Part shown: positions 1 to 64,000 of the stretch, in pieces | Position numbering within the stretch: the stretch's first letter is position 1 | Layout of the letters: each line of letters opens with the position of its first letter | Assembly (NCBI GenBank): GCA_944389185.1 | Contig: CALXLL010000003.1 | Span: forward strand, 12,754-76,753 | Direction: 5' to 3' | Source of the DNA: an uncultured Alphaproteobacteria bacterium | GTDB taxonomy: Bacteria; Pseudomonadota; Alphaproteobacteria; Rs-D84 | DNA: 64,000 nucleotides | The notes under the pieces: model-generated | Told to the model about the DNA's origin: nothing | What the model saw: only the letters and a program-made list of their open reading frames with translations | Database searches by the model: none | Translations under genes and position numbers: made by a program

Positions 1-154
1 TATCAAAACTTGCGGCTATGACATCGGAGTTTGGTAAATCTATTCTTTTAAAAAAAATCCCGTGTTTTTTAGACGGTTTAATAACTAAGTTAACAGGTAA
101 GCCTGAATGAATACCTTTTCCAGATAAAGATATCTTTTTTTTAATTGTTGTCAT
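1..154 (-). CDS. lpxC: UDP-3-O-acyl-GlcNAc deacetylase LpxC, N-terminal fragment (gene continues past window start)
   Basis: Hand translation of the minus strand from ATG (complement of 152-154) gives MTTIKKKISLSGKGIHSGLPVNLVIKPSKKHGIFFKRIDLPNSDVIAASFD, a typical LpxC N-terminus. Absent from the ORF track because it is cut by the window edge. Overlaps the lpxK stop. Confidence 0.75.
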   Translation of the reverse strand, partial: MTTIKKKISLSGKGIHSGLPVNLVIKPSKKHGIFFKRIDLPNSDVIAASFD

Positions 155-1058
155 TTAAAGCCTCTTTTAACCATACAAAAAAACTATCTTCTATTGTGGT
201 AATTAGTTTTGCATATAAAATCTGATTTTTAGCGTATTCAGGCAATCTTACCCAATCTTTTTCTGTTGTGATTAATCTAGCATTTTTTTGTTCGGCTAAA
301 TTAAACAAGTTTTCTAAATCTTTATCTGTATATTGATAGTGGTCTGGGAAAGATTTTGTAACGACGACATTTTTTAACATAGAAAAGAACTTTTTAGGAT
401 AACCAATACCCGCAAAAGCTATTAACTTATCAGATTCAGAACAAGGAAGTTCTAATTCATTATAAGCATAAAAAACTGGTATATTTTTGGGTATTTTTAT
501 TTTTCTTTTAACCTTTTGTTGTGATTTTATTATAAGGATTGCATTTGCTCTTTTCAGGGCAGTTTTGGTTTCACGCAAAGGTCCGGCAGGCAGCAAAAAA
601 CCATTTCCCATTCCCAGTTTTTCATCAAAAACGATTATAGATAAATCTTTTTGTATAGAAGGGTTTTGAAAACCGTCATCCATTACTATTGGTCCAATTT
701 TATTTTTCTGCTTATTTAATAAGATAAGATTTGATTTTCTATCGCCTACATGGACTTGCAATCCGGATTTTGCAAGCATCAAAGCTTCATCCCCTACCCC
801 ACCTGTTTTAAGGCTTTTTTTATAACCGCGCATAACAACTGGTGCGTCTAAGAAACCAGCAACCATACGAACGACAGGCGTTTTACCTACGCCACCTGCA
901 AAAATATTACCTATACAAACAACTGGTCTGCGTGATTTATAAGGTTTAATTTTTCTAAGCAAAAAGACAAACCGAGAGCCTAAAAAATACAAGAAAGAGA
1001 AAGGCAATAAAAGAAAAGCCAACGGCGTTTTATGTAAGAACCACCAAGGAGTTTTCAT
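141..1058 (-). CDS. lpxK: tetraacyldisaccharide 4'-kinase
   Basis: 305 aa. N-terminal membrane helix followed by the P-loop GNIFAGGVGKTP typical of LpxK. ATGA overlap with the upstream gene; adjacent to lpxC. Confidence 0.9.
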   Translation of the reverse strand: MKTPWWFLHKTPLAFLLLPFSFLYFLGSRFVFLLRKIKPYKSRRPVVCIGNIFAGGVGKTPVVRMVAGFLDAPVVMRGYKKSLKTGGVGDEALMLAKSGLQVHVGDRKSNLILLNKQKNKIGPIVMDDGFQNPSIQKDLSIIVFDEKLGMGNGFLLPAGPLRETKTALKRANAILIIKSQQKVKRKIKIPKNIPVFYAYNELELPCSESDKLIAFAGIGYPKKFFSMLKNVVVTKSFPDHYQYTDKDLENLFNLAEQKNARLITTEKDWVRLPEYAKNQILYAKLITTIEDSFFVWLKEALNDNN

Positions 1059-1843
1059 TTTCGTCCTTTATTTTTCATAATTTTTTTCATTTCTTTTTTA
1101 TGTTTTTTAAATTCGCCGGCAGTTAAATCTTGTTCAACTTGAAAAAGGTTAAAAGCCCCGTCTAATTCTCGCAACTGTTTAACCATAATATCTTCTATTT
1201 TTTTTCTTGTTTCTTCGAACTCATCTGGCGACGCTTTTGGATTAACGAAAATAGGTTCCCCTATTTTACAAGTAATAACTGAAAAGGGCAAAGCGACAAG
1301 ATACCTATCCCACCTATTTTGAAACCAAGAATGCGAACAAGAATAACAAACAGGGATAATTGGTGCCCCGGTCATCTTAGCAAAATATAAAGCCCCGTCT
1401 TGAACACGTAAAGAAGGTCCCCCAGGTCCGTCTGGTGACATACACATAGAAAATCTTCCGTCTTTAAGAACTCTAACCCCCTGTCTTAGGACAGAGATAC
1501 CGCCTTCTGAGGTGCTGCCATATATAGATTTAAGGCCGAAAAGTCGTTGTAATTTAGCCATCATTCTTCCGTCTTGATGTCTAGAAGCGACGGCATACGC
1601 GCGCATACCGCCCAAACAGACGATAGGTGAAAGCATCATACTACGTCCGTGCCAAAACACGAACACAGCGGGCTTTCTGCGGTATTGCTTAAAGACGTGC
1701 CAATTAGTAATTTTTTTACGGCAAGTAAAATAGACGAACCACATAGCGACAGCCATAAAAGCTGCGATTAACCATTGAATAAAAGGGAAACGTAGAACTG
1801 GTTCCCAGAAAGCTTTCCATAATTTTCTAAAAGTTTTATACAT
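1055..1843 (-). CDS. DUF374-type lysophospholipid acyltransferase-like protein
   Basis: 262 aa with an N-terminal TM helix. Family assignment is from overall sequence resemblance and the usual position directly upstream of lpxK in alphaproteobacteria. The stop TGA overlaps the lpxK ATG. Confidence 0.65.
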   Translation of the reverse strand: MYKTFRKLWKAFWEPVLRFPFIQWLIAAFMAVAMWFVYFTCRKKITNWHVFKQYRRKPAVFVFWHGRSMMLSPIVCLGGMRAYAVASRHQDGRMMAKLQRLFGLKSIYGSTSEGGISVLRQGVRVLKDGRFSMCMSPDGPGGPSLRVQDGALYFAKMTGAPIIPVCYSCSHSWFQNRWDRYLVALPFSVITCKIGEPIFVNPKASPDEFEETRKKIEDIMVKQLRELDGAFNLFQVEQDLTAGEFKKHKKEMKKIMKNKGRK

Positions 1844-1964
1844 ATACTACTCTATTTAATAACCAGCAAGGATTGTAGCAATAAAAAAAGCATAATTCAA
1901 GTAAGATAGGAAAAGAAGTTTTATGAATAAAACTATAAAAAAATAAAAAAAGAGCAAAAAAATC

Positions 1965-1993
1965 TTGACAAAAAGAGCAAAAAAGAGTAAACT
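1965..1993 (+). promoter_or_regulatory. sigma70-like promoter for tRNA-fMet
   Basis: TTGACA (1965-1970), 17-nt spacer, TAAACT (1988-1993), about 16 nt upstream of the tRNA 5' end. Confidence 0.45.
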
Positions 1994-2009
1994 GAACGAA
2001 GTTTTCTAT

Positions 2010-2086
<77 letters not shown>

Positions 2087-2099
2087 GTTAAATAAAAAG

Positions 2100-2128
2100 A
2101 CGCACCGAAAGGTGTGTTTTTTTATTTT
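2100..2128 (+). terminator. intrinsic terminator after tRNA-fMet
   Basis: ACGCACC-GAAA-GGTGTGT hairpin with a GNRA loop, followed by TTTTTTTATTTT. Confidence 0.7.
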
Positions 2129-2145
2129 AATGAGTTGCTGGATTT

Positions 2146-2232
2146 GAGCCACTGAAACAAAAGTGGTTCAACCGCAGCAAAAAGGCGGAATAACGCCGGT
2201 CGCCAGCAGGCGATTTTGCAAGGTGACGAAGT
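2146..2232 (+). other. tRNA-3'-end-associated hairpin-rich module, copy A (homologous to 57046-57143)
   Basis: Three hairpins: CCACT/AGTGG, GGCG/CGCC, TCGCC/GGCGA. They are separated by the blocks TTCAACCGCAG, GG and CAAGGTGACGAAG. The same architecture with compensatory stem changes is found after tRNA-Val at 57046-57143. Confidence 0.6.
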
Positions 2233-2252
2233 AAATCCATTCCCCGCAACCA
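2233..2252 (+). repeat. 20-nt direct repeat of the tRNA-fMet 3' end (copy of 2067-2086)
   Basis: AAATCCATTCCCCGCAACCA is identical at 2067-2086 (T-loop to CCA of the intact tRNA) and at 2233-2252. Confidence 0.9.
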
Positions 2253-2262
2253 AGATTCAAAC

Positions 2263-2284
2263 CGCAGAAATCTGCGTTTTTTTT
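2263..2284 (+). terminator. intrinsic terminator after the duplicated tRNA 3' end
   Basis: CGCAG-AAAT-CTGCG hairpin followed by a run of 8 T. Confidence 0.6.
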
Positions 2285-2451
2285 ATTACTTTAGTTTTCC
2301 CTAATTTTATCACTTTTATTCTGGGGCTACTCAGGGGCAACCCAAAATTCACTTTTTTTTACACTTTCTGCACACGCTTATTTCTTTATGCAATTCTTCA
2401 AGTTTCATTTTTTATATTTTTTCTATAATAATATCCAATTTTATACATAAT

Positions 2452-2796
2452 CTAGCAATCTTCACATCTTTTATACTCTATTTCCCAATCGTCTCGCTTT
2501 AATTTCAAAGTATCTTTATCTATACTTACTATTTCATATTCTTCCGTAAAATCTATCGTCTGATGATTACCTATACTTTTACCTTTTAATATCAGATTTC
2601 CATCTCTTTCTTCCCAGCTTTCATACTGTAATGTTGCCATATTTATTGATTCTGCACGCCCCCCTTGCTCTAAATAAAAACCTTGTTTTATATCAGGCAT
2701 ATTTGGAACAGGCTCTACCCATTTACCGTAAATGCTATTATCTTCACCGCAAGAGCATAAAATTAAACCTAAACCAAGTATAAAAAACTTTTTCAT
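2452..2796 (-). CDS. small hypothetical lipoprotein
   Basis: 114 aa. Signal peptide with a lipobox-like LILCSCG. No recognised catalytic motif. Resembles lipocalin-like lipoproteins only loosely. Confidence 0.6.
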   Translation of the reverse strand: MKKFFILGLGLILCSCGEDNSIYGKWVEPVPNMPDIKQGFYLEQGGRAESINMATLQYESWEERDGNLILKGKSIGNHQTIDFTEEYEIVSIDKDTLKLKRDDWEIEYKRCEDC

Positions 2797-2872
2797 ATTT
2801 TACCCTTTGTTTTAGTTTATTATACAATAATATTCTTGCGAATAAATATTATTTTTTTACTATATTATTACT

Positions 2873-3277
2873 ATGCATGCAGAAAAATTATCTTTATCTT
2901 TCGGAGTAAATCAAATCTATGATAACGCCGAATTTAATATTTTACCACAAGACAAAGTCGGTATAGTCGGCGTTAACGGTGCCGGTAAAACAACTCTATT
3001 TAAAATAATTCTTGGGCAAATAAAGCCAGATTCAGGCTATATAGACGTTGAAAATAAAACCATTGGATATTTACCTCAGCAGATAGAAATTAAAGATTCT
3101 GATATAACAGTATGGGATTTTTTATTAACAGCCAGACCTATTAAAGCTCTTGAAAAAAAGCAAAATGATTTATACGAAGACCTTTCAAAAAATCCCGAAG
3201 ATAAAGAACTTTTAAACAAATTATCAGATATACAAGAAGAACTTGAATATTATTATGCCCTGAATACGAAAGAATAA
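2873..3277 (+). pseudogene. 3'-truncated ABC-F family ATPase gene (first nucleotide-binding domain only)
   Basis: 134 aa with Walker A GVNGAGKTTLFKII and the ABC-F-like GYLPQQ. Full-length ABC-F proteins carry two ABC domains and are several-fold longer. The frame ends 4 bp from a convergent gene. Confidence 0.7.
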
Positions 3278-3281
3278 AAAA

Positions 3282-3893
3282 TCACTCAAAACATTTTTTT
3301 AAGGCGCTGTTATCATTATTTTCGTCTATCTTTTTATTTCTTATCTCTTCCGCTGCTTTTATCTTTTGTTTTATTAAAATTAAATCTGGATGAGCTTGTA
3401 ATTCTGCATTAAGCTCGCTAACTGCTGCATCTATATCTTCTTCGTTTCTAACGAATATAGGTGTTATTGAATCTGCGGCACTATATATAGAATCTTGTAA
3501 TTCTTTTTTATAATCGTCTATCACTGATAAATAAGCTCGTATATGCTGGTCTTCGTGGCCCAGAACCGCATCATATGCACAAGTATTCGGACTATGTCTT
3601 ATATCAATTTGAACTAAAAAATTACTATAACCAACAACAGCTTCAACGGATTTTAAAGCTACGCAATAACCGTCTTCTATATTCGTTATATCTGCAACTA
3701 TGTCATAATTATCCACCATAGTAGCTACTACATTACCATGTAAAAAATCCATTTCTTTAAGCGGTTGAACAACCTCTTTTGTCCAAATCGGTGTTTCTAT
3801 AAAAACTTTTGGATTTAATTTATAAGGCAAACAATCATCTGCCAGCGCAGGCATAACAAATAACACTAAAAAGAAACTTAAATAGCGCTTCAT
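3282..3893 (-). CDS. secreted hypothetical protein with HExxH motif (possible DUF922/COG5661-like Zn-protease)
   Basis: 203 aa. Cleavable-looking signal peptide (FVMPALA-DD). HEDQH motif in GHEDQHIRAY. Lies immediately downstream of virB4 on the same strand. Confidence 0.6.
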   Translation of the reverse strand: MKRYLSFFLVLFVMPALADDCLPYKLNPKVFIETPIWTKEVVQPLKEMDFLHGNVVATMVDNYDIVADITNIEDGYCVALKSVEAVVGYSNFLVQIDIRHSPNTCAYDAVLGHEDQHIRAYLSVIDDYKKELQDSIYSAADSITPIFVRNEEDIDAAVSELNAELQAHPDLILIKQKIKAAEEIRNKKIDENNDNSALKKCFE

Positions 3894-3902
3894 AATTATT
3901 TA

Positions 3903-6320
3903 TTATATATCACCTGCCCCCTGCTTTTTAAGATATTCTGCAACAAAATTATTTCCATAAGTTTTATATAACTCTTCAGCAAGCAATACAGACGAACGGC
4001 CAGATTCAAACAATCTTAATAAATTACCTAAACCACCCAGCTCTGTATTTAAAATTACAGATTCGTTATTAACAGGTCTTGATAATAAAACCGCTCTTTT
4101 CAAATTCGGATAAGCTTTACCTTGAATGAAAGCCATTTCCAAAGGATTCAAATTCCAATAAGAATAATCACTTGCATCTGCAGCAGGATTTCTGAAGAAC
4201 ATAACGGTCTGAGCCTGACCACGAACCACATCACCTATTCCAAGTTTATCAAGAACGTTTGCTCGCTGGAAAGCAACCATATAAGCCTGACGATTTTTTC
4301 TACCTTCTTGCAAACCAGTAATAAAACTGTCGCGGAACATTTTGTTTTCCAACATAGGCGCTGTTTCGTCAATCATAATCAAAGACGGATTACCGCCAGA
4401 AACAGTTATATTGTTAATTCTATGAAGAATATAAGATATAACTGCCGGAGCCAAAACTTCATCTTGTAAAATATCTGTAAAATCAAAAGTAGTAAGCCTT
4501 GAATACAAATCTAAAGTATCAGAATCTTCGTTAAAGATGTCACCATATTGTAACGGATCAACCCATTTTTTCAAAGCACTTCTCATATTACCGGAAGAAG
4601 AAAAACAACTTTCCCACAAGTTTTTCAGCATTCTATCTTTATCGGATAAATAATCAAAATTAACAGAAACTGCCCTTGCTATTTCATCAGCGGATAAAGC
4701 ATCTGTTTGACCTGAAATTATACTAAACCAACGACGTAAGAAAGCTCTATTTGCTGCAGAATCAGGCATTTTCAAAGGATTTAAATGGGTCAAGAAACTA
4801 TCTGCCAGTTTATCTTTTTCTTTATTCTGCATTGTGATGTATTTACCACCGACAGCCAAAGTAAATATTTCAGCACCTTTATTTCTATCAAAGAAGAAAG
4901 CTTTTAATTTAGGATGTCTTAAAGCTTGTGCTATCAAGAAAGAGAATAAAGTAGTTTTACCGCCACCCGTAGGACCAATTGTTAAAGTATGTCCGACGGC
5001 AGCAGGTTTATCAGAAACGTGGAATTGGAATTGATAAGGTGTTCCTTGCGCAGTTGGGAATATAACCAAAGGTCCTTCACCCCAATCAGAGTTTGTTATA
5101 CCGCTTGGTGTATTAGACATAGGTATACTGATAGCAGCAGTTTTTGACAACATCTTAAAGCTTCGTGGGAAAACGTCAAAACCAGGAATCAAAGCAAACC
5201 ACGAAACTTTTGCGGCATAAGTTTCAATTATTGGTGCAACACCAAACGAAGCAGCTATTTTCTTAAAGTCATTAATATATTGTAAAAGCTCTTCTTCTGT
5301 ATCACCGAACAAAACGAACAAAGGATAATAATTTACCATACTTTGATTACCGGAAACGTTTTCATCCATAGCTGATTGAGCTTCTGTAATTTGCTCTTCC
5401 GAAGTAGAGTTTTTCTTATCCGCCGTTGCAATTCTTTGACGAATAACTAAATCAATATCGGAACTTCCCATTATATGGAAAGCGTTCATACAAATCATTT
5501 CCGTTTGAACAGTTGTAACAAAATCATAAAAATCTTCATCTAAATAATCTGGTGACGTTTTGAAAGAAACCATAGCAGCATATTTATTATTACCGCCACT
5601 CATATATTTTACATAACCGCTTTTTAAGAACTCTACATCATCAACAGTCACAACATCGGACATATTCTGATTACATACAGCAGGTTTAGGTTTTGTGACA
5701 GGCGATAAAATACGACCAAAAAATCTTGCCATATTATTAATCGAATTATTTTTCATAACTTTCGGTTTATAGGCCGCCAAAATAGATTCTATATAATTAG
5801 TATATTGATTAAGTTTTTCTCTGTTATTATTACCTTTTACAGATAAAACTATGTAATATCTGTTAACAAAGATTTTTAAACCTTGTGAAGACCATTTATC
5901 GTATATTTTTTGTAAAACAGGTTGATCAAATTCATAATCTTTTTTTTGTTCTATTGCATCTCTGGTCATATAGAACCTAAGCACAACATTAGGGTCACGA
6001 ATTTGGTTAAATAATTGTGCCCTTAAATCAAGAAACTTTTTTTTCGTTTCATCGTCTTGCATACTTGTCTGCACGCCTTCTACAGAAAAGACGCGAACCA
6101 AAGAACCATCTTCAAGACTTACAGAATCATCATTATAAACCGTCTTAAAAGGTAAATATTCTGAATATTTAGTATATCCAAACGGTGGGAAAATCTTTTT
6201 CGTTAAAACGGGTAAATACAACATTAATACTATAAAAATGAAAACAACGGCCATAGCCAATACTGTTAAAGTTATTGGCAAAATACTACTTCCTGCAAAA
6301 TATTCAAAAAAACCGTTCAT
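3903..6320 (-). CDS. virB4: type IV secretion system ATPase VirB4
   Basis: 805 aa with Walker A GPTGGGKTT. Size and domain order are typical of VirB4/TrbE. Sits 1 bp downstream of virB3. Confidence 0.9.
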   Translation of the reverse strand: MNGFFEYFAGSSILPITLTVLAMAVVFIFIVLMLYLPVLTKKIFPPFGYTKYSEYLPFKTVYNDDSVSLEDGSLVRVFSVEGVQTSMQDDETKKKFLDLRAQLFNQIRDPNVVLRFYMTRDAIEQKKDYEFDQPVLQKIYDKWSSQGLKIFVNRYYIVLSVKGNNNREKLNQYTNYIESILAAYKPKVMKNNSINNMARFFGRILSPVTKPKPAVCNQNMSDVVTVDDVEFLKSGYVKYMSGGNNKYAAMVSFKTSPDYLDEDFYDFVTTVQTEMICMNAFHIMGSSDIDLVIRQRIATADKKNSTSEEQITEAQSAMDENVSGNQSMVNYYPLFVLFGDTEEELLQYINDFKKIAASFGVAPIIETYAAKVSWFALIPGFDVFPRSFKMLSKTAAISIPMSNTPSGITNSDWGEGPLVIFPTAQGTPYQFQFHVSDKPAAVGHTLTIGPTGGGKTTLFSFLIAQALRHPKLKAFFFDRNKGAEIFTLAVGGKYITMQNKEKDKLADSFLTHLNPLKMPDSAANRAFLRRWFSIISGQTDALSADEIARAVSVNFDYLSDKDRMLKNLWESCFSSSGNMRSALKKWVDPLQYGDIFNEDSDTLDLYSRLTTFDFTDILQDEVLAPAVISYILHRINNITVSGGNPSLIMIDETAPMLENKMFRDSFITGLQEGRKNRQAYMVAFQRANVLDKLGIGDVVRGQAQTVMFFRNPAADASDYSYWNLNPLEMAFIQGKAYPNLKRAVLLSRPVNNESVILNTELGGLGNLLRLFESGRSSVLLAEELYKTYGNNFVAEYLKKQGAGDI

Positions 6321-6321
6321 A

Positions 6322-6618
6322 TTAAGCTGCTAACCTTCTTGAAACCCTTTTTTTCAACAATTGTATTCTTGCGGATAATATTTGTCCAAGCTGCGGGTCT
6401 TTTTTAGAAAAAGCCGCTAAAATCATATGAACAACGCAAACCGACACCAAAAAATACAACGGACTTACAGGAGTATTTGTCTTATAAATCAACAAGCTTA
6501 TAACGAAAACTATTAAAAATACTATGAATTGCACGGCAAAATTAAGTATTGCAAGAGAATAAGGCACATAAAAAATACGTGCTGGATTTGCTAATGCTTT
6601 TAAGACTTGTTGTTTCAT
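6322..6618 (-). CDS. virB3: type IV secretion system protein VirB3
   Basis: 98 aa, two hydrophobic helices, directly upstream of virB4 as in P-type T4SS loci. Confidence 0.75.
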   Translation of the reverse strand: MKQQVLKALANPARIFYVPYSLAILNFAVQFIVFLIVFVISLLIYKTNTPVSPLYFLVSVCVVHMILAAFSKKDPQLGQILSARIQLLKKRVSRRLAA

Positions 6619-6657
6619 TTTGGCTAAACTCTCTCCTGCTTTTAGAAATTATAACAA

Positions 6658-6841
6658 TTTCAACAATTTTCAACAAGCATAAAAATCAAAATCTTTAATT
6701 TGTTAAATATGTTAAAAAAACATATTTTTTTAACGTGTTAATTATTTAAATAACTTTTCAACATATTTATAAAAAACCTTTAAAATTAAGAAAAAAATTG
6801 TTAATAAACTGTTTAAAAAAATATAAAAACCGTTTTCAACA
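6658..6841 (+). repeat. four copies of the octamer TTTCAACA in the virB3/rpmJ intergenic region
   Basis: TTTCAACA at 6658, 6668, 6756 and 6834, all in the same orientation. The first two copies are 10 bp apart. Confidence 0.5.
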
Positions 6842-6935
6842 TAATTAACAAGCCTAACAAAAACAACAAAAATATAATAAATATTTGATTTTTTGTAAAA
6901 AGCATTTATAATGACTGCACAAAAAGGATTTAGAT

Positions 6936-7070
6936 ATGAAATTTTTAAGTTCTTTAAAAGCTTGGAAAAAACGCGGTAATGTAAAGCAAATTCGCCGTGG
7001 TAAACAAGTTATTTTAATTGATCCAGATAATCCAAAGTTTAAAGCTAAACAAGGATTTAAGAAAAAATAA
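6936..7070 (+). CDS. rpmJ: 50S ribosomal protein L36 (type B)
   Basis: Hand-found 44-aa ORF MKFLSSLKAWKKRGNVKQIRRGKQVILIDPDNPKFKAKQGFKKK. It matches the non-zinc type-B L36 pattern (..SLK......R.G...VI...NP.FKA.QG). AAGGA Shine-Dalgarno upstream. Below the ORF-track size cutoff. Confidence 0.85.
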   Translation: MKFLSSLKAWKKRGNVKQIRRGKQVILIDPDNPKFKAKQGFKKK

Positions 7071-7127
7071 TTTTGCTTATTTGCAAAATAGGATTTTTAT
7101 GCTCAAAGGTTCTTTGGGCTTTTTTTA

Positions 7128-7847
7128 TTAAAATAAATCAGTTTCGTTTAAAAATGCTTCTTCAAGAACTTGTTTTACTTCTTGACCTGAAAGTCCCGCT
7201 TGTCTTAGATAATTTATTTGAAAATCTGTTGCTTGATAAATATAAGCGCTATGGTCAGCTTGATTAGGAATAGACTGTATTCTTTGAGCCGGCATAAATT
7301 GTATTTTTGCGCTTTTATCTGCCATTGCGCCAAAATTAATATCAGAAGTTGTATTTTCACAATTTTTATTAATAATTGCTGTTCCTGTTAGTTTTGTATA
7401 AGAATCTTTATGAGCAAGCAGTTTTGTTTTAACTATAATACTTGTATCAGATTTTTTATGTTCTGCCTTGCAGTCAATCGTTAAATCGGAATAATTTTGA
7501 CATATTATACTTGTTTTTATTTCAGATTTTTTACCGGTATTTTTTAATAAAACGTTTAAAAAAGCCGGTTTTTTATTTTGTATTTTTATACTGATAAAGA
7601 CCGGTTGGTTATCAGATAAAAGGTTTATATCTAAGTCATTTTGACCATATATTTCACCAACATAGATTATATGAACTGGTTTGTCATAAGTTTTATTTAT
7701 ATCTGTATATTCAATGGTAGAAAGTTCCGGCACAAAAGCACCGTTGCGAAAAACAAGAGTTTCCGCAGGGAAGGTTTTTATATTGAAATCTTTCCAAAGG
7801 TATGACATATTGTAAAACATTATAAAGGAAAAAATTATGGGATTCAA
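7128..7847 (-). CDS. SufD/SufB-family domain protein, stand-alone
   Basis: The C-terminal segment ADHSAYIYQATDFQINYLRQAGLSGQEVKQVLEEAFL parallels the SufD/SufB tail (.SHGAT.G.LDE..LFYL.SRGI...A..LL..AF). The true start is probably the internal Met at 7808, because the annotated start overlaps ychF. Confidence 0.55.
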   Translation of the reverse strand: MNPIIFSFIMFYNMSYLWKDFNIKTFPAETLVFRNGAFVPELSTIEYTDINKTYDKPVHIIYVGEIYGQNDLDINLLSDNQPVFISIKIQNKKPAFLNVLLKNTGKKSEIKTSIICQNYSDLTIDCKAEHKKSDTSIIVKTKLLAHKDSYTKLTGTAIINKNCENTTSDINFGAMADKSAKIQFMPAQRIQSIPNQADHSAYIYQATDFQINYLRQAGLSGQEVKQVLEEAFLNETDLF

Positions 7848-8916
7848 TTGTGGAATTGTAGGTTTACCAAACGTTGGAAAATCTACGCTTTTTAATGCTT
7901 TGACGCAAAGCGCTGCTGCAGACGCGCAAAATTATCCTTTTTGCACGATAGAGCCGAATACCGGACGTGTAGTTGTTCCTGACGCAACTTTATTGAAGTT
8001 AGCCGAGTGTGCAAAATCGGCAAAAATAATACCAACGCAACTAGAAATTGTAGATATCGCGGGTCTTGTAAAAGGTGCTTCCAGCGGTGAAGGGCTTGGT
8101 AATAAGTTTCTTGGAAATATATTATCTACGGACGCAATTATTCACGTTGTAAGATGTTTTGAAAACGATGATATAGTTCACGTTAACGGTCATATAGATC
8201 CTTTGGCTGATATTGATACAATTGAAACAGAACTTATGTTGGCAGACCTTGAAAGTCTTGAAAAACAAATAAAAAATCTTGAAAAAAAGGCTCATGGCCT
8301 GGATAAGAATGCAATTAAATTGCTTGAAGACGCAAATAAGATTAAAGAATCTTTATCTGCTGGAACGCCGGCAAGAGATTTAGAAGTTGATGCAAAACCA
8401 TTTAATTTATTAACAGCCAAACCTGTTATATATGTATGTAATGTTGAAGAAGCTGCTGCTGCAAACGGCAATAAATATTCACAGCAAGTAATTGAAAAAT
8501 ATTCTTCTAAATCACCCGTATTGATAATTTCGTCAAAAATAGAAATGGAGATAGCACAAATAGTTGATACAGAAGAAAGAAAGATGTTTTTACAAGAACT
8601 TGGTTTAACAGAATCAGGATTGGATAAAGTTATAAAGACCGGGTATGAAACGCTTGGTTTACAAACTTTTTATACTGTTGGACCAAAAGAAGCGCATGCA
8701 TGGACTATAACGAAAGGTATGACGGCACCGCAAGCCGCCGGTAAAATACACACAGATTTTGAAAAAGGTTTTATTCGTGCCGAAATAATATCACCAGAAG
8801 ATTATTTAACTTATGGCGGTGAAGTCGCTGTAAAAGAAGCCGGTAAAATGCGTCTTGTAGGTAAAGAATACGTTATGCAAGAAGGTGATATTTGCCACTT
8901 TTTATTTAACAATTAA
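7837..8916 (+). CDS. ychF: ribosome-binding ATPase YchF
   Basis: 359 aa. N-terminus [23 protein letters not shown] and the C-terminal TGS-like end are typical of YchF. Confidence 0.92.
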   Translation: [359 protein letters not shown]

Positions 8917-8941
8917 AAAACCGGTTTTTACCGGTTTTTTT
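8915..8941. terminator. bidirectional intrinsic terminator (ychF / dnaG convergent)
   Basis: AAAAAACCGG-TTTTTA-CCGGTTTTTTT. Confidence 0.7.
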
Positions 8942-10556
8942 ATATAGAAATAAGTAAATCTAATTTATCTTGATATTTTTGTATTTCTTCGTCTATTTCT
9001 TTTAATCTGCTTGAAGCGCCTATATCACCAGATAGAACAATATTAGTTATTTCTTTTTTTTCTTTGTGAAGTTTTTCAAGATATTTTTGTATTTTTAATG
9101 AAACTATAAACTTTTCTGCTGCTACGTCATCAAGGTTTAATTCCGGTGCAGATGCATCAAAATCTATATCAAGCGTGCTTAAAAAGTCCATATATCTTTC
9201 CGCAAGAAAAGGATATTTATTTGCTATAAAAATTAAAGTATTTTTAGTTACTGTATCTATTTCAGGAAGTTTTATTTTTATTTCTTTTTTTTGTTTAGTC
9301 CATTTATGCCACTGATTAAATTTTCTTGAATTATATTCTTGTTCATATTCTGACTTTAAATTAACGTCTTTTATTTTATTAATTTTATCTTTTAAGAACT
9401 TTTCCGCTTGTGACCTGCCACCAGGTGTAGAAACTAAAAAGTTTTTATTTGTAATATCCCATAAAAAATCTACTAAAGATTCTGCACTATCTATAATTTT
9501 GCGCATAGCTGTTTCCCCGGATTTTTTTAGTATTTCATCTGGGTCTTTACCGCCAGAAACAAAAGCAAATTTAATATCTGAATTATCTCGAATAAATGGC
9601 ATAACAATATCACAAGCTCTTTCCGCTGCTTTTTGACCGGCTGCATCACCATCAAAGCAGAAAATAATATTTCTATTTGATTTACAAAGTAAAGCAATAT
9701 GATCTTCGGTAAGCGCCGTTCCAAGTGGTGCGACAGTTTCTGGAAAACCGTTATTTTGCATTTGAATAGCGTCTATTTGCCCTTCTACGATAATACTTCT
9801 ATTTGCGCGATGTATAGCATCACGTGCGAAATTCAAACCGAAAATAGTTTTTCTTTTATGGAATAAAATAGTATCTGTCGTGTTTATATATTTAGGTTCA
9901 CTTCCATCCAAACTTCTTCCTGAAAACGCGACGATATTACCGCTGGCATTAAAAATAGGAAACATTAATTTATCACGGAAAAAGTCATACATACCATATT
10001 CACCGCGCCTTACAAGCCCAGTAGATAATAAAGAATCTTGCTTTAAGTTTACAAAATTATTAGCGATTAAATTATTTTTAGGTGCATAGCCAATACGATA
10101 TTTTTTTATCATATCATCTGTGAACCCGCGATTTTTTATATATTCCAGAGCTATTTTTCCTTCTGGTTCATATAGTTTTTTTTGATAAAGTTTTGTTGCT
10201 TTTTCTAATATATCAAAATAAGAATCTTCTTTTGCAATTTGCTGGGCCGATTTTGGTTTATAATCAGGCATTTTTAAACCGGCTTGATTTGCAAGTTCTT
10301 TAATAGCCGAAACAAAGTCTATATTTTCAGATTTCATAACAAAAGAAATAATATCGCCATGCTCGCCACAACCGAAACAGTGATAAAACCCTTTTTCTTC
10401 GTTAACTGAAAAACTTGGCGTTTTTTCATTATGAAACGGGCAGCAACCCCAATAGTTTTGACCTTTTTTATTAAGCGCAACTTTTCGCCCTACGACATCA
10501 ACAATTGATAATCTTGCACGAAGTTCATCTGTAAAGTTTCTGTCGTAATTGGCCAT
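8940..10556 (-). CDS. dnaG: DNA primase
   Basis: 538 aa. CHC2 zinc finger CPFHNEKTPSF..CFGCG, then a TOPRIM region (EGQIDA...DGDAAG). Confidence 0.92.
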   Translation of the reverse strand: MANYDRNFTDELRARLSIVDVVGRKVALNKKGQNYWGCCPFHNEKTPSFSVNEEKGFYHCFGCGEHGDIISFVMKSENIDFVSAIKELANQAGLKMPDYKPKSAQQIAKEDSYFDILEKATKLYQKKLYEPEGKIALEYIKNRGFTDDMIKKYRIGYAPKNNLIANNFVNLKQDSLLSTGLVRRGEYGMYDFFRDKLMFPIFNASGNIVAFSGRSLDGSEPKYINTTDTILFHKRKTIFGLNFARDAIHRANRSIIVEGQIDAIQMQNNGFPETVAPLGTALTEDHIALLCKSNRNIIFCFDGDAAGQKAAERACDIVMPFIRDNSDIKFAFVSGGKDPDEILKKSGETAMRKIIDSAESLVDFLWDITNKNFLVSTPGGRSQAEKFLKDKINKIKDVNLKSEYEQEYNSRKFNQWHKWTKQKKEIKIKLPEIDTVTKNTLIFIANKYPFLAERYMDFLSTLDIDFDASAPELNLDDVAAEKFIVSLKIQKYLEKLHKEKKEITNIVLSGDIGASSRLKEIDEEIQKYQDKLDLLISI

Positions 10557-12814
10557 TATTTTTTGTTATCCTTTTTGCTGGCTATTTTCTTATTTATCAG
10601 TTGTATAGCTGTTTCTAAATCTGGTTGATTTTTTACAGAAACATTAACTTTATTAGAAGATATATAAGCACCATATCTTCCTGTTGGATAATAATATATT
10701 TTTTGTTTAGTTTCTGGATTTTCACCAAGCTCTATTGGTTCAGCTTTTTTCTTTGCACCAGATAATAATTCTTTTGCAATTTCTAAGGTAATGGTTTCTT
10801 CGGTATATTGCTTGGCAGGAACGTTTTTACTGCCGTCTGTGACGTAAGGGCCGAATTTTCCAACTTTGAAATAAATGTTTTCACCTAAATCAATATCGAT
10901 TTTTTGTGGTATTTTTTTATCTTCATTTAAGTCTTGTGGATAGATGTCAGAGCCGTTTTCAAGCTTTTTTACATAGTCGCATTTTGGGTAATTAGAACAA
11001 CCAATAAAAGCACCGAACTTAGATAATTTAATACCAAGCTTGCTTCCGCATTTCGGGCAAATATCGTTACCGTCTGCAAACAAATGTTTATGCATATTAT
11101 CATTTATAGAATCAATAATTTCTGACGTTTTAATATCTTTTGCAGAATCTATCATTTTTTTTGTTGGTTTCCAGAAATCATTCAAAGCGGATATTTTTTC
11201 TTTTTTACCGTTTGAAACGTCGTCAAGTGTATCTTCTGTTTTAGCTGTAAAATTAACGTCTACTAAATCGTCAAAGTATTTTGACAGATAAGAAGCTATG
11301 ACCCAACCACCCGAAGTTGGATGAAATCTTCTTTGTTTATCTTGTTCTACATACTTTCTATCTACGATTGTTGACATAATAGTTGCATAAGTAGAAGGAC
11401 GCCCTATTCCAAGCTCTTCCAATTTTTTCACAAGTGAAGCTTCTGTATATCTTGCTGGTGGCTGAGTAAAATGTTGTTCCGGTAAAAACTTTGTTATAGT
11501 AATTTTATCGCCCGTATTCATAGGTGGTAATTTTGCTTCTTTCGTTTCATCAGAATCGTCTTTATCTTCAGTATAAACCTTCATAAAACCGTCAAAAGTT
11601 CTTGTGGTACCTACTGCATGAAAAACAGCAACTTTATTATCTGTTTCTATATCAGCAGAAATACTGTCAAACTCTGCGTTTTTCATCTGACAAGCAATTG
11701 TTCTTTTCCATATTAAATCATAAAGTTTTGCTTCATCACCTGAAAGGTTTGGTCTGTCTGAATCAAAATGAGTTGGTCTGATAGCTTCGTGCGCTTCCTG
11801 AGCGTTTTTAGATTTTGTCACATAAATATTAGGTTTTTCAGGAACAAACTTATCACCGTATTCTTTTTGTATATAGCTTCTTATTTCATTAACAGCTTCG
11901 GCAGATAAGTTAGTTGCGTCAGTTCGCATATAAGTAATCAAACCTTGTTCATATAATTTCTGGGCCGTAGCCATAGTTCTTTTAGAAGCAAAGTATAATT
12001 TTCTTGCAGCTTCTTGTTGCAGTGTGCTGGTTGTAAAAGGTGCAGCTGCTTTTCTTGAAGTTTTCTTTTTATCTATATTAACAACAGTTGCAGAAACATC
12101 TGGTTGTCCGACAGCAGATAATATTTCATCAATATATTCTTTGTTTTTTATTGTTAATTTTTCTATTTTTTCAGATTTAAACTTAGAAAGGGTCGCAGTA
12201 AAGTTTGAATCTTTTATGTTACAGTCTGCGTCCAAAGACCAGTATTCAACCGGTTTAAAAGCTTCTATTTCTTTTTCTCTATCAACGACCAGCTTTACCG
12301 CAACAGACTGAACGCGACCTGCTGAACGTCCAAGATTCCTTCGCCACAGCAAAGGTGATATACCAAAACCGATTAAATAATCTAAGGCTCTACGGACAAG
12401 ATAAGCGTCAACAAGATTGGTATCTATTTCACGTGGATGTTCTATGGCTTCAAGAACTGCTTTTTTAGTAATTTCATGAAATGCGACGCGATAAACTTTT
12501 TTATTATCTAAAACTTTTTTAGATTTTAATATATCAAGTATATGCCAAGCGATGGCTTCACCTTCACGGTCAGGGTCCGATGCAAGATATATATTGTCTG
12601 CTTTTTTAAGCTCGTCAATTATAAGTTTTATTTGTTTTTCTTTACCTGGCATAATCTGCCAGCGCATTTTGAAGTCGTGTTCTGTATCGACGCTGCCGTT
12701 TTCTGGAACTAAATCGCGAACGTGTCCGACAGAAGCAACGACTTTCCAGCCGTTACCAAGGTATTTACCGATAGTTTTAGCTTTTGAAGGTGATTCAACG
12801 ATAAGCAGATTCAT
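10556..12814 (-). CDS. topA: DNA topoisomerase I
   Basis: 752 aa. N-terminus MNLLIVESPSKAKTIGKYLG (TOPRIM), and C-terminal Cys4 zinc-ribbon motifs (CPKCGS...CSNYPKC). Confidence 0.92.
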   Translation of the reverse strand: MNLLIVESPSKAKTIGKYLGNGWKVVASVGHVRDLVPENGSVDTEHDFKMRWQIMPGKEKQIKLIIDELKKADNIYLASDPDREGEAIAWHILDILKSKKVLDNKKVYRVAFHEITKKAVLEAIEHPREIDTNLVDAYLVRRALDYLIGFGISPLLWRRNLGRSAGRVQSVAVKLVVDREKEIEAFKPVEYWSLDADCNIKDSNFTATLSKFKSEKIEKLTIKNKEYIDEILSAVGQPDVSATVVNIDKKKTSRKAAAPFTTSTLQQEAARKLYFASKRTMATAQKLYEQGLITYMRTDATNLSAEAVNEIRSYIQKEYGDKFVPEKPNIYVTKSKNAQEAHEAIRPTHFDSDRPNLSGDEAKLYDLIWKRTIACQMKNAEFDSISADIETDNKVAVFHAVGTTRTFDGFMKVYTEDKDDSDETKEAKLPPMNTGDKITITKFLPEQHFTQPPARYTEASLVKKLEELGIGRPSTYATIMSTIVDRKYVEQDKQRRFHPTSGGWVIASYLSKYFDDLVDVNFTAKTEDTLDDVSNGKKEKISALNDFWKPTKKMIDSAKDIKTSEIIDSINDNMHKHLFADGNDICPKCGSKLGIKLSKFGAFIGCSNYPKCDYVKKLENGSDIYPQDLNEDKKIPQKIDIDLGENIYFKVGKFGPYVTDGSKNVPAKQYTEETITLEIAKELLSGAKKKAEPIELGENPETKQKIYYYPTGRYGAYISSNKVNVSVKNQPDLETAIQLINKKIASKKDNKK

Positions 12815-12817
12815 GTT

Positions 12818-13963
12818 TTAACTTCCTTTTGCAGACAGTTGCTGGTCTTTGTGAATATGAGCGTTCTGACATAATCCGAAACCAAACATCAAGGATAAAA
12901 GACTGCTTCCACCGAAAGACATCAAAGGCAGCGGTACCCCAACAGTTGGCATCAGACCAAGAACCATAGAGATATTTATAAAATAATAAATAAAAAAGTT
13001 CAACATAAAACCAAAACATACCAGTTGACCAAATCTATTTCTGCAAGTTTTTGCACACCAGAACAGTAAAGCTATTATAATTGAATATATCATAAGTAAA
13101 GTAAAAGCACCTATAAAACCAAACTCTTCTCCCAGCATAGTGAATATAAAATCTGTTTGTTTTTCAGGTAAGAAAGATTGTTGTGATTGTGAACCATTCA
13201 TATATCCTTTACCAAGAAAGCCACCACTGCCAAAAGCTATTTTAGCTTGCGTGATTTGATAACCTGAACCTTGTGCATCATGGTCTGGGTTTATAAAAGT
13301 AATTATTCTGTCTCGCTGATAGTCATGCAGGCCGCCATACCAAATTATCGGAGCAGACATTAAACCTATTATTATAGCGATAATAAACCATTTTTTCTGT
13401 GCCCCTACTATATAAAACATACCAACGGTTATCATTCCCAAAGATAAAGCTGTTCCTAAATCAGGTTGGGCAACTATTAAGCTGAATGGCACGAAAAGCA
13501 TAAGTGCGGGCACAACATAATTTTTTATCTGAGATAATTCAACTGAATTCATCCAAGCAGAATATCTTGCCAAAGCTAAAACCAAAGCAATTTTAATAAG
13601 TTCGGACGGTTGCACGTGAAAAAAACCAAGATTTAACCATCTTTGTGCACCCATACCAGTATGCCCCACGAAAGTGACAAGTATTATCAATAATAAAGCT
13701 ATGCCATAAATAACGTAAGCAGATTTTATCCAGGTCTTTATATTAGTAAATGCGGCAAAAAAGAACACAGCAAGACTTAAAAGTATTTTTATAAGCTGAG
13801 AAAACGCAAAAGGACGCCAAGCCCCCCCACCTGCAGAATATAACATAACAATAGACAGCGTTAAAACAAGGCAAACAGGTATAAACATAGCCCAAGAAAA
13901 CCGACTAAGCTTTTCTGAAAAGCTCATCATACTTGCATTAGAAACTCTTGTTTGTCTGGTCAT
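12818..13963 (-). CDS. rodA: peptidoglycan glycosyltransferase RodA (SEDS family)
   Basis: 381-aa polytopic membrane protein of the FtsW/RodA family, directly downstream of the PBP2 gene. Confidence 0.85.
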   Translation of the reverse strand: MTRQTRVSNASMMSFSEKLSRFSWAMFIPVCLVLTLSIVMLYSAGGGAWRPFAFSQLIKILLSLAVFFFAAFTNIKTWIKSAYVIYGIALLLIILVTFVGHTGMGAQRWLNLGFFHVQPSELIKIALVLALARYSAWMNSVELSQIKNYVVPALMLFVPFSLIVAQPDLGTALSLGMITVGMFYIVGAQKKWFIIAIIIGLMSAPIIWYGGLHDYQRDRIITFINPDHDAQGSGYQITQAKIAFGSGGFLGKGYMNGSQSQQSFLPEKQTDFIFTMLGEEFGFIGAFTLLMIYSIIIALLFWCAKTCRNRFGQLVCFGFMLNFFIYYFINISMVLGLMPTVGVPLPLMSFGGSSLLSLMFGFGLCQNAHIHKDQQLSAKGS

Positions 13964-13965
13964 AA

Positions 13966-15741
13966 TTATTTCATATCTTTCAGTAATTCTTTCATTGTTT
14001 CTGCAACTACTTTTACGGCAGGACCGCTTCCGCCAGAATGTTCGGTAATTGCACAGACCGCATATTTAGGTTTGTTAACAGGTGCATAACCTACAAATAA
14101 ACCGTGGTTTCTCATATTCCATTTTAATTGTTCATTTGTCAGAACACCACTTAATCTTTCCGCCATAGAAATACTACGAACTTGTGAAGTCCCAGTTTTA
14201 CCGCCCATCTTTTTCCCATTTACGTTTATTGCATTTCCTGCGGCTGTTCCGCCTTTCTTCGTTACTTGTTCTAGTCCGTTTAATATAGCTTTTATATTTT
14301 TGGGTTGTATATCAAGTTTTTTAAAATTAGGTTTTTTATCTGTTTTTATTAATCTTGGAACAACTACTTTATTAGAAGCTGTTCTTGCTATCATAATTGC
14401 TAGCTGTAAACAGTTTGAAAGTATAAAACCTTGTCCGATTCCGGATATAATCGTGTCACCATGAACCCAGCTATAACCGATATTTTTTTCTTTCCAATAT
14501 CTGTCTGGAACTACGCCTGACATTTCCCTTGATAACATATCATCCAAATATTTTTGTCCCAAACCCAATTTCAAGGCCATTTCTTTGATAGAGTCTATAC
14601 CTATACGCAATGCAAGCTGATAAAAATATATGTCACAAGAGTGTTTAAGTGCACCCGCTAAATCAACCCAACCATGACCTTTGGTGTCCCAGCAATGATA
14701 TCGTCTATCGCCATAATCCCAATGACCAGGGCAATGTATCTTTTCATTTGGGGTTATAGCCCCTGCTTCCAGTGCAGCCAAAGCAACAACTATTTTAAAA
14801 GTTGAACCTGGTGGATACATACCTTCTATTGTCTTATTCATAAAAGGTTTCATATAATCTTTTATTAATGAAGCCATATATTCGTCACCGTCTGGGGCAG
14901 AAAACATATTAGGATCAAAACTTGGTGCAGATACCATAGCTAAAATATCACCTGTTTCTATGTCCAGCGCAACGCCGCATCCAGATTTTGCCAGTTCTAA
15001 ATAGTCATACATAACACGTTGAACGTTATCTTTTATCGTTATTTGAATGTCTTTACCAGGTATTGCCGATATATATTGGCTTTTATCTTCACCTGTTATT
15101 CTACCTGTTGCGTTTGTTATCATAACTGTTTGACCTGGAATACCAGCAAGCTCTTTATCAAACTTCCTTTCCAGCCCAGTAATACCTTTTGTAAAGAAGG
15201 GTGCGTTTGGAACGGGTTTTTCTGGTTCACCTATATAACCAAACACTTGTGCCCCAGCCGGTCCCATTTCATAAATCCTTGCAAAACCACTTCTGAAATG
15301 AAGACCGGTAAGATTTTTTGCTTGAAGATTTGCCAACGTTTCCCAGTCTGTATTTTCTGATACTAATACAGGTTGAAACTTTGGCTGTTTATTTATTTTA
15401 CTTTTTATTTTTTCTAGTGTTTTCTTTTTAAGATTCAGCTCTTTTGTAACTGTATTTAATAATAAATCTATATTATCAGATTCTTCAGGTATTATATAAG
15501 TTCGATAAATAGGAGTATCTCTGGATATAGGATTACCGTTGTTTGATAATATTTTTCCTCTTTCTGCAATATTTATTTGAATTCTGAAAGAGTTATTTTC
15601 GCTTTTTTTTGTGTATTCTTTATAGCTGAATACTTGCATTTGCAGCATTCTTAATATCAAAGCCGACGTTAAAATTGCACCGCCCGTTAAAAACAAAGCG
15701 CTTCTTCTATCAAAAAGTTTTGCAACTTCTTTATCTATCAT
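13966..15741 (-). CDS. mrdA: penicillin-binding protein 2 (elongasome transpeptidase)
   Basis: 591 aa. N-terminal anchor and transpeptidase motifs (STFK, SGI/SxN-like, KTGT). Located between mreD and rodA. Confidence 0.88.
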   Translation of the reverse strand: MIDKEVAKLFDRRSALFLTGGAILTSALILRMLQMQVFSYKEYTKKSENNSFRIQINIAERGKILSNNGNPISRDTPIYRTYIIPEESDNIDLLLNTVTKELNLKKKTLEKIKSKINKQPKFQPVLVSENTDWETLANLQAKNLTGLHFRSGFARIYEMGPAGAQVFGYIGEPEKPVPNAPFFTKGITGLERKFDKELAGIPGQTVMITNATGRITGEDKSQYISAIPGKDIQITIKDNVQRVMYDYLELAKSGCGVALDIETGDILAMVSAPSFDPNMFSAPDGDEYMASLIKDYMKPFMNKTIEGMYPPGSTFKIVVALAALEAGAITPNEKIHCPGHWDYGDRRYHCWDTKGHGWVDLAGALKHSCDIYFYQLALRIGIDSIKEMALKLGLGQKYLDDMLSREMSGVVPDRYWKEKNIGYSWVHGDTIISGIGQGFILSNCLQLAIMIARTASNKVVVPRLIKTDKKPNFKKLDIQPKNIKAILNGLEQVTKKGGTAAGNAINVNGKKMGGKTGTSQVRSISMAERLSGVLTNEQLKWNMRNHGLFVGYAPVNKPKYAVCAITEHSGGSGPAVKVVAETMKELLKDMK

Positions 15742-16189
15742 TGCAAACCTTTTTAATCAAAGTTGTTATAGGTAAATATAATAAAGAAACCCATACGAAA
15801 AGCCAACAAGCAGTGAACAAACTGGATAAGCTTATATTAGCTAAAAATAATATAATCATAGCCAAGCCAAAAAACAACATAAAGAAAACGAAAGCATTAT
15901 TTTCAATTTGTCTAAGGTCTATGTATGGTTGGAAACCGTTTGCAGAGTAAAAAACGCAATATAAGCAAGTCCAAAAAACCAAAGTATCAAACTTATAATC
16001 TATCAAAAAGCAAAATAGCAAAGAATATATCGGGAAAAACGGGACAGGTTTAACAAACGAGCAATAAAATATAGGTATAATAGCCAGTATTCCAGCAGGA
16101 TTCCAAAAATTGACGGAAAGATTCCATAAAAACAAAACCGTTAAAAACGGAAATATCAGCTTAAAAAAATATATAATATTTTTCTTCAT
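15731..16189 (-). CDS. mreD: rod shape-determining protein MreD
   Basis: 152-aa polytopic membrane protein between mreC and mrdA. The assignment is largely positional. Confidence 0.7.
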   Translation of the reverse strand: MKKNIIYFFKLIFPFLTVLFLWNLSVNFWNPAGILAIIPIFYCSFVKPVPFFPIYSLLFCFLIDYKFDTLVFWTCLYCVFYSANGFQPYIDLRQIENNAFVFFMLFFGLAMIILFLANISLSSLFTACWLFVWVSLLYLPITTLIKKVCNDR

Positions 16190-17007
16190 TTATATTTATT
16201 ATTTTTATCAAAATCTAATACTATAACGCTTGAAAGTTTTTTAGGGTTTAATACATCTACGTCTGTTTCGTTTATCATAGAACCGACGAAAATACCTTCT
16301 GGCAGGACGCCGCTTATATTACTTGTAATAAGTTTTATACCTGCGGCCGGTTGAAACATAGGATCGCTGAAAAATCCCATTGTAGGAACAGACGAACCGT
16401 TTCCGCGTAAAAAACCGTAAACTTCGGATCCGGCGATTCTAACAGCTATATTACTGGAAGAGTCTATTAACGATTTTACGCGCGAAAAATCTGGTGCGAC
16501 TTCGGATACTACGCCAACCAAAGCACCGTCTAGGGATATTACAACCATACCCTTTTCTATACCGCTTTTTATACCTTTGTTGATAAAGAAAGTGCTGTGA
16601 TTAAAAGCGGTTGTGTCATGGACTACGTCTGCAAGTATAGAATTATTAGGTATAGACTTTACTATATTAAGTTCTTTATGAAGTCTTTGATTTTCTTGCA
16701 TAGTAATTTCGCAAGACATATTATATTGCAAAGCTTCATTTAATCTGACTTTTAGTTCTTCGTTTTCGGTGCGAAGATTTGAAAGTTCGTGGATATTATC
16801 AGCAAAGTCACCAACCGCCCTAATTGGCCAAGTTATTACGTTACCTAACCAGTTTGCGACAGGTATAAAAACGTGTGCCAGTCCGTTGATTATATTATAG
16901 TCTGGTTTTGCGACCATAATGTATATAAAAAGTATAGGTAAAATAGCCGCTGCGACGGCGGATTTAATTAATTCACGGACTCTGGAAGATAGTTTCTTTT
17001 GCTTCAT
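16186..17007 (-). CDS. mreC: rod shape-determining protein MreC
   Basis: 273 aa. N-terminal TM helix, coiled-coil (LRTENEELKVRLNE) and a beta-rich C-terminal domain. ATGA overlap with mreD. Confidence 0.85.
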   Translation of the reverse strand: MKQKKLSSRVRELIKSAVAAAILPILFIYIMVAKPDYNIINGLAHVFIPVANWLGNVITWPIRAVGDFADNIHELSNLRTENEELKVRLNEALQYNMSCEITMQENQRLHKELNIVKSIPNNSILADVVHDTTAFNHSTFFINKGIKSGIEKGMVVISLDGALVGVVSEVAPDFSRVKSLIDSSSNIAVRIAGSEVYGFLRGNGSSVPTMGFFSDPMFQPAAGIKLITSNISGVLPEGIFVGSMINETDVDVLNPKKLSSVIVLDFDKNNKYK

Positions 17008-17146
17008 TGCCGTTTTAGTGTAGCCTGTAAAAAGCTATTATTCAATAAAAACTTGATTTTTCTTTTAATTGTGTCAGAATACCAAGCGTGTTAGACAAAC
17101 CAAAGTGGCAAGGCATTGCCATCAGGTTATAAAAAAAGAGGTTAAA

Positions 17147-17350
17147 ATGCCAAAATTAAAAACAAAGTCATATTTGAAGAAACGTGCTTCTATGACTGCA
17201 ACAGGTAAAATCCGTGTTGCCAGAAACGCTCATAAAAAACTGTTGCGTAAAAAGTCCAAAAGGGCAAATAACGCAGGTTCAAAACCACAATATTTAAATG
17301 ATAACATGGTTGGTCAGGCTAAAATCTTGGCTCCATATGGTTTGAAGTAA
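17147..17350 (+). CDS. rpmI: 50S ribosomal protein L35
   Basis: MPKLKTKSYLKKRASMTATGKIRVARNAHKKLL... The start was moved to the internal ATG at 17147, preceded by AAGAGG. The ORF-track start at 17069 adds a non-homologous extension. Confidence 0.88.
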   Translation: MPKLKTKSYLKKRASMTATGKIRVARNAHKKLLRKKSKRANNAGSKPQYLNDNMVGQAKILAPYGLK

Positions 17351-17365
17351 TAAGGGGGTAAGATT

Positions 17366-17734
17366 ATGGCAAGAGTTAAACGCGGAACTACCGTAAGACA
17401 AAAACATAATAAAATACTTGAACGTGCAAAGGGCTATCTTGGTCGTCACAGCACAACTTATCGTGCTGCACGTGAAAAAACAGAAAAAGCCGGGCAATAC
17501 GCATATCGCGATCGTCGTGCAAAAAAACGCGATTTTCGCTCTTTGTGGATTGTTCGTATTAATGCTGCCGTTCGTCCAAACGGTTTGACATACAGCCAAT
17601 TTATGAATGGTTTAAGAAAAGCCGGTGTTGTTTTGGATCGTAAAGTATTAGCTGAAATGGCTTATGCTGGTGATGAAAACTTCGCTAAATTGGTTGAAAC
17701 AGCAAAACGATTTATTACAGGGGAAGCAAAATAA
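17366..17734 (+). CDS. rplT: 50S ribosomal protein L20
   Basis: 122 aa; [24 protein letters not shown]... is the canonical L20 N-terminus. Confidence 0.93.
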
Positions 17735-17769
17735 AACCCTTGTTGGCAGCTTGTTGTTTTGTCATAATA

Positions 17770-17796
17770 AAGCCGTCAATAGACGGCTTTTAATTT
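17770..17796 (+). terminator. intrinsic terminator/attenuator between rplT and pheS
   Basis: AAGCCGTC-AATA-GACGGCTT followed by TTAATTTTA, ending 15 nt before the pheS ATG. Confidence 0.6.
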
Positions 17797-17811
17797 TATA
17801 AGGAACCGATT

Positions 17812-18759
17812 ATGCAAGATAAGATTAAAAATATAAATAATATAGAAGAGTTACAAGCTTTATATACGGCAACGTTTGGTAAAAACGGAACGATGACCGC
17901 ACGTTTAAAAGAAATGAAGAATCTTGATAATGAAGCGCGTGCAAGTTTAAACAAAGAAAATACAATGCTTCGTGAATTATTCAAGAATCGTCAGATAGAG
18001 CTTGAAAATCAAGCGTTAATGGAAGGACTTGCAAAGCAAAGACTGGACGCTAGTTTGAATCCAGAACCTGAAAATATAGGAACGCTTCATCCTTTGACCA
18101 AGTCTTTATCAGAAATATCCGCTGTATTAGAATCTTTCGGTTATAAAATGTGGACTGGTCCAGAAATTGAAGATGACTGGCATAACTTTACTGCTTTGAA
18201 TACGCCAGATTATCATCCGGCGCGCGATATGCAAGACAGCTTCTTTTTAGATAACGGGAACGTTATGCGGACGCAAACGTCTGCTATTCAAATTCGAAGC
18301 ATGGAAAAAGAAGGTGCGCCAATAAAAATGTTCGGTGTAGGGGCTACTTATCGTAAAGAGATGGATGCCACTCACAGTCCTATGTTCCATCAGATTGAAG
18401 GTCTGTATATTGATAAAGATATAACCATGTCCGATTTAATATCTGACGTTAAAGAGTTTCTAAAAAAGTTCTTTGAAATGGACGAAGTAGAGCTTCGTAT
18501 AAGACCGTCTTATTTCCCGTTTACAGAACCAAGTATAGAGATAGACTTAAAATGGCAGGGTGGAAAATGGCTTGAAATAATGGGGGCTGGTATGGTTCAT
18601 CCAAACGTTTTAAGAAATTGCAATATAGATCCAGATGTTTATCAAGGTTTTGCTTTTGGTTTCGGTTGGGACAGACTTGCAATGTTAAAATATGGTCTAA
18701 ACGATATCAGGCAGTTTTATGACGGTGATATTCGTTGGTTAAGAAAAACGGGTTTTTAA
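17812..18759 (+). CDS. pheS: phenylalanine--tRNA ligase alpha subunit
   Basis: 315 aa. Class II aaRS motifs (HPARDMQDSFF; FRxE-like; GFAFGFGWDRLAM). Confidence 0.92.
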   Translation: MQDKIKNINNIEELQALYTATFGKNGTMTARLKEMKNLDNEARASLNKENTMLRELFKNRQIELENQALMEGLAKQRLDASLNPEPENIGTLHPLTKSLSEISAVLESFGYKMWTGPEIEDDWHNFTALNTPDYHPARDMQDSFFLDNGNVMRTQTSAIQIRSMEKEGAPIKMFGVGATYRKEMDATHSPMFHQIEGLYIDKDITMSDLISDVKEFLKKFFEMDEVELRIRPSYFPFTEPSIEIDLKWQGGKWLEIMGAGMVHPNVLRNCNIDPDVYQGFAFGFGWDRLAMLKYGLNDIRQFYDGDIRWLRKTGF

Positions 18760-18773
18760 TAAAAGGCTTTGAA

Positions 18774-21074
18774 ATGAAATGGACTTATGATTGGTTAAAA
18801 GAATATTTGGATACAAAAGCTTCTGCAAAAGAAATTGCGGATGTTTTGACCAAGACAGGTTTAGAAGTAGAAGACTTAATTGAACCTGTTTTACCTGTTG
18901 CGGCTAAAATAGTAGAATGCAGACCGCACGAAAACAGTGACCATTTACACGTATTGCTTGTAGATGACGGTGGCAGTTCTTTAAGGCAAGTTGTTTGTGG
19001 GGCACCTAATGTTAAAGTCGGTTTAATTTCTGCTTTGGCAAAGCCAGGTTGTGTTATACAAGGACAAGAAATTAAAAGCGGTAAAATACGCGGTGTTTTA
19101 TCAGATGGTATGATGTGCAGCGGAAAAGAGCTTGGCTTAAACGATGATCATAACGGTATTATTGAATTGCCAAGTGACACTAAGCTGGGGTCAGTCGTTA
19201 TTGATATGCCGGTTGTTTTTGAAGCCGGTATAACGCCTAATCGTCCTGATTATTTATCTGTTCGCGGTATTGCACGTGATTTATCTGCAACTGGAATTGG
19301 GAAGTATATAGAACCACAAGATAAAGAAGTGCAACCTGTTGAAACGAAACGAAAAGTAAATGTATTAACAGATAAGTGCCCTGTATATCGCTTTGCAGAA
19401 GTCAGCGATATAAGTGTAAAACCAAGCAACAAGATTATTGCTTCACGACTGGGGGGCATCGGCATAAATCCAAAGAACGCCGCCATAGACGCTACGAATT
19501 ACATTTGTTATGATATGGGGCAGCCTATGCACTGTTTTGATGCAGATGAAATAGACGGTGATATAACCGTTAGACTTGCTAGTGACGGCGAAGATTTTAC
19601 CGATTTATTTGGTAATGCTCATAAGCTGAAAGATACCGATATTGTTATTGCTGATGATAAAGGTGTTTTAGCTTTGGCAGGTGTCATTGGTGGTGCGCGC
19701 GGTATGACGACAGATAAAACTAGAAATATTATTTTAGAAAGCGCTTATTTTAATCCGGTTTCTGTTCGTAAGACGGCTAAAAGGCTTGGTATATCAACGG
19801 ATGCTTCTTATAGATACGAACGTGGTATAGACCCTGATATTTCAGGTGTTGCGCTGGATAAAGCCGTTAAAATAATAATAGATTCTTGCGGTGGAAAAAT
19901 TACGGGAACGGGTGTTGGCGGTAAGAACGAATTTGAAAAAGTTCAGATAAAATATAATCCAAGCTTGATGTTGAAAAAAACAGGGGTGGATATAGAAGAA
20001 AATATTCAAAAAGATATTTTAGAAAAATTGGGAAATAAAGTAGAAGTATCCGGTAAAGACTGGATAGTAACACCGCTTACAAGTCGTGTTGATATGGTTT
20101 TGCCTGAAAATGTAGTTTCAGAGCTTGTAAGGATTTATGGTTACGATAAAATAGCCGAAAGCGCTAAACGTAAACCTAATTTTGCGGTAAAGCATAACGA
20201 TAGTTATTTATGGTTAAAGCAAAAGCTTGCTGGTCGCGGTTTAAACGAAGCTAAGTCTTTTGGATTTGCAAGTTCTAAGATAGAGTCTTTAATTACGGAT
20301 AAAAAGCTTGTAAAAATTGCAAATCCGATAGTTTCAGATATGGATATTGCGCGCGGTTCTTTATTAAGCAACTTATTAAAGTTTGTTGCGGATAACGAAA
20401 AACGAGGTTTTGCAAATCTTGATATGTTTGAGTTGGGGACAGTGTTTGATGGAAACGAACCAGGTCAACAGCACAATCAGATATGTATCATAAGGACCGG
20501 TGAAACTTCACCAAAACATTGGCAAAAGCGTAATCGCACAAAAGATATTTATGATGTAAAAGCTGATATTATTGACTTAATAAATAATCAAAGCTTTACT
20601 ACTGATTGTGAAAACGCTCCGCTTTGGGCTCATCCATTCAGATATGGTGCCATTATGCAAGGTAAAAAGAAAATTGCAGAGTTCGGTGAATTACACCCGT
20701 CTGTTGCAAAAGCATTAAAAATAAAAACGCCTGTTATGATAGCAATCATAGATGATATAGAAAACTTATCACCTAAGAAAGTTAAAGAGCCTGTATTAAG
20801 CGATTTTCAGCCGATTAATCGTGATTTTGCTTTTATAGTTGAAAAAGATTTTCCAGCTGAAAAGCTTACTTTAACGGCAGTATCATCAGACAACAGAATT
20901 AAAGAAGCGATTGTGTTTGATTCGTTTGATATGGGAAACGGTAAAAAATCAATTGCATTTACGATAACTATTATTCCAACAGAAAATATGACAGATGAAG
21001 AACTTTTAAAGATTCAAGATTCTGTTATAAGAAACGTAGAATCAAAATGTAATGCCACAATTCGTGATAAATAA
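18774..21074 (+). CDS. pheT: phenylalanine--tRNA ligase beta subunit
   Basis: Start set at MKWTYDWLKEYLD (ATG 18774), the canonical PheT N-terminus. The ORF-track start at 18735 overlaps pheS. Has a tRNA-binding domain (VVCGAPNV) and B3/4 and B5 regions. Confidence 0.9.
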   Translation: MKWTYDWLKEYLDTKASAKEIADVLTKTGLEVEDLIEPVLPVAAKIVECRPHENSDHLHVLLVDDGGSSLRQVVCGAPNVKVGLISALAKPGCVIQGQEIKSGKIRGVLSDGMMCSGKELGLNDDHNGIIELPSDTKLGSVVIDMPVVFEAGITPNRPDYLSVRGIARDLSATGIGKYIEPQDKEVQPVETKRKVNVLTDKCPVYRFAEVSDISVKPSNKIIASRLGGIGINPKNAAIDATNYICYDMGQPMHCFDADEIDGDITVRLASDGEDFTDLFGNAHKLKDTDIVIADDKGVLALAGVIGGARGMTTDKTRNIILESAYFNPVSVRKTAKRLGISTDASYRYERGIDPDISGVALDKAVKIIIDSCGGKITGTGVGGKNEFEKVQIKYNPSLMLKKTGVDIEENIQKDILEKLGNKVEVSGKDWIVTPLTSRVDMVLPENVVSELVRIYGYDKIAESAKRKPNFAVKHNDSYLWLKQKLAGRGLNEAKSFGFASSKIESLITDKKLVKIANPIVSDMDIARGSLLSNLLKFVADNEKRGFANLDMFELGTVFDGNEPGQQHNQICIIRTGETSPKHWQKRNRTKDIYDVKADIIDLINNQSFTTDCENAPLWAHPFRYGAIMQGKKKIAEFGELHPSVAKALKIKTPVMIAIIDDIENLSPKKVKEPVLSDFQPINRDFAFIVEKDFPAEKLTLTAVSSDNRIKEAIVFDSFDMGNGKKSIAFTITIIPTENMTDEELLKIQDSVIRNVESKCNATIRDK

Positions 21075-21080
21075 AACTGT

Positions 21081-21111
21081 AAAAAAAAGCCGGTAAATGC
21101 CGGCTTTTTTT
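21081..21111. terminator. bidirectional intrinsic terminator (pheT / nth convergent)
   Basis: AAAAAAAAGCCGG-TAAAT-GCCGGCTTTTTTT. Confidence 0.7.
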
Positions 21112-21766
21112 ATATGATTTTATCTGGTGCATTACACCATTTTGCAACTGGACATTCCGCACATTTTGATCGTAAAGCTTTGCATGTATATCTGCCATGT
21201 AGAACCATTACGTGATTTACAATTGGATGATATTTTTTAGGTATTTTTTTTATTAACTTTTCTTCGACTTTTTCTGGTGTGTTGTCTTCTTGCCCTGCCC
21301 AACCAAATCTATGTGCTAATCTGAATACATGAGTGTCAACGCCTATATTCGGTGCATTCCATAATACATTAGTTATAACGTTTGCAGTTTTTTGACCGAT
21401 TCCAGGAAGTTTCATAAGTTCTGCCCTGCTGTGATATTTTTCTGGAAACTTATAGTTAGAATTATTATTACCTTCTTCGTCCATAAGTTTTGCTGATAAA
21501 GCGATTATATTTTTTGCTTTATTATTAAAAAAAGAAATTACTTTTATGTGCTTTTTTAAACCTTCTTCACCAAGCGTTATCATTTTGGCGGGCGTGTCAG
21601 CTATGCTAAATAAAGCGGGTGTAACTTCATTGACTTTTTTGTCTGTGGCCTGGGCAGATAATATTACCGCCACAGCAAAAGTAAACTCGTTTGTGCTAAA
21701 CAGCTCTGACCGGATAGTCATATCTATGTAGTTCGGCATAACCGAGAAATACTTTTCTGGCGTCAT
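21110..21766 (-). CDS. nth: endonuclease III
   Basis: 218 aa. HhH-GPD region (LPGIGQKTANV) and a C-terminal 4Fe-4S cluster motif CKALRSKCAECPVAKWC. Confidence 0.9.
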   Translation of the reverse strand: MTPEKYFSVMPNYIDMTIRSELFSTNEFTFAVAVILSAQATDKKVNEVTPALFSIADTPAKMITLGEEGLKKHIKVISFFNNKAKNIIALSAKLMDEEGNNNSNYKFPEKYHSRAELMKLPGIGQKTANVITNVLWNAPNIGVDTHVFRLAHRFGWAGQEDNTPEKVEEKLIKKIPKKYHPIVNHVMVLHGRYTCKALRSKCAECPVAKWCNAPDKII

Positions 21767-21767
21767 A

Positions 21768-24700
21768 TTATTTTACCTTTTTAAGGCTTATCGCAAGCTT
21801 ATAACCTTCTATTTCTGTTTCTATGTCACCGCTTCCGACGGACATTTCTGTTATCAAAGCTTCAGACATAATGTGTTTGCGATATTTTTCCAAAGCATCT
21901 GCCAAAGCTCTGTCTGCACTGTATTCCATGGTTATGCGGTCCGATACATCCAGGCCTATGGTTTTGCGCGTATCTTGGATAAATCTTAAAGCATCGTTTA
22001 CCAGTCCTTCTGATATTAATTCGGCATTAATTTCTGTATCCAAAATCAATACAGCAGTGTTATCCGGTAAAGCTGCACCTGATATACCGTCTTTCATCGT
22101 TAAGCGTTGTTCAAACTCGTCAGAGTTTAAAGTATAATCTGCAACTATAAGTTTATCGTCTTTTATTTCATAATCACCGCGTTTTACGGCAGGTATTATA
22201 TCTTTCAAAGCGTTGCCCAAACGTGCACCGATTTTTGGCGTAATAAGGTATACGAAAGAATCGGCGACTTTTGATATATCTTGCGAAAAGATTACATTTT
22301 TGATATTTAATTCATCTTTTATAATATCTGTATATTCAGACATATCTGTTCCAACGACTTCAAGTTTAGCCAAAGGCAGACGGTTACGTAATTTATATTT
22401 TTCACGTAATTGATTTCCAACAGAAACAATCATCTGGACTTTACGCATATCTTGAACGATTTTTGTATCCATATTTTGCTTTACTGGAAAATCTTGTAAG
22501 TGCACAGATTCTTTGCCTGTAAGGTTTTTATAGATATATTCCGTGATGAACGGAGCAATCGGCGCAAGTGCTTTACACAAGTTAGTAAGAACATAATAAA
22601 GAGTGTTAAAAGCAGCTTGTTCTTCATCCCAGAACCTAGCACGTCCAAGACGTATATACCAGTTGTTAAGGACGTCTAAAAATCTTACGAATTCTTTGAC
22701 GGCAACGTCTGGTTTATATTCGTCCAGAGCTTTTCCTACAGCGCCAATCAATTCATTTAATTCGGATAATATATATTTATCCATCATATTGTCCGAGTCT
22801 GTATCAGCCACAGCCGTAATATTTGCTGGGTTTGCATACAATGTAAAGAAGTGGTAAGCGTTCCATAAAGGCGTTAAAACCGTTTTGATTGCGTCGTTAA
22901 AGACTTTACCAGCCATATCAACAGAAACAGGTTCTGTCTTTAAGAAATTGCTGCCTAGAATAAAGACACGAACTGCATCTGCACCATAAGTTTCCATAAG
23001 TTGACTTGGGTCAACGAAATTACCGACTGATTTTGAAAGCTTCTTTTTATGTTCGTCAACTACCATTCCGTTTACAGAAACCGTTTTGAAAGCAGGTTTA
23101 TCAAACAAAGCTGTTGCCATAACCATCAAAGAATAAAACCAACCGCGTGTTTGATCTTGACCTTCTATGATATAATCTGCTGGGAACGTAGCATTAAACT
23201 TATCCTGGTTTTCAAATGGGTAGTGCAGCGACGCAAAAGGCATAGAACCAGATTCTACCCAGCAATCTAAAACGTCTGGTATGCGATTCCAACCGTCTTT
23301 TGTTAAAGCGTCCAGCGTCGGTCTGTGTAAATCGTTAATTTTAACCCCAAAGAAATCTTCTATTTCTGCAATAGAGCCGAATACTTTATATTGACCGTCT
23401 TTTTCCCATATAGGAAGCGGCGTTCCCCAGAAACGATTTCTGGATATAGACCAAGGTCTTGCACCTTCTATCCAGGATAAAAATCTGTCACCTGCTGTAT
23501 TCCATTTAGTTTTTTCTTTTGTGTTTTTTATCAATTCTTCGCGGATTTTTGGCACGTCTATATACCAAGAATTAGTCGCTCTATATATCAGCTTTTCTTT
23601 ACTTCTTGGACCATAAGGATAACTATGCTTGTGTTGTTCTTTTTTAACAAGATGTCCGTTATCGCGTAAATATTGCATAATTTTTGGGTTTGCAACGAAG
23701 ATATTTTCCCCTGCCCAGTCTTTTACGTCTTCGGTAAAATTACCATAGTCATCAACATTTAGTATTACAGGGAACTTTTGATTAATGTTTTTTGCTGCCC
23801 AAAAATCGTCTTCGCCGTAAGCAGGTGCTATATGAACGATTCCCGTTCCGTCAGAATCAGAAACGTAATCTGCCGGTATTACTTGATACAGTAAATCAGA
23901 ATAACCTTCATAATAATTAAACAAAGGTTTATAGTGCAGACCGACAAGTTCTGAACCTTTCAAGCTGCCTATTTTTTCTGCGTTTGCAAATTGTTTTTCA
24001 TAAGCAGAAAGTCTTGTTTCTGCGATTATGTAAACGGCACCGTCAGAATCTTTCATACGAAGGTAATTCATATCAGGGTTTACCGCCAAAGCAGAGTTTG
24101 CAGGTAAAGTCCACGGCGTGGTTGTCCAAGCAACTGCTCTATCCCCATTTTCAAGTTCAAACCATACGGTTATAGCGTCATCTACGACGTCTTGATATTC
24201 GCTGGAAGCCTCTGAATTAGATAATACAGTTCCCAATTTCCAATCATAAGGGTTTACGCGATAATCTTTATAAAGCAAACCTTTGTTGTATAATTCTTTG
24301 ATTGCCCATATTACAGATTCCATATAGTTTTTATCCATAGTGCGATAACCTTTACCGTCACCATAGTCAACCCAGCGACCTATACGTTCTATAAAGCGTA
24401 ACCACTCGTTAGAATAAGTCATAACATCATCGCAACATAACTTACAGAAATAACCGATACCTTGTTGTGCGACGATATCTTTTGCTTGTTTATTTTGCTT
24501 TTTTTCAACAGAAGCTTCGGCAGGAAGACCGTGACAGTCCCAACCAAGTTCTCGTATAACGTGCTTACCTTTCATAGTCTGGTATCTGCCTACCATATCT
24601 TTGACGGCCGAAACGCCCAGATGTCCCCAGTGAGGAAGGTTGTTGGCAAACGGTGGGCCGTCATAAAAAGTAAAAGGATGACCAAGTTTAGTCTTATTAA

Positions 24701-24797
24701 GACTTTTATGAAAAGTATCGTCTTTACGCCAAAAAGCTAGTATTTCTTGTTCTAGCATAGGAAAGTTAGCTTTATTTTCTGTTTTTGGGTATGCCAT
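21768..24797 (-). CDS. ileS: isoleucine--tRNA ligase, type 2 (eukaryote-like form)
   Basis: 1009 aa. FYDGPPFANNLPHWGH (HIGH region of the type-2 form) and a KMSKS variant KLSKS. Confidence 0.9.
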   Translation of the reverse strand: MAYPKTENKANFPMLEQEILAFWRKDDTFHKSLNKTKLGHPFTFYDGPPFANNLPHWGHLGVSAVKDMVGRYQTMKGKHVIRELGWDCHGLPAEASVEKKQNKQAKDIVAQQGIGYFCKLCCDDVMTYSNEWLRFIERIGRWVDYGDGKGYRTMDKNYMESVIWAIKELYNKGLLYKDYRVNPYDWKLGTVLSNSEASSEYQDVVDDAITVWFELENGDRAVAWTTTPWTLPANSALAVNPDMNYLRMKDSDGAVYIIAETRLSAYEKQFANAEKIGSLKGSELVGLHYKPLFNYYEGYSDLLYQVIPADYVSDSDGTGIVHIAPAYGEDDFWAAKNINQKFPVILNVDDYGNFTEDVKDWAGENIFVANPKIMQYLRDNGHLVKKEQHKHSYPYGPRSKEKLIYRATNSWYIDVPKIREELIKNTKEKTKWNTAGDRFLSWIEGARPWSISRNRFWGTPLPIWEKDGQYKVFGSIAEIEDFFGVKINDLHRPTLDALTKDGWNRIPDVLDCWVESGSMPFASLHYPFENQDKFNATFPADYIIEGQDQTRGWFYSLMVMATALFDKPAFKTVSVNGMVVDEHKKKLSKSVGNFVDPSQLMETYGADAVRVFILGSNFLKTEPVSVDMAGKVFNDAIKTVLTPLWNAYHFFTLYANPANITAVADTDSDNMMDKYILSELNELIGAVGKALDEYKPDVAVKEFVRFLDVLNNWYIRLGRARFWDEEQAAFNTLYYVLTNLCKALAPIAPFITEYIYKNLTGKESVHLQDFPVKQNMDTKIVQDMRKVQMIVSVGNQLREKYKLRNRLPLAKLEVVGTDMSEYTDIIKDELNIKNVIFSQDISKVADSFVYLITPKIGARLGNALKDIIPAVKRGDYEIKDDKLIVADYTLNSDEFEQRLTMKDGISGAALPDNTAVLILDTEINAELISEGLVNDALRFIQDTRKTIGLDVSDRITMEYSADRALADALEKYRKHIMSEALITEMSVGSGDIETEIEGYKLAISLKKVK

Positions 24798-24825
24798 AAA
24801 AAGCTCCGTAAATATTTATTATTAT

Positions 24826-24850
24826 AAAAAAACGAGGCGCCATGCGCCCC
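24826..24850 (-). promoter_or_regulatory. terminator-like hairpin in the ileS 5' leader (possible attenuator)
   Basis: The minus strand reads GGGGCGC-ATG-GCGCCTC, then G plus 7 T, ending 28 nt upstream of the ileS ATG and downstream of the separate tRNA-Thr terminator. Confidence 0.4.
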
Positions 24851-24965
24851 AGCAACCGCCAAAGCGCAGTCACTGATTATCTTATAATAATTATGTTTAA
24901 TTGTTTCATGCATGTAATTTTAATATATAAAAATCTTGATTTCCAGTGTTTTTTTCCGATTAGAA

Positions 24966-24994
24966 TAATAAAAAAGCCACGAAAGTGGCTTTTG
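24966..24994 (-). terminator. intrinsic terminator after tRNA-Thr
   Basis: AGCCAC-loop-GTGGCT followed by TTTTTTATT on the minus strand. Confidence 0.7.
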
Positions 24995-25000
24995 TTTATC

Positions 25001-25076
25001 TGGTGCCGGTTATAGGACTTGAACCTACGACCCCCTCATTACGAATGAGATGCTCTACCAGCTGAGCTAAACCGGC
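25001..25076 (-). tRNA. tRNA-Thr (anticodon CGT)
   Basis: The reverse complement GCCGGTTTAGCTCAGCTGGTAGAGCATCTCATTCGTAATGAGGGGGTCGTAGGTTCAAGTCCTATAACCGGCACCA folds as a cloverleaf. Anticodon loop TTCGTAA. CCA encoded. Confidence 0.88.
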
Positions 25077-25106
25077 TTGCGTCACTTATCTTAATATATG
25101 TTTTTA

Positions 25107-26756
25107 TCAATTTCCACATCTAATTTTTCTTAATACCACCATTATACCTGCCGGCGTAATTCCGGGTATTCTTGAAAGCGATGCTATGTTTTCGGGTCTG
25201 GTCTTGGTCAGTTTTTCTATTAACTCGTTCGTTAATCCTGGCATATCTTTATAATTAAAGTTTTTTGGTATTTTTAAGTTTAAATCTCTTTTATACGATT
25301 CTATCTCTCTTTCATTGCGCTGGATATAGCCGGAATAAAACTTGTCGTTTTCTTTTATTTTGCTTTCTTTCAGTTTATATTTCTTTTCGTATTCGTCATT
25401 ACTTATTAACCCCAGTTCAACTGCTTGCCTACCAAGTCTTGCAATAGCATTATCACTTCTTAGTGATAATCTGTATTCTGCTCGCGACGTAAACATACGA
25501 TAAGGTTCGTCTATACCAAGCGTTGTTATGTCGTCTATTAAGACTCCTATCATGGCGGTTGTCCTATCAAGACTTAGCGATTTTGTCCCCAGCGCAAAAG
25601 CTGCTGCATTGGCACCCGCAACTATTCCTTGTGCTGCGGCTTCTTCATAACCAGAAGTTCCGTTTATTTGACCGGCAAAAAATAATCCCGGAATATCTTT
25701 TGATTCTAGTTTGCTATTTAACGCTCTGGCATCAATCGCATCGTATTCAATGGCATAACCATATCTTGCTATTTTTGCGTTTTCCAGTCCCGGTATGCTA
25801 TGAATCCATTTGTCTTGTATATCAGAACCAAAGCTTGTAGATATGCCGTTTGGATATATTAAGTCGCTATCCAAACCTTCCGGTTCTAAGAATACATGAT
25901 GAGATAAATGTTCAGGAAAACGCATAACTTTATCTTCCAATGAAGGACAATATCTGGGTCCAGTTCCACGAATAGCCCCGTTATACATAGGGGCATCTTT
26001 TATATTATCACGAATTATTTTATGTGTTGCTTCTGTTGTATGAGTGATAAAGCAAACGGCTTGATAGTTATTTTCTGGGCGTCCATCAGAAAACCAATCG
26101 TGCGGGTTATCACCTGGTTGTAATTCGCATACTTCCCAGTTAATAGAATCTTTGTATATTCTTGCAGGAGTTCCTGTTTTTAGTCTTATAATAGAAAAGC
26201 CCGCTTTTGACAATATATCAGAAATATTAAAATCTGCTTCTTGATATTGTCCGTCGTCTTGTAATCTTCCTGATTTTATTCTTTCTTTACCTCTGGTTAC
26301 CAGGCCGTGTAAAAACGTTCCTGTTGTAAATATCAAAGCTTTTGTTTGGTATTCGTTATTAACGATTTTATTTTGTAAATCAATGAAGTTAACCTTTTCA
26401 AAAGCGATAGTAAGATTTTTATATTTACCCAATATTTCTACTATTGCTTTATGATAAAGCTTTCTGTCTATTTGCGCTCTTAATGCCTGCGTAGCCGCCC
26501 CATGTGAAGCGTTAAGCGTTCTGAAATGAATACCGGCCATATCGGCAGCAATCGGCATAACACCGCCCAACGCATCTATTTCTGCGACCATTTGTGATTT
26601 TCCTGGACCGCCTATACTGGGGTTGCAAGACATAGCGCCCAAATCAGATAAAGCTTGCGTCATCAATAAGGTGCTTGCACCGCGTCTTGCGGCAGCAGTT
26701 GCAGCTTCTACGCCTGCGTGTCCTCCACCTATAACGATGACGTCAAAGTTTTTCAT
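25107..26756 (-). CDS. mnmG: tRNA uridine 5-carboxymethylaminomethyl modification enzyme MnmG (GidA)
   Basis: 549 aa. N-terminal FAD fold FDVIVIGGGHAGVEAA and the MSCNPSIGG motif. Somewhat shorter than typical MnmG. Confidence 0.88.
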   Translation of the reverse strand: MKNFDVIVIGGGHAGVEAATAAARRGASTLLMTQALSDLGAMSCNPSIGGPGKSQMVAEIDALGGVMPIAADMAGIHFRTLNASHGAATQALRAQIDRKLYHKAIVEILGKYKNLTIAFEKVNFIDLQNKIVNNEYQTKALIFTTGTFLHGLVTRGKERIKSGRLQDDGQYQEADFNISDILSKAGFSIIRLKTGTPARIYKDSINWEVCELQPGDNPHDWFSDGRPENNYQAVCFITHTTEATHKIIRDNIKDAPMYNGAIRGTGPRYCPSLEDKVMRFPEHLSHHVFLEPEGLDSDLIYPNGISTSFGSDIQDKWIHSIPGLENAKIARYGYAIEYDAIDARALNSKLESKDIPGLFFAGQINGTSGYEEAAAQGIVAGANAAAFALGTKSLSLDRTTAMIGVLIDDITTLGIDEPYRMFTSRAEYRLSLRSDNAIARLGRQAVELGLISNDEYEKKYKLKESKIKENDKFYSGYIQRNEREIESYKRDLNLKIPKNFNYKDMPGLTNELIEKLTKTRPENIASLSRIPGITPAGIMVVLRKIRCGN

Positions 26757-27484
26757 TAAAAGCGCCCCATACCACCGTTTATATGTAATGTTTGACCGTT
26801 TATATAGGATGCTTCATCTGATGCCAAGAATACACAAGCATTAGCTATGTCTTCTGGTTCGCCAAAGCGACCTGCTGGTATCTGAGCAAGATAGGTCTTT
26901 TTTAATTCGTCAGACAAAACGTCGGTCATAGGAGTTTTTATAAAGCCCGGTGCGATACAATTAGCGGTAATACCTCTTGAACCGACTTCGGCTGCGATAG
27001 ATTTTGTCATAGCAATCATACCGCCTTTTGAAGCAGCATAGTTTGCTTGCCCTGGCCCACCGATAACACCAATAATAGAAGCCATATTAATAATACGACC
27101 GAAACGTTGTTTCATCATAGGCATTATTACGGCACGGCACATTTTGAAACAAGAACGTAAATTGGTATTTATTACGTCGTCAAACTGTTCGTCTGTCATA
27201 CGCATTATCAAAGTATCTTTCGTTATACCAGCATTATTTACGACAATATCTATTTTGCCGGCTTGCTCTATCGTATTCATAACAAGCTCAACTGCCGCAC
27301 CTTCTTCTGCTAAATCGGCTGGTATTTTTATATAAGAATCGTCAAATTCAGATTCCAGCTTTGCTATATTTCTGCCTGACACAACGACTTTTGCACCGGC
27401 TTGCTTCATCTTTTTTGCAATAGCACCACCTATACCACCCGTTGCACCTGTGATTAAAACTACTTTATTTGTTAAATCAAACAT
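26756..27484 (-). CDS. fabG: 3-oxoacyl-ACP reductase
   Basis: 242 aa. SDR motifs TGATGGIG, NNAG and YxxxK (YAASKGG). Adjacent to fabD. Confidence 0.88.
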   Translation of the reverse strand: MFDLTNKVVLITGATGGIGGAIAKKMKQAGAKVVVSGRNIAKLESEFDDSYIKIPADLAEEGAAVELVMNTIEQAGKIDIVVNNAGITKDTLIMRMTDEQFDDVINTNLRSCFKMCRAVIMPMMKQRFGRIINMASIIGVIGGPGQANYAASKGGMIAMTKSIAAEVGSRGITANCIAPGFIKTPMTDVLSDELKKTYLAQIPAGRFGEPEDIANACVFLASDEASYINGQTLHINGGMGRF

Positions 27485-27485
27485 T

Positions 27486-28367
27486 TTATAACTCCAATTT
27501 TCTAGCTGTCATTTCAGGACATATTCTTGTTGTTAAACCCGTTAAAACCGCGCCTGGTCCGACTTCAACTGTTTCCGTTATACCAAGCTCGTGCATTTTT
27601 AAGACAGATTCACGCCAATGAACACCATGTGTAATTTGATATACCAAAGCTTCTTTAATTTCGTCAGGGTCGCTCATTGGGCTTGTTGTTTTATTAGAAA
27701 TAAGAATCGCTTTTGGCGTTTTGATTTCAATTTTTTCAAGTGCAGCTTTCATTTCTTCTGCGGCAGGTGCCTGAATACGACAATGAACGGGAACAGACAG
27801 CGCCAAAGCCATAGCTCGTTTTGCACCGGCTTCTTTTGCTAAAGTCATAGTTTCTTCTACTATATTTTTTGCACCAGATATAACCACTTGTCCTGGACTG
27901 TTATCATTAGCCACATCACAGTTTGTTTTGTTGCATATTTCGCGAACTTTTTCAATATCCAGCCCAAGTATAACAGCGGTTAAGCCTTCTCCAACAGGAA
28001 CAGCGCGTTGCATAGCGTCACCGCGTAAACGCAACAACCTTGCTGTATCGGCCAAAGAAAGCGCCCCTGCTGCACAAAGAGCCGTATATTCACCCAAAGA
28101 ATGTCCGGCAACATATTTTGTTAATTCTGTTTCTGTCGCGCGTAACATAGCAATAGACATTGCCATAATAGCCGGCTGAACATTAGAGGTCAAAGTCAGA
28201 TCTTCCATAGGACCATTAAAAATAATATCGGAAAGTTTTTGGCCCAAAGCATCATCTACTTCATCAAAGACGGCTTTGGCTTCTTTATTGTTGTCATATA
28301 AATCTTTTCCCATACCAACAGCTTGCGAGCCTTGACCAGGGAAAACAAGAATAGAAGATTCATACAT
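27486..28367 (-). CDS. fabD: malonyl-CoA:ACP transacylase
   Basis: 293 aa. FPGQGSQ and the active-site GHSLGEY. Confidence 0.9.
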   Translation of the reverse strand: MYESSILVFPGQGSQAVGMGKDLYDNNKEAKAVFDEVDDALGQKLSDIIFNGPMEDLTLTSNVQPAIMAMSIAMLRATETELTKYVAGHSLGEYTALCAAGALSLADTARLLRLRGDAMQRAVPVGEGLTAVILGLDIEKVREICNKTNCDVANDNSPGQVVISGAKNIVEETMTLAKEAGAKRAMALALSVPVHCRIQAPAAEEMKAALEKIEIKTPKAILISNKTTSPMSDPDEIKEALVYQITHGVHWRESVLKMHELGITETVEVGPGAVLTGLTTRICPEMTARKLEL

Positions 28368-28396
28368 ATTTTCACCTTTTATTAATTATAGGTGAA

Positions 28397-28927
28397 TTAT
28401 ACTTTGCGAATAGAGAATTCGCAACCGCAATAATTTTGACGATAAAAATCAGATTGGTGACCGATTTTTTGGCGCAATTCTTCGTTCCATTTAACAGGGA
28501 TATAGTATTTTTGGCCCAAGATACTTTCTGCGGCTTTATCAACTTGGTTTTGGTCTTTATGTCGTGAAACGCCGAAAACAGAAGCTATTGCATCATAACC
28601 GTTCTGTTCTGCCCATTTTTTTGCGAATGCAAACCTAAAAGCAAAGCACTTAGCACAACGAGCCCCACGTTCAGGTTCTTTTTCCAATCCTTTAACGGCG
28701 TCTAACCAATCTTTGTGATTGTATTGTCCGATTGCATACTTAACCCCCAAAGATTCGCAGTATTTAATTTGCTCTTCAAGTCTTTTCTGATATTCAGATT
28801 CTGGAAAAATATTTGGGTTATAAAAAAGAACAATGAAGTCTTCAATGTCTTGCAGTTCACCGTCTTTCAATTGCCGGATAGCCCCAGCACTGCAAGGTGC
28901 ACAACAAGACATTAAAACTAACCTCAT
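28397..28927 (-). CDS. queH: epoxyqueuosine reductase QueH (DUF208)
   Basis: 176 aa. CCAPC near the N-terminus and YRQNYCGCEFS near the C-terminus, the DUF208/QueH signature. Confidence 0.85.
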   Translation of the reverse strand: MRLVLMSCCAPCSAGAIRQLKDGELQDIEDFIVLFYNPNIFPESEYQKRLEEQIKYCESLGVKYAIGQYNHKDWLDAVKGLEKEPERGARCAKCFAFRFAFAKKWAEQNGYDAIASVFGVSRHKDQNQVDKAAESILGQKYYIPVKWNEELRQKIGHQSDFYRQNYCGCEFSIRKV

Positions 28928-28929
28928 TT

Positions 28930-29208
28930 TTATCTGCCTAGATAAGTTTTGTGTTCGCGTAATTTGAAATCACGAGCCAAAACAGTAATTGCTTTATTTA
29001 ATTCTTCTTCTGTGCTTGTTTCTATTGTTATGGTTCCTCTTTTCAAAGAGATATTGTTAAGTCTTTCTTTTGCATAGGAATAAAAAGAACAAGGAGCCCC
29101 AGCATTACAAGCAGGCAACGAACGACAAGAACCGCAACACATACTGCGAATATTTTGGTCTTCACCATTATAAGTTAAATTAATCTTTATACTATTTTCT
29201 AATAACAT
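28930..29208 (-). CDS. small cysteine-rich hypothetical protein
   Basis: 92 aa with the Cys cluster MCCGSCRSLPACNAGAPCS. Ends 2 bp upstream of queH, so probably co-transcribed. No family recognised. Confidence 0.5.
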   Translation of the reverse strand: MLLENSIKINLTYNGEDQNIRSMCCGSCRSLPACNAGAPCSFYSYAKERLNNISLKRGTITIETSTEEELNKAITVLARDFKLREHKTYLGR

Positions 29209-29350
29209 CGTTTAACCTTTTATTTTTGCCCATTGATATATATGTAAAAAAAACGCGCTTTTCAAGGTTCTTTCATAAATATCAATCTAAGCACCGAGCC
29301 ATATCCTAGCATAAGATTTTAACTTTGCAAGCAGTTTTTTTGACAAAAGT

Positions 29351-31345
29351 TTATTTTGTGTAATTTTTTCCTATATCCGTATCTTTTGGTAATTCAATTA
29401 TTTCTTCTGAATTATCGCCGATACCCAACTCTGCTGGGCTGCACATCATACCAAAGGATTCCAGACCTGCAACTGTGCGCTGGCTGATAGTTTTTTTCAT
29501 TGTTGGCAGCTTGCATCCAATTGGTGCCAATATACTAATCATACCTTCTTTAACGTTTGGTGCCCCGCAAATAATCTGCAAGTTATGGTTTATTCCGTCG
29601 TCTACAGTTAATATATGCAAGTTGTCATTGTTTGGATGTTTTTTTACCGCAACTATTTTTGCAGTTATTGGTTTTGGCGCATCGTCTATCTTTGGGGCGT
29701 ATTTTTCTGTTAGCGCAATAACAGTTTCTTCGTCTATTCTTGAAAATAAGTTTTCAGGAACGGAAAAAGTCGTATTATCTGCAATTCTGCTGTCGAACTT
29801 TTCAGGCCAAGATAAATCTTGCTTATCAGCAAAAATACTTCTGATTTTTTCTGCAGTGCTTGGTATGAAAGGTGCAGATACGCGCGAATACAAGTCAATC
29901 AGTTGAAAGCAAGTATTTAATACCTGCCCTGCACTTTCCAAGTCACCGTTTTTAACCAACACCCAAGGTTCTTTAACTGTCATATATTCGTTACCCAAAG
30001 CATACAAAGAACGCAAAGCAAATACTGCATTACGGAATTCGCAAGAATCTAAAGCTTTTGTAAGTTCTGTAATTTTTTCGTTAACTTTTTGAGCTAAGTC
30101 AGCGTCTATATTTCCTGCTTTTGGAACGTTATTGCCAAAGTTTTTTTCTGTGATTTTGCAAACGCGCGAAACGAAATTACCCAACATACCATTCAGGTCT
30201 TTATTTACGATGTCTGCAAATCGTGCAAAAGTAAAATCTGTATCGTCTGTTTCTGGTGCAGATGCAATTAAAGCATAGCGCCATACGTCTGCCGGTGCGA
30301 TGCTTAAAGCGTCTTCCAGAAATACGCCTCTTTTTTCAGATTTAGAAAACTTACCGCCCTCAAAATTCAAAAAGTTCATGGATTTCAGCATGTCAACTGT
30401 TTTCCAATCATCTTTCATAGCAAGTTGCTGTTCAGGGAAGAATACGGCATGGAACTTTACGTTGTCTTTGCCCATAAACTGAGCATAATGACAATCAGGA
30501 TTCTTCCACCAATCTTCCCAATTATCGCGCACAGACTGAGATATAGAAACATATCCCCAAGGTGCATCAAACCAGACATAAAAGACTTTATTTTCATATC
30601 CTGGTTTATTTACAGGTATACCCCAAGATAAGTCACGTGTAATTGACGTATCTATCAATCCTTCTTTTGCCCATCCTTGTGCGATATTACTTGCGGTTTT
30701 AGACCATTTAGGTGCGTGTTCCTTTAACCAATCTTGCCAAATATCTTGAACCTTAGAAGCAAGGAAAAAAAGATTTTTTGTTGGCCGCATTTCAATATTT
30801 GTGCTGCCCGAAATCGTGCTGCGAGGATTTAATAATTCTGTTGCTTCATAAGTCGCGCTGCATTTATCACATTGGTCGCCGCGTGCTTTTTCATAACCGC
30901 ATTTTGGGCAAGTCCCAACTAACTGACGGTCGGCTAAGAACATATTGTCATCTACGCAAAAAGGCTGCAACGTTTCGCGTTCTTCTATTAAGCCTAATTC
31001 ATCCAAACGGCTAAACAAGCTTTGAACCAATGTTTCTTGTAATTTCGTATGCGTTCTTCCATAAGTATCAAAAGACAAGTTAAAGTCTTTAACTGCTTGT
31101 AAATGCTTTTTGTAATAAAAGTTAGAATAATCAAGCGGGCTCATTCCTGCTTGTTTTGCACCGACTTCAACGGGCGTTCCATGTTCATCCGCACCACATA
31201 TATATAAAACGTCACGGCCTTTTGCACGGCAGAATCTGGCGTATATATCGGAAGGTAACCAGCAACCGATTAAATGCCCCAGATGCAAATCGCCGTTAAC
31301 ATAGGGTAAAGCGGAAGTAATAAGATATTTATTATTTTTTGTCAT
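29351..31345 (-). CDS. metG: methionine--tRNA ligase with C-terminal tRNA-binding domain
   Basis: 664 aa. HIGH variant (LHLGHLIG), a CxxC knuckle (CPKCG...CDKC), a KFSKS (KMSKS-type) motif, and a C-terminal EMAPII/Trbp111-like IICGAPNV. Confidence 0.92.
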   Translation of the reverse strand: MTKNNKYLITSALPYVNGDLHLGHLIGCWLPSDIYARFCRAKGRDVLYICGADEHGTPVEVGAKQAGMSPLDYSNFYYKKHLQAVKDFNLSFDTYGRTHTKLQETLVQSLFSRLDELGLIEERETLQPFCVDDNMFLADRQLVGTCPKCGYEKARGDQCDKCSATYEATELLNPRSTISGSTNIEMRPTKNLFFLASKVQDIWQDWLKEHAPKWSKTASNIAQGWAKEGLIDTSITRDLSWGIPVNKPGYENKVFYVWFDAPWGYVSISQSVRDNWEDWWKNPDCHYAQFMGKDNVKFHAVFFPEQQLAMKDDWKTVDMLKSMNFLNFEGGKFSKSEKRGVFLEDALSIAPADVWRYALIASAPETDDTDFTFARFADIVNKDLNGMLGNFVSRVCKITEKNFGNNVPKAGNIDADLAQKVNEKITELTKALDSCEFRNAVFALRSLYALGNEYMTVKEPWVLVKNGDLESAGQVLNTCFQLIDLYSRVSAPFIPSTAEKIRSIFADKQDLSWPEKFDSRIADNTTFSVPENLFSRIDEETVIALTEKYAPKIDDAPKPITAKIVAVKKHPNNDNLHILTVDDGINHNLQIICGAPNVKEGMISILAPIGCKLPTMKKTISQRTVAGLESFGMMCSPAELGIGDNSEEIIELPKDTDIGKNYTK

Positions 31346-31375
31346 TTTATACAGCCTTTTTACTTAGTATAATTT

Positions 31376-31402
31376 ATAAAAAATGACGCCCAACGGGGCG
31401 TC
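31376..31402 (-). terminator. intrinsic terminator between tRNA-Val(GAC) and metG
   Basis: The minus strand reads GACGCCC-CGTT-GGGCGTC followed by ATTTTTTAT. Confidence 0.65.
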
Positions 31403-31475
31403 AAAGAAACCCGTCAGATATTTTCGTTTAATGTTAGTTTTGCATTCGCATTATTCAACCTGTTTTTTTATTTAT

Positions 31476-31552
31476 TGGTGGGTGGTATTGGACTCGAACC
31501 AACGACCTTTACGATGTCAACGTAACGCTCTAACCAGCTGAGCTAACCACCC
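31476..31552 (-). tRNA. tRNA-Val (anticodon GAC)
   Basis: The reverse complement GGGTGGTTAGCTCAGCTGGTTAGAGCGTTACGTTGACATCGTAAAGGTCGTTGGTTCGAGTCCAATACCACCCACCA forms a cloverleaf. Anticodon loop TTGACAT. CCA encoded. Confidence 0.88.
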
Positions 31553-31564
31553 AAAACTTAACGG

Positions 31565-31592
31565 ATTATACCAAAGAAAAATCAGATTGCAA
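31565..31592 (-). promoter_or_regulatory. sigma70-like promoter for tRNA-Val(GAC)
   Basis: The minus strand reads TTGCAA (31592-31587), 16-nt spacer, TATAAT (31570-31565), 12 nt before the tRNA 5' end. Confidence 0.55.
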
Positions 31593-31615
31593 TACTTAAA
31601 AAACTCTTTTATAAT
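31587..31615 (+). promoter_or_regulatory. sigma70-like promoter for the 31621-31800 RNA, sharing a palindromic -35 with the divergent tRNA promoter
   Basis: TTGCAA (31587-31592; the hexamer is its own reverse complement), 17-nt spacer, consensus TATAAT (31610-31615). Confidence 0.55.
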
Positions 31616-31620
31616 AATAA

Positions 31621-31800
31621 GCGCGACAGGGGTTCTGTCGCTGGGCATACAAACCTATTCAGCACGCGCCAGAGATGGCGGAAAATATCTCCAACCGATT
31701 TGGTTGGAGTGCACTGAATATATTGAATAAAGTGCGCAATTTCGTGTTGAATTGTTTGTAAGCTCCAACCACCTAAATATTTTTCGGTGGTTTTATTTTA
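31621..31800 (+). ncRNA. candidate structured RNA (unclassified sRNA or cis-regulatory leader of the downstream HTH gene)
   Basis: Bounded by the promoter above and the terminator AACCACC-12 nt-GGTGGTT plus a T-rich tail (31767-31800). Contains hairpins 31623-31641, 31667-31680, 31689-31709 and 31711-31735, and a long closing helix 31645-31666 with 31743-31763. No ORF is present. Confidence 0.5.
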
Positions 31801-31821
31801 TTGTTTGAAAGCGGGGCTGTT

Positions 31822-32019
31822 ATGAAGGTTGGACAAGAAATTGAATCTATAAGAAAAAAACTTGGTTTTTCCGTCGTGTTTATGTGTAACGTTTTTAATG
31901 TTTCTGAACCAGATTATTATAAAATAATTGCCGGTAAATACCGGTTAAATACATATCAATTAATTATGTTTATAGATGCAACTAAAACCCCACTTAAATC
32001 CATAGAAGAATATTTATAA
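31822..32019 (+). CDS. small XRE-family helix-turn-helix protein
   Basis: 65 aa from ATG 31822 (the ORF-track start at 31801 is a TTG inside the terminator tail). IRKKLGFSVVFMCNVFNVSEPDYYKIIAGK fits the HTH_XRE pattern. Confidence 0.55.
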   Translation: MKVGQEIESIRKKLGFSVVFMCNVFNVSEPDYYKIIAGKYRLNTYQLIMFIDATKTPLKSIEEYL

Positions 32020-32042
32020 AAAACCGGCTTTTGCCGGCTTTT

Positions 32043-32045
<3 letters not shown>
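32018..32045. terminator. bidirectional intrinsic terminator (HTH gene / mreB convergent)
   Basis: AAAAAACCGGC-TTTT-GCCGGCTTTTTT. Confidence 0.7.
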
Positions 32046-33101
<1,056 letters not shown>

Positions 33102-33207
33102 CTAGGTAATCGTTTTTTGCACTATAAAGCCTGAGCATAAAAAAATCAAGAGCCCTTAATAAAGTTTTTTTATTTGATTATCTTTATATTGTGTTATTAT
33201 ACGGCTT

Positions 33208-33543
33208 ATGAGAAATACGATAAAAAATCATAAAGATTTCATAAGGTCCGAAACTGATATAGAAGCTAAATCGGCGTTTTTTTTCATTCGTGCAAAACCT
33301 GCTATAAAATCTAAAGACCCCAGGTATGGTTTAATCGTCACCAAAAAGACCTTTAAATTAGCGGTTGAAAGGAATCGTGCTAAACGCTTACTGCGTGATT
33401 GGATACGTTTTAATGAAAAACTTTTATCAGATAATCTTGATTATATTTTCATCGCAAGACGCCCTATTCTTGATGCGGAACGTGAAGATGGTAGAATCGC
33501 TTTGAAAAAAGCTTTAAATTATATAAAAAAACAAAATGCTTAA
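33208..33543 (+). CDS. rnpA: ribonuclease P protein component
   Basis: 111 aa, basic. RNR-type motif ([12 protein letters not shown]). Overlaps yidD as in the conserved rnpA-yidD arrangement. Confidence 0.85.
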
Positions 33544-33754
33544 AAAGTTAGCCGTATATTTAATCAATTTTTATCAGCGGGCAATATCTCCTTTTACCGG
33601 TGGGCGTTGCGCTTGTCGTTATGTGCCTACGTGCAGTGAGTATACCAAGCAAGCCATACAAAAATATGGTTTTTTTCGTGGGGGATGGTTGGGAATTAAA
33701 AGAATATCCAGGTGCAGACCCGGTGGGGGATTTGGGTATGACCCTGTCCCTTGA
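33536..33754 (+). CDS. yidD: membrane protein insertion efficiency factor YidD
   Basis: 72 aa. YQRAISPF...[10 protein letters not shown]...[14 protein letters not shown] is the YidD signature. Confidence 0.9.
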
Positions 33755-33815
33755 CAATGGGTATGATTGTGGTAAAATTCGCTCTATCAGAAAAAAAGAA
33801 TAAAGGATTATAAAA

Positions 33816-34256
33816 ATGTCTTTTCGTGCAACCGTTGAATCTATGTCAAAGATTATGGATGAAATGGGTATTACAGAACTTGATTTGGAACGTCAGTTCT
33901 TATTTGGTGTTTATCGTAAACATATACATTTATCAAAACAGCAAGCTGCTGCGGTTAGTATGCCAAGTTTTCCTACGGCAGAAGCTAAAAGCGCTAATAG
34001 TGAACCGTCTGAACATATAAACGGTTATGCTTTAAAATCACCGATGGTTGGGGTTGCGTATCTGGCGCCAGAACCGGGTGCAGAAACCTTTACGAAAGTC
34101 GGTGCAACAATAAAAGCAGGTGACACGGTGGCTTTGGTTGAAGCTATGAAAACTTTCAATCCTATCAAGTCCGATAAAGACGGTGTGGTTAAAGAAATAC
34201 TTGTATCTGACGGGCAAGCCGTTGAATTTGATCAACCTATTATAATAATAGAATAA
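33816..34256 (+). CDS. accB: biotin carboxyl carrier protein of acetyl-CoA carboxylase
   Basis: 146 aa. The biotinyl-lysine motif EAMKT is in the C-terminal lipoyl-like domain. Directly upstream of accC. Confidence 0.9.
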   Translation: MSFRATVESMSKIMDEMGITELDLERQFLFGVYRKHIHLSKQQAAAVSMPSFPTAEAKSANSEPSEHINGYALKSPMVGVAYLAPEPGAETFTKVGATIKAGDTVALVEAMKTFNPIKSDKDGVVKEILVSDGQAVEFDQPIIIIE

Positions 34257-34258
34257 AA

Positions 34259-35635
34259 ATGTCTCAGATAAAAAAAGTTTTAATTGCTAATCGCGGTGAA
34301 ATCGCTTTACGTATAATTCGTGCTTGTCGTGATATGGGTATCAGGACAGTTGCGGTTTATTCTACGGTTGATAGAAACGCTATGCACGTTCAGCTGGCCG
34401 ATGAATCTGTATGTATTGGCCCGGGGGCTTCAAAAGATTCTTATTTAAACGAGTCGGCTATTTTAACGGCGGCTTTACTTACGAACGCGGATGCGATTCA
34501 TCCGGGTTATGGTTTTTTATCAGAACGCGCAGATTTCGTTCAGAAAGTTGAACAGCATGGTTTAATCTGGATTGGGCCAAGCGCAGCTATGATTGAAAAA
34601 ATGGGCGATAAAGTTAACGCCAAGAAAACTGCTATTGAATGCGGTTTGCCTGTTGTTCCAGGATCTGACGGTGCTGTTAAATCTTTGGAAGAAGCTTTGG
34701 AATGGGGCGAAAAAATCGGTTATCCCGTTATGTTAAAGGCAGCGGCCGGTGGTGGCGGACGTGGAATGCGTCCTGTTATGTCGGCAGATGAAATGGCAGA
34801 AGCTTTCCAAATGACCAAGAACGAAGCAAGAAGCGGTTTCGGTGATGATACTTTATATATGGAGAAGCTGCTGCTGCATCCAAGACATATAGAATTTCAA
34901 GTTCTTGGTGATAAGCATGGAAATGTTGTTATTTTTGGGGAACGTGATTGTTCTTTGCAGCGCAAAAACCAAAAGGTTATGGAAGAATGCCCTGCTGCGG
35001 CTTTAACGCAGAAGCAGCGTGACGATATGATAGAGATATGTAAAACCGCTGCGAAAAAAATGGGGTATACTAACGCCGGAACTTTCGAGTTTATGTATGA
35101 AAACGGTAAGTTTTATTTCTTGGAAATGAATACAAGATTACAGGTAGAACATCCAGTGACTGAAATGGTTTACGGTGTTGATTTAGTGCGCGAGCAAATA
35201 AGAATAGCTGCCGGTGAAAAGCTGGGGTATACTCAATCAAACGTTATACCGCATGGTCATGCCATAGAGTTTCGCATAAATGCAGAAGACCCAGAAACAT
35301 TTGTTCCAAATCCAGGGAAGATAACATTGTATGCACCATCGGGTGGTTTGGGCGTTCGTGTAGATAGCGCGGTTTATACTGGTTATACTATACCACCAAC
35401 TTATGATTCTATGATTGCAAAGTTGATTGTTCATGCTCAGAATAGGCCCGCTTGTATTATGCGTGCAACGCGCGCATTGGACGAATTCGTAATAGAAGGC
35501 GTAAAAACCACGATTCCTTTGCAGCAAAAGCTATTAAAGAATAAAGATGTAAAAACGCTAAACTTTGATAATCATTGGTTGGAAAATTATTTAAAAGAAG
35601 AAAAGAAATCTGTAAAAAAATCAGATGAAAAATAA
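34259..35635 (+). CDS. accC: biotin carboxylase
   Basis: 458 aa. KVLIANRGEIALRIIRA, ATP-grasp glycine loop AAGGGGRGMR, EMNTRLQVEHPVTE. Confidence 0.93.
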   Translation: MSQIKKVLIANRGEIALRIIRACRDMGIRTVAVYSTVDRNAMHVQLADESVCIGPGASKDSYLNESAILTAALLTNADAIHPGYGFLSERADFVQKVEQHGLIWIGPSAAMIEKMGDKVNAKKTAIECGLPVVPGSDGAVKSLEEALEWGEKIGYPVMLKAAAGGGGRGMRPVMSADEMAEAFQMTKNEARSGFGDDTLYMEKLLLHPRHIEFQVLGDKHGNVVIFGERDCSLQRKNQKVMEECPAAALTQKQRDDMIEICKTAAKKMGYTNAGTFEFMYENGKFYFLEMNTRLQVEHPVTEMVYGVDLVREQIRIAAGEKLGYTQSNVIPHGHAIEFRINAEDPETFVPNPGKITLYAPSGGLGVRVDSAVYTGYTIPPTYDSMIAKLIVHAQNRPACIMRATRALDEFVIEGVKTTIPLQQKLLKNKDVKTLNFDNHWLENYLKEEKKSVKKSDEK

Positions 35636-35636
35636 T

Positions 35637-35666
35637 AAAAAAAGCCGGCTTTTGCCGGTTTTTTTA
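35637..35666. terminator. bidirectional intrinsic terminator (accC / sspB convergent)
   Basis: AAAAAAGCCGGC-TTTT-GCCGGTTTTTTT. Confidence 0.7.
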
Positions 35667-36128
35667 ATTCTTTTTATTTTTTCTGAAATCGTCCAATGAT
35701 ACGATTTTTTTATTTGTTGAAACAGGTTCGTTTTTTTCTTCCAAAGGTAATTCCATATCATTATCTGCTGCATCGCTGCTTTTCGGATGAAAAGACAGCA
35801 TAAAATCTACGGAAGGATCTTTAAATTCAACCAGTGCAGAAAAAGGCACGCGTATAAAGAAAGGTTTGCCGTCAAAAGTTAATTGAACGCCGAATTCTTT
35901 ATCAGAAACATGAAGGTTGTTATAAGAATATTGTAAAACAATGGTCATAGTATCTGGGTATTTTATGCGCAGAAAGTCCGGTAAAACCACACCCGGAGCC
36001 CTAGTTTTAAAAGTTATATAAAAATGAGTTCCGTCACCTAATCCGTTGAATTGTGCATGTATCAAAGCTTCTTTAACGACAGATTTAAGTGCGTTGTCTA
36101 ATAATGTCTGGTAATCAATTCTGGTCAT
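35664..36128 (-). CDS. sspB: ClpXP adaptor SspB, alphaproteobacterial type
   Basis: 154 aa. IDYQTLLDNALKSVVKEAL...HFYITFKTRAPGVVLPDFLRIKYPDTMTIVLQ...FKDPSVDF parallels Caulobacter-type SspB. Confidence 0.8.
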   Translation of the reverse strand: MTRIDYQTLLDNALKSVVKEALIHAQFNGLGDGTHFYITFKTRAPGVVLPDFLRIKYPDTMTIVLQYSYNNLHVSDKEFGVQLTFDGKPFFIRVPFSALVEFKDPSVDFMLSFHPKSSDAADNDMELPLEEKNEPVSTNKKIVSLDDFRKNKKN

Positions 36129-36129
36129 T

Positions 36130-37212
36130 TTATTGCTCCGCCACCAGTATATTATTTATCGTGCCGTCAAAGCAAGAAACAAATACAGCATCTGGCACAT
36201 CTTTAAATACTTCTTGTTCTAAACCCGTTGCCCAAACCTGAGCTTCTGCTTTACCAAGTTCAGAAAAAAGTTTATATCTGGCGTTTTTATCAAGATGGGC
36301 AGCTGCTTCGTCAAGTAATATAAGCGGTTTATAACCCGTTTTCGTTCTTATTAATTTTGCGTGCGCCAGTATAATATCCAGTAATACAGATTTTTGCTGT
36401 CCGGTGCTGGTTAAATTAACAGGTAAGTTCAAACTTTTATTAAAAACACCAAAATCTGATTTATTTGGACCGTCAAGTATCATTTTATCACCTATAAGTT
36501 GACGATTTTGCGCCAAGTAATCAAGATATTTTCTTTCAGAAGTAGCTGCATTTTCACCGTGGATAAGCATATCTTCTATGTAGCCCGATACGCTAATTGC
36601 GGCATTTTCTAAAAAATAATTTATTTCACCTGCATACTGTATTCTTGCACTGGCAATAGCGACTGATATACCGGCAATTTGCTGATCCAAAGCGTTAATC
36701 CAATTATTATCTGGGCTGTTTTTTAGTGCAAAAGCGCGTTCTGATAAAAGTTTTGATAATCTTGCAACTCTTCCACCATGATTGGAATCAAAGTTTGCGG
36801 TAAGCCTGTCAAAAAAAGACCTTCTTTCACTTGCGCCATCAACGAATATTCTATCTTCTTTTGGGGTTAACCAAACTATTCTTAAATGTTCTGCAAGTTT
36901 TGATAAAGTAGAGCTTTCCCCATCTATTTTTGTTCGTCTGTTTGTGTCACCATTATTAAAGAATACCGAAATATCTGTATCGTCAGATAAAGTAGCAAAT
37001 ATAGAAAAACCGCCGGGACCGTTAAAGTTGGCAATGTCAGTCATTGTGGCACCGCGCATACCTTTTTCACCGCCCAGCATAGATACAGCTTCAAGTATCG
37101 CAGTTTTGCCAGCACCATTAGGTCCGGTTATAATTACGTTTTTTCTGCCATGCGTAAGTATTCTGCATGTTTTGTGGTTTCTAAAATCAGAGATAGTAAG
37201 GCTTGTTATCAT
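36130..37212 (-). CDS. recF: DNA replication and repair protein RecF
   Basis: 360 aa. LTISDFRNH, Walker A GPNGAGKTAILEA, a signature-like STGQQKS, Walker B LLLDEAAAHLD. Confidence 0.9.
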   Translation of the reverse strand: MITSLTISDFRNHKTCRILTHGRKNVIITGPNGAGKTAILEAVSMLGGEKGMRGATMTDIANFNGPGGFSIFATLSDDTDISVFFNNGDTNRRTKIDGESSTLSKLAEHLRIVWLTPKEDRIFVDGASERRSFFDRLTANFDSNHGGRVARLSKLLSERAFALKNSPDNNWINALDQQIAGISVAIASARIQYAGEINYFLENAAISVSGYIEDMLIHGENAATSERKYLDYLAQNRQLIGDKMILDGPNKSDFGVFNKSLNLPVNLTSTGQQKSVLLDIILAHAKLIRTKTGYKPLILLDEAAAHLDKNARYKLFSELGKAEAQVWATGLEQEVFKDVPDAVFVSCFDGTINNILVAEQ

Positions 37213-37225
37213 AATTTATTAAAAA

Positions 37226-37299
37226 TGGAGGCCTGGGTCGGAATCGAACCGGCATACAAGGATTTGCAGTCCTCTGCATAACCACTCTGCCACCAGGCC
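37226..37299 (-). tRNA. tRNA-Cys (anticodon GCA)
   Basis: The reverse complement GGCCTGGTGGCAGAGTGGTTATGCAGAGGACTGCAAATCCTTGTATGCCGGTTCGATTCCGACCCAGGCCTCCA forms a cloverleaf. Anticodon loop CTGCAAA. CCA encoded. Confidence 0.88.
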
Positions 37300-37333
37300 A
37301 TATTATTGTGAAATTATACTACGCAAAAAAAAA

Positions 37334-37361
37334 TTGTAATTCAACATAAAAATTATATAAT
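37334..37361 (+). promoter_or_regulatory. sigma70-like promoter for the efflux operon
   Basis: TTGTAA (37334-37339), 16-nt spacer, TATAAT (37356-37361), 35 nt upstream of the TolC-like start. Confidence 0.45.
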
Positions 37362-37395
37362 GTGAAAAAATATTTCAAAGAGAGAGATGTAAATA

Positions 37396-38733
37396 ATGAA
37401 GAAAATAGCGGTATTTTTGTGCTTTATGCCTGTAATGGCTTTTGCGGCTGAAGAAGATTGTTTTTCAAGAAAAGATGTTCCGTCAGAAACGCTTTCTTTG
37501 CCGGAAGTAATTGATCTTGGTCTTTGCAGAAACCCACAGACAACATCTGCGTTTTTATCATACGAATCAGCAAGATTTGCGAAAAATGCTGGTTACGCTA
37601 ATTATTTACCCAGCATTTCTGTGTCTGGTTCCGCAAATTTGCCTTATAGAAATAAAGAGTGGACAGATTGGTCTTATGGGGCTTCTTTATCTGCTTCTTA
37701 TTTGATTTTTGATTTCGGTAAAAGGTTGTCGGATATAAATCAATTAACAGCCACTTGGCGCGCAGCAGGTTTTGATTACGATGAAACGGTTCAAAATTAT
37801 ATTTATAGTATTATTGGTGCTTATTATTCTTTGCTGACTGCAAATGCCGACGTTAAAACAGCGGAATCTTTAAAAACTGTTGCAAAAACAGCAATGGATA
37901 CAGCTGATAAAAAATATAAAGCCGGCGTTGTTGCAAAAGCCGACGTTTTAAAAGCTGCAACTACTTTGGCAAGCCGCGATTTAGAGCTGGAAAGAGCAAA
38001 AAATAACCGTGAAATAGCAAAAGGTAATTTATTATCAAAATTGTCTTTTTCAGCGGACCAGGAAATAAGCATAGAAGATATGCCGGCTGATTTCGGTGAA
38101 GTGGCTGAAAACGAGGATATAGATAAATTAATAGAAACAGCAAAACAGAAAAGGCCAGATTTATTAAGTGCGGAAGCAAATAAAGAAGCCGCTTGGCACA
38201 GAAGAAACAGTTCTTTTTTAAGTAATTTACCAAGCATATCTGCTTCTGGTTCGTTGTCTTGGAATAATACGCCTTCAGAATCTTTTAACGTAGGAAACGA
38301 TAAAATAAGTGGCAGTATTGGAATCAGAGCTTCTATGCCCATATTTGCTGGTTTTGCCAATGTTTATGGCGTTCGTCAGGCGCAAGCAAATTATGATAGA
38401 GCAATAGAGCAAGAACGCTTAACAAACGATAATGCTATGCTGGACGTATTTACCGCATATCAAAATTATAAAACGGCACAGACCGTATTAAAGCAGACGA
38501 AAGTCTTATTAGATTCTGCTGTTGAAAGCGAAAAAGTGACGGCAGGAATGTATAAAGTTGGTAAAGCTACGATGTTAGATTGGCAGACTGCACAATCTGA
38601 ATTAGTAGATGCCCAAAAACAGCATAATGCGGCTAAATATGATTTGTTTACAAAAAGGGCTGCAGTTGCCTTATCTGTGGGAGATTTAAAAGCTAATTTA
38701 TTAGAGGGAGAAAACATAAATGAAGAAGAATAA
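37396..38733 (+). CDS. TolC-family outer membrane efflux protein
   Basis: 445 aa with a signal peptide. Two repeats of the OEP pattern (LSL.E.I...L..NP......; P.ISASGS...). First gene of the efflux operon. Confidence 0.85.
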   Translation: MKKIAVFLCFMPVMAFAAEEDCFSRKDVPSETLSLPEVIDLGLCRNPQTTSAFLSYESARFAKNAGYANYLPSISVSGSANLPYRNKEWTDWSYGASLSASYLIFDFGKRLSDINQLTATWRAAGFDYDETVQNYIYSIIGAYYSLLTANADVKTAESLKTVAKTAMDTADKKYKAGVVAKADVLKAATTLASRDLELERAKNNREIAKGNLLSKLSFSADQEISIEDMPADFGEVAENEDIDKLIETAKQKRPDLLSAEANKEAAWHRRNSSFLSNLPSISASGSLSWNNTPSESFNVGNDKISGSIGIRASMPIFAGFANVYGVRQAQANYDRAIEQERLTNDNAMLDVFTAYQNYKTAQTVLKQTKVLLDSAVESEKVTAGMYKVGKATMLDWQTAQSELVDAQKQHNAAKYDLFTKRAAVALSVGDLKANLLEGENINEEE

Positions 38734-39901
38734 CGAACAAGCGAAAAAAAGCGGATTTTTTTCTTGGGTATGGCATAGAAAATGGCGTTTTGTATTTCTG
38801 CTATTGATAGTTTTCGGGGGGGTATATTATTTTTCTGGAAGTTCCAGCGACTCGGACAATAATTTTGTCACAGTAAATATAACCAGGGGCGATATCAAGC
38901 AAGTCGTGACCGCAACAGGTGAAATACAACCATTAAACACTGTTAATGTGGGATCACAGGTATCTGGAACCATAGATCATTTATACGTAGACTATAATTC
39001 AAAAGTAAAAAAAGGTGACGTTCTTCTTACAATAGAACCGTCGGTGTTACAGGCTTCGGTTGATGAAGCAAAAGCGTCTTTGGTCAGTGCTGAATCACAG
39101 CGTGATTATGCCAAAAGCGAATATGAAAGGGATAAAAGTTTATATGAAGACGGTTTCATAGCCAGGGCAGAAATGGAGCAGTCAAAAACAACATATGAAC
39201 AAGCTGAACAATCTGTGAATCGTGCTTTGTCGCAATATGAAAGAGCCGTAACAAATCTTGGTTATGCAACTATAACATCACCTGTTGATGGAACAGTTAT
39301 TTCTCGTCAAGTTGATGTAGGTCAAACTGTTGCTGCATCTTTTCAGACGCCAGATTTGTTTGAAATAGCCGAAGATTTATCAAAAATGCAAATAGAAACC
39401 GCTGTTTCCGAAGCAGATATCGGGGTTATTAAAGAAGGTCAAGCCGTAACATTTACGGTAGACGCTTATCCAACTGACACTTTTGAAGGGTTTGTCCGTC
39501 AAGTTCGTTTAACACCGACAATTACTTCAAACGTTGTCGTTTATACTGTTGTAATAGATGTTGATAATTCCGATTTACGTTTAATGCCAGGAATGACGGC
39601 TTTTGTAACAATACTGGTATCAGAAAAAAAAGATGTTTATAAAGCAAGTAATTTTGGTTTTCTGGTTCGTAATTTTGACAATATAGTCGCAGATGCTGGG
39701 GATGCTACTCCACAAACTCATCTTGCGATTTTGCGCGGTGAAGACGTTTTATTAGTTCCGTATACCAAGGGCATAGTTACAGCAACGGAAACTGAAATTA
39801 TATCGGACGGTATCCAAGACGGCGATAAAATAATAGTTGGAAAAACGGGTGCTTCTTCGTCCAGTAGTTCTTCCAGCACAATGATGGGACCACCAAGGTA
39901 A
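38720..39901 (+). CDS. MacA/HlyD-family periplasmic adaptor (membrane fusion protein)
   Basis: 393 aa. N-terminal anchor, a lipoyl-like segment (GDIKQVVTATGEIQPLNTVNVGSQVSG), a coiled-coil hairpin and beta-barrel. Ser-rich C-terminal tail. Confidence 0.85.
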   Translation: MKKNNEQAKKSGFFSWVWHRKWRFVFLLLIVFGGVYYFSGSSSDSDNNFVTVNITRGDIKQVVTATGEIQPLNTVNVGSQVSGTIDHLYVDYNSKVKKGDVLLTIEPSVLQASVDEAKASLVSAESQRDYAKSEYERDKSLYEDGFIARAEMEQSKTTYEQAEQSVNRALSQYERAVTNLGYATITSPVDGTVISRQVDVGQTVAASFQTPDLFEIAEDLSKMQIETAVSEADIGVIKEGQAVTFTVDAYPTDTFEGFVRQVRLTPTITSNVVVYTVVIDVDNSDLRLMPGMTAFVTILVSEKKDVYKASNFGFLVRNFDNIVADAGDATPQTHLAILRGEDVLLVPYTKGIVTATETEIISDGIQDGDKIIVGKTGASSSSSSSSTMMGPPR

Positions 39902-39905
39902 TAGA

Positions 39906-39929
39906 AAAGCGCACATAAGTGCGTTTTTT
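39906..39929 (+). terminator. intra-operon terminator-like hairpin between adaptor and ABC ATPase genes
   Basis: GCGCAC-ATAA-GTGCG(T) followed by a TTTTTT run, 30 nt upstream of the ATPase ATG. Confidence 0.45.
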
Positions 39930-39959
39930 AGAACTTATTTATTTCAGCAGAGATATAAA

Positions 39960-40682
39960 ATGAAAAAGACACAAGAAAATATAATATCTATGAATAAAAT
40001 CTGTAAAAGTTTCCCCGTAGAACTTGGGGGTGAACAACAGGTTTTATTTGATATAACTTTTGACGTAAAAGTCGGCGAATTTGTAGCAATTATGGGACCT
40101 TCTGGCAGTGGAAAATCTACGTGTATGAATATAATAGGTGCGCTGGATACGCCGACAAGCGGTAAATATGAATTATATGGTAAAGATGTAACGCATTTGA
40201 CGTCTGACGAGCTTGCAAAAGTGCGAAACGAATATATAGGTTTCGTATTCCAGCAGTTTAACTTATTAAGTAAAAGAAGCGTTTTGGATAACGTTATGTT
40301 GCCCTTAATGTATCGAGGTTTGGTTATGGAAGATAGAATTAGAAGAGCTAGGGAAATGTTGAACCGAGTCGGTCTGAAAGATTTTGAATCGTATCTTCCA
40401 ACTCAATTATCCGGTGGTATGAAGCAGCGCGTTGCCATAGCACGCGCACTGGCAGGTGGCCCTAAACTTATTCTTGCCGATGAACCAACTGGGGCCCTAG
40501 ATAGTAAAATGGGAAACGAAATCTTAACCTTCTTTAAAAAGCTTAATAAAGATATGGGGATTACTATAGTTATGATTACGCACGAATTTGATATTGCTAG
40601 ATATGCAGACAGATTAATCCATATTCGTGATGGGCATATTAACTATGACGGAAAAATCCCGCGCGACGAACGTAATTTATAA
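39960..40682 (+). CDS. MacB/LolD-type ABC transporter ATP-binding protein
   Basis: 240 aa. Walker A GPSGSGKST, signature LSGGMKQR, Walker B LILADEPTGALD. Confidence 0.9.
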   Translation: MKKTQENIISMNKICKSFPVELGGEQQVLFDITFDVKVGEFVAIMGPSGSGKSTCMNIIGALDTPTSGKYELYGKDVTHLTSDELAKVRNEYIGFVFQQFNLLSKRSVLDNVMLPLMYRGLVMEDRIRRAREMLNRVGLKDFESYLPTQLSGGMKQRVAIARALAGGPKLILADEPTGALDSKMGNEILTFFKKLNKDMGITIVMITHEFDIARYADRLIHIRDGHINYDGKIPRDERNL

Positions 40683-40701
40683 AGATTAATAGGAATAAAA
40701 A

Positions 40702-41919
40702 ATGACTTTTAACGATATTTTGAAAGAATCTTGGGTATCTATAAGCGGAAATAAAATTCGTTCTTTTTTAACTGTTCTTGGTATTGTTATAGGTGTTATG
40801 GCGGTAGTGATAATGGTTGCAGTTGGTGAAACCGTGCAAAAACAAATTACAGACCAATTTTCTTCCCTTGGAACTAATACAATTATGATACGTGCTGGGG
40901 CGGCCCAGCAGGCTGGTGTAAGAACGGGAAATCGTCAAACTTTGACTATTCAAGATGCGGAAGTTATTGCTCAATTACCAGACGTGGCTGCTGTATCACC
41001 CGTTCAAAATGCAGCGGCACAAGTCATATATGGCAATAAAAACTGGGCTACATCTATGGTTGGGGTTTATCCGGACTATACGTCTGTTCAAAATATAGAA
41101 ATAGAATACGGGACTTTCTTTAATCAGTCCGCTGTAAGAAATGCTTCTACTTACGCTGTAATTGGGCCTACAACGGCAGAAGAACTTGGATTGCCCAAAG
41201 ACCCTGTCGGTGAAGTTATCCGCGTTCAGAACACGCCTTTCGTAATTGTGGGGGTAACAAAAGCTCGTGGCGATTCCGCAATGGGAAGTCAAGACGATAT
41301 GATTATTATACCAATTACAACTTTAAAGAAGCGTTTACAGGGCAGCAGATTTCCAAATTCTGTTAATATGATAACCTTGAAATTATACCCCGACGCAGAC
41401 AATGTTTTGGCGACAGAGCAACTGACAGTATTACTTCGTCAACGGCACAACTTAAAAGATTCCGATGCTGATGACTTTCAGATTATGGACATGAAGCAAG
41501 TAATGGAAACAATGAATACAGTTACGGGATATATGAAATTATTATTAATTGCAATTGCCGGCGTTTCTTTGCTTGTTGGTTCTATTGGTATTATGAATAT
41601 GATGTTAGTATCTGTGGCAGAAAGAACGCGCGAAATAGGTATAAGAAAAGCAATTGGTGCCCGCGAAAGACAGATAATAATACAGTTTTTATCTGAATCC
41701 ATTTTGATTTCTTTTATTGGTTCTATGGCGGGTTTATTGATTGGCGTTGGTTTATCCCAAGGGGTCGGACGATTTGTAATGGGTTATAACGTTCCGTTCA
41801 GTGCTTGGTCGGTTATATTGTCTGTAAGCGTTGCTGTTGTTGTGGGGTTGGCTTCTGGTGTTGTTCCTGCATTAAAAGCCGCAAAGTTAAACCCAATAGA
41901 CAGTTTAAGATACGAATAA
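40702..41919 (+). CDS. MacB/FtsX-type ABC transporter permease
   Basis: 405 aa. One N-terminal TM helix, a large periplasmic domain and a C-terminal FtsX-like bundle (ERTREIGIRKAIGA). Confidence 0.88.
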   Translation: MTFNDILKESWVSISGNKIRSFLTVLGIVIGVMAVVIMVAVGETVQKQITDQFSSLGTNTIMIRAGAAQQAGVRTGNRQTLTIQDAEVIAQLPDVAAVSPVQNAAAQVIYGNKNWATSMVGVYPDYTSVQNIEIEYGTFFNQSAVRNASTYAVIGPTTAEELGLPKDPVGEVIRVQNTPFVIVGVTKARGDSAMGSQDDMIIIPITTLKKRLQGSRFPNSVNMITLKLYPDADNVLATEQLTVLLRQRHNLKDSDADDFQIMDMKQVMETMNTVTGYMKLLLIAIAGVSLLVGSIGIMNMMLVSVAERTREIGIRKAIGARERQIIIQFLSESILISFIGSMAGLLIGVGLSQGVGRFVMGYNVPFSAWSVILSVSVAVVVGLASGVVPALKAAKLNPIDSLRYE

Positions 41920-41946
41920 AAAAAACCGGCTTTTGCCGGTTTTTTT
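41918..41946. terminator. bidirectional intrinsic terminator (permease / gpsA convergent)
   Basis: AAAAAAAACCGGC-TTTT-GCCGGTTTTTTT. Confidence 0.7.
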
Positions 41947-42811
41947 ATATATTAAGCTTATCAAGCATTTCTTTTAAAACTGGGGTTGGAATAGATTTTC
42001 CTTCGGCGCGTTTAATAAGTCCATGTAATGCGAATATTCCTTCAACTGTGCCTTCTGGTTTTTCACCTTTGGCTATTGCCATTCCACCCGCAAAATTGCG
42101 ACTTGTTGCGGATGTAGCAGATAAGAATAAGTCCCCTATTCCACAAAGCCCCAAGAAAGTTCTTTCTTTTGCCCCGCAAGCAATACCAAGATCAACGACT
42201 TCATTCCAAGCGCGTGTAAATATCATTGCTCGGTCGTTTTCTCCCTGGCAAGCTACGCTGTTATAACCGCATATTAAAGCCACTGCATTTTTACCAACAC
42301 CGCACATTTCTGTGCCGATTATATCGTCTGTTGGCGTTAAATATAAAAGTTTAAGAATATCTTTACCTGCTTCAATCGCTTTTGCGTTTCCTGCCAAAGT
42401 TGAACCTGTTGGAACACCTGTTGCAACTTCTGCTGCAAACTGTGGACCCGATAAAACTGCTAAGTCTTCGCATTCCGGCAGTTCTTCTTTAATAATTTCT
42501 GACATAAAGCAACCAGTAGAAAGTTCTGCACCTTTTGTGCATACTATAATTGGTTGCTTATTATAAAATTGCTTTGCTTTACGCAATGTTTCGCGGAAAA
42601 AAGCCGCAGGAGTCACCATTATCCAAGCGTCTGTTAAAGAAATATCTTCCATATTTTTGGTGATTTTTAAACCTGACGGTAAAGATTCTATGCCTTCAAA
42701 ATGCTTATATTCACCGTCAAAAGACCATAAAATCACTTCGTTTCCGCCTTTTGCGGCGATAATAGATAAAGCAGTTCCCCATGCTCCTGCACCGATTACA
42801 GCAACTTTCAT
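41945..42811 (-). CDS. gpsA: NAD(P)H-dependent glycerol-3-phosphate dehydrogenase
   Basis: 288 aa. MKVAVIGAGAWGTAL Rossmann start and the GLKN-like/NVIAI-like core (CGVGKNAVALICG). Shorter than the E. coli enzyme. Confidence 0.82.
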   Translation of the reverse strand: MKVAVIGAGAWGTALSIIAAKGGNEVILWSFDGEYKHFEGIESLPSGLKITKNMEDISLTDAWIMVTPAAFFRETLRKAKQFYNKQPIIVCTKGAELSTGCFMSEIIKEELPECEDLAVLSGPQFAAEVATGVPTGSTLAGNAKAIEAGKDILKLLYLTPTDDIIGTEMCGVGKNAVALICGYNSVACQGENDRAMIFTRAWNEVVDLGIACGAKERTFLGLCGIGDLFLSATSATSRNFAGGMAIAKGEKPEGTVEGIFALHGLIKRAEGKSIPTPVLKEMLDKLNI

Positions 42812-44421
42812 TTCAATTTCCTTATTTTCTTTTCTATTTGAGGGGCGATTGTTAAACCATCGTCTGATAAATCAAGTGCACGATTATATGCTTCCAGAGC
42901 TTTATCATTATCCCCCTTTTTTACGTATAAATCACCAAGATGCTCAAATAAAGACGAGCAATTATTAGCTACATCCCCTACCCTAGACAGAATCTCTAGC
43001 GCAGAATCTGTGCCTTCACGAACAGCCAAAACCACGCCAAGCGTATCCCAAGCAAATATATCTGAAGGATTTTGTTTGACCAGACCCATTGCATAATCAT
43101 AGGCGTTTTCTATTTCGCGATTTTGACCTGCCCATATTTTTGCTTGTAAAGCAAGTATTTCCGAATCTAAAGGCAACATAACAGATGCATCGTGTATGTC
43201 TGATTGGGCTTTATCAAGGTCGCCGAAAACGTAGTATATTTGCGCCCTACTTTTTGTGAAAAAAGCATGACCTATTTCGCTTAAATCCGGATATTTTAAA
43301 GATTCGTTTATAACTTTCAATGCTGCTCGCTGGTTGTCGTGCTGAATATAATACGCAATCAGCTTATTTACAGCGGGAACGAATAGTGGATTCTTATCAA
43401 CCAAGTCTTTTAATTCATCTATATCGTCATTTTTATCTGCTATTCTTAATAAAGAGAAAGCGCCAAAAGGACTATTTTTATCTACTTTATTAAAATACTT
43501 TTCATAATCGCCTGTATTAGTATAAAAGAACTGACCCATATAATAATTTATTGCATTGTTATTTTCGTCATAACCAGGACCAATAATTTGAGCAAATCGC
43601 AACAACAATATAGATAAATCAGAATACATCATTATTTGGGTGTGAGATACATTTTGTATCAAACTGAAAGCCAAAGCATTTTTTAAACCAGAATAATTAT
43701 CCCAAGATGGTATATCGTTATATTGTTCCATGAACATACCACCAGGTCTTAACGTAAAGTTTGCTTTTAAAGCTTCTGCTTTTATTGGCATATTATAATT
43801 ATTATAAAAAGACATTATGTATAAATAATCGTTTATATTCATAAAGTCGGCTGCCACTTTATCAAAATATTCTGCTGCTTTTTCAGGTTTTCCCAATTCT
43901 GCATATATTTGTCCTCGGACAAAGTTCTTCCAGGATTCGTTCGTTGATAAAGATTCTATAAACTTAAGGGTTTCTGTAATATGATTAATAGCAACAGCAG
44001 ACCATATTCTTAAAGGTGCAGCCAGTGCAGATTCATCTTTTTTGTGCCGTTTATAAAGTTCTTGCCAATCATCTTGCGTTAACAAATAAGCGTCATAAAT
44101 TAATCGGGCTGCAGCCGTTTTTTCGTCTTTCAGATTTTTTGCATTTTCTGGCAGTTTACCACTTAAAAAGTCTGATAAAAGCTTTGTGTTTTGCACTATC
44201 GGATATTCCGTATCTTCAAGATTGTTGGCAAAAAAACTGGCACTTTCAAAATCGTTTATAAAAATTGCGTGCTGAGCCGCCAAAAAAGCACCGTATTTAT
44301 TTATCGGATATGTATAGTTTTGATTTGTGTTTTTTGTATTTGTGCACCATAAACTACCTGCTGTAATGATTATTACGGCAAGTAAAGCTGCACCAGTAAA
44401 TATTTTTTCTATTCTTTTCAT
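42808..44421 (-). CDS. TPR-repeat protein with N-terminal membrane anchor
   Basis: Start reset to MKRIEKIFTGAALLAVIIITAGSLW (ATG complement of 44419-44421). The 77-codon ORF-track extension overlaps rsmG on the other strand. Multiple TPR-like A/Y/L repeats at the C-terminus (ALEAYNRALDL). Confidence 0.7.
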   Translation of the reverse strand: MKRIEKIFTGAALLAVIIITAGSLWCTNTKNTNQNYTYPINKYGAFLAAQHAIFINDFESASFFANNLEDTEYPIVQNTKLLSDFLSGKLPENAKNLKDEKTAAARLIYDAYLLTQDDWQELYKRHKKDESALAAPLRIWSAVAINHITETLKFIESLSTNESWKNFVRGQIYAELGKPEKAAEYFDKVAADFMNINDYLYIMSFYNNYNMPIKAEALKANFTLRPGGMFMEQYNDIPSWDNYSGLKNALAFSLIQNVSHTQIMMYSDLSILLLRFAQIIGPGYDENNNAINYYMGQFFYTNTGDYEKYFNKVDKNSPFGAFSLLRIADKNDDIDELKDLVDKNPLFVPAVNKLIAYYIQHDNQRAALKVINESLKYPDLSEIGHAFFTKSRAQIYYVFGDLDKAQSDIHDASVMLPLDSEILALQAKIWAGQNREIENAYDYAMGLVKQNPSDIFAWDTLGVVLAVREGTDSALEILSRVGDVANNCSSLFEHLGDLYVKKGDNDKALEAYNRALDLSDDGLTIAPQIEKKIRKLK

Positions 44422-44446
44422 GTTCAAATATGCTACAATAATCTTT

Positions 44447-45004
44447 ATGAATAATAAAGAAAAATTTGACAGATATGAAGCGCTTTTAATTGAATGGTCG
44501 GCCAAGATGAATCTTGTGGCTCCCAGCACGTTAAAACACATAAAAGAAAGACATTTTGCTGATTCTGCACAGCTTGCAGATGTTTTACCTGCGGGTGTAA
44601 ATATAATTGATTTGGGAAGCGGTGCCGGTTTCCCCGGTGTTGTTCTTGCCATTCTTGGATGGAACGTTGTTTGTATAGAATCAATTGGTAAAAAGGCAGC
44701 TTTTTTACAGACTGTAAAAGAAAATCTGTGTCTAGATAATCTTACTGTTTACCATGGGCGTGTAGAAGATTTTGTGACCACCCTGCCCCGTCAGTCCGAT
44801 TCGATTTTTGCCGCACGTGCTTTTGCACCGCTTATAAAGATTTTAGATTATGTTGCTAAAACAAAATGCCGGCTTTTTTTATTAAAAGGCCGGGAAATAG
44901 AAAAAGAAATAGCGGTTGCAAAAAAGAAATATAATTTTGATTATAAATTAATACCATCAAAAACAGGCGACGGTTATATTATAGTAATACAAAATAGCCG
45001 GTAG
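44447..45004 (+). CDS. rsmG: 16S rRNA (guanine527-N7)-methyltransferase RsmG (GidB)
   Basis: Start reset to MNNKEKFDRYEALLIEWSAKMNLV (ATG 44447). SAM motif DLGSGAGFPG. Confidence 0.88.
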   Translation: MNNKEKFDRYEALLIEWSAKMNLVAPSTLKHIKERHFADSAQLADVLPAGVNIIDLGSGAGFPGVVLAILGWNVVCIESIGKKAAFLQTVKENLCLDNLTVYHGRVEDFVTTLPRQSDSIFAARAFAPLIKILDYVAKTKCRLFLLKGREIEKEIAVAKKKYNFDYKLIPSKTGDGYIIVIQNSR

Positions 45005-45018
45005 TTTCATATGAAACA
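45003..45018. promoter_or_regulatory. parS-like centromere site 1
   Basis: AGTTTCATATGAAACA has a perfect 14-bp palindrome core and differs from the parS consensus TGTTTCACGTGAAACA at 3 positions. It overlaps the rsmG stop. Confidence 0.55.
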
Positions 45019-45108
45019 AAAAATAACATTTTGTTTTTGCTGCGTTTTTGTTTTATAAATAAAGTTTACCGGTTTTTTTGTATTTTTTTTGATTTGAAAT
45101 ATATTTTT

Positions 45109-45124
45109 TGTTTCATGTGAAACA
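45109..45124. promoter_or_regulatory. parS-like centromere site 2
   Basis: TGTTTCATGTGAAACA has one mismatch to the parS consensus TGTTTCACGTGAAACA. It lies 114 bp upstream of parA. Both sites are followed by AAAAATAA. Confidence 0.7.
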
Positions 45125-45237
45125 AAAAATAATTTATTGATATTAGTGTGTTTTTAATTGCTTTAAATTAAATGTCTTGACGTTTTATATCGTTTTTTTG
45201 TATCAATTATATTGTTATAATATTAGGAAAGGAAATA

Positions 45238-46020
45238 ATGGTTCAAATAATTGCTTTTGCAAATCAAAAAGGCGGTGTTGGTAAAACAACTACCGCAATA
45301 AATCTTAGTGCTTCTTTGGCGGCAATAAAAAAACGTGTGTTGTTGGTTGATTTGGATGCACAAGGTAATGCAGGAACAGGGTTAGGATTCGTCAGGGCTT
45401 CACATAGCCAAAGTGTTTACGGTGTTATTATGGGGACAGCCAAAGTTGCGGATAATATTTTATCTACAGCTGTGCCTGGACTTCATATATTGCCGTCTAG
45501 TCAAGCTTTGTCCGGTGCAGAAGTGGATTTGCTGGATATGGATAATCGTGAATATAGGTTAAGGGATGCTTTAAAAGAAGTTTCCGGTTATTATGATTAT
45601 ATTTTATTAGATTGCCCACCGGCTTTGGGGTATTTAACTTTAAATGCCTTAACGTCTGCAAATCATGTTATAATACCTTTACAGTGTGAGTTTTTTGCAT
45701 TAGAAGGTGTGCAGCATTTAATAAACGCAATTAAAGAAATTAAAATAAAATGGAACCCTAACTTGGATATCCTAGGTGTTCTGTTGACTATGTATGATAA
45801 ACGTTATGGTTTAACCAAGGCTGTTGATGAAGACGTAAGAAACACTTTTGGTGACAAGGTATTTAAAACAGTTGTGCCAAGAAATGTTCGTGTATCTGAA
45901 GCACCAAGTCACGGAAAACCTGCATTGTTTTATGATTTTAATTCTTCTGGTGCGCAAGCTTATCTGCGTGTAGCCACGGAAGTCGTTAATAAACTGGAAA
46001 AGGGGGATTTAAATGTCTAA
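45238..46020 (+). CDS. parA: chromosome partitioning ATPase ParA (Soj)
   Basis: 260 aa with the deviant Walker A NQKGGVGKTTT. Confidence 0.92.
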   Translation: MVQIIAFANQKGGVGKTTTAINLSASLAAIKKRVLLVDLDAQGNAGTGLGFVRASHSQSVYGVIMGTAKVADNILSTAVPGLHILPSSQALSGAEVDLLDMDNREYRLRDALKEVSGYYDYILLDCPPALGYLTLNALTSANHVIIPLQCEFFALEGVQHLINAIKEIKIKWNPNLDILGVLLTMYDKRYGLTKAVDEDVRNTFGDKVFKTVVPRNVRVSEAPSHGKPALFYDFNSSGAQAYLRVATEVVNKLEKGDLNV

Positions 46021-46891
46021 GTTTGGTTTAGGACGCGGATTAGCAGATTTAAAAGAAGAAATAGGTAATGTGCCAGATATATCTATCTTAACTGGTGGGG
46101 AAAGGGTTGTCGTTAAACAGATTCCTTTAATTCAGATTGGGGCGAATCCTGACCAGCCAAGAAAAACTTTTTCTGATACAGATTTAGAAGAGCTTGCTTC
46201 TTCTATTAAAGAAAAGGGGGTCTTGCAACCGATTTTATTAAGGTCCGTTCAAGGAAAACCTTATTTATATGAAATAGTTGCGGGCGAAAGACGTTTTCGT
46301 GCAAGTAAACTTGCTGGTTTAACAGAAATTCCGGCATTAGTAAAAACTATCAGTAATGAAAATGCTATGGAAATAGCGTTAATAGAAAACGTGCAGCGAG
46401 AAAATCTTAATCCAATAGAAGAGGCTGCGGCCTATAAAAATCTTATGGATAAATGCGGATATGATTTAAGTGATGTTTCAAGACTTATCGGTAAATCTGA
46501 AAGTTATATAAAAAACAGTATTCGTTTAGATAAGTTACCGATTTCAGTAAAAACAATGGTAGAGCAGGGTAAAATAAGCGCTTCGCACGCCAGAACCATA
46601 GCGGTTGCGGAAGACCCGGAAGCTATGGCGAATTTGATTATAGAGAAAAATATGTCTGTTGCCGATACGGAAAAAGCCGTTAAAAAAACGAATCGGTCAA
46701 CTAAAAGCCGTTCTTATAATTCAAAAGGTATGGACGATGACTATATTATTGACATCGAATCGAAATTAAAAAGTTCATTAAAAATCCCGGTAAAATTGCA
46801 AGAAATGCGCGGTGGAGCCGGTAAAATAATATTGTCGTTTTCTTCAAGATTACAGTTGCAAGAGCTGGTTGATAAATTAACATCTTTATAA
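46013..46891 (+). CDS. parB: chromosome partitioning protein ParB (Spo0J)
   Basis: 292 aa. LGRGL start, ParB box (IVAGERRFRA) and an HTH region. Overlaps the parA end. Confidence 0.92.
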   Translation: MSKFGLGRGLADLKEEIGNVPDISILTGGERVVVKQIPLIQIGANPDQPRKTFSDTDLEELASSIKEKGVLQPILLRSVQGKPYLYEIVAGERRFRASKLAGLTEIPALVKTISNENAMEIALIENVQRENLNPIEEAAAYKNLMDKCGYDLSDVSRLIGKSESYIKNSIRLDKLPISVKTMVEQGKISASHARTIAVAEDPEAMANLIIEKNMSVADTEKAVKKTNRSTKSRSYNSKGMDDDYIIDIESKLKSSLKIPVKLQEMRGGAGKIILSFSSRLQLQELVDKLTSL

Positions 46892-46893
46892 TA

Positions 46894-46922
46894 AAAAATA
46901 CCGGCTTTTGCCGGTATTTTTA
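46894..46922. terminator. bidirectional intrinsic terminator (parB / pal convergent)
   Basis: AAAAAATACCGGC-TTTT-GCCGGTATTTTTAT. Confidence 0.7.
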
Positions 46923-46938
46923 TTGTTTTTTACAACTG

Positions 46939-47355
46939 TTATTTTACTGTTGTAGTGGCGTTACGATTCCATTTCCAAACTTCTTCACCAGTTCCTTGAA
47001 CTAATGGACGTTCTTTACCGTAAGAAATTGTAGAAATACGTTTGGAATCAATACCGTCTTTTACCAATACTTCCTTAGCAGCGTTTGCACGACGTGCACC
47101 CAAAGCTAAGTTATATTCAGTAGAACCACGTTCGTCGCAATTACCAGCAATTTGGATTTTTACGTTTTCATGGTTTTTCATATATAAAGATTGACCTAAC
47201 AAATTATCGCGTGCTTCGTCAGAGATTTCTGCAGAATCGAAAGCGAAGAATACGCGTTGTTCGTTTAAGTCCGCTGGTTCAACGATGTTAGAGCCACCAC
47301 AAGCGGCCAACAAACCTGCAACACCAGCTAGCATAGCAAAGTTTTTTATTTTCAT
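46939..47355 (-). CDS. pal: peptidoglycan-associated lipoprotein (OmpA-like domain)
   Basis: 138 aa. Lipobox LLAACGG. OmpA-C motifs (GNCDERGSTEYNLALGARRANA). Confidence 0.88.
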   Translation of the reverse strand: MKIKNFAMLAGVAGLLAACGGSNIVEPADLNEQRVFFAFDSAEISDEARDNLLGQSLYMKNHENVKIQIAGNCDERGSTEYNLALGARRANAAKEVLVKDGIDSKRISTISYGKERPLVQGTGEEVWKWNRNATTTVK

Positions 47356-47432
47356 GAAAATACTCCCTTGAGTTTCTGTTACTCGTGTTATAGTCTATAA
47401 TAAAAGGTTTGAAAAATCAAGGATAAAGACAA

Positions 47433-48221
47433 ATGAACGCTGATTTCTTAAGAGATTTACAACTGGCAGGCGTTAAATGGGAAATTACAGAATTGCCGAT
47501 GGCTTTATACGTAGGTGCCAAGAAAGAAGCAAAATTAAAAGAACAAAAATCGCAAGAAGAAAAGAAAGATATTCCGACGTTAAAAAGAGTTGCAACTTCT
47601 GTCGTTCCGCCTATAGAACCGCTTGTTCCTATGTCGTTGGATATTGCGAAAGCCATGGCTTTGCGTCCTTTGGACTTAGACGCTTTACGTAGGATGATAT
47701 CAGAGTTTAATCACCCATTAAAGGTCGGGGCGACGAATGTAGTTTTACCAAGTTTTGCACCAAATTCTAATGGGGTTTTAATCGTGACTGATATACCAAG
47801 TAGTGAAGATGATGAATGTGGAAATGTCTTATCAGGTCCTGCTGGGGATTTATTAGATAAAATGTTGGCGGCGATACATATGTCACGTGAAAACGTTTCT
47901 ATTTTACCGCTTGTATTTTGGCGCACCCCTGGTGGTAGAAGTCCTTCCAGAAATGAGTTGGATTTAGCCAGACCTTTTGTTGATAGGGCTATAAGCCTTT
48001 TAAAGCCAAGAATCATAATAACGCTTGGGGTTTTGGCTGCGAATGAAATAGCTGGTTTAACTCTTCCCAAGGATCACGGCGTGCAAAAAAAATTGGATTG
48101 CGGGGCCACAGCTTTTCCTATTTTTCATCCAAATTATTTAATTTTAAAGCCTGCTGCGAAACGAGACGTTTGGATTGTATTGCAAGAAATTGAAAAAATG
48201 TTGAAAATAGGGGATAAATAG
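47433..48221 (+). CDS. uracil-DNA glycosylase, family 4 type with N-terminal extension
   Basis: 262 aa. The core TDIPSSEDDECGNVLSGPAGDLLDKML corresponds to the family-4 motif GE.PG..ED..G.PF.G.AG.LL..ML. HPNYLI lies near the C-terminus. Confidence 0.8.
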   Translation: MNADFLRDLQLAGVKWEITELPMALYVGAKKEAKLKEQKSQEEKKDIPTLKRVATSVVPPIEPLVPMSLDIAKAMALRPLDLDALRRMISEFNHPLKVGATNVVLPSFAPNSNGVLIVTDIPSSEDDECGNVLSGPAGDLLDKMLAAIHMSRENVSILPLVFWRTPGGRSPSRNELDLARPFVDRAISLLKPRIIITLGVLAANEIAGLTLPKDHGVQKKLDCGATAFPIFHPNYLILKPAAKRDVWIVLQEIEKMLKIGDK

Positions 48222-48257
48222 TTAATAATTTGGCTGTTAGCAAAAAAGGAGCTTACA

Positions 48258-48815
48258 ATTAAAACTGTAATAAATCGCGATAATCGCAAGGACACAGGTC
48301 CACGTATAAACAACCGTATTTTTGCAAAAACGGTTCAAGTCATTAATCAGAACGGTCAAAATCTTGGGGTTATGCCAATAGGGCAGGCTTTGCAAATTGC
48401 TGCTGACGAAGGTTTAGATTTGGTGGAAATGAATGCAAATAATAATCCGCCGATTACAAAGATAATGGATTTCGGAAAGTTTAAATACGAGCAAAAAAAG
48501 CGTGCGAATGAAGCCAAAAAAAATCAGAAAAGGACAGAGTTAAAAGAAGTTTGGGTAAAGCCTTTTATAGAAGCCAACGACTTGAATATAAAAATGAAAA
48601 AAGTCTTTGAATTCTTAGAAGACGGCGACAAAGTAAAAATATCCGTTATGACTAAGGGTAATAAAAGGGTCTTGGCACAAGGGCGCGAAGCTGTGCCTGA
48701 ATTGTTTGCCAAGATAATCGAAACAGTCGGCGAAAAGGGTGCTTTGGAAAGCAGGTCTAAACCGGAAGAAAGAACCAAGTCTATTGTTATCAGTCCTGTA
48801 AAGCAGGCGAAATAA
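48258..48815 (+). CDS. infC: translation initiation factor IF-3, ATT start codon
   Basis: The frame stays open upstream of the ORF-track ATG (48372) back to ATT at 48258, 6 nt after AAAAAAGGAG. The added residues IKTVINRDNRKDTGPRINNRIFAKTVQVINQNGQNLGV match the IF3 N-domain. A non-AUG start is the conserved autoregulatory feature of infC. Confidence 0.85.
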   Translation: MKTVINRDNRKDTGPRINNRIFAKTVQVINQNGQNLGVMPIGQALQIAADEGLDLVEMNANNNPPITKIMDFGKFKYEQKKRANEAKKNQKRTELKEVWVKPFIEANDLNIKMKKVFEFLEDGDKVKISVMTKGNKRVLAQGREAVPELFAKIIETVGEKGALESRSKPEERTKSIVISPVKQAK

Positions 48816-48817
48816 AT

Positions 48818-48845
48818 AAAAAACGCTCGGGTGAGCGTTTTTTTA
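48818..48845 (+). terminator. intrinsic terminator after infC
   Basis: AACGCTC-GGGT-GAGCGTT followed by a T run. Confidence 0.7.
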
Positions 48846-48898
48846 TGGTAAAACTTAAAATAATTTTGTATCTTTTCCTTGTGAAAAAGGAAAATAAA

Positions 48899-49102
48899 AT
48901 GGACGATAAAAAGTTGTCTTTTGAAGAAGCTTATAAACAACTGACTGAACTTGTCAAAAAAATGGAAGCAGGGGAATTATCTTTGGAAGAATCTGTTTCT
49001 GCTTACGAACAAGGAATTAAGTTGAAAGCTTATTGCGAACAGTTATTAAAAGAAGCAGAATTAAAAATAGAAACGTTACAGGTTCCATCTGTAAATCAAT
49101 AA
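48899..49102 (+). CDS. xseB: exodeoxyribonuclease VII small subunit
   Basis: Start reset to MDDKKLSFEEAYKQLTELVKKMEAGELSLEESVSAYEQGIKL (ATG 48899), the canonical XseB helix-hairpin pattern. Confidence 0.85.
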   Translation: MDDKKLSFEEAYKQLTELVKKMEAGELSLEESVSAYEQGIKLKAYCEQLLKEAELKIETLQVPSVNQ

Positions 49103-49113
49103 GTGGTAAAGTC

Positions 49114-51630
49114 GTGGTTGAAAAAAGTAAACTTACCCCAGTTATGCAGCAGTATGTGGATATGAAAGCAGAAAATCCTGATGCTTTGCTGATGTTTCGT
49201 TTGGGGGATTTTTATGAAGCTTTTTTTGAAGATGCTAAAACAATCAGTGAAAATCTGGGGTTGGTATTAACGCAGCGCGGAACAGATGTCGACGGTGAAG
49301 ATATACCTATGTGTGGGATACCTTGGCACGCGGCAGATAATTATTTTGGTCGTTTAGTAAAAGCGGGTTTTAAAGTAGCGTTAGTAGAACAAATGGAAAC
49401 GCCTGCCGAAGCCAAAGCAAAAGGGCATAAGTTTATAGAAAGAAAAGTAATTCGGGTTTTAACACCTGGGACTTTAACTGATGAAAATCTTTTAACTCCT
49501 AAAAACTCTAATTTTCTTGTGGCCGTTGTTGCGCTGGGACAGGGGACTTTTGATATAGCTGGTTGTGATATTTCAACAGGCGAATTTTTTATAGGAAAGA
49601 CTTCAGAAGTTCTTGATGATTTGGTTCGTATAAGTCCTGCAGAGGTTATTTATCCAGAACAAACGGCAGAAAATGAAACGATTTTGCATTTGCGTGACGT
49701 TTTCAAAACTACGCCCGTTTACGAGAAGTTATATGAAAGAACTGATATAGGTCAAATTGTTTCAAAGGTTTTCGGTAATGCAACAAGTCTGGACGCTTCT
49801 GTTCGACCTTCTGGCAGTGCTATATGTATATTGGCTGGTTATTTGTTTAATACTCAACGAGGGGCGGCCATTACATTCAGGGCACCATATGTTTATAAAT
49901 CAGGGAAACAGCTTTTAATAGATTCTGCAACTTGGAAAAGCTTGGAAATAGATGGTCCTATTAATGAAGGCGGAAGTTGCTTAATAGACGTTTTGGATAA
50001 TACGAAAACTGCTGCTGGGGCCAGGAAATTGCGTTCTTATTTAAGAAGCTTATCTGGTGATATTTCAGAAATACGAAAAAGGCAGGAACATATAGGTCAT
50101 CTGCTTTTGAATCAAGATGTGGTTGCTATGGTTGCAAGTAGTTTGTCTTCGGTACCGGATGTAGGCAGGTGTTTATCAAGATTATTGTCTGGACGTGGGA
50201 CGCCGCGCGATATGCGAAATATATCAGATTTTTTAATAGAATTACCTAATGCAAAAATGCTGGGTGCAAGATTAGATTCTGATTTATCCGCAAAGTTTTC
50301 TAACATAAATACTCATGATGACCTAGCTTTACAGTTGAAAAGCGCTTTGGCAGAAGAATTACCGACTTTTTTCCGTGACGGGAATGTTATAAGAGAAGGT
50401 TTTGATATATCATTAGATCATATGCGTGGATTGGCACACGGTGCAAAAGAAACGATTGCGGGTATGCAGGCGGAATATGCGACTTTAACAGGGGTTCATA
50501 CTTTAAAAATAAAATATAATAATATATTGGGATATTTTATAGAAGTTCCAAGCGCCAGGGCAGACGTTCTTATGAAACCAGAATCAGGTTTTATACACCG
50601 CCAAACTATGTCTGGAAATATGCGTTTTACTACTGCTAAGTTGATAGACTTGGATAACGATGTTCGCAGTGCAGCTGAAAAGTCCGCAGCTATTGAGACC
50701 GATATAATCAGCGGTTTTATACAGAAAATAAAAGAAATATCAGATGATTTATTAAATACAGCAGAATTGCTTGCCGACTTAGATGTTTGGTATTCTTTGG
50801 CGGTATGTGCGGATAAATATTCATGGGTCAGACCCAGAATAACAGAAGGCACAGATTTTGATATTGTCGGCGGGCGACACCCTGTTATAGAAGCTGTCTT
50901 ACGCAAAAAGGGTGATAACTTTGTTAAAAACGATTGTAATTTGAATATAAAATCAATTGCTTTGTTAACGGGGCCTAATATGGCCGGTAAGTCTACTTAT
51001 TTGCGACAAAACGCTTTACTGGTTGTGCTGGCACATCTTGGTTCGTTTGTGCCTGCTTCAAGCGCTAGTATCGGTATATGCGATCAGTTGTTTAGTCGTG
51101 TTGGGGCATCGGATAACCTTGCGGCCGGGCAGTCTACTTTTATGGTGGAAATGAGCGAAACCGCCAATATTTTACGCCGCGCGACCCAAAAGTCTTTTAT
51201 AATATTCGATGAAATAGGTCGCGGAACAGCAACTTACGATGGTATGGCAATTGCACAGGCTGTTTTAGAATATTTAGATGATTTAAAACCACGGACTTTA
51301 TTTGCTACGCATTATCACGAATTAACAAGGTTAGTAAGTCAAGGTGCTTTGACAGACGTCAGCTGTCTGACTATTGATGTTCGTGAACATAATAATGAAA
51401 TAGTATTTATGCATAAAATAGTTGCAGGTGTTGCGAACAGGTCTTATGGTATTCATGTGGCGAAAATGGCTGGTATGCCGGAAAGCGTCGTTAAAAGAGC
51501 TGAAAGCGTGTTGGCAGATTTGGAAGAAACCAAAACAGACGTTTGTCAGGAAAGGCCGGAAAAACCGAAAGAGACCAGAAATAAAGTTGCGCAACCGAAT
51601 ACTAAGACACAGTTGAATTTATTCGGATAA
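49114..51630 (+). CDS. mutS: DNA mismatch repair protein MutS
   Basis: Probable GTG start at 49114 (..KLTPVMQQYVDMK, the canonical MutS N-terminus), with ATG 49144 as the alternative. The ORF-track start at 49033 lies inside xseB. Walker A GPNMAGKST; DEIGRGT. Confidence 0.9.
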   Translation: MVEKSKLTPVMQQYVDMKAENPDALLMFRLGDFYEAFFEDAKTISENLGLVLTQRGTDVDGEDIPMCGIPWHAADNYFGRLVKAGFKVALVEQMETPAEAKAKGHKFIERKVIRVLTPGTLTDENLLTPKNSNFLVAVVALGQGTFDIAGCDISTGEFFIGKTSEVLDDLVRISPAEVIYPEQTAENETILHLRDVFKTTPVYEKLYERTDIGQIVSKVFGNATSLDASVRPSGSAICILAGYLFNTQRGAAITFRAPYVYKSGKQLLIDSATWKSLEIDGPINEGGSCLIDVLDNTKTAAGARKLRSYLRSLSGDISEIRKRQEHIGHLLLNQDVVAMVASSLSSVPDVGRCLSRLLSGRGTPRDMRNISDFLIELPNAKMLGARLDSDLSAKFSNINTHDDLALQLKSALAEELPTFFRDGNVIREGFDISLDHMRGLAHGAKETIAGMQAEYATLTGVHTLKIKYNNILGYFIEVPSARADVLMKPESGFIHRQTMSGNMRFTTAKLIDLDNDVRSAAEKSAAIETDIISGFIQKIKEISDDLLNTAELLADLDVWYSLAVCADKYSWVRPRITEGTDFDIVGGRHPVIEAVLRKKGDNFVKNDCNLNIKSIALLTGPNMAGKSTYLRQNALLVVLAHLGSFVPASSASIGICDQLFSRVGASDNLAAGQSTFMVEMSETANILRRATQKSFIIFDEIGRGTATYDGMAIAQAVLEYLDDLKPRTLFATHYHELTRLVSQGALTDVSCLTIDVREHNNEIVFMHKIVAGVANRSYGIHVAKMAGMPESVVKRAESVLADLEETKTDVCQERPEKPKETRNKVAQPNTKTQLNLFG

Positions 51631-51640
51631 AGGGGACAAG

Positions 51641-52129
51641 ATGAGAACTCGGGCAGTATATATATATAAAACCAATTTTTACGAGCCTAGATATAAAGAG
51701 TTCTATAGCCGAAAAGATTTAGAACAATTTTTGTCTGAATTAGATTTTATGAAACCTCATTTAAAAACTTGCTATTCTGTTGGTTTACCAGAGTTTCAAT
51801 TAGGTAGTTGCTTGGTAGTTTATAAAGACGGTGAATGCTGTCGTTCCGATATAAAATGGGGGCCAAGGTTTATGATAGGAAATAATATAAGTGTTGATAA
51901 AGACGGGCATATATTTGTTGATATAGCTATGGATAGAATAGAAAACGGTGAAATATTAATCCAAAGAGATTATAAAAAAACAAAATTAAATAAAAATAGA
52001 ATTGATGCGATAATATCGTCTGATAGTCATAGTCAGATTTGGCCGAAATGTGACAGGTGGAAAAAGACGGTTTTTATAAAGTTCTTAACACAAGTTGGTA
52101 AACAAACACTAAGCATGGCGCAATATTAA
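51641..52129 (+). CDS. hypothetical protein (orphan), translationally coupled to truB
   Basis: 162 aa with no recognisable motif. Starts 11 nt after the mutS stop, and its stop overlaps the truB ATG (TAATG). Confidence 0.5.
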   Translation: MRTRAVYIYKTNFYEPRYKEFYSRKDLEQFLSELDFMKPHLKTCYSVGLPEFQLGSCLVVYKDGECCRSDIKWGPRFMIGNNISVDKDGHIFVDIAMDRIENGEILIQRDYKKTKLNKNRIDAIISSDSHSQIWPKCDRWKKTVFIKFLTQVGKQTLSMAQY

Positions 52130-53001
52130 TGGTATCTGGTTGGATAATTTTAGATAAACCGACAATGATGTTCAGTCGCACAGCTGGTGCAAAAGTGGCG
52201 CACATGCTTAAAACGAAGACTTTTGGACATATAGGAACATTGGATGAGCTGGCATCTGGTGTTTTGCCGATTGCTTTTGGTGGAGCAACCAAGATGATAC
52301 CTTTTGTAGAGGACTTGTCTGACGGTAAAAAAGAGTATTTATTTTCTATGCAGTTTGGTTTTGGAACTGATACTTTGGATATTCTTGGTAAAGAAATAGC
52401 TAAAACGAACTTTATACCGACCGAACAGCAAGTAAAAGATTGTCTTAAAGATTTTATCGGTGACATAAAGCAGGTTCCGCCCGCATATAGCGCAGTTCAT
52501 ATAAAAGGTAGACGTGCTTATGATTTAGCAAGGGCAGGGCAAAACATAGATATGCCAGAAAGACAAATAAGTATTTATTCATTAGATTTTTTAGGTGTTC
52601 AAGGCAAGTCTTGGCATTTTAAGGTTATTTGCAGTCGTGGGACTTATGTTCGTGCGCTGGCTCGGGATATAGCTAGAAAGTGCGGAACGCTTGCAACTGT
52701 TGATATGATACGCAGAACCAAAACAAACGGATTTGATATAAAAGATGCTGTAAAACTTGATTTTTTGGAAAAAGTATTTAATAATAGTGCAGATTTCAAG
52801 GAAATCTTGAAACCAATAGACTTATGTCTGGGGGGCATTCCGGTTATAAGTCTAGACGAAAAAAGTGCCGTTTTATATAAGAACGGTGGTTTTATTAAAG
52901 TGGCGGGTAACGCTGGGCTGGTTCGTGTTTATACCGATAAGCAATTTATAGGTATAGGACAGATTTCAGACGGTGTTCTTCGTCCAAAACGAACAATATA
53001 A
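52129..53001 (+). CDS. truB: tRNA pseudouridine55 synthase
   Basis: 290 aa. GWIILDKP...GHIGTLDELASGVLP contains the catalytic Asp motif (GTLD). Confidence 0.9.
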   Translation: MVSGWIILDKPTMMFSRTAGAKVAHMLKTKTFGHIGTLDELASGVLPIAFGGATKMIPFVEDLSDGKKEYLFSMQFGFGTDTLDILGKEIAKTNFIPTEQQVKDCLKDFIGDIKQVPPAYSAVHIKGRRAYDLARAGQNIDMPERQISIYSLDFLGVQGKSWHFKVICSRGTYVRALARDIARKCGTLATVDMIRRTKTNGFDIKDAVKLDFLEKVFNNSADFKEILKPIDLCLGGIPVISLDEKSAVLYKNGGFIKVAGNAGLVRVYTDKQFIGIGQISDGVLRPKRTI

Positions 53002-53014
53002 AAAAGGAAAAACA

Positions 53015-53287
53015 ATGTCCGTAACTAAAGAAAAAAAAGCTGAATTAATCAGCTCGTTCAAAACGACAGAAAAAGATAACGGTGGTTCTGCTGCATCACA
53101 AGTTGCAGTTTTGACGGAACGCATTCGTAACTTAACCGAACATATGAAAGCGAATCCAAAGGACGAGCATTCAAAGCGCGGTTTGTTGTTTATGGTAAAT
53201 CGTCGTAAAAAGTTGCTGGCTTATATAAAGAAGAACAGCACAGAAGAATACGAAGCTTTGATTAAAAAATTAGGTCTTCGTAAATAA
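53015..53287 (+). CDS. rpsO: 30S ribosomal protein S15
   Basis: Start reset to MSVTKEKKAELISSFK (ATG 53015). ...SQVAVLTERIRNLTEHMKANPKDEHSKRGLL.MV.RR is the S15 signature. Confidence 0.92.
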   Translation: MSVTKEKKAELISSFKTTEKDNGGSAASQVAVLTERIRNLTEHMKANPKDEHSKRGLLFMVNRRKKLLAYIKKNSTEEYEALIKKLGLRK

Positions 53288-53315
53288 AAATGGGGCTTTC
53301 GCCCCTTTTTATTTT
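53288..53315. terminator. bidirectional intrinsic terminator (rpsO / Cys-rich gene convergent)
   Basis: AAAAAT-GGGGC-TTTC-GCCCC-TTTTTATTTT. Confidence 0.7.
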
Positions 53316-53584
53316 GAGTAATGACAATCAGAAGTATAAGTAAAAGTTCCTGTTTCATCTGTCATAATTGTCCCTGCCGGAATATAACAAGCGGTATAAT
53401 CCGTATTATTACCATCGTCAGATGTTCCTGGTGACGGGCATTTTTCACATAATGTCATACTTGCTTTGTTTGTAAGGTAATAACCTTTTTTACAGGCTGT
53501 ATAATTTTTTGTGTATACAGTGCAGTCGGCTATCGCCATTTCAGCAAAGGACATACAAAATAAAAATATTATAGTCTTTTTCAT
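53309..53584 (-). CDS. small secreted cysteine-rich protein
   Basis: 91 aa. Signal peptide (MKKTIIFLFCMSFAEMAIA) and 6 Cys in the mature part. AGGAG Shine-Dalgarno 7 nt upstream. Confidence 0.65.
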   Translation of the reverse strand: MKKTIIFLFCMSFAEMAIADCTVYTKNYTACKKGYYLTNKASMTLCEKCPSPGTSDDGNNTDYTACYIPAGTIMTDETGTFTYTSDCHYSK

Positions 53585-53603
53585 TTATAACTCCTGTTGC
53601 GTT

Positions 53604-53966
53604 TTAGTCGAGTTGACATTTCATGCACTCTGATTGAGTGGATACAGATTTTTTTTCAAAACACTGGTATTGTTTTGTGGTTGGATTACACGTCCCATAA
53701 GTAACAGTATAATATCCTGTTGTGTCTGAACCGGTAGAGTCGCTTCTTGCGCAAATACCGCTTACATTTAAATGCCAACCATCAGGACAAGTTCGAGTCG
53801 TTCCGTATTCGCCTGTAGGGCAGCAATAACCAGTATATCCGGCACAGCAATCTTCAGAACTCATACACGTGCTAATTGGAGGTAAAAGCGCCCAAGAGTT
53901 ATGTGAAATAAATATCAGCGATATAAAAATCCCTGATAATATCATATGTTTTTTCATTTGTTTCAC
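53604..53966 (-). CDS. small secreted cysteine-rich protein
   Basis: 120 aa. Signal peptide (…LIFISHNSWA) and 11 Cys in the mature part, including CC doublets. AGGAGTG Shine-Dalgarno upstream. Confidence 0.65.
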   Translation of the reverse strand: MKQMKKHMILSGIFISLIFISHNSWALLPPISTCMSSEDCCAGYTGYCCPTGEYGTTRTCPDGWHLNVSGICARSDSTGSDTTGYYTVTYGTCNPTTKQYQCFEKKSVSTQSECMKCQLD

Positions 53967-54210
53967 TCCTATGTTTTATCGCGTTGATAAAATTGAACCG
54001 CCAAGAAAATCAAGGCGGCAGGAGGTTGGAAACAATATCAAAGAATTGTGTCGTTTATTTTTTATATTCACGACCCCCCTGCCTGTTATGACAGAGGTAG
54101 TTTTTCGTCGTTTTCAGACGCTTTGATAAAGGGTTTCCACACCCCGATGCTAAAACTCTTAGCATCGCCGTAATTATATAAAAGTATTTTTTATATATCT
54201 ATTAAAATAT

Positions 54211-54238
54211 TTGCAAACAGGTAAATATTTCTTATAAT
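54211..54238 (+). promoter_or_regulatory. sigma70-like promoter for pnp
   Basis: TTGCAA (54211-54216), 16-nt spacer, TATAAT (54233-54238). Confidence 0.5.
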
Positions 54239-54247
54239 CATAAAAGT

Positions 54248-54312
54248 GCGAAGGAGAAATTGTTCTTTCTTGTGCTTGGGCAAGAGCATAAAAACGAATA
54301 ATTTTTCTTCGC
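54248..54312 (+). promoter_or_regulatory. long imperfect hairpin in the pnp leader (candidate RNase III / autoregulation site)
   Basis: GCGAAGGAGAAATTGTTC (54248-54265) pairs with GAATAATTTTTCTTCGC (54296-54312), with G-U pairs and one bulge. There is an inner stem CTTG/CAAG. It lies between the promoter and the pnp Shine-Dalgarno. Confidence 0.45.
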
Positions 54313-54352
54313 GTTAATAATTAACTTAACTAAAAAATATGGAGAAAAATAT

Positions 54353-56521
54353 ATGTTATTTGGTTTATTTAATAAAGATGATAAAAAACATCTAAATAAC
54401 CCAGTTGCAATTGAAATCCCTTATGGGGATGAAACTTTGCGTTTGGAAACTGGGCGTATGGCAAAACAAGCAAACGGTTCTGTTCTGGCTACTATGGGTG
54501 GAACTATGGTGCTGGCAACGGTTTGTGCAGAAAAAACTGCCGTGGAAGGTCAAGATTTTTTCCCTTTAACCGTTGATTATCAAGAAAAATTCGCTTCTGC
54601 GGGGCGTATACCTGGTTCGCGCGATAGACGCGAAGGTAAAGCTTCTACGGGTGAAACTTTAATTGCAAGATTGATTGATAGGCCTATTCGTCCTTTGTTT
54701 CCTGAAACATTTAAGAATAAAGTTCAAATAATAGCCCAGGTATTTTCTTATGATAAAAAGAATCAACCTGATATTTTAGCCATGATTGCGTCCAGCGCGG
54801 CTTTGGCTTTGTCTGGCGTTCCTTTCCAAGGGCCGATTGGCGCGGCTCGCGTGGGGTATATGAACGGGCAATACATATTAAACCCTTCTAAAAAGCAAGT
54901 AGAAGAATCTGAAATGGATTTGGTTGTTGCAGCTACGAAGGACGGCGTGTTAATGGTTGAATCTGAAATCGGCGAATTAGACGAAGCTACTACTTTGGGC
55001 GCTGTTAAATTCGGTTTTGACGCTCAGCAGGTTGTTATTGATGCTATTAATGAATTTGCCGAAAAAGCCGGTAAAGAACGTTGGGCCGTTCCTGAAAAGT
55101 CCGATGAATACGTTGCTATGGAAAAAGATTTTGAATCTTTTGCGGGTGACATAGAATCTGCTTTACAGATTAAAGAAAAGCTTGTTCGTTTAGATACTTT
55201 GGCAGAAATTCACGCAAAAGCCAAAGCCCGTATACCAGAGCTTTTCCCAGAAACAACAACAGCAGTATCAACCTTGGAATCTTGGGCAGACGAAATAGTT
55301 GAAGGTATTACCGCTAGGATTATGCGCGGTAATATATTGGCTGGCAAGCCTCGTATTGACGGTCGTGATAATAAAACAGTTCGTCCGATTGAAATAGAAT
55401 TGGGGGTATTACCGCGTGCTCATGGTTCTGCCTTGTTTACTCGTGGTGAAACTCAAGCACTGGTTTCTTTAACTTTGGGTGGTGGTAAAGATGCTTTACC
55501 AATTGAATCTTTGGACGGTGACGAAGAACGTGACTTTATATTAAATTATAATTTCCCTGGTTATTCCGTTGGTGAATGCAAGGGGTTAAAAGCACCTGGT
55601 CGTCGTGAAATAGGTCACGGTAATCTTGCTTGGCGTGCTTTGCATCCAATGGTTCCAAGCCGCAGCGAGTTTGATTACGTTATTCGCGTTGTTTCCGATA
55701 TTTTAGAATCTAATGGTTCTTCTTCTATGGCGACAACGTGCGGTGCTACGCTTGCAATGATGGACGGTGGCGTTCCTTTAAAGCGTCCTGTCGCAGGTAT
55801 TGCTATGGGATTAATCAAAGATGGTAAAGATTACGCTATTTTGACGGATATTTTAGGGGACGAAGATCATCTTGGTGATATGGACTTTAAGGTAACCGGA
55901 ACAAAAGAAGGTATAACAGCTTTACAGATGGATATCAAAATCACATCTATTACTTTCGAAATTATGGAACACGCTTTGCAGCAGGCAAAAGAAGGTCGTA
56001 TGCATATCTTGGGGAAGATAGAAAAAGCCATTAAAGCCCCGCGTAAGCACGTTTCTGAGTTTGCACCGCAAGCATACACAATTAAAATCAATCCAGATAA
56101 AGTTCGTGACGTAATAGGCAAGGGTGGTTCTGTTATCCAAGCTTTGACGCGTGAAACGAATACTCAGATTGATTTAGAAGACGATGGTTCTATAAAAATT
56201 ATGGCTACGACGCAAGAAGAAGCCGAAGAAGCAATGAGAAGAATAAAAGAAATCGTTGCAGAACCAGAAGTTGGTGTAATTTACGAAGGAACGGTTTCTG
56301 GTGTAAAAGACTTTGGTTTATTTGTAAAGATTTTGAACGGATTTGAATCTATGGTTCATATTTCTGAAATTACGGGTGAAAGATTGGCCAAGATTCAAGA
56401 CGCTAAATTGAAGGAAGGCGATAAAGTATTCGTGAAATATCTTGGGGTAGATAAGCGCGGTAAGACACGTTTATCTATGGTAGGTATAGACCAGAAAACA
56501 GGTAAAGAAATCGCAAAATAA
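54353..56521 (+). CDS. pnp: polyribonucleotide nucleotidyltransferase (PNPase)
   Basis: 722 aa. Two RNase PH domains, then KH (KIRDVIGKGGSVIQAL-like) and S1 (GTVSGVKDFGLFVKI) domains. Confidence 0.93.
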   Translation: MLFGLFNKDDKKHLNNPVAIEIPYGDETLRLETGRMAKQANGSVLATMGGTMVLATVCAEKTAVEGQDFFPLTVDYQEKFASAGRIPGSRDRREGKASTGETLIARLIDRPIRPLFPETFKNKVQIIAQVFSYDKKNQPDILAMIASSAALALSGVPFQGPIGAARVGYMNGQYILNPSKKQVEESEMDLVVAATKDGVLMVESEIGELDEATTLGAVKFGFDAQQVVIDAINEFAEKAGKERWAVPEKSDEYVAMEKDFESFAGDIESALQIKEKLVRLDTLAEIHAKAKARIPELFPETTTAVSTLESWADEIVEGITARIMRGNILAGKPRIDGRDNKTVRPIEIELGVLPRAHGSALFTRGETQALVSLTLGGGKDALPIESLDGDEERDFILNYNFPGYSVGECKGLKAPGRREIGHGNLAWRALHPMVPSRSEFDYVIRVVSDILESNGSSSMATTCGATLAMMDGGVPLKRPVAGIAMGLIKDGKDYAILTDILGDEDHLGDMDFKVTGTKEGITALQMDIKITSITFEIMEHALQQAKEGRMHILGKIEKAIKAPRKHVSEFAPQAYTIKINPDKVRDVIGKGGSVIQALTRETNTQIDLEDDGSIKIMATTQEEAEEAMRRIKEIVAEPEVGVIYEGTVSGVKDFGLFVKILNGFESMVHISEITGERLAKIQDAKLKEGDKVFVKYLGVDKRGKTRLSMVGIDQKTGKEIAK

Positions 56522-56526
56522 TATTA

Positions 56527-56550
56527 ACAGGGTCTTAAAAGACCCTGTTT
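56527..56550 (+). terminator. hairpin after pnp (weak T tract)
   Basis: ACAGGGTC-TTAAAA-GACCCTGT followed only by TTAAAAG. Confidence 0.45.
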
Positions 56551-56572
56551 AAAAGATTTAGGGAGAAAGACA

Positions 56573-56869
56573 ATGGATATGGAAGCTTTGATGGCTCAGG
56601 CCCAAGAGTTACAGAATAAAGTGACCGCAGCGCAAGAAAAGCTGGCAGCTACAAGGATTAAAGGTTTGTCTGCAGATGGTTCTTGCATAATGGAAATAAC
56701 TGGGAAATATGATTTTGTTAGCATAAGTATAAAACAGGATATTTTAGCCGGTGGTGCAAAGAAAGTAGAATCTGTGGTAGCAGAAGCGTTTCGTGACGCA
56801 AAAGCGAAAGCGGATAAAATAATAGACGAAGTAATGGGGCAAGCGACGGCCGGTGTTCCGATGCCTTAA
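56573..56869 (+). CDS. ybaB: nucleoid-associated protein YbaB/EbfC
   Basis: 98 aa. ..LMAQAQELQNKVTAAQEKLA...G.SADG.....ITGK......I fits the YbaB pattern. Confidence 0.85.
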   Translation: MDMEALMAQAQELQNKVTAAQEKLAATRIKGLSADGSCIMEITGKYDFVSISIKQDILAGGAKKVESVVAEAFRDAKAKADKIIDEVMGQATAGVPMP

Positions 56870-56877
56870 TAAAAAAC

Positions 56878-56906
56878 TGGACAAGTGCAAAAAAATGTAT
56901 TATTAT
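56878..56906 (+). promoter_or_regulatory. sigma70-like promoter for tRNA-Val(TAC)
   Basis: TGGACA (56878-56883), 17-nt spacer, TATTAT (56901-56906), 14 nt before the tRNA 5' end. Confidence 0.45.
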
Positions 56907-56920
56907 ATGCACGCTGTTTC

Positions 56921-56997
56921 GGATGTTTAGCTCAGTTGATTAGAGCATCTCGTTTACACCGAGAGGGTCGGGGGTTTGAGTCCCTCAACATCCACCA
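56921..56997 (+). tRNA. tRNA-Val (anticodon TAC)
   Basis: GGATGTTTAGCTCAGTTGATTAGAGCATCTCGTTTACACCGAGAGGGTCGGGGGTTTGAGTCCCTCAACATCCACCA forms a cloverleaf. Anticodon loop TTTACAC. CCA encoded. Confidence 0.88.
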
Positions 56998-57002
56998 GAT
57001 AT

Positions 57003-57027
57003 AAAACCGCAATTTTGCGGTTTTTTT
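57003..57027 (+). terminator. intrinsic terminator after tRNA-Val(TAC)
   Basis: AAAACCGC-AATTTT-GCGG followed by 7 T. Confidence 0.7.
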
Positions 57028-57045
57028 ATTTAACGAAAAGGACGA

Positions 57046-57143
57046 AAACCCCCGAAAAAGGGGGTTGAACCGTAGACACAAGGCAGACGGAAGTATGCCG
57101 GTTTGCAAAGCAAATGTGTCAAGGTGGCGAAGCAGTCCCGGGT
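57046..57143 (+). other. tRNA-3'-end-associated hairpin-rich module, copy B (homologous to 2146-2232)
   Basis: Three hairpins: CCCCC/GGGGG, GGCA/TGCC, TTTGC/GCAAA. They are separated by the blocks TTGAACCGTAG, GG and CAAGGTGGCGAAG, then a degenerate T-arm remnant AGTCCCGGGT. Confidence 0.6.
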
Positions 57144-57183
57144 ATCCACCAGATATAAAACCGCAAAATTGCGGTTTTTTTAT
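57144..57183 (+). repeat. 40-nt direct repeat of the tRNA-Val(TAC) 3' end plus its terminator (copy of 56990-57029)
   Basis: ATCCACCAGATATAAAACCGCAA..TTGCGGTTTTTTTAT occurs twice. The only differences are 2 nt in the hairpin loop (AATTTT versus AAAATT). Confidence 0.9.
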
Positions 57184-57251
57184 AAATAGTTTTGTGTTTT
57201 TTATAAATAGGTATTACAATGTGCTTATAAAACAAAAAATGGAGGAAAGGT

Positions 57252-57899
57252 ATGAAAAAGTTTTTAATCTTTGCTTTAATAGCTTCCGTTCTAAGTTCTT
57301 GTGCAACGGTAAACCCATATACTGGTGAAGCGCAAACCTCAAAAGCAGTGTGGGGCACTGCAATTGGTGCCGCAACAGGTGCTGCAACAGGGGCTTTGGT
57401 GTCAGGTAATCGCGGTGCAGGTGCTTTGGTTGGTGGTTTGGCTGGTGCGGCTATTGGTGGTGGAACAGGTTATTATCTTGACGTGCAAGAAGCTGAATTA
57501 CGTCAAGAACTTGCATCAACTGGCGTAAGCGTTGTTCGTGAATCTGATAATATTCGTTTAGTTATGCCAGGCAATATTACTTTTAAAACAGATTCTTCGG
57601 ATATAAATGCAAGTTTTTATGCCACGTTAAACTCTGTTGCGAAAGTCTTGAATAAGTATGACGATTCTACTGTAATGGTTTTGGGGTATACAGATAATAC
57701 TGGAACCGATGCATATAATCAGACGCTATCGCAACAACGAGCAAATGCGGTTGCGGCGTATTTACAAGGACAGGGTGTAAAAGCTTCAAGGTTTGAAATA
57801 ATGGGTATGTCTTCTTCAAATCCAATAGCAAATAATTCAACCGCAAGCGGACGTCAGCAAAATCGTAGGGTAGAAATTAAGATTATACCTAATAAATAA
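57252..57899 (+). CDS. OmpA-family lipoprotein with glycine-zipper N-terminal region (YiaD-like)
   Basis: 215 aa. Lipobox LSSC, a Gly/Ala zipper (GAATGAATGALVSG..GGLAGAAIGGG), and an OmpA-C domain (GYTDNTGTDAYNQTLSQQRANAV...NRRVEI). Confidence 0.85.
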   Translation: MKKFLIFALIASVLSSCATVNPYTGEAQTSKAVWGTAIGAATGAATGALVSGNRGAGALVGGLAGAAIGGGTGYYLDVQEAELRQELASTGVSVVRESDNIRLVMPGNITFKTDSSDINASFYATLNSVAKVLNKYDDSTVMVLGYTDNTGTDAYNQTLSQQRANAVAAYLQGQGVKASRFEIMGMSSSNPIANNSTASGRQQNRRVEIKIIPNK

Positions 57900-57901
57900 A
57901 G

Positions 57902-57930
57902 AAAAACCCCGCATTTGCGGGTTTTATTTT
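57902..57930. terminator. bidirectional intrinsic terminator (OmpA-like / TrpF-like convergent)
   Basis: AAAAACCCCGC-ATTT-GCGGGTTTTATTTT. Confidence 0.65.
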
Positions 57931-58673
57931 GTTTTTTGCCAATTTAGTGCGGCGTTTATATATTGTTTTGCTCTTTGTATATCGAATGTTTTTGTGCCAG
58001 GTATTTTTAATTTACCTTCTGCATCTATCCATATATCTGTTCTGCTGCCGGCTACTTTTGCAATTTTATCAAGGTTTTCCGAAACATTTTCTGGTGACAG
58101 CCCACCTGCATAACCTTGCGGGTGATTCATATAAACAGGACTATTCCAAGATTCAGGACTTATACCCGCACCATACGAAGAATCATACAAAAGTGAAAAA
58201 TTGACGCCTTTACTGTCAAGTCTTGATATAAACTCTTGTAATTTTTTGTTATTGTTATAAGGAAAAACGAATTCGTTTTGCCTATAATTTTTAATTATCT
58301 TAGAAGTTTTATCTGCGCATGGTATTGAAGTAGCGTCACCAAGATTTAATTGCCATCTTTTTATTATCGGTTTACCGGTTCCTTTATGTTTCCTGTCCAG
58401 TAATTCTTGAAGTTCTTCAGGTATTATTCCGTCACAAAAGTCGCTGCACCAGGCGTGGTTGATATGAATAGCTATATTTAACGGTTGCGAGAAACAATCA
58501 GAAAGCGACAGTAGGTTTTCTAACCACATATGTCTGGGCATACCTTTATTCATCGTAGGGCGATGCGCCTGTATGCCAATTTCTACTTTTGATGATATCT
58601 GAAGAAGTTCAATAACTTTATCAACCGAAGCGTTTTCACGTATATCCGAACAGGTTATATATCTTAATTGCAT
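57924..58673 (-). CDS. TrpF-like (phosphoribosylanthranilate isomerase family) TIM-barrel protein, divergent
   Basis: 249 aa. LLYDSSYGAGISPESW, GYAGGLSPENVSENL and IWIDAEGKLK line up with the TrpF motifs LLD...GGTG..FDW, LAGGL.PENV and VDVSSGVE. Overlaps the rlmN end by 10 nt. Confidence 0.5.
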   Translation of the reverse strand: MQLRYITCSDIRENASVDKVIELLQISSKVEIGIQAHRPTMNKGMPRHMWLENLLSLSDCFSQPLNIAIHINHAWCSDFCDGIIPEELQELLDRKHKGTGKPIIKRWQLNLGDATSIPCADKTSKIIKNYRQNEFVFPYNNNKKLQEFISRLDSKGVNFSLLYDSSYGAGISPESWNSPVYMNHPQGYAGGLSPENVSENLDKIAKVAGSRTDIWIDAEGKLKIPGTKTFDIQRAKQYINAALNWQKTK

Positions 58674-59776
58674 TTATTGTCCTTTGCATTATTTAAGCGC
58701 AATTGACCGCATGCACTCCCTATATCCTGCCCGCGTTCGCGTCTTATTCTTGTATGTATCCCGTTTTTAATAAGAATATCTTGAAATCTATGAACGGCAT
58801 TACCGCTGGGAGAAACGAAGTTTCTTTCGTCTACTGTATTCCATGGTATTAAGTTAACCATGCAGTTTTTCCCAGAAATAAGCTTTGAAAGTTGTTCTGC
58901 TTGTTCTTGGGTGCAGTTATATAATACGGTTTCGCCGTTTTCGTTTTTCTTGGCAAGCAATATATATTCTATCATCAGCTGACGATTGTGCAGGTCTGAA
59001 AACTTAAAAGCATTTTCCAGCACTTCTTCCAGCTTATATTTATGGTTTATAGGCATAATTGTATCGCGCAAATCGTTCGTCGGGGCGTGTAAAGATATCG
59101 CAAGATTAATAGGTCTGCCCCATTTTATCAGGTCTTGTATTCCCGGCACCACGCCGCAAGTAGAAACGGTGATTCTTCGCCAACCTATACCCATATCTTT
59201 ATTTGCTTTTTCTATAAAGCCGATTACGTTTTCGGTATTTTGAAGTGGTTCACCGGTTCCCATAACGACAATATGTGAAACGTCAAAGTTATTCGGGTCA
59301 CCGTTTGCTTTAATTGATTTATCGCTTGTAACAGCGCTTCTTAATTCCCATTGAGCAACCAAAATCTGAGAATATATTTCATTTATCGTTAAGTTTCGTT
59401 TAAGCCCCAGTAAAGTGCTGGCACAGAACTTACAACCCATAGCGCAACCAGCCTGCGAACTTACGCAAACGCTGTTACCATAAGTTGTTCTCATCAAGAC
59501 GCACTCTATTTGCTCGGCATCATTTAGTTGTAATAAGAACTTTGTTGTCTGCTTGTCACTGGATTCTAGTTTTTTTACTATTTTTACCGGTAAAGTTACG
59601 GCAATTTCACTAAGTTTTTGTCTTAATTTTTCTGGTATATTTTTCATAACAGAAAAATCAGGTGCCCCGCGATTTAACCAATCTTCAATTTGTTTTGCGC
59701 GGAACTTAGGTTCACCTAGCCTGGTAATAAAATCTTGTAATTCTGCCGGCGTTAAATTAAATAAAATCGTTTTCAT
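58664..59776 (-). CDS. rlmN: 23S rRNA/tRNA adenine-C2 methyltransferase RlmN (radical SAM)
   Basis: 370 aa. The radical-SAM cluster CAMGCKFCAS sits in SSQAGCAMGCKFCAST. C-terminal GSACGQL. Confidence 0.9.
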   Translation of the reverse strand: MKTILFNLTPAELQDFITRLGEPKFRAKQIEDWLNRGAPDFSVMKNIPEKLRQKLSEIAVTLPVKIVKKLESSDKQTTKFLLQLNDAEQIECVLMRTTYGNSVCVSSQAGCAMGCKFCASTLLGLKRNLTINEIYSQILVAQWELRSAVTSDKSIKANGDPNNFDVSHIVVMGTGEPLQNTENVIGFIEKANKDMGIGWRRITVSTCGVVPGIQDLIKWGRPINLAISLHAPTNDLRDTIMPINHKYKLEEVLENAFKFSDLHNRQLMIEYILLAKKNENGETVLYNCTQEQAEQLSKLISGKNCMVNLIPWNTVDERNFVSPSGNAVHRFQDILIKNGIHTRIRRERGQDIGSACGQLRLNNAKDNKCN

Positions 59777-59961
59777 AATTGATACCTGTCATCGTTTATA
59801 ATTATAACCGCTTTACGCCTAAGCTGTTTAAGTTGTTGTTCTGCTTTTGACATGGCTTGTTTAAATTTAGCGTTTTGCTTAATTATGTCATCTACTTGTT
59901 TATATTCATCTGTTTTGTTGGTTGCGCCGACACCTCACACGCAATCATCTTGTGACGGTGA
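59773..59961 (-). other. in-frame continuation of the surA-like reading frame behind two TGA codons
   Basis: Same frame as 59962-60600: ..QKVP-TGA-SPSQDDCV-TGA-GVGATNKTDEYKQVDDIIKQNAKFKQAMSKAEQQLKQLRRKAVIIINDDRYQL-TGA. The tail resembles the SurA C-terminus (…W..EQR..AYV.I). The final TGA overlaps the rlmN ATG. Confidence 0.6.
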
Positions 59962-60600
59962 TCATGGTACTTTCTGCAAGTCAGCTACTCTTTCCCTTAT
60001 GTCTTCTGATAGCTCGTATTGAAGAGCCGTAAACTTTTGCGGAACGCCACCAAGATTTTCTGCCATTTTTACCGCTTCGTCACAGCTGCTTGGTTTAGTC
60101 AATTTACTTGCAATATCTGCCGGTATATCGGTTAGTCTTACTATCGTCATTTCTATCGGTAAACCGTGTTCTTTCGCCAAGCTGGATCTTTCTTTTTCAA
60201 TGTCTTCTGAAGTTATATCAATAGTAGGCATGATTGTTCTGCCGATTATTATTTGCCAAGCTATATCAGCTTTCACAGCGTTCTGCGCCATAGCTTTTTC
60301 AGAATCTGAAAGGTCGTCGCCAAGATTCATTTTTTTAAGCTCTTTATTAACTGTTTCATCATCTGGAACGGCCCCAAAATTATTCGCATAACTAAGTTTT
60401 ACGTTATCATCAATGATATTTTGTAAGGCTTGTTTGCGGTTATCCGTAGAAACTTGTCCTTGTCGATTCATAAGTTTTGTTCTGGCGGTTATATCTGTAT
60501 CAGTTATTGGTTTACCGTTAACGCTTGCGATTACCGTTGCAGAAACAGCAGGTGCGCTGATTAAACAACATAAAGAAAATATAAAATATAATTTTTTCAT
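59962..60600 (-). CDS. surA: SurA-like periplasmic chaperone (N-terminal domain), frame interrupted at its 3' end
   Basis: 212 aa up to the first TGA. Signal peptide, then IASVNGKPITDTDITARTKL, typical of the SurA N-domain. Position downstream of lptD is as in the conserved lptD-surA arrangement. Confidence 0.7.
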   Translation of the reverse strand: MKKLYFIFSLCCLISAPAVSATVIASVNGKPITDTDITARTKLMNRQGQVSTDNRKQALQNIIDDNVKLSYANNFGAVPDDETVNKELKKMNLGDDLSDSEKAMAQNAVKADIAWQIIIGRTIMPTIDITSEDIEKERSSLAKEHGLPIEMTIVRLTDIPADIASKLTKPSSCDEAVKMAENLGGVPQKFTALQYELSEDIRERVADLQKVP

Positions 60601-60612
60601 AATCTTTTACCT

Positions 60613-62628
60613 TTAATATTTTCTGCCGTCAATACTCATACCGAATTTAAATTGATATGTAGTGTTTCCGATATAGTCACCTTTGATTGCATTATCATGA
60701 CGATATTCCACGGATATATAATAACAAGGGTGAGTATAAAATATACCGCCAGAATGTCTTTGAAATTGGTTTTCTGTTATATTATACGTTGCATTAAAAC
60801 GGATTGCCCATCGGTCAGTCAATTGGATTCCTGTCCCCGCTACTAATTCGTGAATATCGTCATCTTGGGTGAATTCGTCTATAAATTGCTGTGACCATAT
60901 ATGTCCTATGTTTAAGTAATTTCTGGCTTTCCATAAATAAATCGAATTTTCTATATGTCTAAGAGAAAAATTATCTTCTGCGATGCGAAAACGACTTGCT
61001 AAACTTAACCATTTAGAGTTTCTATATTCTAATCTTCCGACATAATCCGAAGCGCCATTATGAAAACCGCTGTTAGGATCTGTTGAGTTTTGGTTTTGAA
61101 AATCATAAGATTGCCCCAAAAATACATTGAACGTTTTCCCGGTATTGTTGAAAGCTGTCCAACTGATACCATAATCTGCGTAAGTTCCATTTTCCCATAG
61201 GTCGAAACCTGCAAACCTGTTATCAGAAAACAAAGAAGCGTCTGATAAAAAAGCGCCTGCAGAATCGTTATTTAAAGCAAATTGAGCATTATCTAAATGG
61301 CGCATAATTGTTAAGCGTGCTTTCGGTTCTATTATCTGAGTCCATGAAGAAGAGGGCTTAAATAAAGGCAAGCTCCATTCAACATAACCACTGGGTAAGA
61401 ATCTGTTCTTTAGTCCGGAAAAACTTTGTCCGTCAATCATTTCTGTATTATTAAAATTATATAAATCGTATCTAGCAGATAAACTTGCCGTTATTCTGTT
61501 TCCCCCCCATAATGTCCAAGGTGATATTATACTTGCTTCACCGATTAATCTTTGTGAAGCAGTTCCGTCGCCAGATATACCAAGAATATCTGCATTAAAA
61601 TTGGCATAAGTTTCTTTCCAAAAAGGTGCCGTTTGATAATTGGCACGTATATTCGGTAAAATATTACCGCTTGGTGTTGTGCTATACAAAGCCCCACCAC
61701 GTAGCTCTTGGAATATGTGAGCGTCTGCGACTACATAACCGGATTGTCCGAATAGCTCTATTTTAGCGCCAGAATCTAAATAAGGTTGTGCGTCATAAAA
61801 ACCATATTTTTGTAAATATGTTTTGTCGGAAGCTCGTGCTAGGAATATAGAAGCCCTTGCGTATTCGCCAAGCTCTATCACATCATTATTAAATATGTGC
61901 CAGCGATTTTCACCGTCTTTATTATGTGTAAAAGAAGCTTGCGTTCTGTATTCGGAATGTTCTGCGTTCAGTCTGTGTTCCAATTGAAACAGTGGGTTTT
62001 CTTGCGTCAGATAAGAAACCGTCGCGGTTAAATCGTGCGTATCTGATATGGAAACATAAAAAGGTATGTTTATTTGCGTTCCCATATTATTTGTAGATTC
62101 TAAATCTGGCATTAAAAAACCTGTTTTATAATTAACAGAAGGGTCGGGCATTTCAAAAGCTGGCAACCAAAATACGGGAACTTCATAAACCCATAAAACA
62201 GGGTTATAAAAAACAAGCATATGACTGTCGTTGTTGTGTATTATTTCAGTGGCAGATATTTCCCAAGCGTTACCAAATTCATCACATTTATCACACGCGG
62301 TAAACATAGCGTTCTTAGCAATCGTTTTTATACCTTCACGGACAATATTGTCGGATTCAACGTATACATTGTCACCTAACCATAATTGTATATCTTTACC
62401 TGTTAGATTTTCGCCTGTTTTATTTATGTAAGAATCGGTCAAAGTCATTTTTTGACCTGTTTCGTTTATAATTTCTGTTTCACCCGATGTTTTAATCGTT
62501 TCGGTATTTAAGTCGTATTCTATTTTTTGTGCCGTAATTGTTTTTGGTTTGTTTAAATCAACAGAAGCGGCTTGAACGTTTTGCACAAGCGCGATTGTAA
62601 ATAGATAAAACCAGATAAACTTCTTCAT
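60613..62628 (-). CDS. lptD: LPS-assembly outer membrane protein LptD
   Basis: 671 aa. Signal peptide, an OstA-like N-terminal domain and a large beta-barrel. Neighbours are lptG and surA. Confidence 0.88.
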   Translation of the reverse strand: MKKFIWFYLFTIALVQNVQAASVDLNKPKTITAQKIEYDLNTETIKTSGETEIINETGQKMTLTDSYINKTGENLTGKDIQLWLGDNVYVESDNIVREGIKTIAKNAMFTACDKCDEFGNAWEISATEIIHNNDSHMLVFYNPVLWVYEVPVFWLPAFEMPDPSVNYKTGFLMPDLESTNNMGTQINIPFYVSISDTHDLTATVSYLTQENPLFQLEHRLNAEHSEYRTQASFTHNKDGENRWHIFNNDVIELGEYARASIFLARASDKTYLQKYGFYDAQPYLDSGAKIELFGQSGYVVADAHIFQELRGGALYSTTPSGNILPNIRANYQTAPFWKETYANFNADILGISGDGTASQRLIGEASIISPWTLWGGNRITASLSARYDLYNFNNTEMIDGQSFSGLKNRFLPSGYVEWSLPLFKPSSSWTQIIEPKARLTIMRHLDNAQFALNNDSAGAFLSDASLFSDNRFAGFDLWENGTYADYGISWTAFNNTGKTFNVFLGQSYDFQNQNSTDPNSGFHNGASDYVGRLEYRNSKWLSLASRFRIAEDNFSLRHIENSIYLWKARNYLNIGHIWSQQFIDEFTQDDDIHELVAGTGIQLTDRWAIRFNATYNITENQFQRHSGGIFYTHPCYYISVEYRHDNAIKGDYIGNTTYQFKFGMSIDGRKY

Positions 62629-63683
62629 TTTTTACTTAGTATAAACATAATTATTACAAAAACAACGAATTGAACGGCAGCCAATATAAAAAATTCTGTT
62701 AAACTTTCTATCATATTAGAAGCCGACATAAATGCGGCCATAGTTATGCCCATTGCTGCGACTGCTATTGCTGGCGCCAGGCTTGCCCTTCTACGAAGTA
62801 GTGACGATTTTAATAATATCATAGTGCATAAAGCAGCAAGTATAATATTCATAAAAGGGTTTAAAAATCTGGAACATAACTCGGCAAGAACCATTTTATA
62901 TTGTTTTTCGGTTTCTATATTGGTTACCGACATTAACAATTCACTTGTCGGTATTCTGCGGACTCTGAACCCGTCTTCACCACCTTTGTCTGCAACGTTT
63001 AAATCCATATCAAAGCTTGAAAACGTGCCCGTTGTATTTCCGTTACCTTTTGCCTGTAAAGCCCCGTTAGACATAACAATAGATAAACCCCTTGCAGTAG
63101 AAACCAGCTTACCTTTTTCTGCAAATATTATTATTTCTGATGTTTTGTCCCTGGTATCAGATAACATTACTTGGGATAGGTCGTGTCCGGAAACTTTATC
63201 TACATATACTACCAAGCCATTAGCAAGTTGAGTAAACGCAGCTTCTTGCAACTTCATGTGGGCCAATCCATACCTCAGGTTCCACTGAGTGCTGTAAAAG
63301 TCTGCCTGTGTTGCGGGGACAATCCATATATTTAAAGCAAGATGCAGTGCAGTTAATATAGAAGCTATAATTAAAGCAGGACGCGCTATCTGTAAAGGTG
63401 ATAAGCCTGATGCTGCCATTACAGTCACTTCATTATCTGATATAAGCTTATTATATACGAATATTATTGCAATGAATGTTACGAAAGGCACAATGATTGA
63501 TATGATAAAAGGAACCATCAGCATAGTTAGTCCCAAAAAACTTGATAGGTTTATACCATAATTTAAAAGGAACTTCATCATAGACATTATATGAATCATC
63601 CAAGCCAGTCCGGTTAAAACCAGCATTAATGTTATGAATATAAACACAAGTTGTTTTATAAAATACTTTGAAAATATTTTCAT
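62625..63683 (-). CDS. lptG: LPS export ABC permease (LptG/LptF family)
   Basis: YjgP/YjgQ-type 6-TM permease with a periplasmic beta-jellyroll insert. Start probably MKIFSKYFIKQL (63683) rather than the ORF-track 63710. Called lptG because of adjacency to lptD. Confidence 0.75.
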   Translation of the reverse strand: MKIFSKYFIKQLVFIFITLMLVLTGLAWMIHIMSMMKFLLNYGINLSSFLGLTMLMVPFIISIIVPFVTFIAIIFVYNKLISDNEVTVMAASGLSPLQIARPALIIASILTALHLALNIWIVPATQADFYSTQWNLRYGLAHMKLQEAAFTQLANGLVVYVDKVSGHDLSQVMLSDTRDKTSEIIIFAEKGKLVSTARGLSIVMSNGALQAKGNGNTTGTFSSFDMDLNVADKGGEDGFRVRRIPTSELLMSVTNIETEKQYKMVLAELCSRFLNPFMNIILAALCTMILLKSSLLRRRASLAPAIAVAAMGITMAAFMSASNMIESLTEFFILAAVQFVVFVIIMFILSKK

Positions 63684-63806
63684 AATTTTAAAGTATAAAG
63701 CCCAAAACAAGCACCGTCAAATAAAAACAGATAAAAATATAAAAATGCTTGATTTTTTACGATTCGAGTATAATAATAAAGACGTTCTTAAAAGTTAAAG
63801 TTTTAA

Positions 63807-63834
63807 GAGCGGGGTTGAAAGACCCCGCTCTTTT
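63807..63834 (+). promoter_or_regulatory. terminator-like hairpin in the nusA leader
   Basis: GAGCGGGG-TTGAAAGA-CCCCGCTC (8-bp GC-rich stem) followed by TTTT, 31 nt upstream of the nusA ATG. A TATAAT lies at 63771-63776 upstream. Confidence 0.45.
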
Positions 63835-63864
63835 AGTAAAATATAAAAATTAAGGAGATAACAA

Positions 63865-64000
63865 ATGTCTTTTGTTTCGATGCCACGTCAAGATTTATTA
63901 TTGGCAATAGATTCTTTGGCGCAAGAAAAACAAATTGAACGCGACGTTGTAATTGAGTCATTAGAAGCCGCTATTGCAAAAATAGCAAAACATAAATATG
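63865..64000 (+). CDS. nusA: transcription termination/antitermination factor NusA, N-terminal fragment (continues past window end)
   Basis: The hand translation MSFVSMPRQDLLLAIDSLAQEKQIERDVVIESLEAAIAKIAKHKY matches the NusA N-terminus pattern (..LL.....S.EK.I....I.EALE.A......KY). AAGGAG Shine-Dalgarno 8 nt upstream. Confidence 0.8.
   Translation, partial: MSFVSMPRQDLLLAIDSLAQEKQIERDVVIESLEAAIAKIAKHKY

What the first reader, a model, noticed from the sequence alone, without database searches (positions are those of the whole stretch)
2146..2232. Conserved hairpin-rich module shared by two different tRNA loci, with compensatory base changes
By-eye alignment of 2146-2232 with 57046-57143 shows the same order of elements. 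Hairpin 1 is CCACT..AGTGG versus CCCCC..GGGGG. A conserved linker follows, TTCAACCGCAG versus TTGAACCGTAG. Hairpin 2 is GGCG..CGCC versus GGCA..TGCC, followed by an invariant GG. Hairpin 3 is TCGCC-AGCA-GGCGA versus TTTGC-AAA-GCAAA. Next comes the conserved block CAAGGTGACGAAG versus CAAGGTGGCGAAG, then a copy of the 3' end of whichever tRNA lies upstream. Six base pairs differ between the copies yet remain paired, while the linkers are conserved in sequence. That pattern is expected for a structured RNA or a protein-recognised structured DNA (for example attP arms of related elements), not for neutral spacer. I know of no described element with this architecture (tRNA, terminator, three-hairpin module, tRNA 3'-end mimic, terminator).
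Basis: seen in the sequence. Interest (0 to 1): 0.75.

Follow-up and report, generated by a model that had tools for sequence, protein, structure and literature searches.

The report
RtT-like structured trailer behind tRNA genes
Behind two tRNA genes sits a real, strongly conserved folded element that splits a copy of the tRNA's own tail; it is an undescribed distant cousin of the long-known but still unexplained E. coli "RtT" RNA rather than a wholly new kind of thing.

Summary
Each copy is a fold-back of the upstream tRNA's 3' end. It consists of a decayed inverted copy of tRNA positions ~49-76, a loop, the T-stem 5' strand plus TTCG, a 62-75-nt core, and then the tRNA tail from T-loop A58 to CCA. 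A terminator precedes and follows the unit.

The core is a three-way junction followed by an N-CGAAG-N' mini-hairpin. A covariance model finds 32 strong copies in the window and fetched loci. The genome records that carry them are titled uncultured Alphaproteobacteria or proteobacteria. All are co-oriented with a tRNA gene, and 8 isoacceptor types are represented. Covariation is strong: 13 of 21 pairs change on both sides.

The module is absent behind the same tRNA-Val in related species. No recombinase lies nearby, and there are no phage or plasmid matches.

The architecture is not undescribed. The E. coli tyrT/rttR 178-bp repeats (Rfam RtT, RF00391) have the same scaffold and the same A58 junction, and my model detects them weakly. 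RF00391 itself does not hit these copies.

Best reading: a divergent RtT-class tRNA-operon trailer RNA. The main rival is a miniature T-loop-targeted mobile element. Function remains unknown.

The parts
2010..2086 (+). tRNA-fMet (CAT), the gene whose 3' end is copied; promoter-like TTGACA-17-TAAACT at 1965-1993
   Evidence: ARAGORN; Rfam tRNA 63.9 bits; promoter scan
2087..2128 (+). trailer and first terminator-like hairpin with T-run (T1)
   Evidence: sequence read (CGCACC-GAAA-GGTGTG then T7); the simple scan did not call it
2134..2153 (+). left arm (LA), GTTGC-T-GGATTT-GAGCCACT: decayed reverse complement of the tRNA-fMet 3' end. It pairs with 2162-2169 (hairpin 1), with AAATCC at 2233-2238 and with GCAAC at 2246-2250
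2154..2169 (+). hairpin-1 loop (2154-2161) and RA1 (2162-2169, AGTGGTTC), which is the T-stem 5' strand plus the start of the T-loop of tRNA-fMet
   Evidence: (AGTGGTTCAA repeated at 2162)
2170..2232 (+). core. AACCGCAG; P2 2178-2182/2214-2218; P3 2184-2187/2194-2197; GG; P4 2200-2204/2209-2213; CAAGGTG; mini-hairpin ACGAAGT 2226-2232. P1' is ACC 2171-2173 paired with GGT 2222-2224
   Evidence: CM R1 65.9 bits; covariation; folds
2233..2252 (+). RA2: exact 20-nt copy of the tRNA-fMet 3' end from the T-loop A to CCA (AAATCCATTCCCCGCAACCA)
2253..2284 (+). second terminator (T2), hairpin 2263-2276 plus T8
56921..56997 (+). tRNA-Val (TAC); promoter-like TGGACA-17-TATTAT at 56878-56906
56998..57029 (+). 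trailer and terminator T1 (hairpin 57003-57024)
57040..57067 (+). LA (GGAC-GAAAA-CCCCC), loop GAAAAA, and RA1 GGGGGTTG, which is the T-stem 5' strand of tRNA-Val plus the start of the T-loop
57068..57133 (+). core. AACCGTAG; P2 57076-57080/57115-57119; P3 57082-57099 (GNRA loop GGAA); GG; P4 57102-57114; CAAGGTG; mini-hairpin GCGAAGC 57127-57133
   Evidence: CM R1 96 bits
57134..57151 (+). RA2: diverged copy of the tRNA-Val 3' end (AGTCCC-GGGTA-TCCACCA versus AGTCCC-TCAACA-TCCACCA)
57152..57181 (+). terminator T2, near-identical to T1 except that the hairpin loop is inverted (AAAATT versus AATTTT)

Best explanation
The two modules belong to an unannotated family of RtT-class tRNA-operon trailer elements found in uncultured gut and rumen Alphaproteobacteria.

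Anatomy (shown). After the tRNA and a first terminator comes a fold-back built from the tRNA's own tail. It has a decayed inverted copy of tRNA positions ~49-76 (LA), a short loop, the T-stem 5' strand plus TTCG (RA1), a 62-75-nt core, and then the tRNA tail from T-loop A58 to CCA (RA2). A second terminator follows. LA pairs with RA1 (hairpin 1) and with the start of RA2 (closing helix). The core therefore projects from the middle of a reconstituted T-arm duplex. The core is a three-way junction (P1' ACC/GGU, internal loop GYAG/CAA, P2, P3, GG, P4) followed by an N-CGAAG-N' mini-hairpin.

Mechanism (inferred by analogy with E. coli RtT, which has the same scaffold and is a documented processing product of the tyrT transcript). 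The + strand is transcribed by read-through from the strong tRNA promoter. It is cut out by the same nucleases that mature the tRNA, because RA2 and its trailer duplicate the tRNA's 3' end and trailer. The result accumulates as a stable RNA of roughly 120-150 nt ending in the tRNA-like ...CCA tail.

Most speculative step. The invariant junction nucleotides form a protein-binding platform that presents a tRNA 3'-end/T-arm mimic to a factor that reads uncharged tRNA ends or processes tRNA. This was the suggestion made for RtT and the stringent response.

New copies arise rarely, by a duplication or recombination event at the T-loop, which explains presence/absence between species and tandem arrays.
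For: Structure. CM R1 finds 32 copies at 59-99 bits. Of cells, 91.4% are paired against 76.2% in shuffles; 13 of 21 pairs change on both sides; the covariation score is 0.360 against 0.119 in shuffles and at most 0.10 in slid controls. The unpaired cells are nearly all tandem sheared G.A pairs in the context 5'-CGAA/UGAG, and GNRA loops occur in P3.

Strand. G.T wobbles in LA:RA pairing fall on the + strand. The orientation always follows the tRNA gene. In the window the two copies lie on opposite sides of the GC-skew minimum, so orientation does not follow replication.

Context. Copies lie 69-111 nt after fMet, Met, Val, Glu, His, Ser-GGA and Ser-TGA tRNAs, and 872 nt after a Gln tRNA. RA2 copies that tRNA from A58 to CCA.

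Conservation. Species pairs with 78-88% coding nucleotide identity have cores 98-100% identical and T1+LA+hairpin 1 91-93% identical, while DNA downstream of RA2 is ~66-68% identical in two of the three pairs and 97% in L001/L006.

Link to RtT. E. coli tyrT/rttR units show LA, loop, AAGGTTCGA, a hairpin-rich core containing GCGAAGC, then A58..CCA. The annotated sRNA rttR ends exactly at that CCA. The RF00391 consensus closes with the same LA:RA2 helix, and the MFE fold has the same topology. R1 hits all four E. coli units at 15-18.5 bits, E 4e-4 to 3e-3, with the next best hit at 3.4 bits.

Literature. RtT is released from the tyrT transcript by processing (PMC3318445, citing Bosl and Kersten 1991; bioRxiv 10.1101/2024.07.17.603846). 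RtT-family RNAs next to Asn and Lys tRNA genes are expressed in Actinobacillus (PMC4986893).
Against: There are no expression data for these organisms. A terminator-like hairpin (T1) stands between the tRNA and the module, and no promoter-like site lies between them, so transcription depends on read-through. G-U pairs are rare in the core (about 5 of 501 cells). The fold is equally good with DNA parameters (z -4.26), and GCGAAGC is the classic ultra-stable DNA mini-hairpin (PMC13037366), so folded single-stranded DNA is not excluded. RF00391 does not detect any copy even at E<=10, so homology with RtT rests on shared architecture plus a weak CM match. Several features look like mobile-element behaviour that an RNA-gene model does not itself explain: presence/absence between species, tandem arrays of different units each ending in a T-loop/3' fragment, and whole-unit duplications flanking 1.7-2.5 kb. 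The function of RtT itself is unknown.
Confidence: 0.55

Rival explanations
1. It is a miniature, non-autonomous mobile element that integrates site-specifically into the T-loop (between G57 and A58) of tRNA genes. The element would be [A58..CCA copy + T1 + LA + loop + RA1 + core]. It restores the tRNA 3' end and displaces the original tail (RA2 + T2). In a folded single strand, LA splints RA1 and RA2 into a T-arm duplex that mimics the target, with the core as the recombinase-binding module. This would resemble integron attC or the CTX-phage attP. The enzyme would act in trans.
For: Direct repeats of the tRNA segment start exactly in the T-loop and often include the terminator. In the Val locus the repeat is 51 nt, and T1 resembles T2 in L001 and L008. 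Four related species have empty tRNA-Val sites. Tandem arrays contain three core types, each followed by a progressively truncated T-loop/3' fragment. In L009 the duplicated unit ends exactly at the core|A58 junction. In L027 an 800-nt cargo lies between the tRNA and T1-LA. The unit T1..core is more conserved than neighbouring coding DNA. The DNA fold is as good as the RNA fold, G-U pairs are few, and the GCGAAGC DNA mini-hairpin is present (PMC13037366).
Against: No integrase, transposase or reverse transcriptase lies near any of ~30 copies. There is no match in phage, plasmid or viral collections. The two copies within one genome are old, at 76% identity, so there has been no recent burst. 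The fMet copy is syntenic across at least 8 genomes. Orientation does not track replication direction. The genes inside the duplicated segments are housekeeping-like (TsaC, peptidase S41). The E. coli counterpart is a documented RNA.
Confidence: 0.22
2. It is the decayed right-end (attR/P-arm) remnant of prophages or genomic islands that once integrated into these tRNA genes through classical tyrosine integrases.
For: A tRNA 3' direct repeat beginning in the T-loop is the classic integrase signature (established knowledge; Williams 2002, recalled). tRNA loci here are variable hotspots.
Against: The unit has the same ~150-nt size and layout behind 8 different tRNAs in many genomes, which is not the pattern of random deletion end-points. 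The conserved part is base-paired with compensatory changes, which is not expected of double-stranded arm-binding sites. The T-stem 5' strand and the A58 tail are separated by the core, whereas a normal attR has them contiguous. No phage or plasmid carries the sequence.
Confidence: 0.05
3. It is a REP/PATE-like hairpin repeat mobilised as single-stranded DNA by a Y1 HUH enzyme (RAYT or IS200/IS605 TnpA), inserting 3' of the T-loop TTCG.
For: A conserved G(Y)AG tetranucleotide sits at the 5' foot of a hairpin. Insertion appears to occur 3' of a fixed short target with no inverted terminal repeats. One paper notes similarity between rtT and BIME-like repeats (PMC2965389).
Against: Copies occur only behind tRNA genes and are not dispersed: the CM finds just two in 64 kb. 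No tnpA or RAYT gene is seen in any locus. Insertion of the core alone does not explain LA or the duplicated tail. Orientation is not tied to the lagging-strand template.
Confidence: 0.05
4. The core is a small self-cleaving ribozyme or intron-like insert in a T-loop.
For: It is a compact three-way junction with invariant unpaired nucleotides, placed exactly at one phosphodiester of the T-loop.
Against: It matches no Rfam ribozyme or intron even at E<=10. It interrupts a pseudo-fragment rather than a functional tRNA, and removing it would leave only a plain hairpin.
Confidence: 0.03

Closest known systems
RtT RNA / rttR and the 178-bp repeats of the E. coli tyrT operon (Rfam RF00391)
   Same: It lies behind a tRNA gene in the same orientation. 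Each unit ends with the tRNA tail from A58 to CCA. It is preceded by a decayed inverted copy of the tRNA 3' end, a loop, the T-stem 5' strand + TTCGA, and a hairpin-rich core that includes GCGAAGC. The closing helix is LA:RA2. Units can be tandem.
   Different: The core sequence and its inner topology differ: here two hairpins are enclosed by P1'/P2, whereas in E. coli the hairpins open directly into the multiloop. RF00391 gives no hit. Here a terminator separates the tRNA from the unit. The family serves at least 8 tRNA types in Alphaproteobacteria, whereas the E. coli repeats serve tyrT.
att sites of tyrosine integrases that target the T-loop of tRNA genes, with tandem accretion and cis-mobilisable elements (CIMEs)
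   Same: Direct repeats of the tRNA 3' segment begin in the T-loop. The tRNA is restored and the old tail displaced. Arrays occur at one tRNA.
   Different: No integrase is present and no cargo in most copies. The unit is only ~150 nt. The T-stem 5' strand and the tail are separated by a folded core. An inverted copy of the target is present.
Folded single-stranded recombination sites: integron attC and the CTX-phage attP(+)
   Same: It is an imperfect palindrome whose two arms rebuild a duplex target site with extrahelical material. Structure is conserved more than stem sequence. Units are added next to a fixed site.
   Different: No IntI or Xer-type context is present. The core has invariant sequence motifs. 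The target is a tRNA T-loop. Single-strand recombination is entirely untested here.
REP/BIME elements with RAYT, and IS200/IS605-derived PATEs
   Same: They are extragenic, terminator-adjacent hairpins with a conserved GTAG-like foot. A paper reports similarity between rtT and BIME-like repeats (PMC2965389).
   Different: The element is not dispersed, is restricted to tRNA trailers, and no HUH gene was seen.
sRNAs cut from tRNA trailers (3'ETS-leuZ) and tRNA-like 3' ends (viral TLS, mascRNA)
   Same: The RNA would be made as a by-product of tRNA transcription and processing, or would use a tRNA-like end for processing.
   Different: Those lack the inverted copy, the T-loop-split layout and the conserved three-way junction.

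Membership tests
RtT RNA (Rfam RF00391) | Scores at or above the family gathering threshold (45 bits) | tested here: not met
   No RtT hit in the window at gathering or at E<=10. There is none in 10 module-bearing loci at E<=10. The E. coli units score 133-137 bits.
RtT RNA (Rfam RF00391) | Lies in a tRNA operon, downstream of and co-oriented with a tRNA gene | tested here: met
RtT RNA (Rfam RF00391) | Unit ends with a copy of the 3' end of that tRNA (last ~19 nt, A58 to CCA) | tested here: met
   E. coli. This family: (19-20 of 19-20 nt identical in most copies; the Val copy in the window is diverged).
RtT RNA (Rfam RF00391) | Closing helix between an upstream complementary segment and the tRNA-derived tail, enclosing several hairpins | tested here: met
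   RF00391 consensus structure; folds; pairing table
RtT RNA (Rfam RF00391) | Detectable sequence or structure similarity of the core | tested here: inconclusive
   CM R1 from the new family hits all four E. coli units at 15-18.5 bits, E 4e-4 to 3e-3 in 2.2 kb. The register differs and the reverse search fails.
RtT RNA (Rfam RF00391) | Released as a discrete RNA by processing of the tRNA transcript | not testable with these tools
   No transcript data are available for these uncultured bacteria.
Integrase-type integrated element at a tRNA gene | Insert flanked by direct repeats of the tRNA 3' segment | tested here: met
Integrase-type integrated element at a tRNA gene | Integrase or recombinase gene within or next to the insert | tested here: not met
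   ORF survey around all copies; Pfam scan of candidate ORFs
Integrase-type integrated element at a tRNA gene | Same sequence present as attP in a phage, plasmid or ICE | tested here: not met
Integron attC / cassette array | IntI integrase and attI adjacent; R and L boxes with GTTRRRY | tested here: not met
   The neighbours are lpxK, a DUF374 gene, ybaB and pnp. No GTTRRRY boxes are seen at the junctions.
REP/REPIN or PATE | Many dispersed extragenic copies plus a RAYT/TnpA(Y1) gene | tested here: not met
   Only two copies in 64 kb, both behind tRNAs. No such ORF is found in any locus. Whole genomes were not available.
tRNA / tmRNA | Cloverleaf or tmRNA recognised by ARAGORN or Rfam | tested here: not met

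The most novel reading that the evidence does not exclude
RtT-type units, including the E. coli tyrT repeats, are a superfamily of miniature mobile cassettes that insert at one phosphodiester of the tRNA T-loop (G57|A58). They would use a folded single strand in which an inverted copy of the target splints the two halves of the site, while a conserved three-way junction recruits a trans-acting recombinase. This would be a tRNA-anchored, integron-like accretion system.
Probability: 0.2. Interest if true: 0.8.

Novelty: new variant of a known kind. Interest (0 to 1): 0.5.

Why it matters
RtT has been in the E. coli gene list since 1991 with no known mode of action. This family provides the comparative data that RtT lacked. 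It gives dozens of divergent copies behind at least 8 different tRNAs, a covariation-proven fold, invariant junction nucleotides to mutate, and a precise rule: the core always splits a tRNA tail at the T-loop and is clamped by an inverted copy. That rule turns "a by-product of tRNA processing" into two sharp, testable models, namely a tRNA-end-mimicking RNA or a T-loop-targeted mini-cassette. It also shows that the class spans Alpha- and Gammaproteobacteria. In practice, these units break metagenome assemblies at tRNA genes and are not annotated by Rfam.

Tried and rejected
**Rfam.** I ran gathering and permissive scans of the window and of 10 loci. No family matched, including RtT, ribozymes, YrlA and tmRNA.

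**Phage, plasmid and viral searches.** These covered the module and both core types. They found nothing, or only chance hits in coding DNA.

**Metagenome scan.** Eight of 29 hits were chance matches inside genes (CAAGGTGCCGAAG, no hairpins) and were discarded.

**Search for a partner enzyme.** ORFs within 3-4 kb of every copy are housekeeping genes. The candidates tested by Pfam were GIY-YIG, peptidase S41, lipocalin, DUF374 or unassigned.

**Palindromic-duplication idea.** I tested whether T1 is the reverse complement of T2 with an inverted tail. Only the hairpin loop is inverted in the Val locus and the flanks are direct, so the idea is rejected (sequence).

**Replication-strand bias** as evidence for single-stranded DNA: rejected, because the two window copies lie on opposite sides of the GC-skew minimum.

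**Plain MAFFT alignment of cores** misaligned the middle, so I replaced it with a CM-guided alignment.

**Simple scripted search for LA:RA pairing** fails where arms carry bulges. About 17 of 29 distinct copies show the clean pattern. I read several of the others (L010, L020, L021, L023, L026, L027, L030) by eye; they keep the arms with a bulge or with mismatches.

**Literature.** The Bosl and Kersten 1991 paper is not held in the library.

Full report
**1. What is there**

tRNA-fMet lies at 2010-2086 and tRNA-Val(TAC) at 56921-56997, both on the + strand. Each has a sigma-70-like promoter. Each is followed by a terminator-like hairpin (T1), the module, a copy of the tRNA tail and a second terminator (T2).

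Exact matches to the two conserved blocks occur nowhere else in the window. The other three tRNA genes in the window (Thr, Val-GAC, Cys) have no such trailer.

**2. Fuller anatomy**

Folding and reading the sequence show more than three hairpins.

- The core begins AACCGYAG.
- A 3-bp helix (ACC/GGU) and an internal loop (GYAG/CAA) lead into P2. P2 is 5 bp and differs at four of its five pairs between the two copies (CAAAA/UUUUG versus ACACA/UGUGU).
- P2 encloses P3 (GGCG.../...CGCC), an invariant GG, and P4.
- After CAAGGUG comes a mini-hairpin N-CGAAG-N' whose closing pair covaries (A-U versus G-C).

The sequence after the core is the same tRNA from T-loop A57/A58 to CCA. The core therefore sits inside the T-loop of a tRNA 3' fragment.

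The 5' arm of hairpin 1 and the bases before it (GTTGC-T-GGATTT-GAGCCACT at 2134-2153) are a decayed reverse complement of the tRNA 3' end. This left arm (LA) pairs with both halves of the split fragment.

**3. It is a family**

A pattern scan of one genome per species found 8 loci. All are in MAGs of uncultured Alphaproteobacteria or "Candidatus Enterousia", and 7 of the 8 lie behind tRNA-fMet; L002 has no tRNA call. A metagenome scan found 29 loci: 21 true members and 8 chance hits in coding DNA that I discarded.

True members lie behind tRNA-fMet, a 75-nt tRNA-Met, Glu-CTC, His, Ser-GGA, Ser-TGA and Gln. With the window's Val this makes 8 isoacceptor types. The usual distance is 69-111 nt after the tRNA.

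In each member:

- RA2 copies the local tRNA from A58 to CCA, with 19-20 of 19-20 nt identical in most.
- RA1 is a slightly diverged copy of the T-stem 5' strand plus TTCG.
- LA is a decayed reverse complement. In several loci it starts exactly at TGG, the complement of CCA.

In tRNA-Glu, whose T-loop is TTCGATT, the flanks are ...TTCG and ATTCC.... This places the junction between positions 57 and 58.

**4. Statistics of the fold**

I built a covariance model from nine same-layout copies, using a structure I specified. It finds 32 copies at 59-99 bits and two weak variants in L004.

On the model-guided alignment of 25 distinct sequences:

| Measure | Observed | Control |
|---|---|---|
| Cells paired | 91.4% | 76.2% in shuffles |
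| Pairs changed on both sides | 13 of 21 | 9.0 in shuffles; reached in 0 of 500 |
| Covariation score | 0.360 | 0.119 in shuffles; at most 0.10 when partners are slid |

The alignment was fitted to the structure, which inflates pairing somewhat, but the slid controls and double changes are decisive. Nearly all non-paired cells are tandem G.A/A.G in the context 5'-CGAA/UGAG, in P2 and P4 of one subtype. P3 often carries GNRA loops.

G-U pairs are rare (about 5 of 501 cells). In the LA:RA helices the G.T wobbles are on the + strand, so that strand, the tRNA sense strand, is the one that folds.

**5. Evolutionary behaviour**

The fMet copy is syntenic (lpxK, DUF374 gene, tRNA-fMet, module) in the window and in L001, L003-L007. 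L008, whose tRNA-fMet lies at the very start of the fetched stretch, shares the downstream genes instead.

In species pairs whose DUF374 gene is 78-88% identical in nucleotides:

- the core is 98-100% identical;
- T1+LA+hairpin 1 are 91-93% identical;
- DNA beyond RA2 is ~66-68% identical in two of the three pairs and 97% in L001/L006.

This means either strong constraint or recent exchange.

Behind tRNA-Val the module is lineage-specific. Four relatives (YbaB 63-69% identical, tRNA-Val identical or differing at one acceptor-stem base pair) have only the tRNA and one terminator.

Some genomes carry arrays. L004 has three core types in tandem, each followed by a progressively truncated T-loop/3' fragment. 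L007 lacks ~290 nt of this array, between two copies of hairpin 1.

A second core family, "type C", occupies the same LA-loop-RA1-core-RA2 scaffold behind tRNA-Met in L037.

Whole units are duplicated around 1.7 kb in L009, where the right repeat boundary falls exactly at the core|A58 junction, and around 2.5 kb in L006/L002. L027 has an 800-nt insert with an unassigned 162-aa ORF between the tRNA and T1-LA.

No recombinase, transposase or reverse transcriptase lies near any copy. Nothing similar is in the phage, plasmid or viral collections. The window itself is core genome at 36.7% GC. The two copies lie on opposite sides of the GC-skew minimum.

**6. Comparison with what is known**

No Rfam family matches. 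However, the E. coli K-12 tyrT locus shows the same architecture. Each 178-bp unit consists of:

- a trailer;
- GGGGAAGGATGAGAAGCTTC, a decayed reverse complement of tRNA-Tyr positions 49-69;
- the loop GACC;
- AAGGTTCGA;
- a hairpin-rich core that includes GCGAAGC;
- AATCCTTCCCCCACCACCA, which is A58 to CCA76.

The annotated sRNA rttR ends exactly at that CCA. Rfam RtT (RF00391) hits the four units at 133-137 bits, and its consensus is closed by the LA:RA2 helix. The MFE fold has the same topology. My model detects all four units at 15-18.5 bits (E 4e-4 to 3e-3), with the next best hit at 3.4 bits.

The element is therefore not a member of RF00391 as that family is defined. It is the same kind of object, with weak evidence of common descent.

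RtT is reported as an RNA released from the tyrT transcript by processing. It may modulate the stringent response, and its mode of action is unknown (PMC3318445; 10.1101/2024.07.17.603846). RtT-family RNAs next to Asn and Lys tRNA genes are expressed in Actinobacillus (PMC4986893). Similarity of rtT to BIME-like repeats has been noted (PMC2965389).

**7. How it most likely works**

*Shown:* the fold, the T-loop-split fold-back scaffold, the tRNA linkage and orientation, strong conservation, and the shared architecture with RtT.

*Inferred:* the + strand is transcribed by read-through of T1 from the tRNA promoter. It is cut out by the tRNA-maturing nucleases, because RA2 and its trailer duplicate the tRNA's end and trailer. 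It persists as a stable RNA clamped by LA.

*Speculative:* the invariant junction presents a tRNA-end mimic to a protein.

I put 0.55 on the RtT-class RNA reading. The main rival, at about 0.2, is a miniature T-loop-targeted cassette that uses a folded single strand as its recombination site. That rival explains the arrays, the duplicated terminators, the empty sites, the scarcity of G-U pairs and the GCGAAGC DNA-type mini-hairpin (PMC13037366). It lacks any enzyme, any free form and any recent burst. The two readings are not mutually exclusive.

**8. Verdict**

The finding is real and well structured. It is unannotated and lies outside the Rfam family, but it is a new variant of a known, poorly understood kind. 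Interest is moderate (0.5). It gives RtT a comparative framework and a sharp structural rule to test.

Noticed in passing
L013 5381-5740; L009 (minus strand) 2655-2310; L037 6099-6467; L010 1595 onward: Small GIY-YIG genes (~80 aa, PF01541) with long, self-complementary GC-rich flanks (TCCGTCTTYGCT...AGACGGA) are inserted exactly after the CCA of a tRNA (L013) or of the RA2 tRNA-tail copy (L009, L010, L037). This looks like a second kind of cassette that targets tRNA 3' ends.
   Followed up: partly
L037 5800-5938; L004 (minus) 4700-4575 and 4450-4290; L003 1950-2035; L007 1090-1160: A second structured core family ('type C': AAAATTTGTAT...ACTACAAATTTGCGCGCAG, a covarying hairpin, then GAGCG|AATCC) sits in the same inverted-copy/T-loop-split scaffold. 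Its tail resembles the 3' part of E. coli RtT (GCGCGCAGCGCTGAGT|AATCC).
   Followed up: partly
window 57003-57024 versus 57157-57178: The two terminators flanking the Val module are identical except that the hairpin loop is inverted (AATTTT versus AAAATT). This is the kind of change made by template switching within a hairpin.
   Followed up: no
L039-L046 (contig ends): Many metagenome contigs carrying the same or a close YbaB gene end within or just after tRNA-Val or the module. The duplicated tRNA tail and terminator seem to break assemblies.
   Followed up: no
L006/L002 (one contig, JAGCVZ010000013.1, about 62.1-64.9 kb); L009 960-2791: Whole units (T1+LA+hairpin 1+core) occur twice as direct repeats. 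In one case they flank 2.5 kb carrying a peptidase S41 gene and a 249-aa gene. In the other they flank 1.7 kb carrying a GIY-YIG gene, a small ORF and a TsaC/YrdC-like gene.
   Followed up: partly
window 2873-3277: The ABC-F type ATPase ORF is only 134 aa here, against 537 aa at the syntenic position in L008 (683-2296). It is probably a truncated gene next to the fMet module.
   Followed up: no
L048 2960-3230; L050 3000-3200: Long GC-rich, hairpin-rich non-coding stretches follow the empty tRNA-Val sites in two relatives. They were not identified.
   Followed up: no
window about 32000-34000, and 45238-46891: The cumulative GC skew has its minimum near 33 kb. mnmG (25.1-26.8 kb) and parA/parB (45.2-46.9 kb) are nearby, so the window may span the replication origin region. 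virB4-like type IV secretion genes lie at 3.9-6.6 kb.
   Followed up: no

What the first reader, a model, noticed from the sequence alone, without database searches (positions are those of the whole stretch)
31587..31821. About 180-nt promoter-to-terminator unit with a four-helix junction and switch-like alternative pairings
A near-consensus promoter (TTGCAA-17-TATAAT) fires away from the tRNA-Val(GAC) promoter, with which it shares the palindromic -35 hexamer. The predicted transcript (about 31621-31800) has no ORF. It contains a 5' hairpin (GCGACAG/CTGTCGC) and a roughly 20-bp closing helix (31645-31666 with 31743-31763) enclosing three hairpins (CGCC/GGCG, CTCCAACC/GGTTGGAG, GCACT/AGTGC). 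It ends with an intrinsic terminator (AACCACC..GGTGGTT plus a T-rich tail). Two features suggest a regulatory switch. First, CTCCAACC occurs twice (31689 and 31763), so GGTTGGAG (31702-31709) can pair with either copy, and the second pairing would destroy the terminator stem. Second, ATTCAGCAC (31657-31665) can pair either distally (31743-31752) or proximally (31709-31719). A 65-aa XRE-type HTH gene starts 22 nt after the terminator. I could not match the RNA to 6S, SRP, tmRNA, RNase P or common riboswitch signatures.
Basis: seen in the sequence. Interest (0 to 1): 0.62.

Follow-up and report, generated by a model that had tools for sequence, protein, structure and literature searches.

The report
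Multicopy terminator-switch leader RNA family
The flagged stretch is a real, roughly 180-base folded RNA with its own promoter and transcription stop signal; its two competing folds probably decide whether the small regulator gene behind it is transcribed, and the same device sits before dozens of surface-protein and regulator genes in tiny-genome gut bacteria.

Summary
Window 31587-31800 contains a promoter, a 5' hairpin, a multi-helix RNA (fold z = -7.1) and an intrinsic terminator 22 nt before a 65-aa gene, which I confirmed has an XRE-type fold.

It is one of 8 copies in this 0.8-Mb genome (Candidatus Enterousia-like, order Rs-D84). The family occurs in 223 of 251 sampled genomes of the order, with up to 52-59 copies per ~1 Mb, and in a few other alphaproteobacterial lineages.

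All helices covary. So does the alternative 9-bp helix between the 3' arm of hairpin P3 (GGUUGGAGK) and the second CUCCAACC. That helix is incompatible with P3, with the base of P1 and with the terminator. The second is half right: the distal pairing is real, the proximal alternative is not.

About 90% of copies are followed within about 60 nt by a co-oriented ORF or another copy. These genes encode XRE regulators, secreted or surface proteins and glycosyltransferases. The element therefore most likely acts as a cis transcription attenuator that is off by default. The trigger is unknown.

No Rfam family reaches threshold. The antiterminator-closed three-way junction gives consistent sub-threshold matches to sRNA-Xcc1 (RF02221). 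The architecture recalls the Bartonella Brt/Trp modules. I class it as a new variant of a poorly understood kind.

The parts
31587..31615 (+). Sigma-70-type promoter: TTGCAA, 17-nt spacer, TATAAT. The -35 hexamer is palindromic and shared with the divergent tRNA-Val promoter.
   Evidence: In most of the 119 family copies with a good promoter match, a TATAAT-like -10 lies a fixed 26-28 nt before P1.
31623..31641 (+). P0: 5'-terminal hairpin GCGACAG-GGGTT-CTGTCGC. The transcription start is inferred at about 31621-31623.
   Evidence: The 24 nt before P1 fold at <= -5 kcal/mol in 89% of copies against 15% of shuffles; the sequence is variable.
31643..31654 (+). P1 5' strand (GGGCATACAAAC). It pairs with 31755-31765. 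The outer GGG pairs with the CTC of the distal CTCCAACC.
   Evidence: Per-copy duplexes all differ in sequence yet stay complementary. 8 of 11 pairs show double changes.
31658..31666 (+). J1/2 3' segment 'a' (TTCAGCACG). It pairs with the P5 loop at 31743-31751 (pseudoknot / P1b).
   Evidence: Contiguous complementarity of >= 6 in 66% of cognate pairs against 2.9% of non-cognate pairs, with 141 distinct loop sequences.
31667..31680 (+). P2 hairpin CGCC-AGAGAT-GGCG. It is expanded in some paralogues.
   Evidence: All 5 pairs show double changes. Expanded P2 is seen in the C5 and C10 copies.
31689..31709 (+). P3, the anti-antiterminator hairpin: C1 = CTCCAACC (31689-31696), G2 = GGTTGGAG (31702-31709).
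   Evidence: 95.9% of cells paired. C1, G2 and the distal copy change together in variant classes.
31702..31710 (+). 5' strand of the alternative antiterminator helix (GGTTGGAGT). It pairs with 31762-31770.
   Evidence: 99.3% (A4) and 96.1% (A5) of cells paired. The ninth pair lies outside P3 and covaries: G-C 78, U-A 18, U-G 7. A run of >= 8 occurs in 94% of copies.
31711..31735 (+). P4: stem GCACT/AGTGC with the conserved loop GAATATATTGAATAA (31716-31730). The loop is a collapsed GAAUAA/GAAUAA internal loop.
   Evidence: The stem covaries. The loop is nearly invariant. Distant members keep the two GAAUAA strands around an inner hairpin.
31737..31754 (+). P5 hairpin: CAATT, loop TCGTGTTG, AATTG.
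   Evidence: CAAUU/AAUUG alternates with CUAUU/AAUAG (pair 211-242: U-A 68, A-U 35, C-G 3). RNAalifold recovers it.
31755..31765 (+). P1 3' strand (TTTGTAAGCTC).
31762..31770 (+). Distal copy C2 (GCTCCAACC). Its CTC closes P1, its AACC opens the terminator, and the whole segment pairs with G2 in the alternative fold.
31767..31800 (+). Intrinsic terminator AACCACC-loop-GGTGGTT with tail TTTTATTTT.
   Evidence: 4 of 6 pairs show double changes.
31822..32019 (+). 65-aa XRE-fold helix-turn-helix protein. A purine-rich GCGGGG, a possible Shine-Dalgarno sequence (read from the sequence, not tested), lies a few nt upstream. A bidirectional terminator at 32024-32037 follows.
   Evidence: AlphaFold2 mean pLDDT 91.7. 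Foldseek top hits are DdrO, C.BclI, SinR and ClgR, with TM 0.75-0.81. Pfam is silent.
53989..54145 (-). Second copy of the same RNA family in the window (CTCCTGCC class), upstream of a Cys-rich secreted-protein gene in the rpsO-pnp gap.
   Evidence: R1 hit G000:C3:66742-66898(-), 93.5 bits. Sequence and downstream ORF.

Best explanation
The element is a cis-acting transcription attenuator: a promoter-plus-leader cassette of an undescribed multicopy family.

Transcription starts about 7 nt after the TATAAT. The RNA first forms a protective 5' hairpin (P0). It then folds by default into a locked state A. In state A the 5' half pairs with the 3' half at three places:
- P1, which includes 5'-GGG with the CUC of the distal copy;
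- J1/2 with the P5 loop;
- C1 with G2, forming hairpin P3.

This leaves the AACCACC/GGUGGUU terminator free to form, so RNA polymerase stops at about 31800 and releases a roughly 180-nt RNA.

In the alternative state B, G2 (GGUUGGAGU) pairs instead with the distal GCUCCAACC. This closes a three-way junction with P4 and P5. It consumes 4 nt of the terminator's 5' arm and the base of P1, so polymerase reads into the gene 22 nt downstream. The topology is 1:2 / 2:3 / 3:4, that is, anti-antiterminator, antiterminator and terminator.

Shown here:
- both sets of helices are maintained by compensatory change;
- state A is about 20 kcal/mol more stable;
- copies are almost always co-oriented with, and abut, a downstream gene that has no room for its own promoter.

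Inferred:
- an unknown factor must favour state B;
- the most likely candidate is a protein or other macromolecule that either recognises the conserved junction module (AT helix plus the GAAUAA/GAAUAA loop of P4) or captures the conserved C/A-rich 5' half before P3 forms;
- the terminated RNA may also have a function of its own.
For: Structure:
- Fold z = -7.07.
- Covariation in P1, P2, P4, P5 and the terminator: 90.5% of cells paired against 77.6% in shuffles; 30 of 39 pairs with double changes; 0 of 500 shuffles reach the observed values; slid controls fall to 34-50%.
- J1/2 to P5-loop pairing: >= 6 contiguous pairs in 66% of cognate against 2.9% of non-cognate combinations.

Alternative helix:
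- 99.3% and 96.1% of cells paired, with covariation at a ninth pair that is not part of P3.
- Variant 3' arms match their own distal copy (mean run 8.4) better than the consensus distal copy (5.4).
- Concerted classes: CTCCAACC, CTCCAGCC, CTCCTGCC, CTCCTGACC, CCCCCAACC, CTTCCTAT; CATCCGCCC, CTTCCGGTC, CTTCCCGAC, CTCCACC in distant members.

Energetics: MFE -75.9 kcal/mol; forced antiterminator -55.4 kcal/mol, with P4 and P5 nested inside it.

Cis context:
- 133 of 153 usable copies have a co-oriented ORF of >= 40 aa starting within 60 nt of the tail, with a mode at +19 to +26. Five more copies precede another copy. Most of the remainder have a co-oriented gene farther away.
- All 8 copies in this genome are of this kind.
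- The promoter lies at a fixed distance in most copies.

Weak expression evidence: a metatranscriptome contig covers 31639-31831 without mismatch and crosses the terminator.

The state-B module corresponds, helix for helix, to the Rfam sRNA-Xcc1 model in sub-threshold but full-length alignments in five other genomes where the nesting inside R1 hits was checked. This argues that the junction is a fold in its own right.
Against: - No effector is identified.
- State B is about 20 kcal/mol less stable and is never the MFE, even for the transcript truncated before the terminator's 3' arm. Read-through therefore needs help that I cannot name.
- Tandem arrays of complete promoter-RNA-terminator units with no ORF between them (four in a row in G042) fit an RNA product with its own role better than a pure leader.
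- The expression evidence is weak. The run covers this genome only sparsely, so DNA carry-over cannot be excluded.
- My control for 'ORF within 60 nt' is poor: 57% at random positions. The argument therefore rests on the tight clustering of start positions and on orientation.
- Alignments A4 and A5 were fitted to the model, which inflates paired percentages somewhat.
- Loci L023-L141 were selected with a pattern containing GGTTGGAG. This hides variation in G2 in that set.
Confidence: 0.72

Rival explanations
1. The element is primarily a free-standing small RNA gene family. The roughly 180-nt terminated RNA, stable thanks to P0 and the terminator, is the functional product. It could be a protein sponge that presents the GAAUAA/GAAUAA loop, or a base-pairing RNA. 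Read-through into the next gene would be secondary. This is also what the authors proposed for Bartonella Brt1 as a dual-function RNA.
For: - Own promoter, 5' hairpin and strong terminator.
- Tandem arrays of up to four complete units with no ORF between them.
- One invariant exposed loop is shared by all copies.
- Brt RNAs are among the most abundant transcripts in B. henselae, while the downstream trp genes are barely transcribed (PMC5387305).
Against: - Roughly 90% of copies are co-oriented with a gene or another copy that starts 10-35 nt after the tail, and there is no space for another promoter.
- The antiterminator helix is under stronger selection than P3. That makes no sense for a purely trans-acting RNA.
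- No Hfq, ProQ or CsrA was found by tblastn.
- No other site in the genome carries the complementary motif in a way that suggests a target.
Confidence: 0.3
2. The element is a small-molecule riboswitch. The conserved junction (J1/2 ACC, the A-rich J2/3 and the P4 internal loop) would bind a metabolite or second messenger and shift the balance between the two folds.
For: - A complex, pseudoknotted multi-helix junction with conserved unpaired nucleotides and an overlapping terminator platform.
- Many copies per genome before surface-protein genes, as is known for c-di-GMP riboswitches (my own knowledge).
Against: - No Rfam riboswitch matches, even at E <= 10.
- The regulon is not metabolic.
- tblastn with remembered GGDEF, EAL, HD-GYP, DAC and RelA/SpoT queries found nothing in this 97%-complete genome.
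- The default fold is already very stable without a ligand.
- The most conserved sequence lies in helices (C1, G2, C2) rather than in a pocket.
Confidence: 0.15
3. The element is a mobile or selfish repeat (MITE or REP-like element, or the leader end of a mobile gene cassette). Its RNA structure would be incidental or would serve only to insulate and stabilise transcripts.
For: - Very high copy number: 52-59 per Mb.
- Association with accessory genes such as XRE regulators, a DNA methylase and GmrSD.
- The sRNA-Xcc1 relative is described as integron-cassette-borne (Rfam description and my own knowledge).
- Paralogous leader-plus-gene duplications occur in this genome.
Against: - Copies are not near-identical. 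P1, P2, P4 and the PK differ in almost every copy, yet pairing is kept: 141 distinct P5 loops in 164 copies.
- A conserved G.U pair (95 of 109 copies) makes the structure strand-specific and therefore RNA-level.
- Fixed orientation and spacing relative to promoter and gene.
- No terminal inverted repeats were noticed.
Confidence: 0.1
4. The element is a leader-peptide (trp-type) attenuator in which a translating ribosome covers segment C1.
For: The 1:2 / 2:3 / 3:4 topology is exactly that of trp-type leaders. The window copy has an ATG in the P2 loop that opens a 28-codon frame (read from the sequence).
Against: Only 15-19% of copies have any ATG-initiated frame across C1. These are spread equally over the three frames, with no conserved peptide or stop position. 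The J2/3 length varies by non-multiples of three.
Confidence: 0.02

Closest known systems
sRNA-Xcc1 (Rfam RF02221; about 88-nt RNA first described in a Xanthomonas campestris integron cassette)
   Same: Three-way junction with a 9-bp G-rich/C-rich closing helix. The first hairpin carries an AAUA...GAAUAA internal loop around a short inner hairpin. A second hairpin follows immediately, then a short linker and 'ACC...UUU' after the closing helix. This maps one-to-one onto the AT-P4-P5 module. RF02221 aligns full-length to that part of distant family members at 26-41 bits. On a Bartonella plasmid it scores 49.5 bits on a leader 41 nt before a gene.
   Different: - No member reaches the 53-bit gathering score, and there are no hits at all in this genome.
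- The reciprocal model R2 ranks the Bartonella Xcc1-like element first, but only at 12.3 bits, E = 0.3.
- The Enterousia form has lost the inner hairpin of P4.
- It carries an extra 5' half of about 70 nt (P0, P1 5' strand, PK strand, P2, C1) that can lock the junction, plus a separate overlapping terminator.
- sRNA-Xcc1 is annotated as a trans-acting sRNA of unknown mechanism.
Bartonella Brt RNAs with downstream Trp (XRE) genes (Tu et al. 2016, PMC5387305)
   Same: - Alphaproteobacterial, multicopy (9-34 per genome) structured RNAs of about 200 nt with their own promoter, each immediately upstream of a small XRE helix-turn-helix gene that is poorly transcribed.
- The authors propose a terminator riboswitch that also acts in trans; the trigger is unknown.
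- The leader before the HTH gene of plasmid pBGR3 shows, by eye, the same arrangement: a GGGAG...CUCCC closing helix, a UCCCGG/CCGGGA hairpin and a distal CUCCCGG.
   Different: - Homology is not demonstrated. R1 scores that leader at 8.3 bits and RF02221 does not hit it.
- I could not obtain the B. henselae Brt sequences.
- Brt was reported as genus-specific and linked only to trp genes. Here most downstream genes are secreted or surface proteins.
- No structure model or covariation has been published for Brt.
Three-hairpin protein- or tRNA-dependent attenuators (PyrR pyr leaders, BglG/SacY RAT elements, T-box leaders) and trp-type 1:2/2:3/3:4 leaders
   Same: Mutually exclusive anti-antiterminator, antiterminator and terminator helices. 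The default is termination, and a conserved sequence lies within the antiterminator module. T-boxes also occur in many copies per genome. (My own knowledge of these systems, compared.)
   Different: - No leader peptide.
- No Rfam hit to T-box, PyrR or any other leader.
- The regulon is accessory and surface genes, not one pathway.
- The antiterminator closes a three-way junction rather than forming a simple hairpin.
- The effector is unknown.

Membership tests
sRNA-Xcc1 (RF02221) | Score at or above Rfam's gathering threshold (53 bits) | tested here: not met
   No hit in the window region at E <= 10 and none in G000. The best family members score 41.4, 38.3 and 37.4 bits.
sRNA-Xcc1 (RF02221) | Architecture: closing helix, hairpin with an AAUA/GAAUAA internal loop, second hairpin, linker | tested here: met
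   Full-length (1-87) alignments fall exactly on AT-P4-P5, nested inside R1 hits in G028, G362, G522 (two copies) and G612.
sRNA-Xcc1 (RF02221) | Reciprocal detection of a near-threshold Xcc1 member by a model of this family's core | tested here: inconclusive
   R2's top hit on pBGR3 is the 49.5-bit RF02221 element, in register, but at 12.3 bits and E = 0.3.
Bartonella Brt/Trp module | A structured RNA of about 200 nt with its own promoter directly upstream of a small XRE HTH gene, in several copies | tested here: met
   HTH genes follow many copies.
Bartonella Brt/Trp module | Sequence or structure homology to Brt RNAs | tested here: inconclusive
   Only one presumed Brt-type leader (pBGR3) was available. 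R1 scores it at 8.3 bits. The similar arrangement was seen by eye.
Bartonella Brt/Trp module | Abundant short RNA with little read-through under standard conditions | not testable with these tools
   Only sparse metatranscriptome contigs are available.
Riboswitch (any described class) | Match to a curated aptamer model | tested here: not met
Riboswitch (any described class) | Conserved sensor domain overlapping a terminator expression platform with two exclusive folds | tested here: met
Riboswitch (any described class) | Direct binding of a small-molecule ligand | not testable with these tools
   Indirect evidence only: no GGDEF, EAL, DAC or RelA/SpoT genes were found.
trp-type leader-peptide attenuator | Segments 1:2, 2:3 and 3:4 | tested here: met
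   P3, the AT helix and the terminator.
trp-type leader-peptide attenuator | Conserved translated leader ORF covering segment 1 | tested here: not met
T-box leader | T-box sequence, specifier loop and a match to RF00230 | tested here: not met
   No Rfam hit. The downstream genes are not aminoacyl-tRNA synthetase or amino-acid genes.
MITE / REP-type repeat | Near-identical copies with terminal inverted repeats and random orientation relative to genes | tested here: not met
   Copies are divergent and compensated. Orientation and spacing are fixed. Target-site duplications were not examined.

The most novel reading that the evidence does not exclude
This would be the main gene-control device of tiny-genome gut Alphaproteobacteria. 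It would be an orphan, riboswitch-like class, an sRNA-Xcc1-type three-way junction held shut by a cis-encoded tripartite 'lock'. It would sense one still unknown cellular signal (a protein, an RNA or a ligand) and thereby switch on, in concert, up to about 5% of all genes: the secreted and surface proteome plus a set of XRE regulators. The abundant terminated RNAs would double as a trans-acting pool. It would also give the Bartonella Brt and Xanthomonas Xcc1 RNAs their first mechanistic model.
Probability: 0.3. Interest if true: 0.85.

Novelty: new variant of a known kind. Interest (0 to 1): 0.7.

Why it matters
Candidatus Enterousia and its relatives (order Rs-D84) are widespread, uncultured, genome-reduced gut bacteria of poultry, ruminants and people. 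Little is known about how they regulate genes.

One RNA device placed before dozens of accessory genes would be a regulon-scale, RNA-based control layer in a genome where I found no Hfq, CsrA or ProQ and no enzymes of the common nucleotide second messengers. The gene classes seen downstream are XRE regulators, repeat-containing and Cys-rich secreted proteins, glycosyltransferases, ABC transporters, a DNA methylase and a GmrSD-type protein.

The covariation gives an unusually explicit two-state model, with each helix of both states supported. That makes mutational and biochemical tests straightforward.

The model also links two poorly understood RNAs. sRNA-Xcc1 is annotated as an integron-borne sRNA. 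Bartonella Brt is implicated in control of an adhesin gene. The common architecture suggests what their conserved 3' domain does.

Tried and rejected
- **Plain MAFFT and RNAalifold** misaligned P1. I solved this by anchoring the 5' strand.
- **Leader peptide.** Rejected.
- **A trans RNA carrying GGUUGGAG, GGCAGGAG or GUCAGGAG elsewhere in the genome.** Only scattered coding-region hits, so nothing suggestive.
Cognate equals non-cognate.
- **P5 and the J1/2:loop pairing as a second obligatory switch.** I first thought they were sterically exclusive. Fully paired 6-7-nt loops are known from kissing complexes (my own knowledge), so coexistence as a pseudoknot cannot be excluded. Left open.
- **Second-messenger riboswitch.** No GGDEF, EAL, HD-GYP, DAC or RelA/SpoT by tblastn with remembered queries. 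This is a weak negative.
- **Hfq, ProQ and CsrA.** Not found.
- **Expression evidence.** Public runs give only sparse contigs, with nothing at the second copy.
- **Literature.** Searches for the motif strings and for Rs-D84 RNA motifs found nothing relevant.
- **PDB sequence search with the HTH family profile.** Not significant. The fold search was needed.
- **R1 on the Bartonella plasmid.** Noise-level scores.
- **Earlier notes of this scan for this place and this sequence.** Nothing on the element itself.
Full report
**1. Observation**

- The consensus scan finds TTGCAA, a 17-nt spacer and TATAAT at 31587-31615 on the plus strand.
- On the minus strand, the same palindromic hexamer with a 16-nt spacer and a TG-extended TATAAT faces tRNA-Val(GAC) at 31476-31552.
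- The 180-nt stretch 31621-31800 folds at -75.9 kcal/mol against -44.1 +/- 4.5 for shuffles (z = -7.07).
- Rfam 15 reports only tRNAs in the window at gathering thresholds. Nothing lies inside 31621-31800 on the plus strand even at E <= 10.

**2. The element is one member of a very large family**

BLASTN already showed several copies in 21 of the first 25 same-genus genomes searched. A pattern scan of one genome per species returned at least 119 loci. Nearly all were in gut or rumen MAGs labelled Candidatus Enterousia, uncultured Alphaproteobacteria or 'Rickettsiales bacterium'.

The window's genome is 0.8 Mb at about 37% GC. The finding's stretch is held by chicken-gut metagenome runs. Published work places Enterousia in the order Rs-D84, as genome-reduced fermenters (PMC12306168).

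I built a covariance model, R1 (154 positions, 39 pairs), from 16 hand-anchored copies. It finds:
- 8 copies in this genome;
- matches in 223 of 251 genomes and 20 of 26 genera of the order;
- 52 and 59 copies in two genomes of about 1 Mb when all candidates are scored;
- matches in 15 of about 398 other alphaproteobacterial genomes of 1.1-2.5 Mb.

**3. Architecture and covariation**

From 5' to 3' the element reads: promoter; P0 (5' hairpin); P1 5' strand; J1/2 (ACC, then a variable segment 'a'); P2; an A-rich J2/3; P3 (C1 = CUCCAACC, G2 = GGUUGGAG); P4 (variable stem, conserved GAAUAUAUUGAAUAA loop); P5 (CAAUU, loop 'c', AAUUG); P1 3' strand, ending in the CUC of a second CUCCAACC (C2); terminator; U tract.

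On 109 copies aligned to R1:
- 90.5% of cells pair, against 77.6% in shuffles and 34-50% when partners are slid;
- 30 of 39 pairs show double changes;
- there are 549 compensatory cells, against 150 in shuffles.

P1 has a different sequence in almost every copy.

Segment 'a' is complementary to the P5 loop 'c' in a copy-specific way. A run of >= 6 occurs in 66% of cognate pairs against 2.9% of non-cognate pairs, with 141 different loops among 164 copies.

A -10 box lies a fixed 26-28 nt before P1 in most of the copies with a good promoter match. P0 is present in 89% of copies.

**4. The switch**

G2 can pair either with C1 (forming P3) or with C2.

The G2:C2 helix is 9 bp. It is kept in 99.3% (A4) and 96.1% (A5) of cells. 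Its ninth pair lies outside P3 and covaries: G-C 78, U-A 18, U-G 7.

Per copy, G2:C2 reaches >= 8 contiguous pairs in 94% of copies, against 63% for P3. Variant G2 arms fit their own C2 (mean run 8.4) much better than the consensus C2 (5.4).

This genome alone has three concerted classes:
- CTCCAACC / GGTTGGAG / CTCCAACC;
- CTCCTGTC / GGCAGGAG / CTCCTGCC;
- CTCCTGA / GTCAGGAG / CTCCTGACC.

Other genomes add the AGCC, CCCCCAACC and TTCCTAT classes. Distant members add GGGCGGAUG/CAUCCGCCC, GACCGGAAG/CUUCCGGUC, GUCGGGAAG/CUUCCCGAC and GGUGGAG/CUCCACC.

G2:C2 uses the CUC that closes P1 and the AACC that opens the terminator. It therefore excludes P3, the base of P1 and the terminator.

For the window copy the default fold is -75.9 kcal/mol. 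The best fold containing G2:C2 is -55.4 kcal/mol, and in it P4 and P5 nest inside G2:C2 as a three-way junction.

The system is thus anti-antiterminator (P3), antiterminator (G2:C2) and terminator, and it is off by default.

**5. Cis or trans?**

All 8 copies in this genome are followed within 20-30 nt by a start codon on the same strand, and in most of them a purine-rich Shine-Dalgarno-like run is visible just upstream.

Of 153 usable copies:
- 133 have a co-oriented ORF of >= 40 aa starting within 60 nt, with a mode at +19 to +26;
- 5 precede another copy;
- most of the remaining 15 have a co-oriented gene after inserted palindromic repeats;
- about 5 face a convergent gene.

My random-position control was uninformative (57%). 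The argument therefore rests on orientation and on the tight spacing, which leaves no room for another promoter.

Pfam families found among 129 downstream products:

| Family | Members |
|---|---|
| HTH_31 | 14 |
| HTH_19 | 13 |
| HTH_3 | 10 |
| Flg_new repeats | 7 |
| Ephrin_rec_like Cys-rich | 3 |
| GT2 glycosyltransferase | 2 |
| ABC transporter | 2 |
| Gly_rich | 2 |
| DNA methylase | 1 |
| GmrSD | 1 |

Most products have no Pfam hit, and many of those inspected begin with a signal peptide.

The window's 65-aa protein has no Pfam hit. It nevertheless folds confidently (pLDDT 91.7) into an XRE-type helix-turn-helix, with top matches DdrO, C.BclI, SinR and ClgR at TM 0.75-0.81.

There is no conserved leader ORF.

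Tandem arrays of complete units exist, including four before one HTH gene in G042. These leave room for a function of the terminated RNA itself.

**6. The effector**

Nothing in the data names it.
- No Hfq, ProQ or CsrA was found. Rho, NusA, NusG and a Csp are present.
- No GGDEF, EAL, HD-GYP, DAC or RelA/SpoT was found with remembered queries.
- No other locus carries the G2-like motif in a suggestive context.

The default state is very stable. The strongest sequence conservation lies in C1, G2, C2 and the P4 loop. I therefore favour a macromolecular activator. It would either bind the junction module, as antiterminator proteins bind RAT elements, or capture the C/A-rich 5' half before P3 forms. 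This is inference.

**7. Expression**

One metatranscriptomic run holds a 194-nt contig covering 31639-31831 with no mismatches and one single-base insertion, crossing the terminator. A second contig covers the HTH gene. That run covers the genome only in sparse patches of 200-300 nt. This is compatible with read-through but does not prove it. A size-fractionated run holds a related copy.

**8. Comparison with known RNAs**

Earlier notes of this scan pointed to sRNA-Xcc1 and to the Bartonella Brt RNAs. I tested both.

*sRNA-Xcc1.* RF02221 gives no hit in this genome. It does give full-length sub-threshold hits (26-41 bits; cut-off 53) in 8 of 13 chosen genomes. In G028, G362, G522 and G612 the hit coordinates nest inside R1 hits, on the G2-P4-P5-C2 part.

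In those distant members P4 is a stem with a symmetric GAAUAA/GAAUAA internal loop around an inner hairpin. The Enterousia 'loop' is the collapsed form.

A model of the core (R2) ranks the 49.5-bit Xcc1-like element of Bartonella grahamii plasmid pBGR3 first and in register. The score is only 12.3 bits, E = 0.3. The relationship is therefore plausible but not established.

*Brt RNAs.* They are 194-203 nt, highly expressed, and each is followed by a poorly transcribed XRE gene. Their authors propose a terminator riboswitch that also acts in trans (PMC5387305).

The leader before the pBGR3 HTH gene has, by eye, the same closing-helix, hairpin and distal-repeat arrangement, and folds with z = -5.5. 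R1 scores it at only 8.3 bits.

**9. Verdict**

The element is a member of a large, publicly undescribed family of terminator-switch leader RNAs. It is probably a derived, 'locked' and terminator-coupled relative of sRNA-Xcc1-type RNAs, and it is functionally analogous to Brt/Trp modules. The trigger and any trans role remain unknown.

Noticed in passing
window 53989-54145 (minus strand): A second copy of the same leader family (CTCCTGCC class) sits upstream of the Cys-rich secreted-protein genes that interrupt the rpsO-pnp junction. This explains how that inserted cassette is transcribed.
   Followed up: partly
L091, L081 and L123, within about 80 nt after the leader's terminator: In three loci the leader is followed by another conserved hairpin-like element: TGGAATCTG(Y)CC...ATCTCCACA...GGG(Y)AGATTCC(A/T)CC. 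It may be a further small structured RNA or repeat.
   Followed up: no
L070, L032 and L072, between leader and downstream gene: REP-like GC-rich palindromes (for example GTCATCCTGAGCGAACGCAAGTTCGCGTGAGGATCC and GTCATTCCGGCGAAAGCCGGAATCC) are inserted between some leaders and their genes.
   Followed up: no
L182 (G042:C1, about 71010-71892): Four complete promoter-leader-terminator units lie in tandem at about 240-nt spacing before one small HTH gene. Each spacer retains a remnant ribosome-binding site, which suggests unit duplication.
   Followed up: partly
L199 (Bartonella grahamii pBGR3) 25880-25967, minus strand: A near-threshold sRNA-Xcc1 element (49.5 bits) starts right after a TATAAT box and lies 41 nt before a YdcK beta-solenoid-repeat gene. 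In this plasmid, Xcc1-type RNAs are therefore 5' leaders too.
   Followed up: partly
L199 26496-26690, plus strand: The HTH (HTH_3) gene of pBGR3 is preceded by a structured leader of about 195 nt (z = -5.5). It has a GGGAG...CUCCC closing helix, a UCCCGG/CCGGGA hairpin and a distal CUCCCGG. It is presumably the plasmid's Brt copy.
   Followed up: partly
whole genome G000: tblastn finds no Hfq, CsrA or ProQ, and no GGDEF, EAL, HD-GYP, DAC or RelA/SpoT domains. Rho, NusA, NusG and one Csp are present.
   Followed up: partly
window 31565-31615: Divergent promoters for tRNA-Val(GAC) and the leader share one palindromic -35 hexamer (TTGCAA). The two RNA polymerase binding sites therefore overlap back to back.
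   Followed up: no
G000 C5:39064-50428 and C10:10610-10769: Four paralogous 'leader plus MRKLFAGLLLG... signal-peptide protein' units share an expanded P2 and the CTCCTGACC class. This points to recent duplication of leader and gene together.
   Followed up: partly

Follow-up and report, generated by a model that had tools for sequence, protein, structure and literature searches.

A resident operon for two small cysteine-rich paralogues, preceded by a structured leader RNA, occupies the rpsO-pnp gap of an uncultured gut alphaproteobacterium

What lies between rpsO and pnp in this uncultured alphaproteobacterium: filler, a foreign insert, or a functional locus of the bacterium itself? Uncultured gut Alphaproteobacteria of this group have genomes of 0.7-1.1 Mb. 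The group, named Candidatus Enterousia (order Rs-D84) in the literature, is missing most pathways of biosynthesis and has to depend on partners (PMC12306168). In the 64,000-nucleotide stretch of DNA analysed here (the window), the two genes, which stand in the series mutS, orf162, truB, rpsO, pnp, ybaB, are separated by 1065 bp (between 53287 and 54353), in agreement with the spacing of about 1.07 kb given in an earlier note on this DNA, and the two minus-strand genes that the note had placed between the rpsO terminator and the pnp promoter are indeed found there. We denote them p117 and p91. From left to right, the features of the locus are:

53015..53287, plus strand: rpsO (ribosomal protein S15; Pfam Ribosomal_S15, E 1.1e-30), the left border of the gap
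53292..53305, no strand assigned: bidirectional terminator hairpin GGGGCTTTCGCCCC, common to rpsO (plus) and the p117-p91 operon (minus)
53309..53584, minus strand: p91, a 91-aa precursor with a predicted signal peptide of about 19 aa and a mature part of 72 aa with 6 Cys; AGGAG at 53595-53591
53604..53957, minus strand: p117 (the 120-aa ORF of the earlier note), with a predicted signal peptide of about 23 aa and a mature part of 94 aa with 11 Cys; AGGAG at 53970-53966
53985..54019, minus strand: terminator-like leader hairpin, GCCGCC (54019-54014)..GGCGGU (54002-53997), followed by the tail UCAAUUUUAUC
54009..54083, minus strand: sRNA-Xcc1-like leader core (Rfam RF02221), in which P1 (GGCAGGGGGG / CCUCCUGCC) closes two hairpins
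54084..54166, minus strand: leader 5' domain, comprising H1 (54146-54166), the conserved GGGGUGUGGAAACCC and UAUCAAAG, a second small hairpin and CCUCUGUC
54173..54201, minus strand: predicted cassette promoter-like site, TAGATA, 17 nt, TATAAT (consensus scan, 10/12 matches), kept in orthologous loci
54211..54352, plus strand: pnp promoter TTGCAA, 16 nt, TATAAT (54211-54238; consensus scan) and pnp leader hairpin
54353..56521, plus strand: pnp (polynucleotide phosphorylase; Pfam RNase_PH twice, PNPase, KH_1 and S1), the right border of the gap

The interruption of the rpsO-pnp junction says little by itself. The earlier note took the junction to be near-universal, but most species of this genus have the two genes apart, 9-47 kb from each other and often inverted, or on separate contigs, whereas spacers of about 170-470 bp are seen in other families of the order and in two species of the genus; a broken junction is ordinary here and carries little weight. 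As in the E. coli-type rpsO-pnp operon, with its RNase III-processed pnp leader, rpsO has its own terminator, and pnp a promoter and an extended leader hairpin, both conserved across the genus and likewise kept in the cassette-free species G008, G012 and G014. Unlike in that operon, rpsO and pnp are not neighbours in most species of the genus, and read-through co-transcription is improbable here, given the convergent operon and the bidirectional terminator that separate them: the hairpin GGGGCTTTCGCCCC (53292-53305) is terminator-like on both strands in a terminator pattern scan, with a T-run on either side. At the other end of the gap, the cassette and pnp promoters stand back to back, with 9 bp between their -35 boxes.

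Both reading frames that had been reported in the gap, of 91 and 120 aa, are present, although the longer one needs a new start. The 120-aa ORF (53604-53966, minus strand) opens with a GTG at 53966 that overlaps the AGGAG site (53970-53966), whereas the ATG at 53957 lies 8 nt past that site and all homologues begin MKKHM...; for these reasons the start is most likely ATG 53957, giving 117 aa. The strong Shine-Dalgarno sites claimed for the two genes are the AGGAG motifs upstream of each, that of p91 being 6 nt from its ATG, and, since p91 starts 19 nt beyond the p117 stop, the two genes form an operon. The mature parts contain 6 (p91) and 11 (p117) cysteines, the same numbers as counted before, and are rich in Thr, Gly and Tyr as had been described (16%, 10% and 7%, respectively, in p117; 19%, 7% and 11% in p91). 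The signal peptides that the note had called clear are recognizable by eye: each N-terminus has a K-rich start, a hydrophobic core and an A-x-A end (..NSWA/LLPP in p117; ..AIA/DCT in p91), and the type I pattern, that is, a basic N-region, a 10-15-residue hydrophobic core, a small-x-small cleavage site and no lipobox, can be read in MKKHMILSGIFISLIFISHNSWA/L and MKKTIIFLFCMSFAEMAIA/D. The signal-peptide segment is invariant among strains. The genome encodes a DsbA-like CPYC protein and one secretin; a search for DsbB found none.

Could the two frames be non-functional filler, decaying genes or chance ORFs? Neither has a named homologue, and a stop codon was counted inside the p91 match in two relatives (TGA in G013, TAA in G022). 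We nevertheless find this hardly credible: neither frame is broken in any strain or in most of the species examined, no change affects the cysteines and motif residues at saturated dS, deep comparisons of the genes give dN/dS of 0.1-0.3, the AF2 models are confident from shallow alignments, the ribosome sites are strong, and the putatively regulatory leader is conserved. Since the frames stay intact across relatives with saturated synonymous sites, p117 and p91 are, by sequence comparison, real, conserved genes under selection. As for transcripts, a 179-nt contig within p117 comes from one true metatranscriptome, of chicken gut (Logan contigs), a match that is of low depth and strandless and for which DNA carry-over is possible; the metagenomic libraries labelled 'RNA-Seq' probably contain DNA.

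The placement of the unit in relatives bears on where it came from. Its order, leader, p117-like gene, p91-like gene, is found again in related strains and species, as well as at other loci. Metagenome contigs L112, L113, L143, L144 and L145 have the unit between rpsO and pnp, and part of it is seen on the short contigs L115, L116 and L146. In G013 and G022, in which rpsO now lies elsewhere, the unit stands divergent from pnp, and it occupies 6 further places in gut MAGs. A p91-type gene is directly downstream in 16 of the 21 p117-type loci examined; five p117-type genes are without such a partner (one in G017, which also has no leader, and four in G003), so that the pairing is not obligatory. 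The earlier note had proposed comparing the spacer among relatives and searching for paralogues; the cassette proves to be present in some relatives and absent from others, such as G008 and G012, and relatives of p91 are found elsewhere in the genome, and the unit itself at other loci. PNPase identity to the window is about 92% both for the cassette-free G008 and for the cassette-bearing L112 and, the two being equally close, cannot tell gain from loss of the cassette.

The same note had read the cassette as an insertion, and in one sense that claim stands: given the short spacers elsewhere, the unit can be regarded as an addition to an ancestral rpsO-pnp junction. A recently acquired mobile insert (integron-cassette-like or transposon-borne) we consider very unlikely. 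It would account for the roughly 0.9 kb by which the spacer exceeds those of G008 and G012 and for the presence of the unit at several loci in some genomes, and the nearest Rfam family of the leader, sRNA-Xcc1 (RF02221), was first described in a Xanthomonas campestris integron cassette and is also known from transposons and plasmids. However, an insertion-scar search and inspection of the neighbouring ORFs found no flanking direct or inverted repeats, attC-like site, integrase or transposase at the cassette; the unit occupies the same site in strains and species in which p117 is only 52-65% identical and dS is saturated; and it stays linked to pnp after rearrangements. Moreover, the p117 family is confined to one genus, which points to internal duplication, not import, as the source of the unit. 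On the sequence evidence, then, the gap holds a resident operon, neither filler nor a fresh insertion. Three features of this operon go beyond the earlier note: p117 and p91 are paralogous, the leader belongs to a multi-copy sRNA-Xcc1-like family, and p117 is hypervariable between strains.

The leader, previously said to exceed 200 nt and to contain several hairpins, is confirmed as a structured RNA of about 209 nt (MFE -70 kcal/mol, z = -5.9, with 0 of 200 shuffles as good). It includes the hairpin GATGCTAA..TTAGCATC at 54146-54166 and the CCGCC..GGCGG arms at 53998-54002 and 54015-54019. RF02221 matches it with 37.7 bits (E 4e-5 on 461 nt), a sub-threshold score given the gathering score of 53, with model positions 1-87 aligned end to end and the long-P1/two-hairpin architecture in place: as in sRNA-Xcc1, the 3' half of the leader is a G-rich/C-rich P1 closing two hairpins. 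Sub-threshold RF02221-like copies (42, at 27-51 bits) occur in 17 of 41 related genomes and in 0 of 14 control genomes; the present genome has several Xcc1-like leader copies, and in most copies an ORF starts 26-47 nt downstream of the element. Compensatory changes are seen in P1 across copies (GGUCGGGGGG/CCCCCGACC, GGUUGGAGGG/CCUCCAACC, GACUGGGAGG/CUCCCAGUC), and in H1 7 of 8 pairs vary yet stay paired, 6 of them changing on both sides, whereas the long-range pairings are invariant across the leaders compared and so offer no covariation by which to judge them. Between species in which p117 is only 33-45% identical, the 3' half of the leader does not differ at all (100% identity).

As in Xanthomonas cassettes, where sRNA-Xcc1 lies upstream of symE, the element stands upstream of a gene probably under its control. 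Unlike its Xanthomonas counterpart, it is chromosomal, multi-copy and located before secreted-protein genes rather than symE, and no trans-acting role is implied for it; it is also embedded in the leader of about 209 nt, which has a 5' domain that competes with P1 and a terminator-like hairpin. The segment CCUCUGUC of the 5' domain is able to pair with the 5' strand of P1, an alternative pairing that the MFE fold uses, while the 3' strand of P1 overlaps the 5' arm of the terminator-like hairpin by 3 nt. The latter hairpin, GCCGCC..GGCGGU with its tail UCAAUUUUAUC, is kept in 6 orthologous leaders and is present in the MFE fold; with a 6-bp stem, an 11-nt loop and an interrupted U-tail it makes a weak terminator, one that the pattern scan did not call. 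The fold energies are -70 kcal/mol for the terminator fold versus -59.7 kcal/mol. The leader thereby resembles attenuation leaders and riboswitches in having two predicted, mutually exclusive folds, with a terminator-like hairpin in one of them just upstream of the ribosome site, and in being more conserved in sequence than the gene that follows. It differs from them in that neither a match to Rfam riboswitches nor a ligand, leader-peptide, tRNA- or protein-binding motif was recognized in it, and the switch is putative.

What do the two genes encode? p117 and p91 are distant paralogues (hhalign 95%, E 3.5e-8). The p117 family, which is unnamed, comprises 152 clusters at E <= 1e-3, nearly all of 95-170 aa, and is present in 35 of 251 genomes of the order, all in one of 26 genera, with 1-9 copies per genome. 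p117 has no match in Pfam or NCBIfam, and nothing in these two databases exceeds the threshold for p91. The match of p91 to Pfam Ephrin_rec_like (PF07699, formerly GCC2_GCC3) reaches 14.2 bits (E 0.039), under the gathering threshold of 23.1 bits, and there is no TNFR_c6 match. The cysteine motif of p91, C-x2-C-P-x-P-G (C46-E-K-C49-P-S-P-G), fits the C-x2-C-P-x(1-2)-G pattern shared with Ephrin_rec_like domains and TNFR CRDs, the former having C-x2-C-P-x-G in a disulfide module of roughly 48 residues; C-x2-C-P is kept in 13 of 14 aligned p91 relatives, G replacing the proline in one paralogue from the same genome. The AF2 model of mature p91 (pLDDT 94-96) is a disulfide-stapled beta-hairpin ladder like those of Ephrin_rec_like and TNFR-type domains, and its top Foldseek matches in the PDB are all TNFR-type (CD40, CrmE, HVEM), at weak scores (E 0.18-1, probability up to 0.84, TM about 0.35); a search of PDB sequences with the p91 profile gave no match. 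p91 models as a single cysteine ladder module of the TNFR/ephrin-receptor type. Unlike those receptors, it is a stand-alone 72-residue mature module with its own signal peptide rather than a receptor repeat array, and p117 and p91 are bacterial and confined to one genus. Mature p117 is modelled as all-beta (pLDDT about 90) and has diverged past any fold match, with none in PDB or BFVD by Foldseek (best E 2.0-2.5).

The same genome encodes proteins of 130-293 aa that carry the p91 module as their C-terminal end, the module forming the C-terminal 55-65 residues of larger secreted proteins, and a 766-aa protein composed of TNFR/ephrin-receptor-type repeats. We found no published account of cysteine-rich Rs-D84 proteins, nor of TNFR-like proteins of the p91 kind that bacteria secrete. 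Two sets of p117-profile matches were set aside: marginal ones in the PDB (E >= 0.001) to bovine ultralong CDR-H3 cysteine-rich knobs, which we read as Cys/Gly/Tyr composition and not homology, and spurious ones in the giant proteins P0099, P0176 and P0207, which are SpaA_4 or CHU_C-type proteins with Thr/Ser-rich strands.

Variation between strains sets p117 apart from its surroundings. Seven strain alleles of p117 have accumulated 32 nonsynonymous versus 11 synonymous events, compared with 7 versus 25 in the flanking pnp, truB, rpsO and orf162 taken together (Fisher p = 7.5e-6). The 32:11 ratio equals the neutral expectation of about 3:1, so that the signal is largely explicable by relaxed loop constraint without positive selection; only the seven allele pairs with dS = 0 and 2-12 replaced codons (pnp dS 0.02-0.04) and the excess of dN(p117) over dS(pnp), a ratio of 1-2.4, point to change beyond neutrality. 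In a close strain pair, the nucleotide divergence of p117 is about 7 times that of the flanking DNA, and 13 of 13 changes are nonsynonymous. None of the variable sites falls in the signal peptide or at a cysteine, these being invariant along with a few Gly, Trp and Tyr residues, and allele segments have been swapped between strains by recombination. Within a 90% cluster there are about 12 distinct mature p117 alleles versus 3 for rpsO, and the locus is present in more than 30 metagenomes. Such strong variation suggests an exposed binding protein. With its conserved scaffold and signal peptide and its hypervariable, recombining loops, p117 is comparable to hypervariable surface or secreted proteins such as variable adhesins and antigens, although it is very small (94 mature residues) and without repeats, and no phase-variation tracts, diversity-generating retroelement or silent cassettes lie near it.

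Alternatively, p117 and p91 could remain unexposed, in the periplasm or on the inner face of the envelope, for instance as small structural or chaperone-like components of a complex there, with the variability of p117 reflecting weak constraint on its loops rather than selection from outside. The N:S ratio of p117 at neutrality fits this view, as do the abundance of cysteine-rich paralogues in this reduced genome, the fact that Sec export alone ends in the periplasm, and our recognizing no outer-membrane or surface sorting signal on either protein. Yet the roughly sevenfold, wholly nonsynonymous divergence in the close strain pair and the recombination of whole allele segments behind a fixed signal peptide, a pattern typical of exposed proteins, argue for exposure; a secretin is encoded in the genome, and the fold belongs to a class that typifies binding domains outside the cell. 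We regard an unexposed role as unlikely, if worth keeping in view.

A secreted antibacterial toxin, such as a bacteriocin-like two-peptide system, or another toxin, with strain alleles arising from an arms race among competitors, seems to us distinctly improbable. The proteins are small, disulfide-rich and predicted to be exported, their genes are usually paired, the p117 family is patchy, multi-copy and genus-restricted, and its alleles are hypervariable and mosaic between strains, all of which a toxin would share. But neither this cassette nor the related loci examined have an adjoining gene for an immunity-like membrane protein, an ABC exporter, a processing protease or lysis, and the predicted signal peptides of both proteins are of the usual Sec kind. 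Larger surface-type proteins carry the p91 module at their C-terminus as well, and the folds closest to it belong to binding domains of the receptor type rather than to pore formers or enzymes; no toxin match was found in Pfam or NCBIfam. On balance, the data point more to a binding or contact protein than to a toxin.

Taken together, we somewhat favour the view that the locus is a riboregulated resident operon for exposed or secreted binding proteins. Transcription would start from the promoter at 54201-54173 and yield a transcript opening with the leader of about 209 nt. In one fold, stabler by about 10 kcal/mol, the 5' domain would pair with the 3' part and the terminator hairpin would form; in the other, the sRNA-Xcc1-like three-way junction would take part of the terminator 5' arm, and some signal that shifts the balance between them may decide whether p117 and p91 are transcribed. 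Both products, with their predicted type I signal peptides, would be exported by Sec and probably oxidized in the periplasm, given the DsbA-like CPYC protein, to form small disulfide-held beta-hairpin stacks that represent distant versions of one TNFR/ephrin-receptor-type module. From strain to strain, the loops of p117 would diverge no more slowly than expected under neutrality and be exchanged by recombination, as might be expected of an exposed binding or antigenic surface. The pair would then act outside the cytoplasm, touching host, partner cell or phage, with p91 as a conserved partner or anchor and p117 as the variable face of a presumed complex; the odd number of cysteines in p117 (11) may mean a covalent link.

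A far more specific version of this proposal would make p91, alone or with p117, a secreted soluble mimic of animal TNFR-type receptors. Like poxvirus CrmE, it would serve as a decoy, here in the gut of a chicken or another vertebrate host, for one of the host's TNF-superfamily cytokines or a comparable trimeric ligand; its partner p117 would vary between strains under host immune pressure, and a cue from the host would turn the operon on through the Xcc1-like leader. This scenario is highly speculative, and we give it very little credence.

For the biology of these bacteria, the locus offers a compact, testable handle on how they contact their partners. It comprises two very small, expressible proteins whose structures should be solvable, one of them with a conserved scaffold and strain-variable loops, and a structured RNA ahead of both genes that probably gates their transcription; it is also a clean, single-gene-scale instance of an sRNA-Xcc1-like leader. 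If p117 and p91 are indeed two halves, one variable and one constant, of a contact or recognition module, they would reveal the binding targets of these bacteria and explain why the genus devotes a large share of its tiny genome to cysteine-rich exported proteins.

The 1065-bp gap between rpsO and pnp holds two ORFs, both on the minus strand, and every point of the earlier note's observation, namely, two signal-peptide-bearing, cysteine-rich minus-strand genes between rpsO and pnp, is borne out. The window corresponds to C3:12754-76753 of a 796-kb source genome (15 contigs, 97% complete), and the locus is seen mostly in chicken-gut metagenomes. In its size, habitat and class, the bacterium agrees with what has been published on Candidatus Enterousia (PMC12306168), a candidate name for the genus. 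The layout is as follows:

53015-53287, plus strand: rpsO (Pfam)
53292-53305, both strands: terminator hairpin, terminator-like read either way
53309-53584, minus strand: p91 ORF, 91 aa
53604-53966, minus strand: first ORF (p120/p117), 120 aa when begun at GTG
54201-54173, minus strand: cassette promoter-like site (TAGATA, 17 nt, TATAAT)
54353-56521, plus strand: pnp (Pfam)

Because the GTG of the first ORF overlaps an AGGAG site, ATG 53957 is well spaced, 8 nt past AGGAG, and every homologue starts with MKKHM, we refer to the product as p117. An AGGAG of its own precedes the p91 gene, which starts 19 nt beyond the p117 stop. The hairpin, being terminator-like on both strands, thus serves both rpsO (plus) and the operon (minus). 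Both proteins have the sequence features of type I signal peptides, and their mature parts, with 11 (p117) and 6 (p91) cysteines, are rich in Thr, Gly, Tyr and Ser. In a chicken-gut metatranscriptome, a 179-nt contig within p117 and another over rpsO, both of low depth, strandless and open to DNA carry-over, lend weak support to expression. Elsewhere in the window, an orphan 162-aa gene (51641-52129) between mutS and truB occupies the same place in L113, L143, L144 and L145; given this conserved position and the four sequence variants on about 53 contigs, it is a real gene.

Neither p117 nor p91 matched Pfam or NCBIfam above threshold; the match of p91 to Ephrin_rec_like (E 0.039) is weak and below threshold. 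The p117 family, clustered at 50% identity, comprises 152 clusters at E <= 1e-3 (111 at E <= 1e-10), with members nearly all of 95-170 aa and matched over their full length; matches of its profile to a few giant proteins were rejected as compositional. The family is present in 35 of the 251 sampled genomes of the order, with 1-9 copies per genome, and in 1 of 26 genera. The search for paralogues proposed in the earlier note found p91-type modules elsewhere in the genome: the same module of ~60 residues (C..GYY..C-x2-CP..G...CYIPAGT..D.TG.F.....C.Y) makes up the C-terminal end of secreted proteins of 130-293 aa. p117 has a single copy in this genome. Profile-profile comparison shows the two families to be related (95% probability, E 3.5e-8) and aligns CCPtG..CPsGW..C.R..SDsTGyY with C.aGyY..CP.G..CYipagt.sD.tGtF; the operon therefore carries one module in two diverged copies. 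The mature parts were modelled by AlphaFold with a confidence of about 90 (p117) and 94-96 (p91). The best PDB matches of the p91 model, albeit with weak scores (E 0.18-1), are all TNFR-type cysteine-rich domains (CD40, CrmE, HVEM, EDAR) together with the cysteine-rich domain of the calcium-sensing receptor; the p117 model had no fold match in PDB or BFVD. Marginal matches (E 0.001-0.4) of the p117 profile to the 'knob' of bovine ultralong CDR-H3 antibodies among PDB sequences were not accepted as homology and are read as the Cys/Gly/Tyr/Thr composition of a mini-domain. By a crude count, 60 of 140 family members carry 11 cysteines after the signal peptide and 29 of 140 carry 9; the odd number in most members may mean that one cysteine is unpaired or bonds to another molecule.

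In all seven loci from other gut MAGs (from rabbit, roe deer and Hadza human samples, among others), one of them the copy adjoining pnp in the related genome G013, a p91-type gene comes 20-130 nt after the p117-type gene, mostly with the leader upstream of the pair. Overall, 16 of the 21 p117-type loci examined are paired, the unpaired ones being that of G017 and four copies in G003. Thus, leader, p117-type gene and p91-type gene form a recurring unit, which duplication has placed at several sites in the genomes of this genus. One of the seven loci lies on L121 (CAVGNU010000016.1), a contig binned and titled as Bacteroides fragilis that is probably a mis-binned contig of a gut alphaproteobacterium.

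The observation in the earlier note stands; its interpretation, an insertion into a near-universal junction, is supported in part. In other families of the order, six genomes show rpsO and pnp spaced by 180-470 bp. Within the genus the junction is routinely broken: in most species, the two genes are separated by 9-47 kb, often in inverted arrangement, or are on separate contigs, and the 5′ side of pnp is occupied by assorted housekeeping genes. Therefore, the interruption is unremarkable in itself. Among the congeners, the spacer is short and devoid of the cassette in G008 and G012 (169-200 bp), measures 606 bp in G017, with a p117-type gene as its sole content, is about 9 kb in G018, and spans 975 bp with a kinase-like gene on the same strand in G014. 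The latter gene (L062, G014:C13; further entries, L024 2047-2793 and L138 310-1047) encodes a protein of roughly 250 aa, MFIKTFATNLLCGFIPSK...; related genes adjoin the cassette of G022 and, in G003, precede pnp. It seems that different species have gathered different accessory genes on the 5′ side of pnp.

A mobile insert is largely excluded, and the cassette is not new. The same pair is found between rpsO and pnp in the metagenome contigs L112 (p117 52% identical to that of the window), L113 (59-65%) and L143-L145; the short contigs L115, L116 and L146 preserve part of the arrangement, and G013 and G022 retain the pair in divergent orientation to pnp despite relocation of rpsO. Furthermore, no flanking repeats, integrase or transposase were found around the cassette. 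PNPase is equally distant from that of the window (~92% identical) in G008, without the cassette, and L112, with it, and so does not order gain and loss.

The pair is preceded by a ~209-nt leader that begins at the promoter-like site and is alignable along its whole length across six orthologous loci. Its 3′ half, identical even between species with p117 at 33-45% identity, includes a sub-threshold match to sRNA-Xcc1 of Rfam (54009-54083, minus strand; 37.7 bits versus 53), an RNA that in Xanthomonas likewise lies upstream of a gene, symE. Used below threshold, this model detects 42 comparable copies spread over 17 of the 41 related genomes, and not one in the 14 control genomes; nearly all copies are followed, 26-47 nt downstream, by the start of an ORF, usually for a signal-peptide protein. 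A strict pattern search recovered at least 4 more near-identical cores in the source genome, and the leader family is therefore multi-copy:

C5:39125-39191, C5:43441-43507, C5:50334-50400 and C10:10675-10741, outside the window: extra sRNA-Xcc1-like cores

These share GUCAGGAGGG...CCUCCUGAC, and two of the four lie 47 nt upstream of genes for fibre-like secreted proteins of 492 and 751 aa (MRKLFAGLLLG...). In G019, about half of the 12 Xcc1-like copies are no more than some 800 nt away from a contig end; either the element or its surroundings are repetitive enough to break assemblies.

In the 5′ hairpin of the leader (H1), 7 of 8 pairs vary yet stay paired, 6 of these 7 being altered on both sides. 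In the minimum free energy fold (-70 kcal/mol, z = -5.9), the 5′ domain is paired with the Xcc1-like part and the hairpin GCCGCC..GGCGGU forms, followed by UCAAUUUUAUC; forcing the Xcc1-type closing stem (P1) costs about 10 kcal/mol, with loss of half of this hairpin. Judged by sequence, covariation and energetics, the leader fits a candidate terminator/antiterminator switch with the default state 'off'. The -35 boxes of the cassette (54201-54196, minus) and pnp (54211-54216, plus) are separated by 9 bp and sit within an imperfect palindrome (54200-54227); the divergent promoters may be regulated in common or compete. The pnp leader contains a long imperfect hairpin (54240-54330; GCGAAGGAGAAATTGTTC ... 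GAACGAATAATTTTTCTTCGC) that is kept with and without the cassette (G008, G012, G014, G013, G017, G022), consistent with retained pnp autoregulation.

Comparison between species gives a dN/dS of 0.1-0.3 at saturated dS, and the reading frames are intact, which indicates that both genes are functional and largely excludes non-functional filler. Between strains, the picture for p117 is one of strong variability. Against a background divergence of 0.5% (8/1539 nt in pnp, 2/395 nt in the intergenic region), p117 of L115 differs from that of the window at 13 of 354 nt, all 13 changes being nonsynonymous. Across seven alleles, p117 has undergone no fewer than 32 nonsynonymous and 11 synonymous events, compared to 7 and 25 in pnp, truB, rpsO and orf162 combined (Fisher p = 7.5e-6), and in seven allele pairs, dS = 0 with 2-12 codons replaced. 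All variable sites are at residue 25 or beyond, with no cysteine among them, and the signal peptide does not vary between the strain alleles. In the 90% cluster, there are about 12 distinct mature p117 sequences versus 3 for RpsO on a similar number of contigs; mature p91 is far less variable than p117. Mosaic alleles (P0030, P0033 and P0048) join the signal peptide of one type to the mature part of another, and in the sequencing run X25, a 4.5-kb contig agrees with the window to the left and right of a 293-nt core over mature p117 (window 53597-53891) that is too divergent to align at 90%; this amounts to an equal-length allele replacement between conserved flanks. Thus, p117 recombines. With the overall N:S near the neutral 3:1, it is safe to state that the loops change at or above the neutral rate, with the scaffold strictly conserved; positive selection is likely but not proven.

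Taken together, there is good support for describing the locus as a conserved operon under leader control that encodes two mini-proteins, paralogous, exported and scaffolded by disulfides; their family is genus-specific, and one of the two is hypervariable. The fold class, the variability pattern, the paired genes and the recurrence of the p91 module as a tail on larger secreted proteins suggest that both proteins would be exposed and serve in binding or contact, p117 forming the variable face and p91 the constant partner. The rival readings are a bacteriocin-like toxin pair and envelope proteins that are not exposed. The genome, laden with cysteine-rich proteins, encodes one secretin and a DsbA-like protein that is anchored in the membrane and has a CPYC active site (C4:17227-17742; L142 1195-2019); DsbB (PF02600) was not detected in it.

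Interruption of rpsO-pnp is ordinary for this genus. What is new and directly testable is the paralogous pairing of p117 and p91 and the strong strain-level variability of p117: a cysteine-rich repeat-type module is deployed here as a stand-alone, riboregulated, strain-variable pair.
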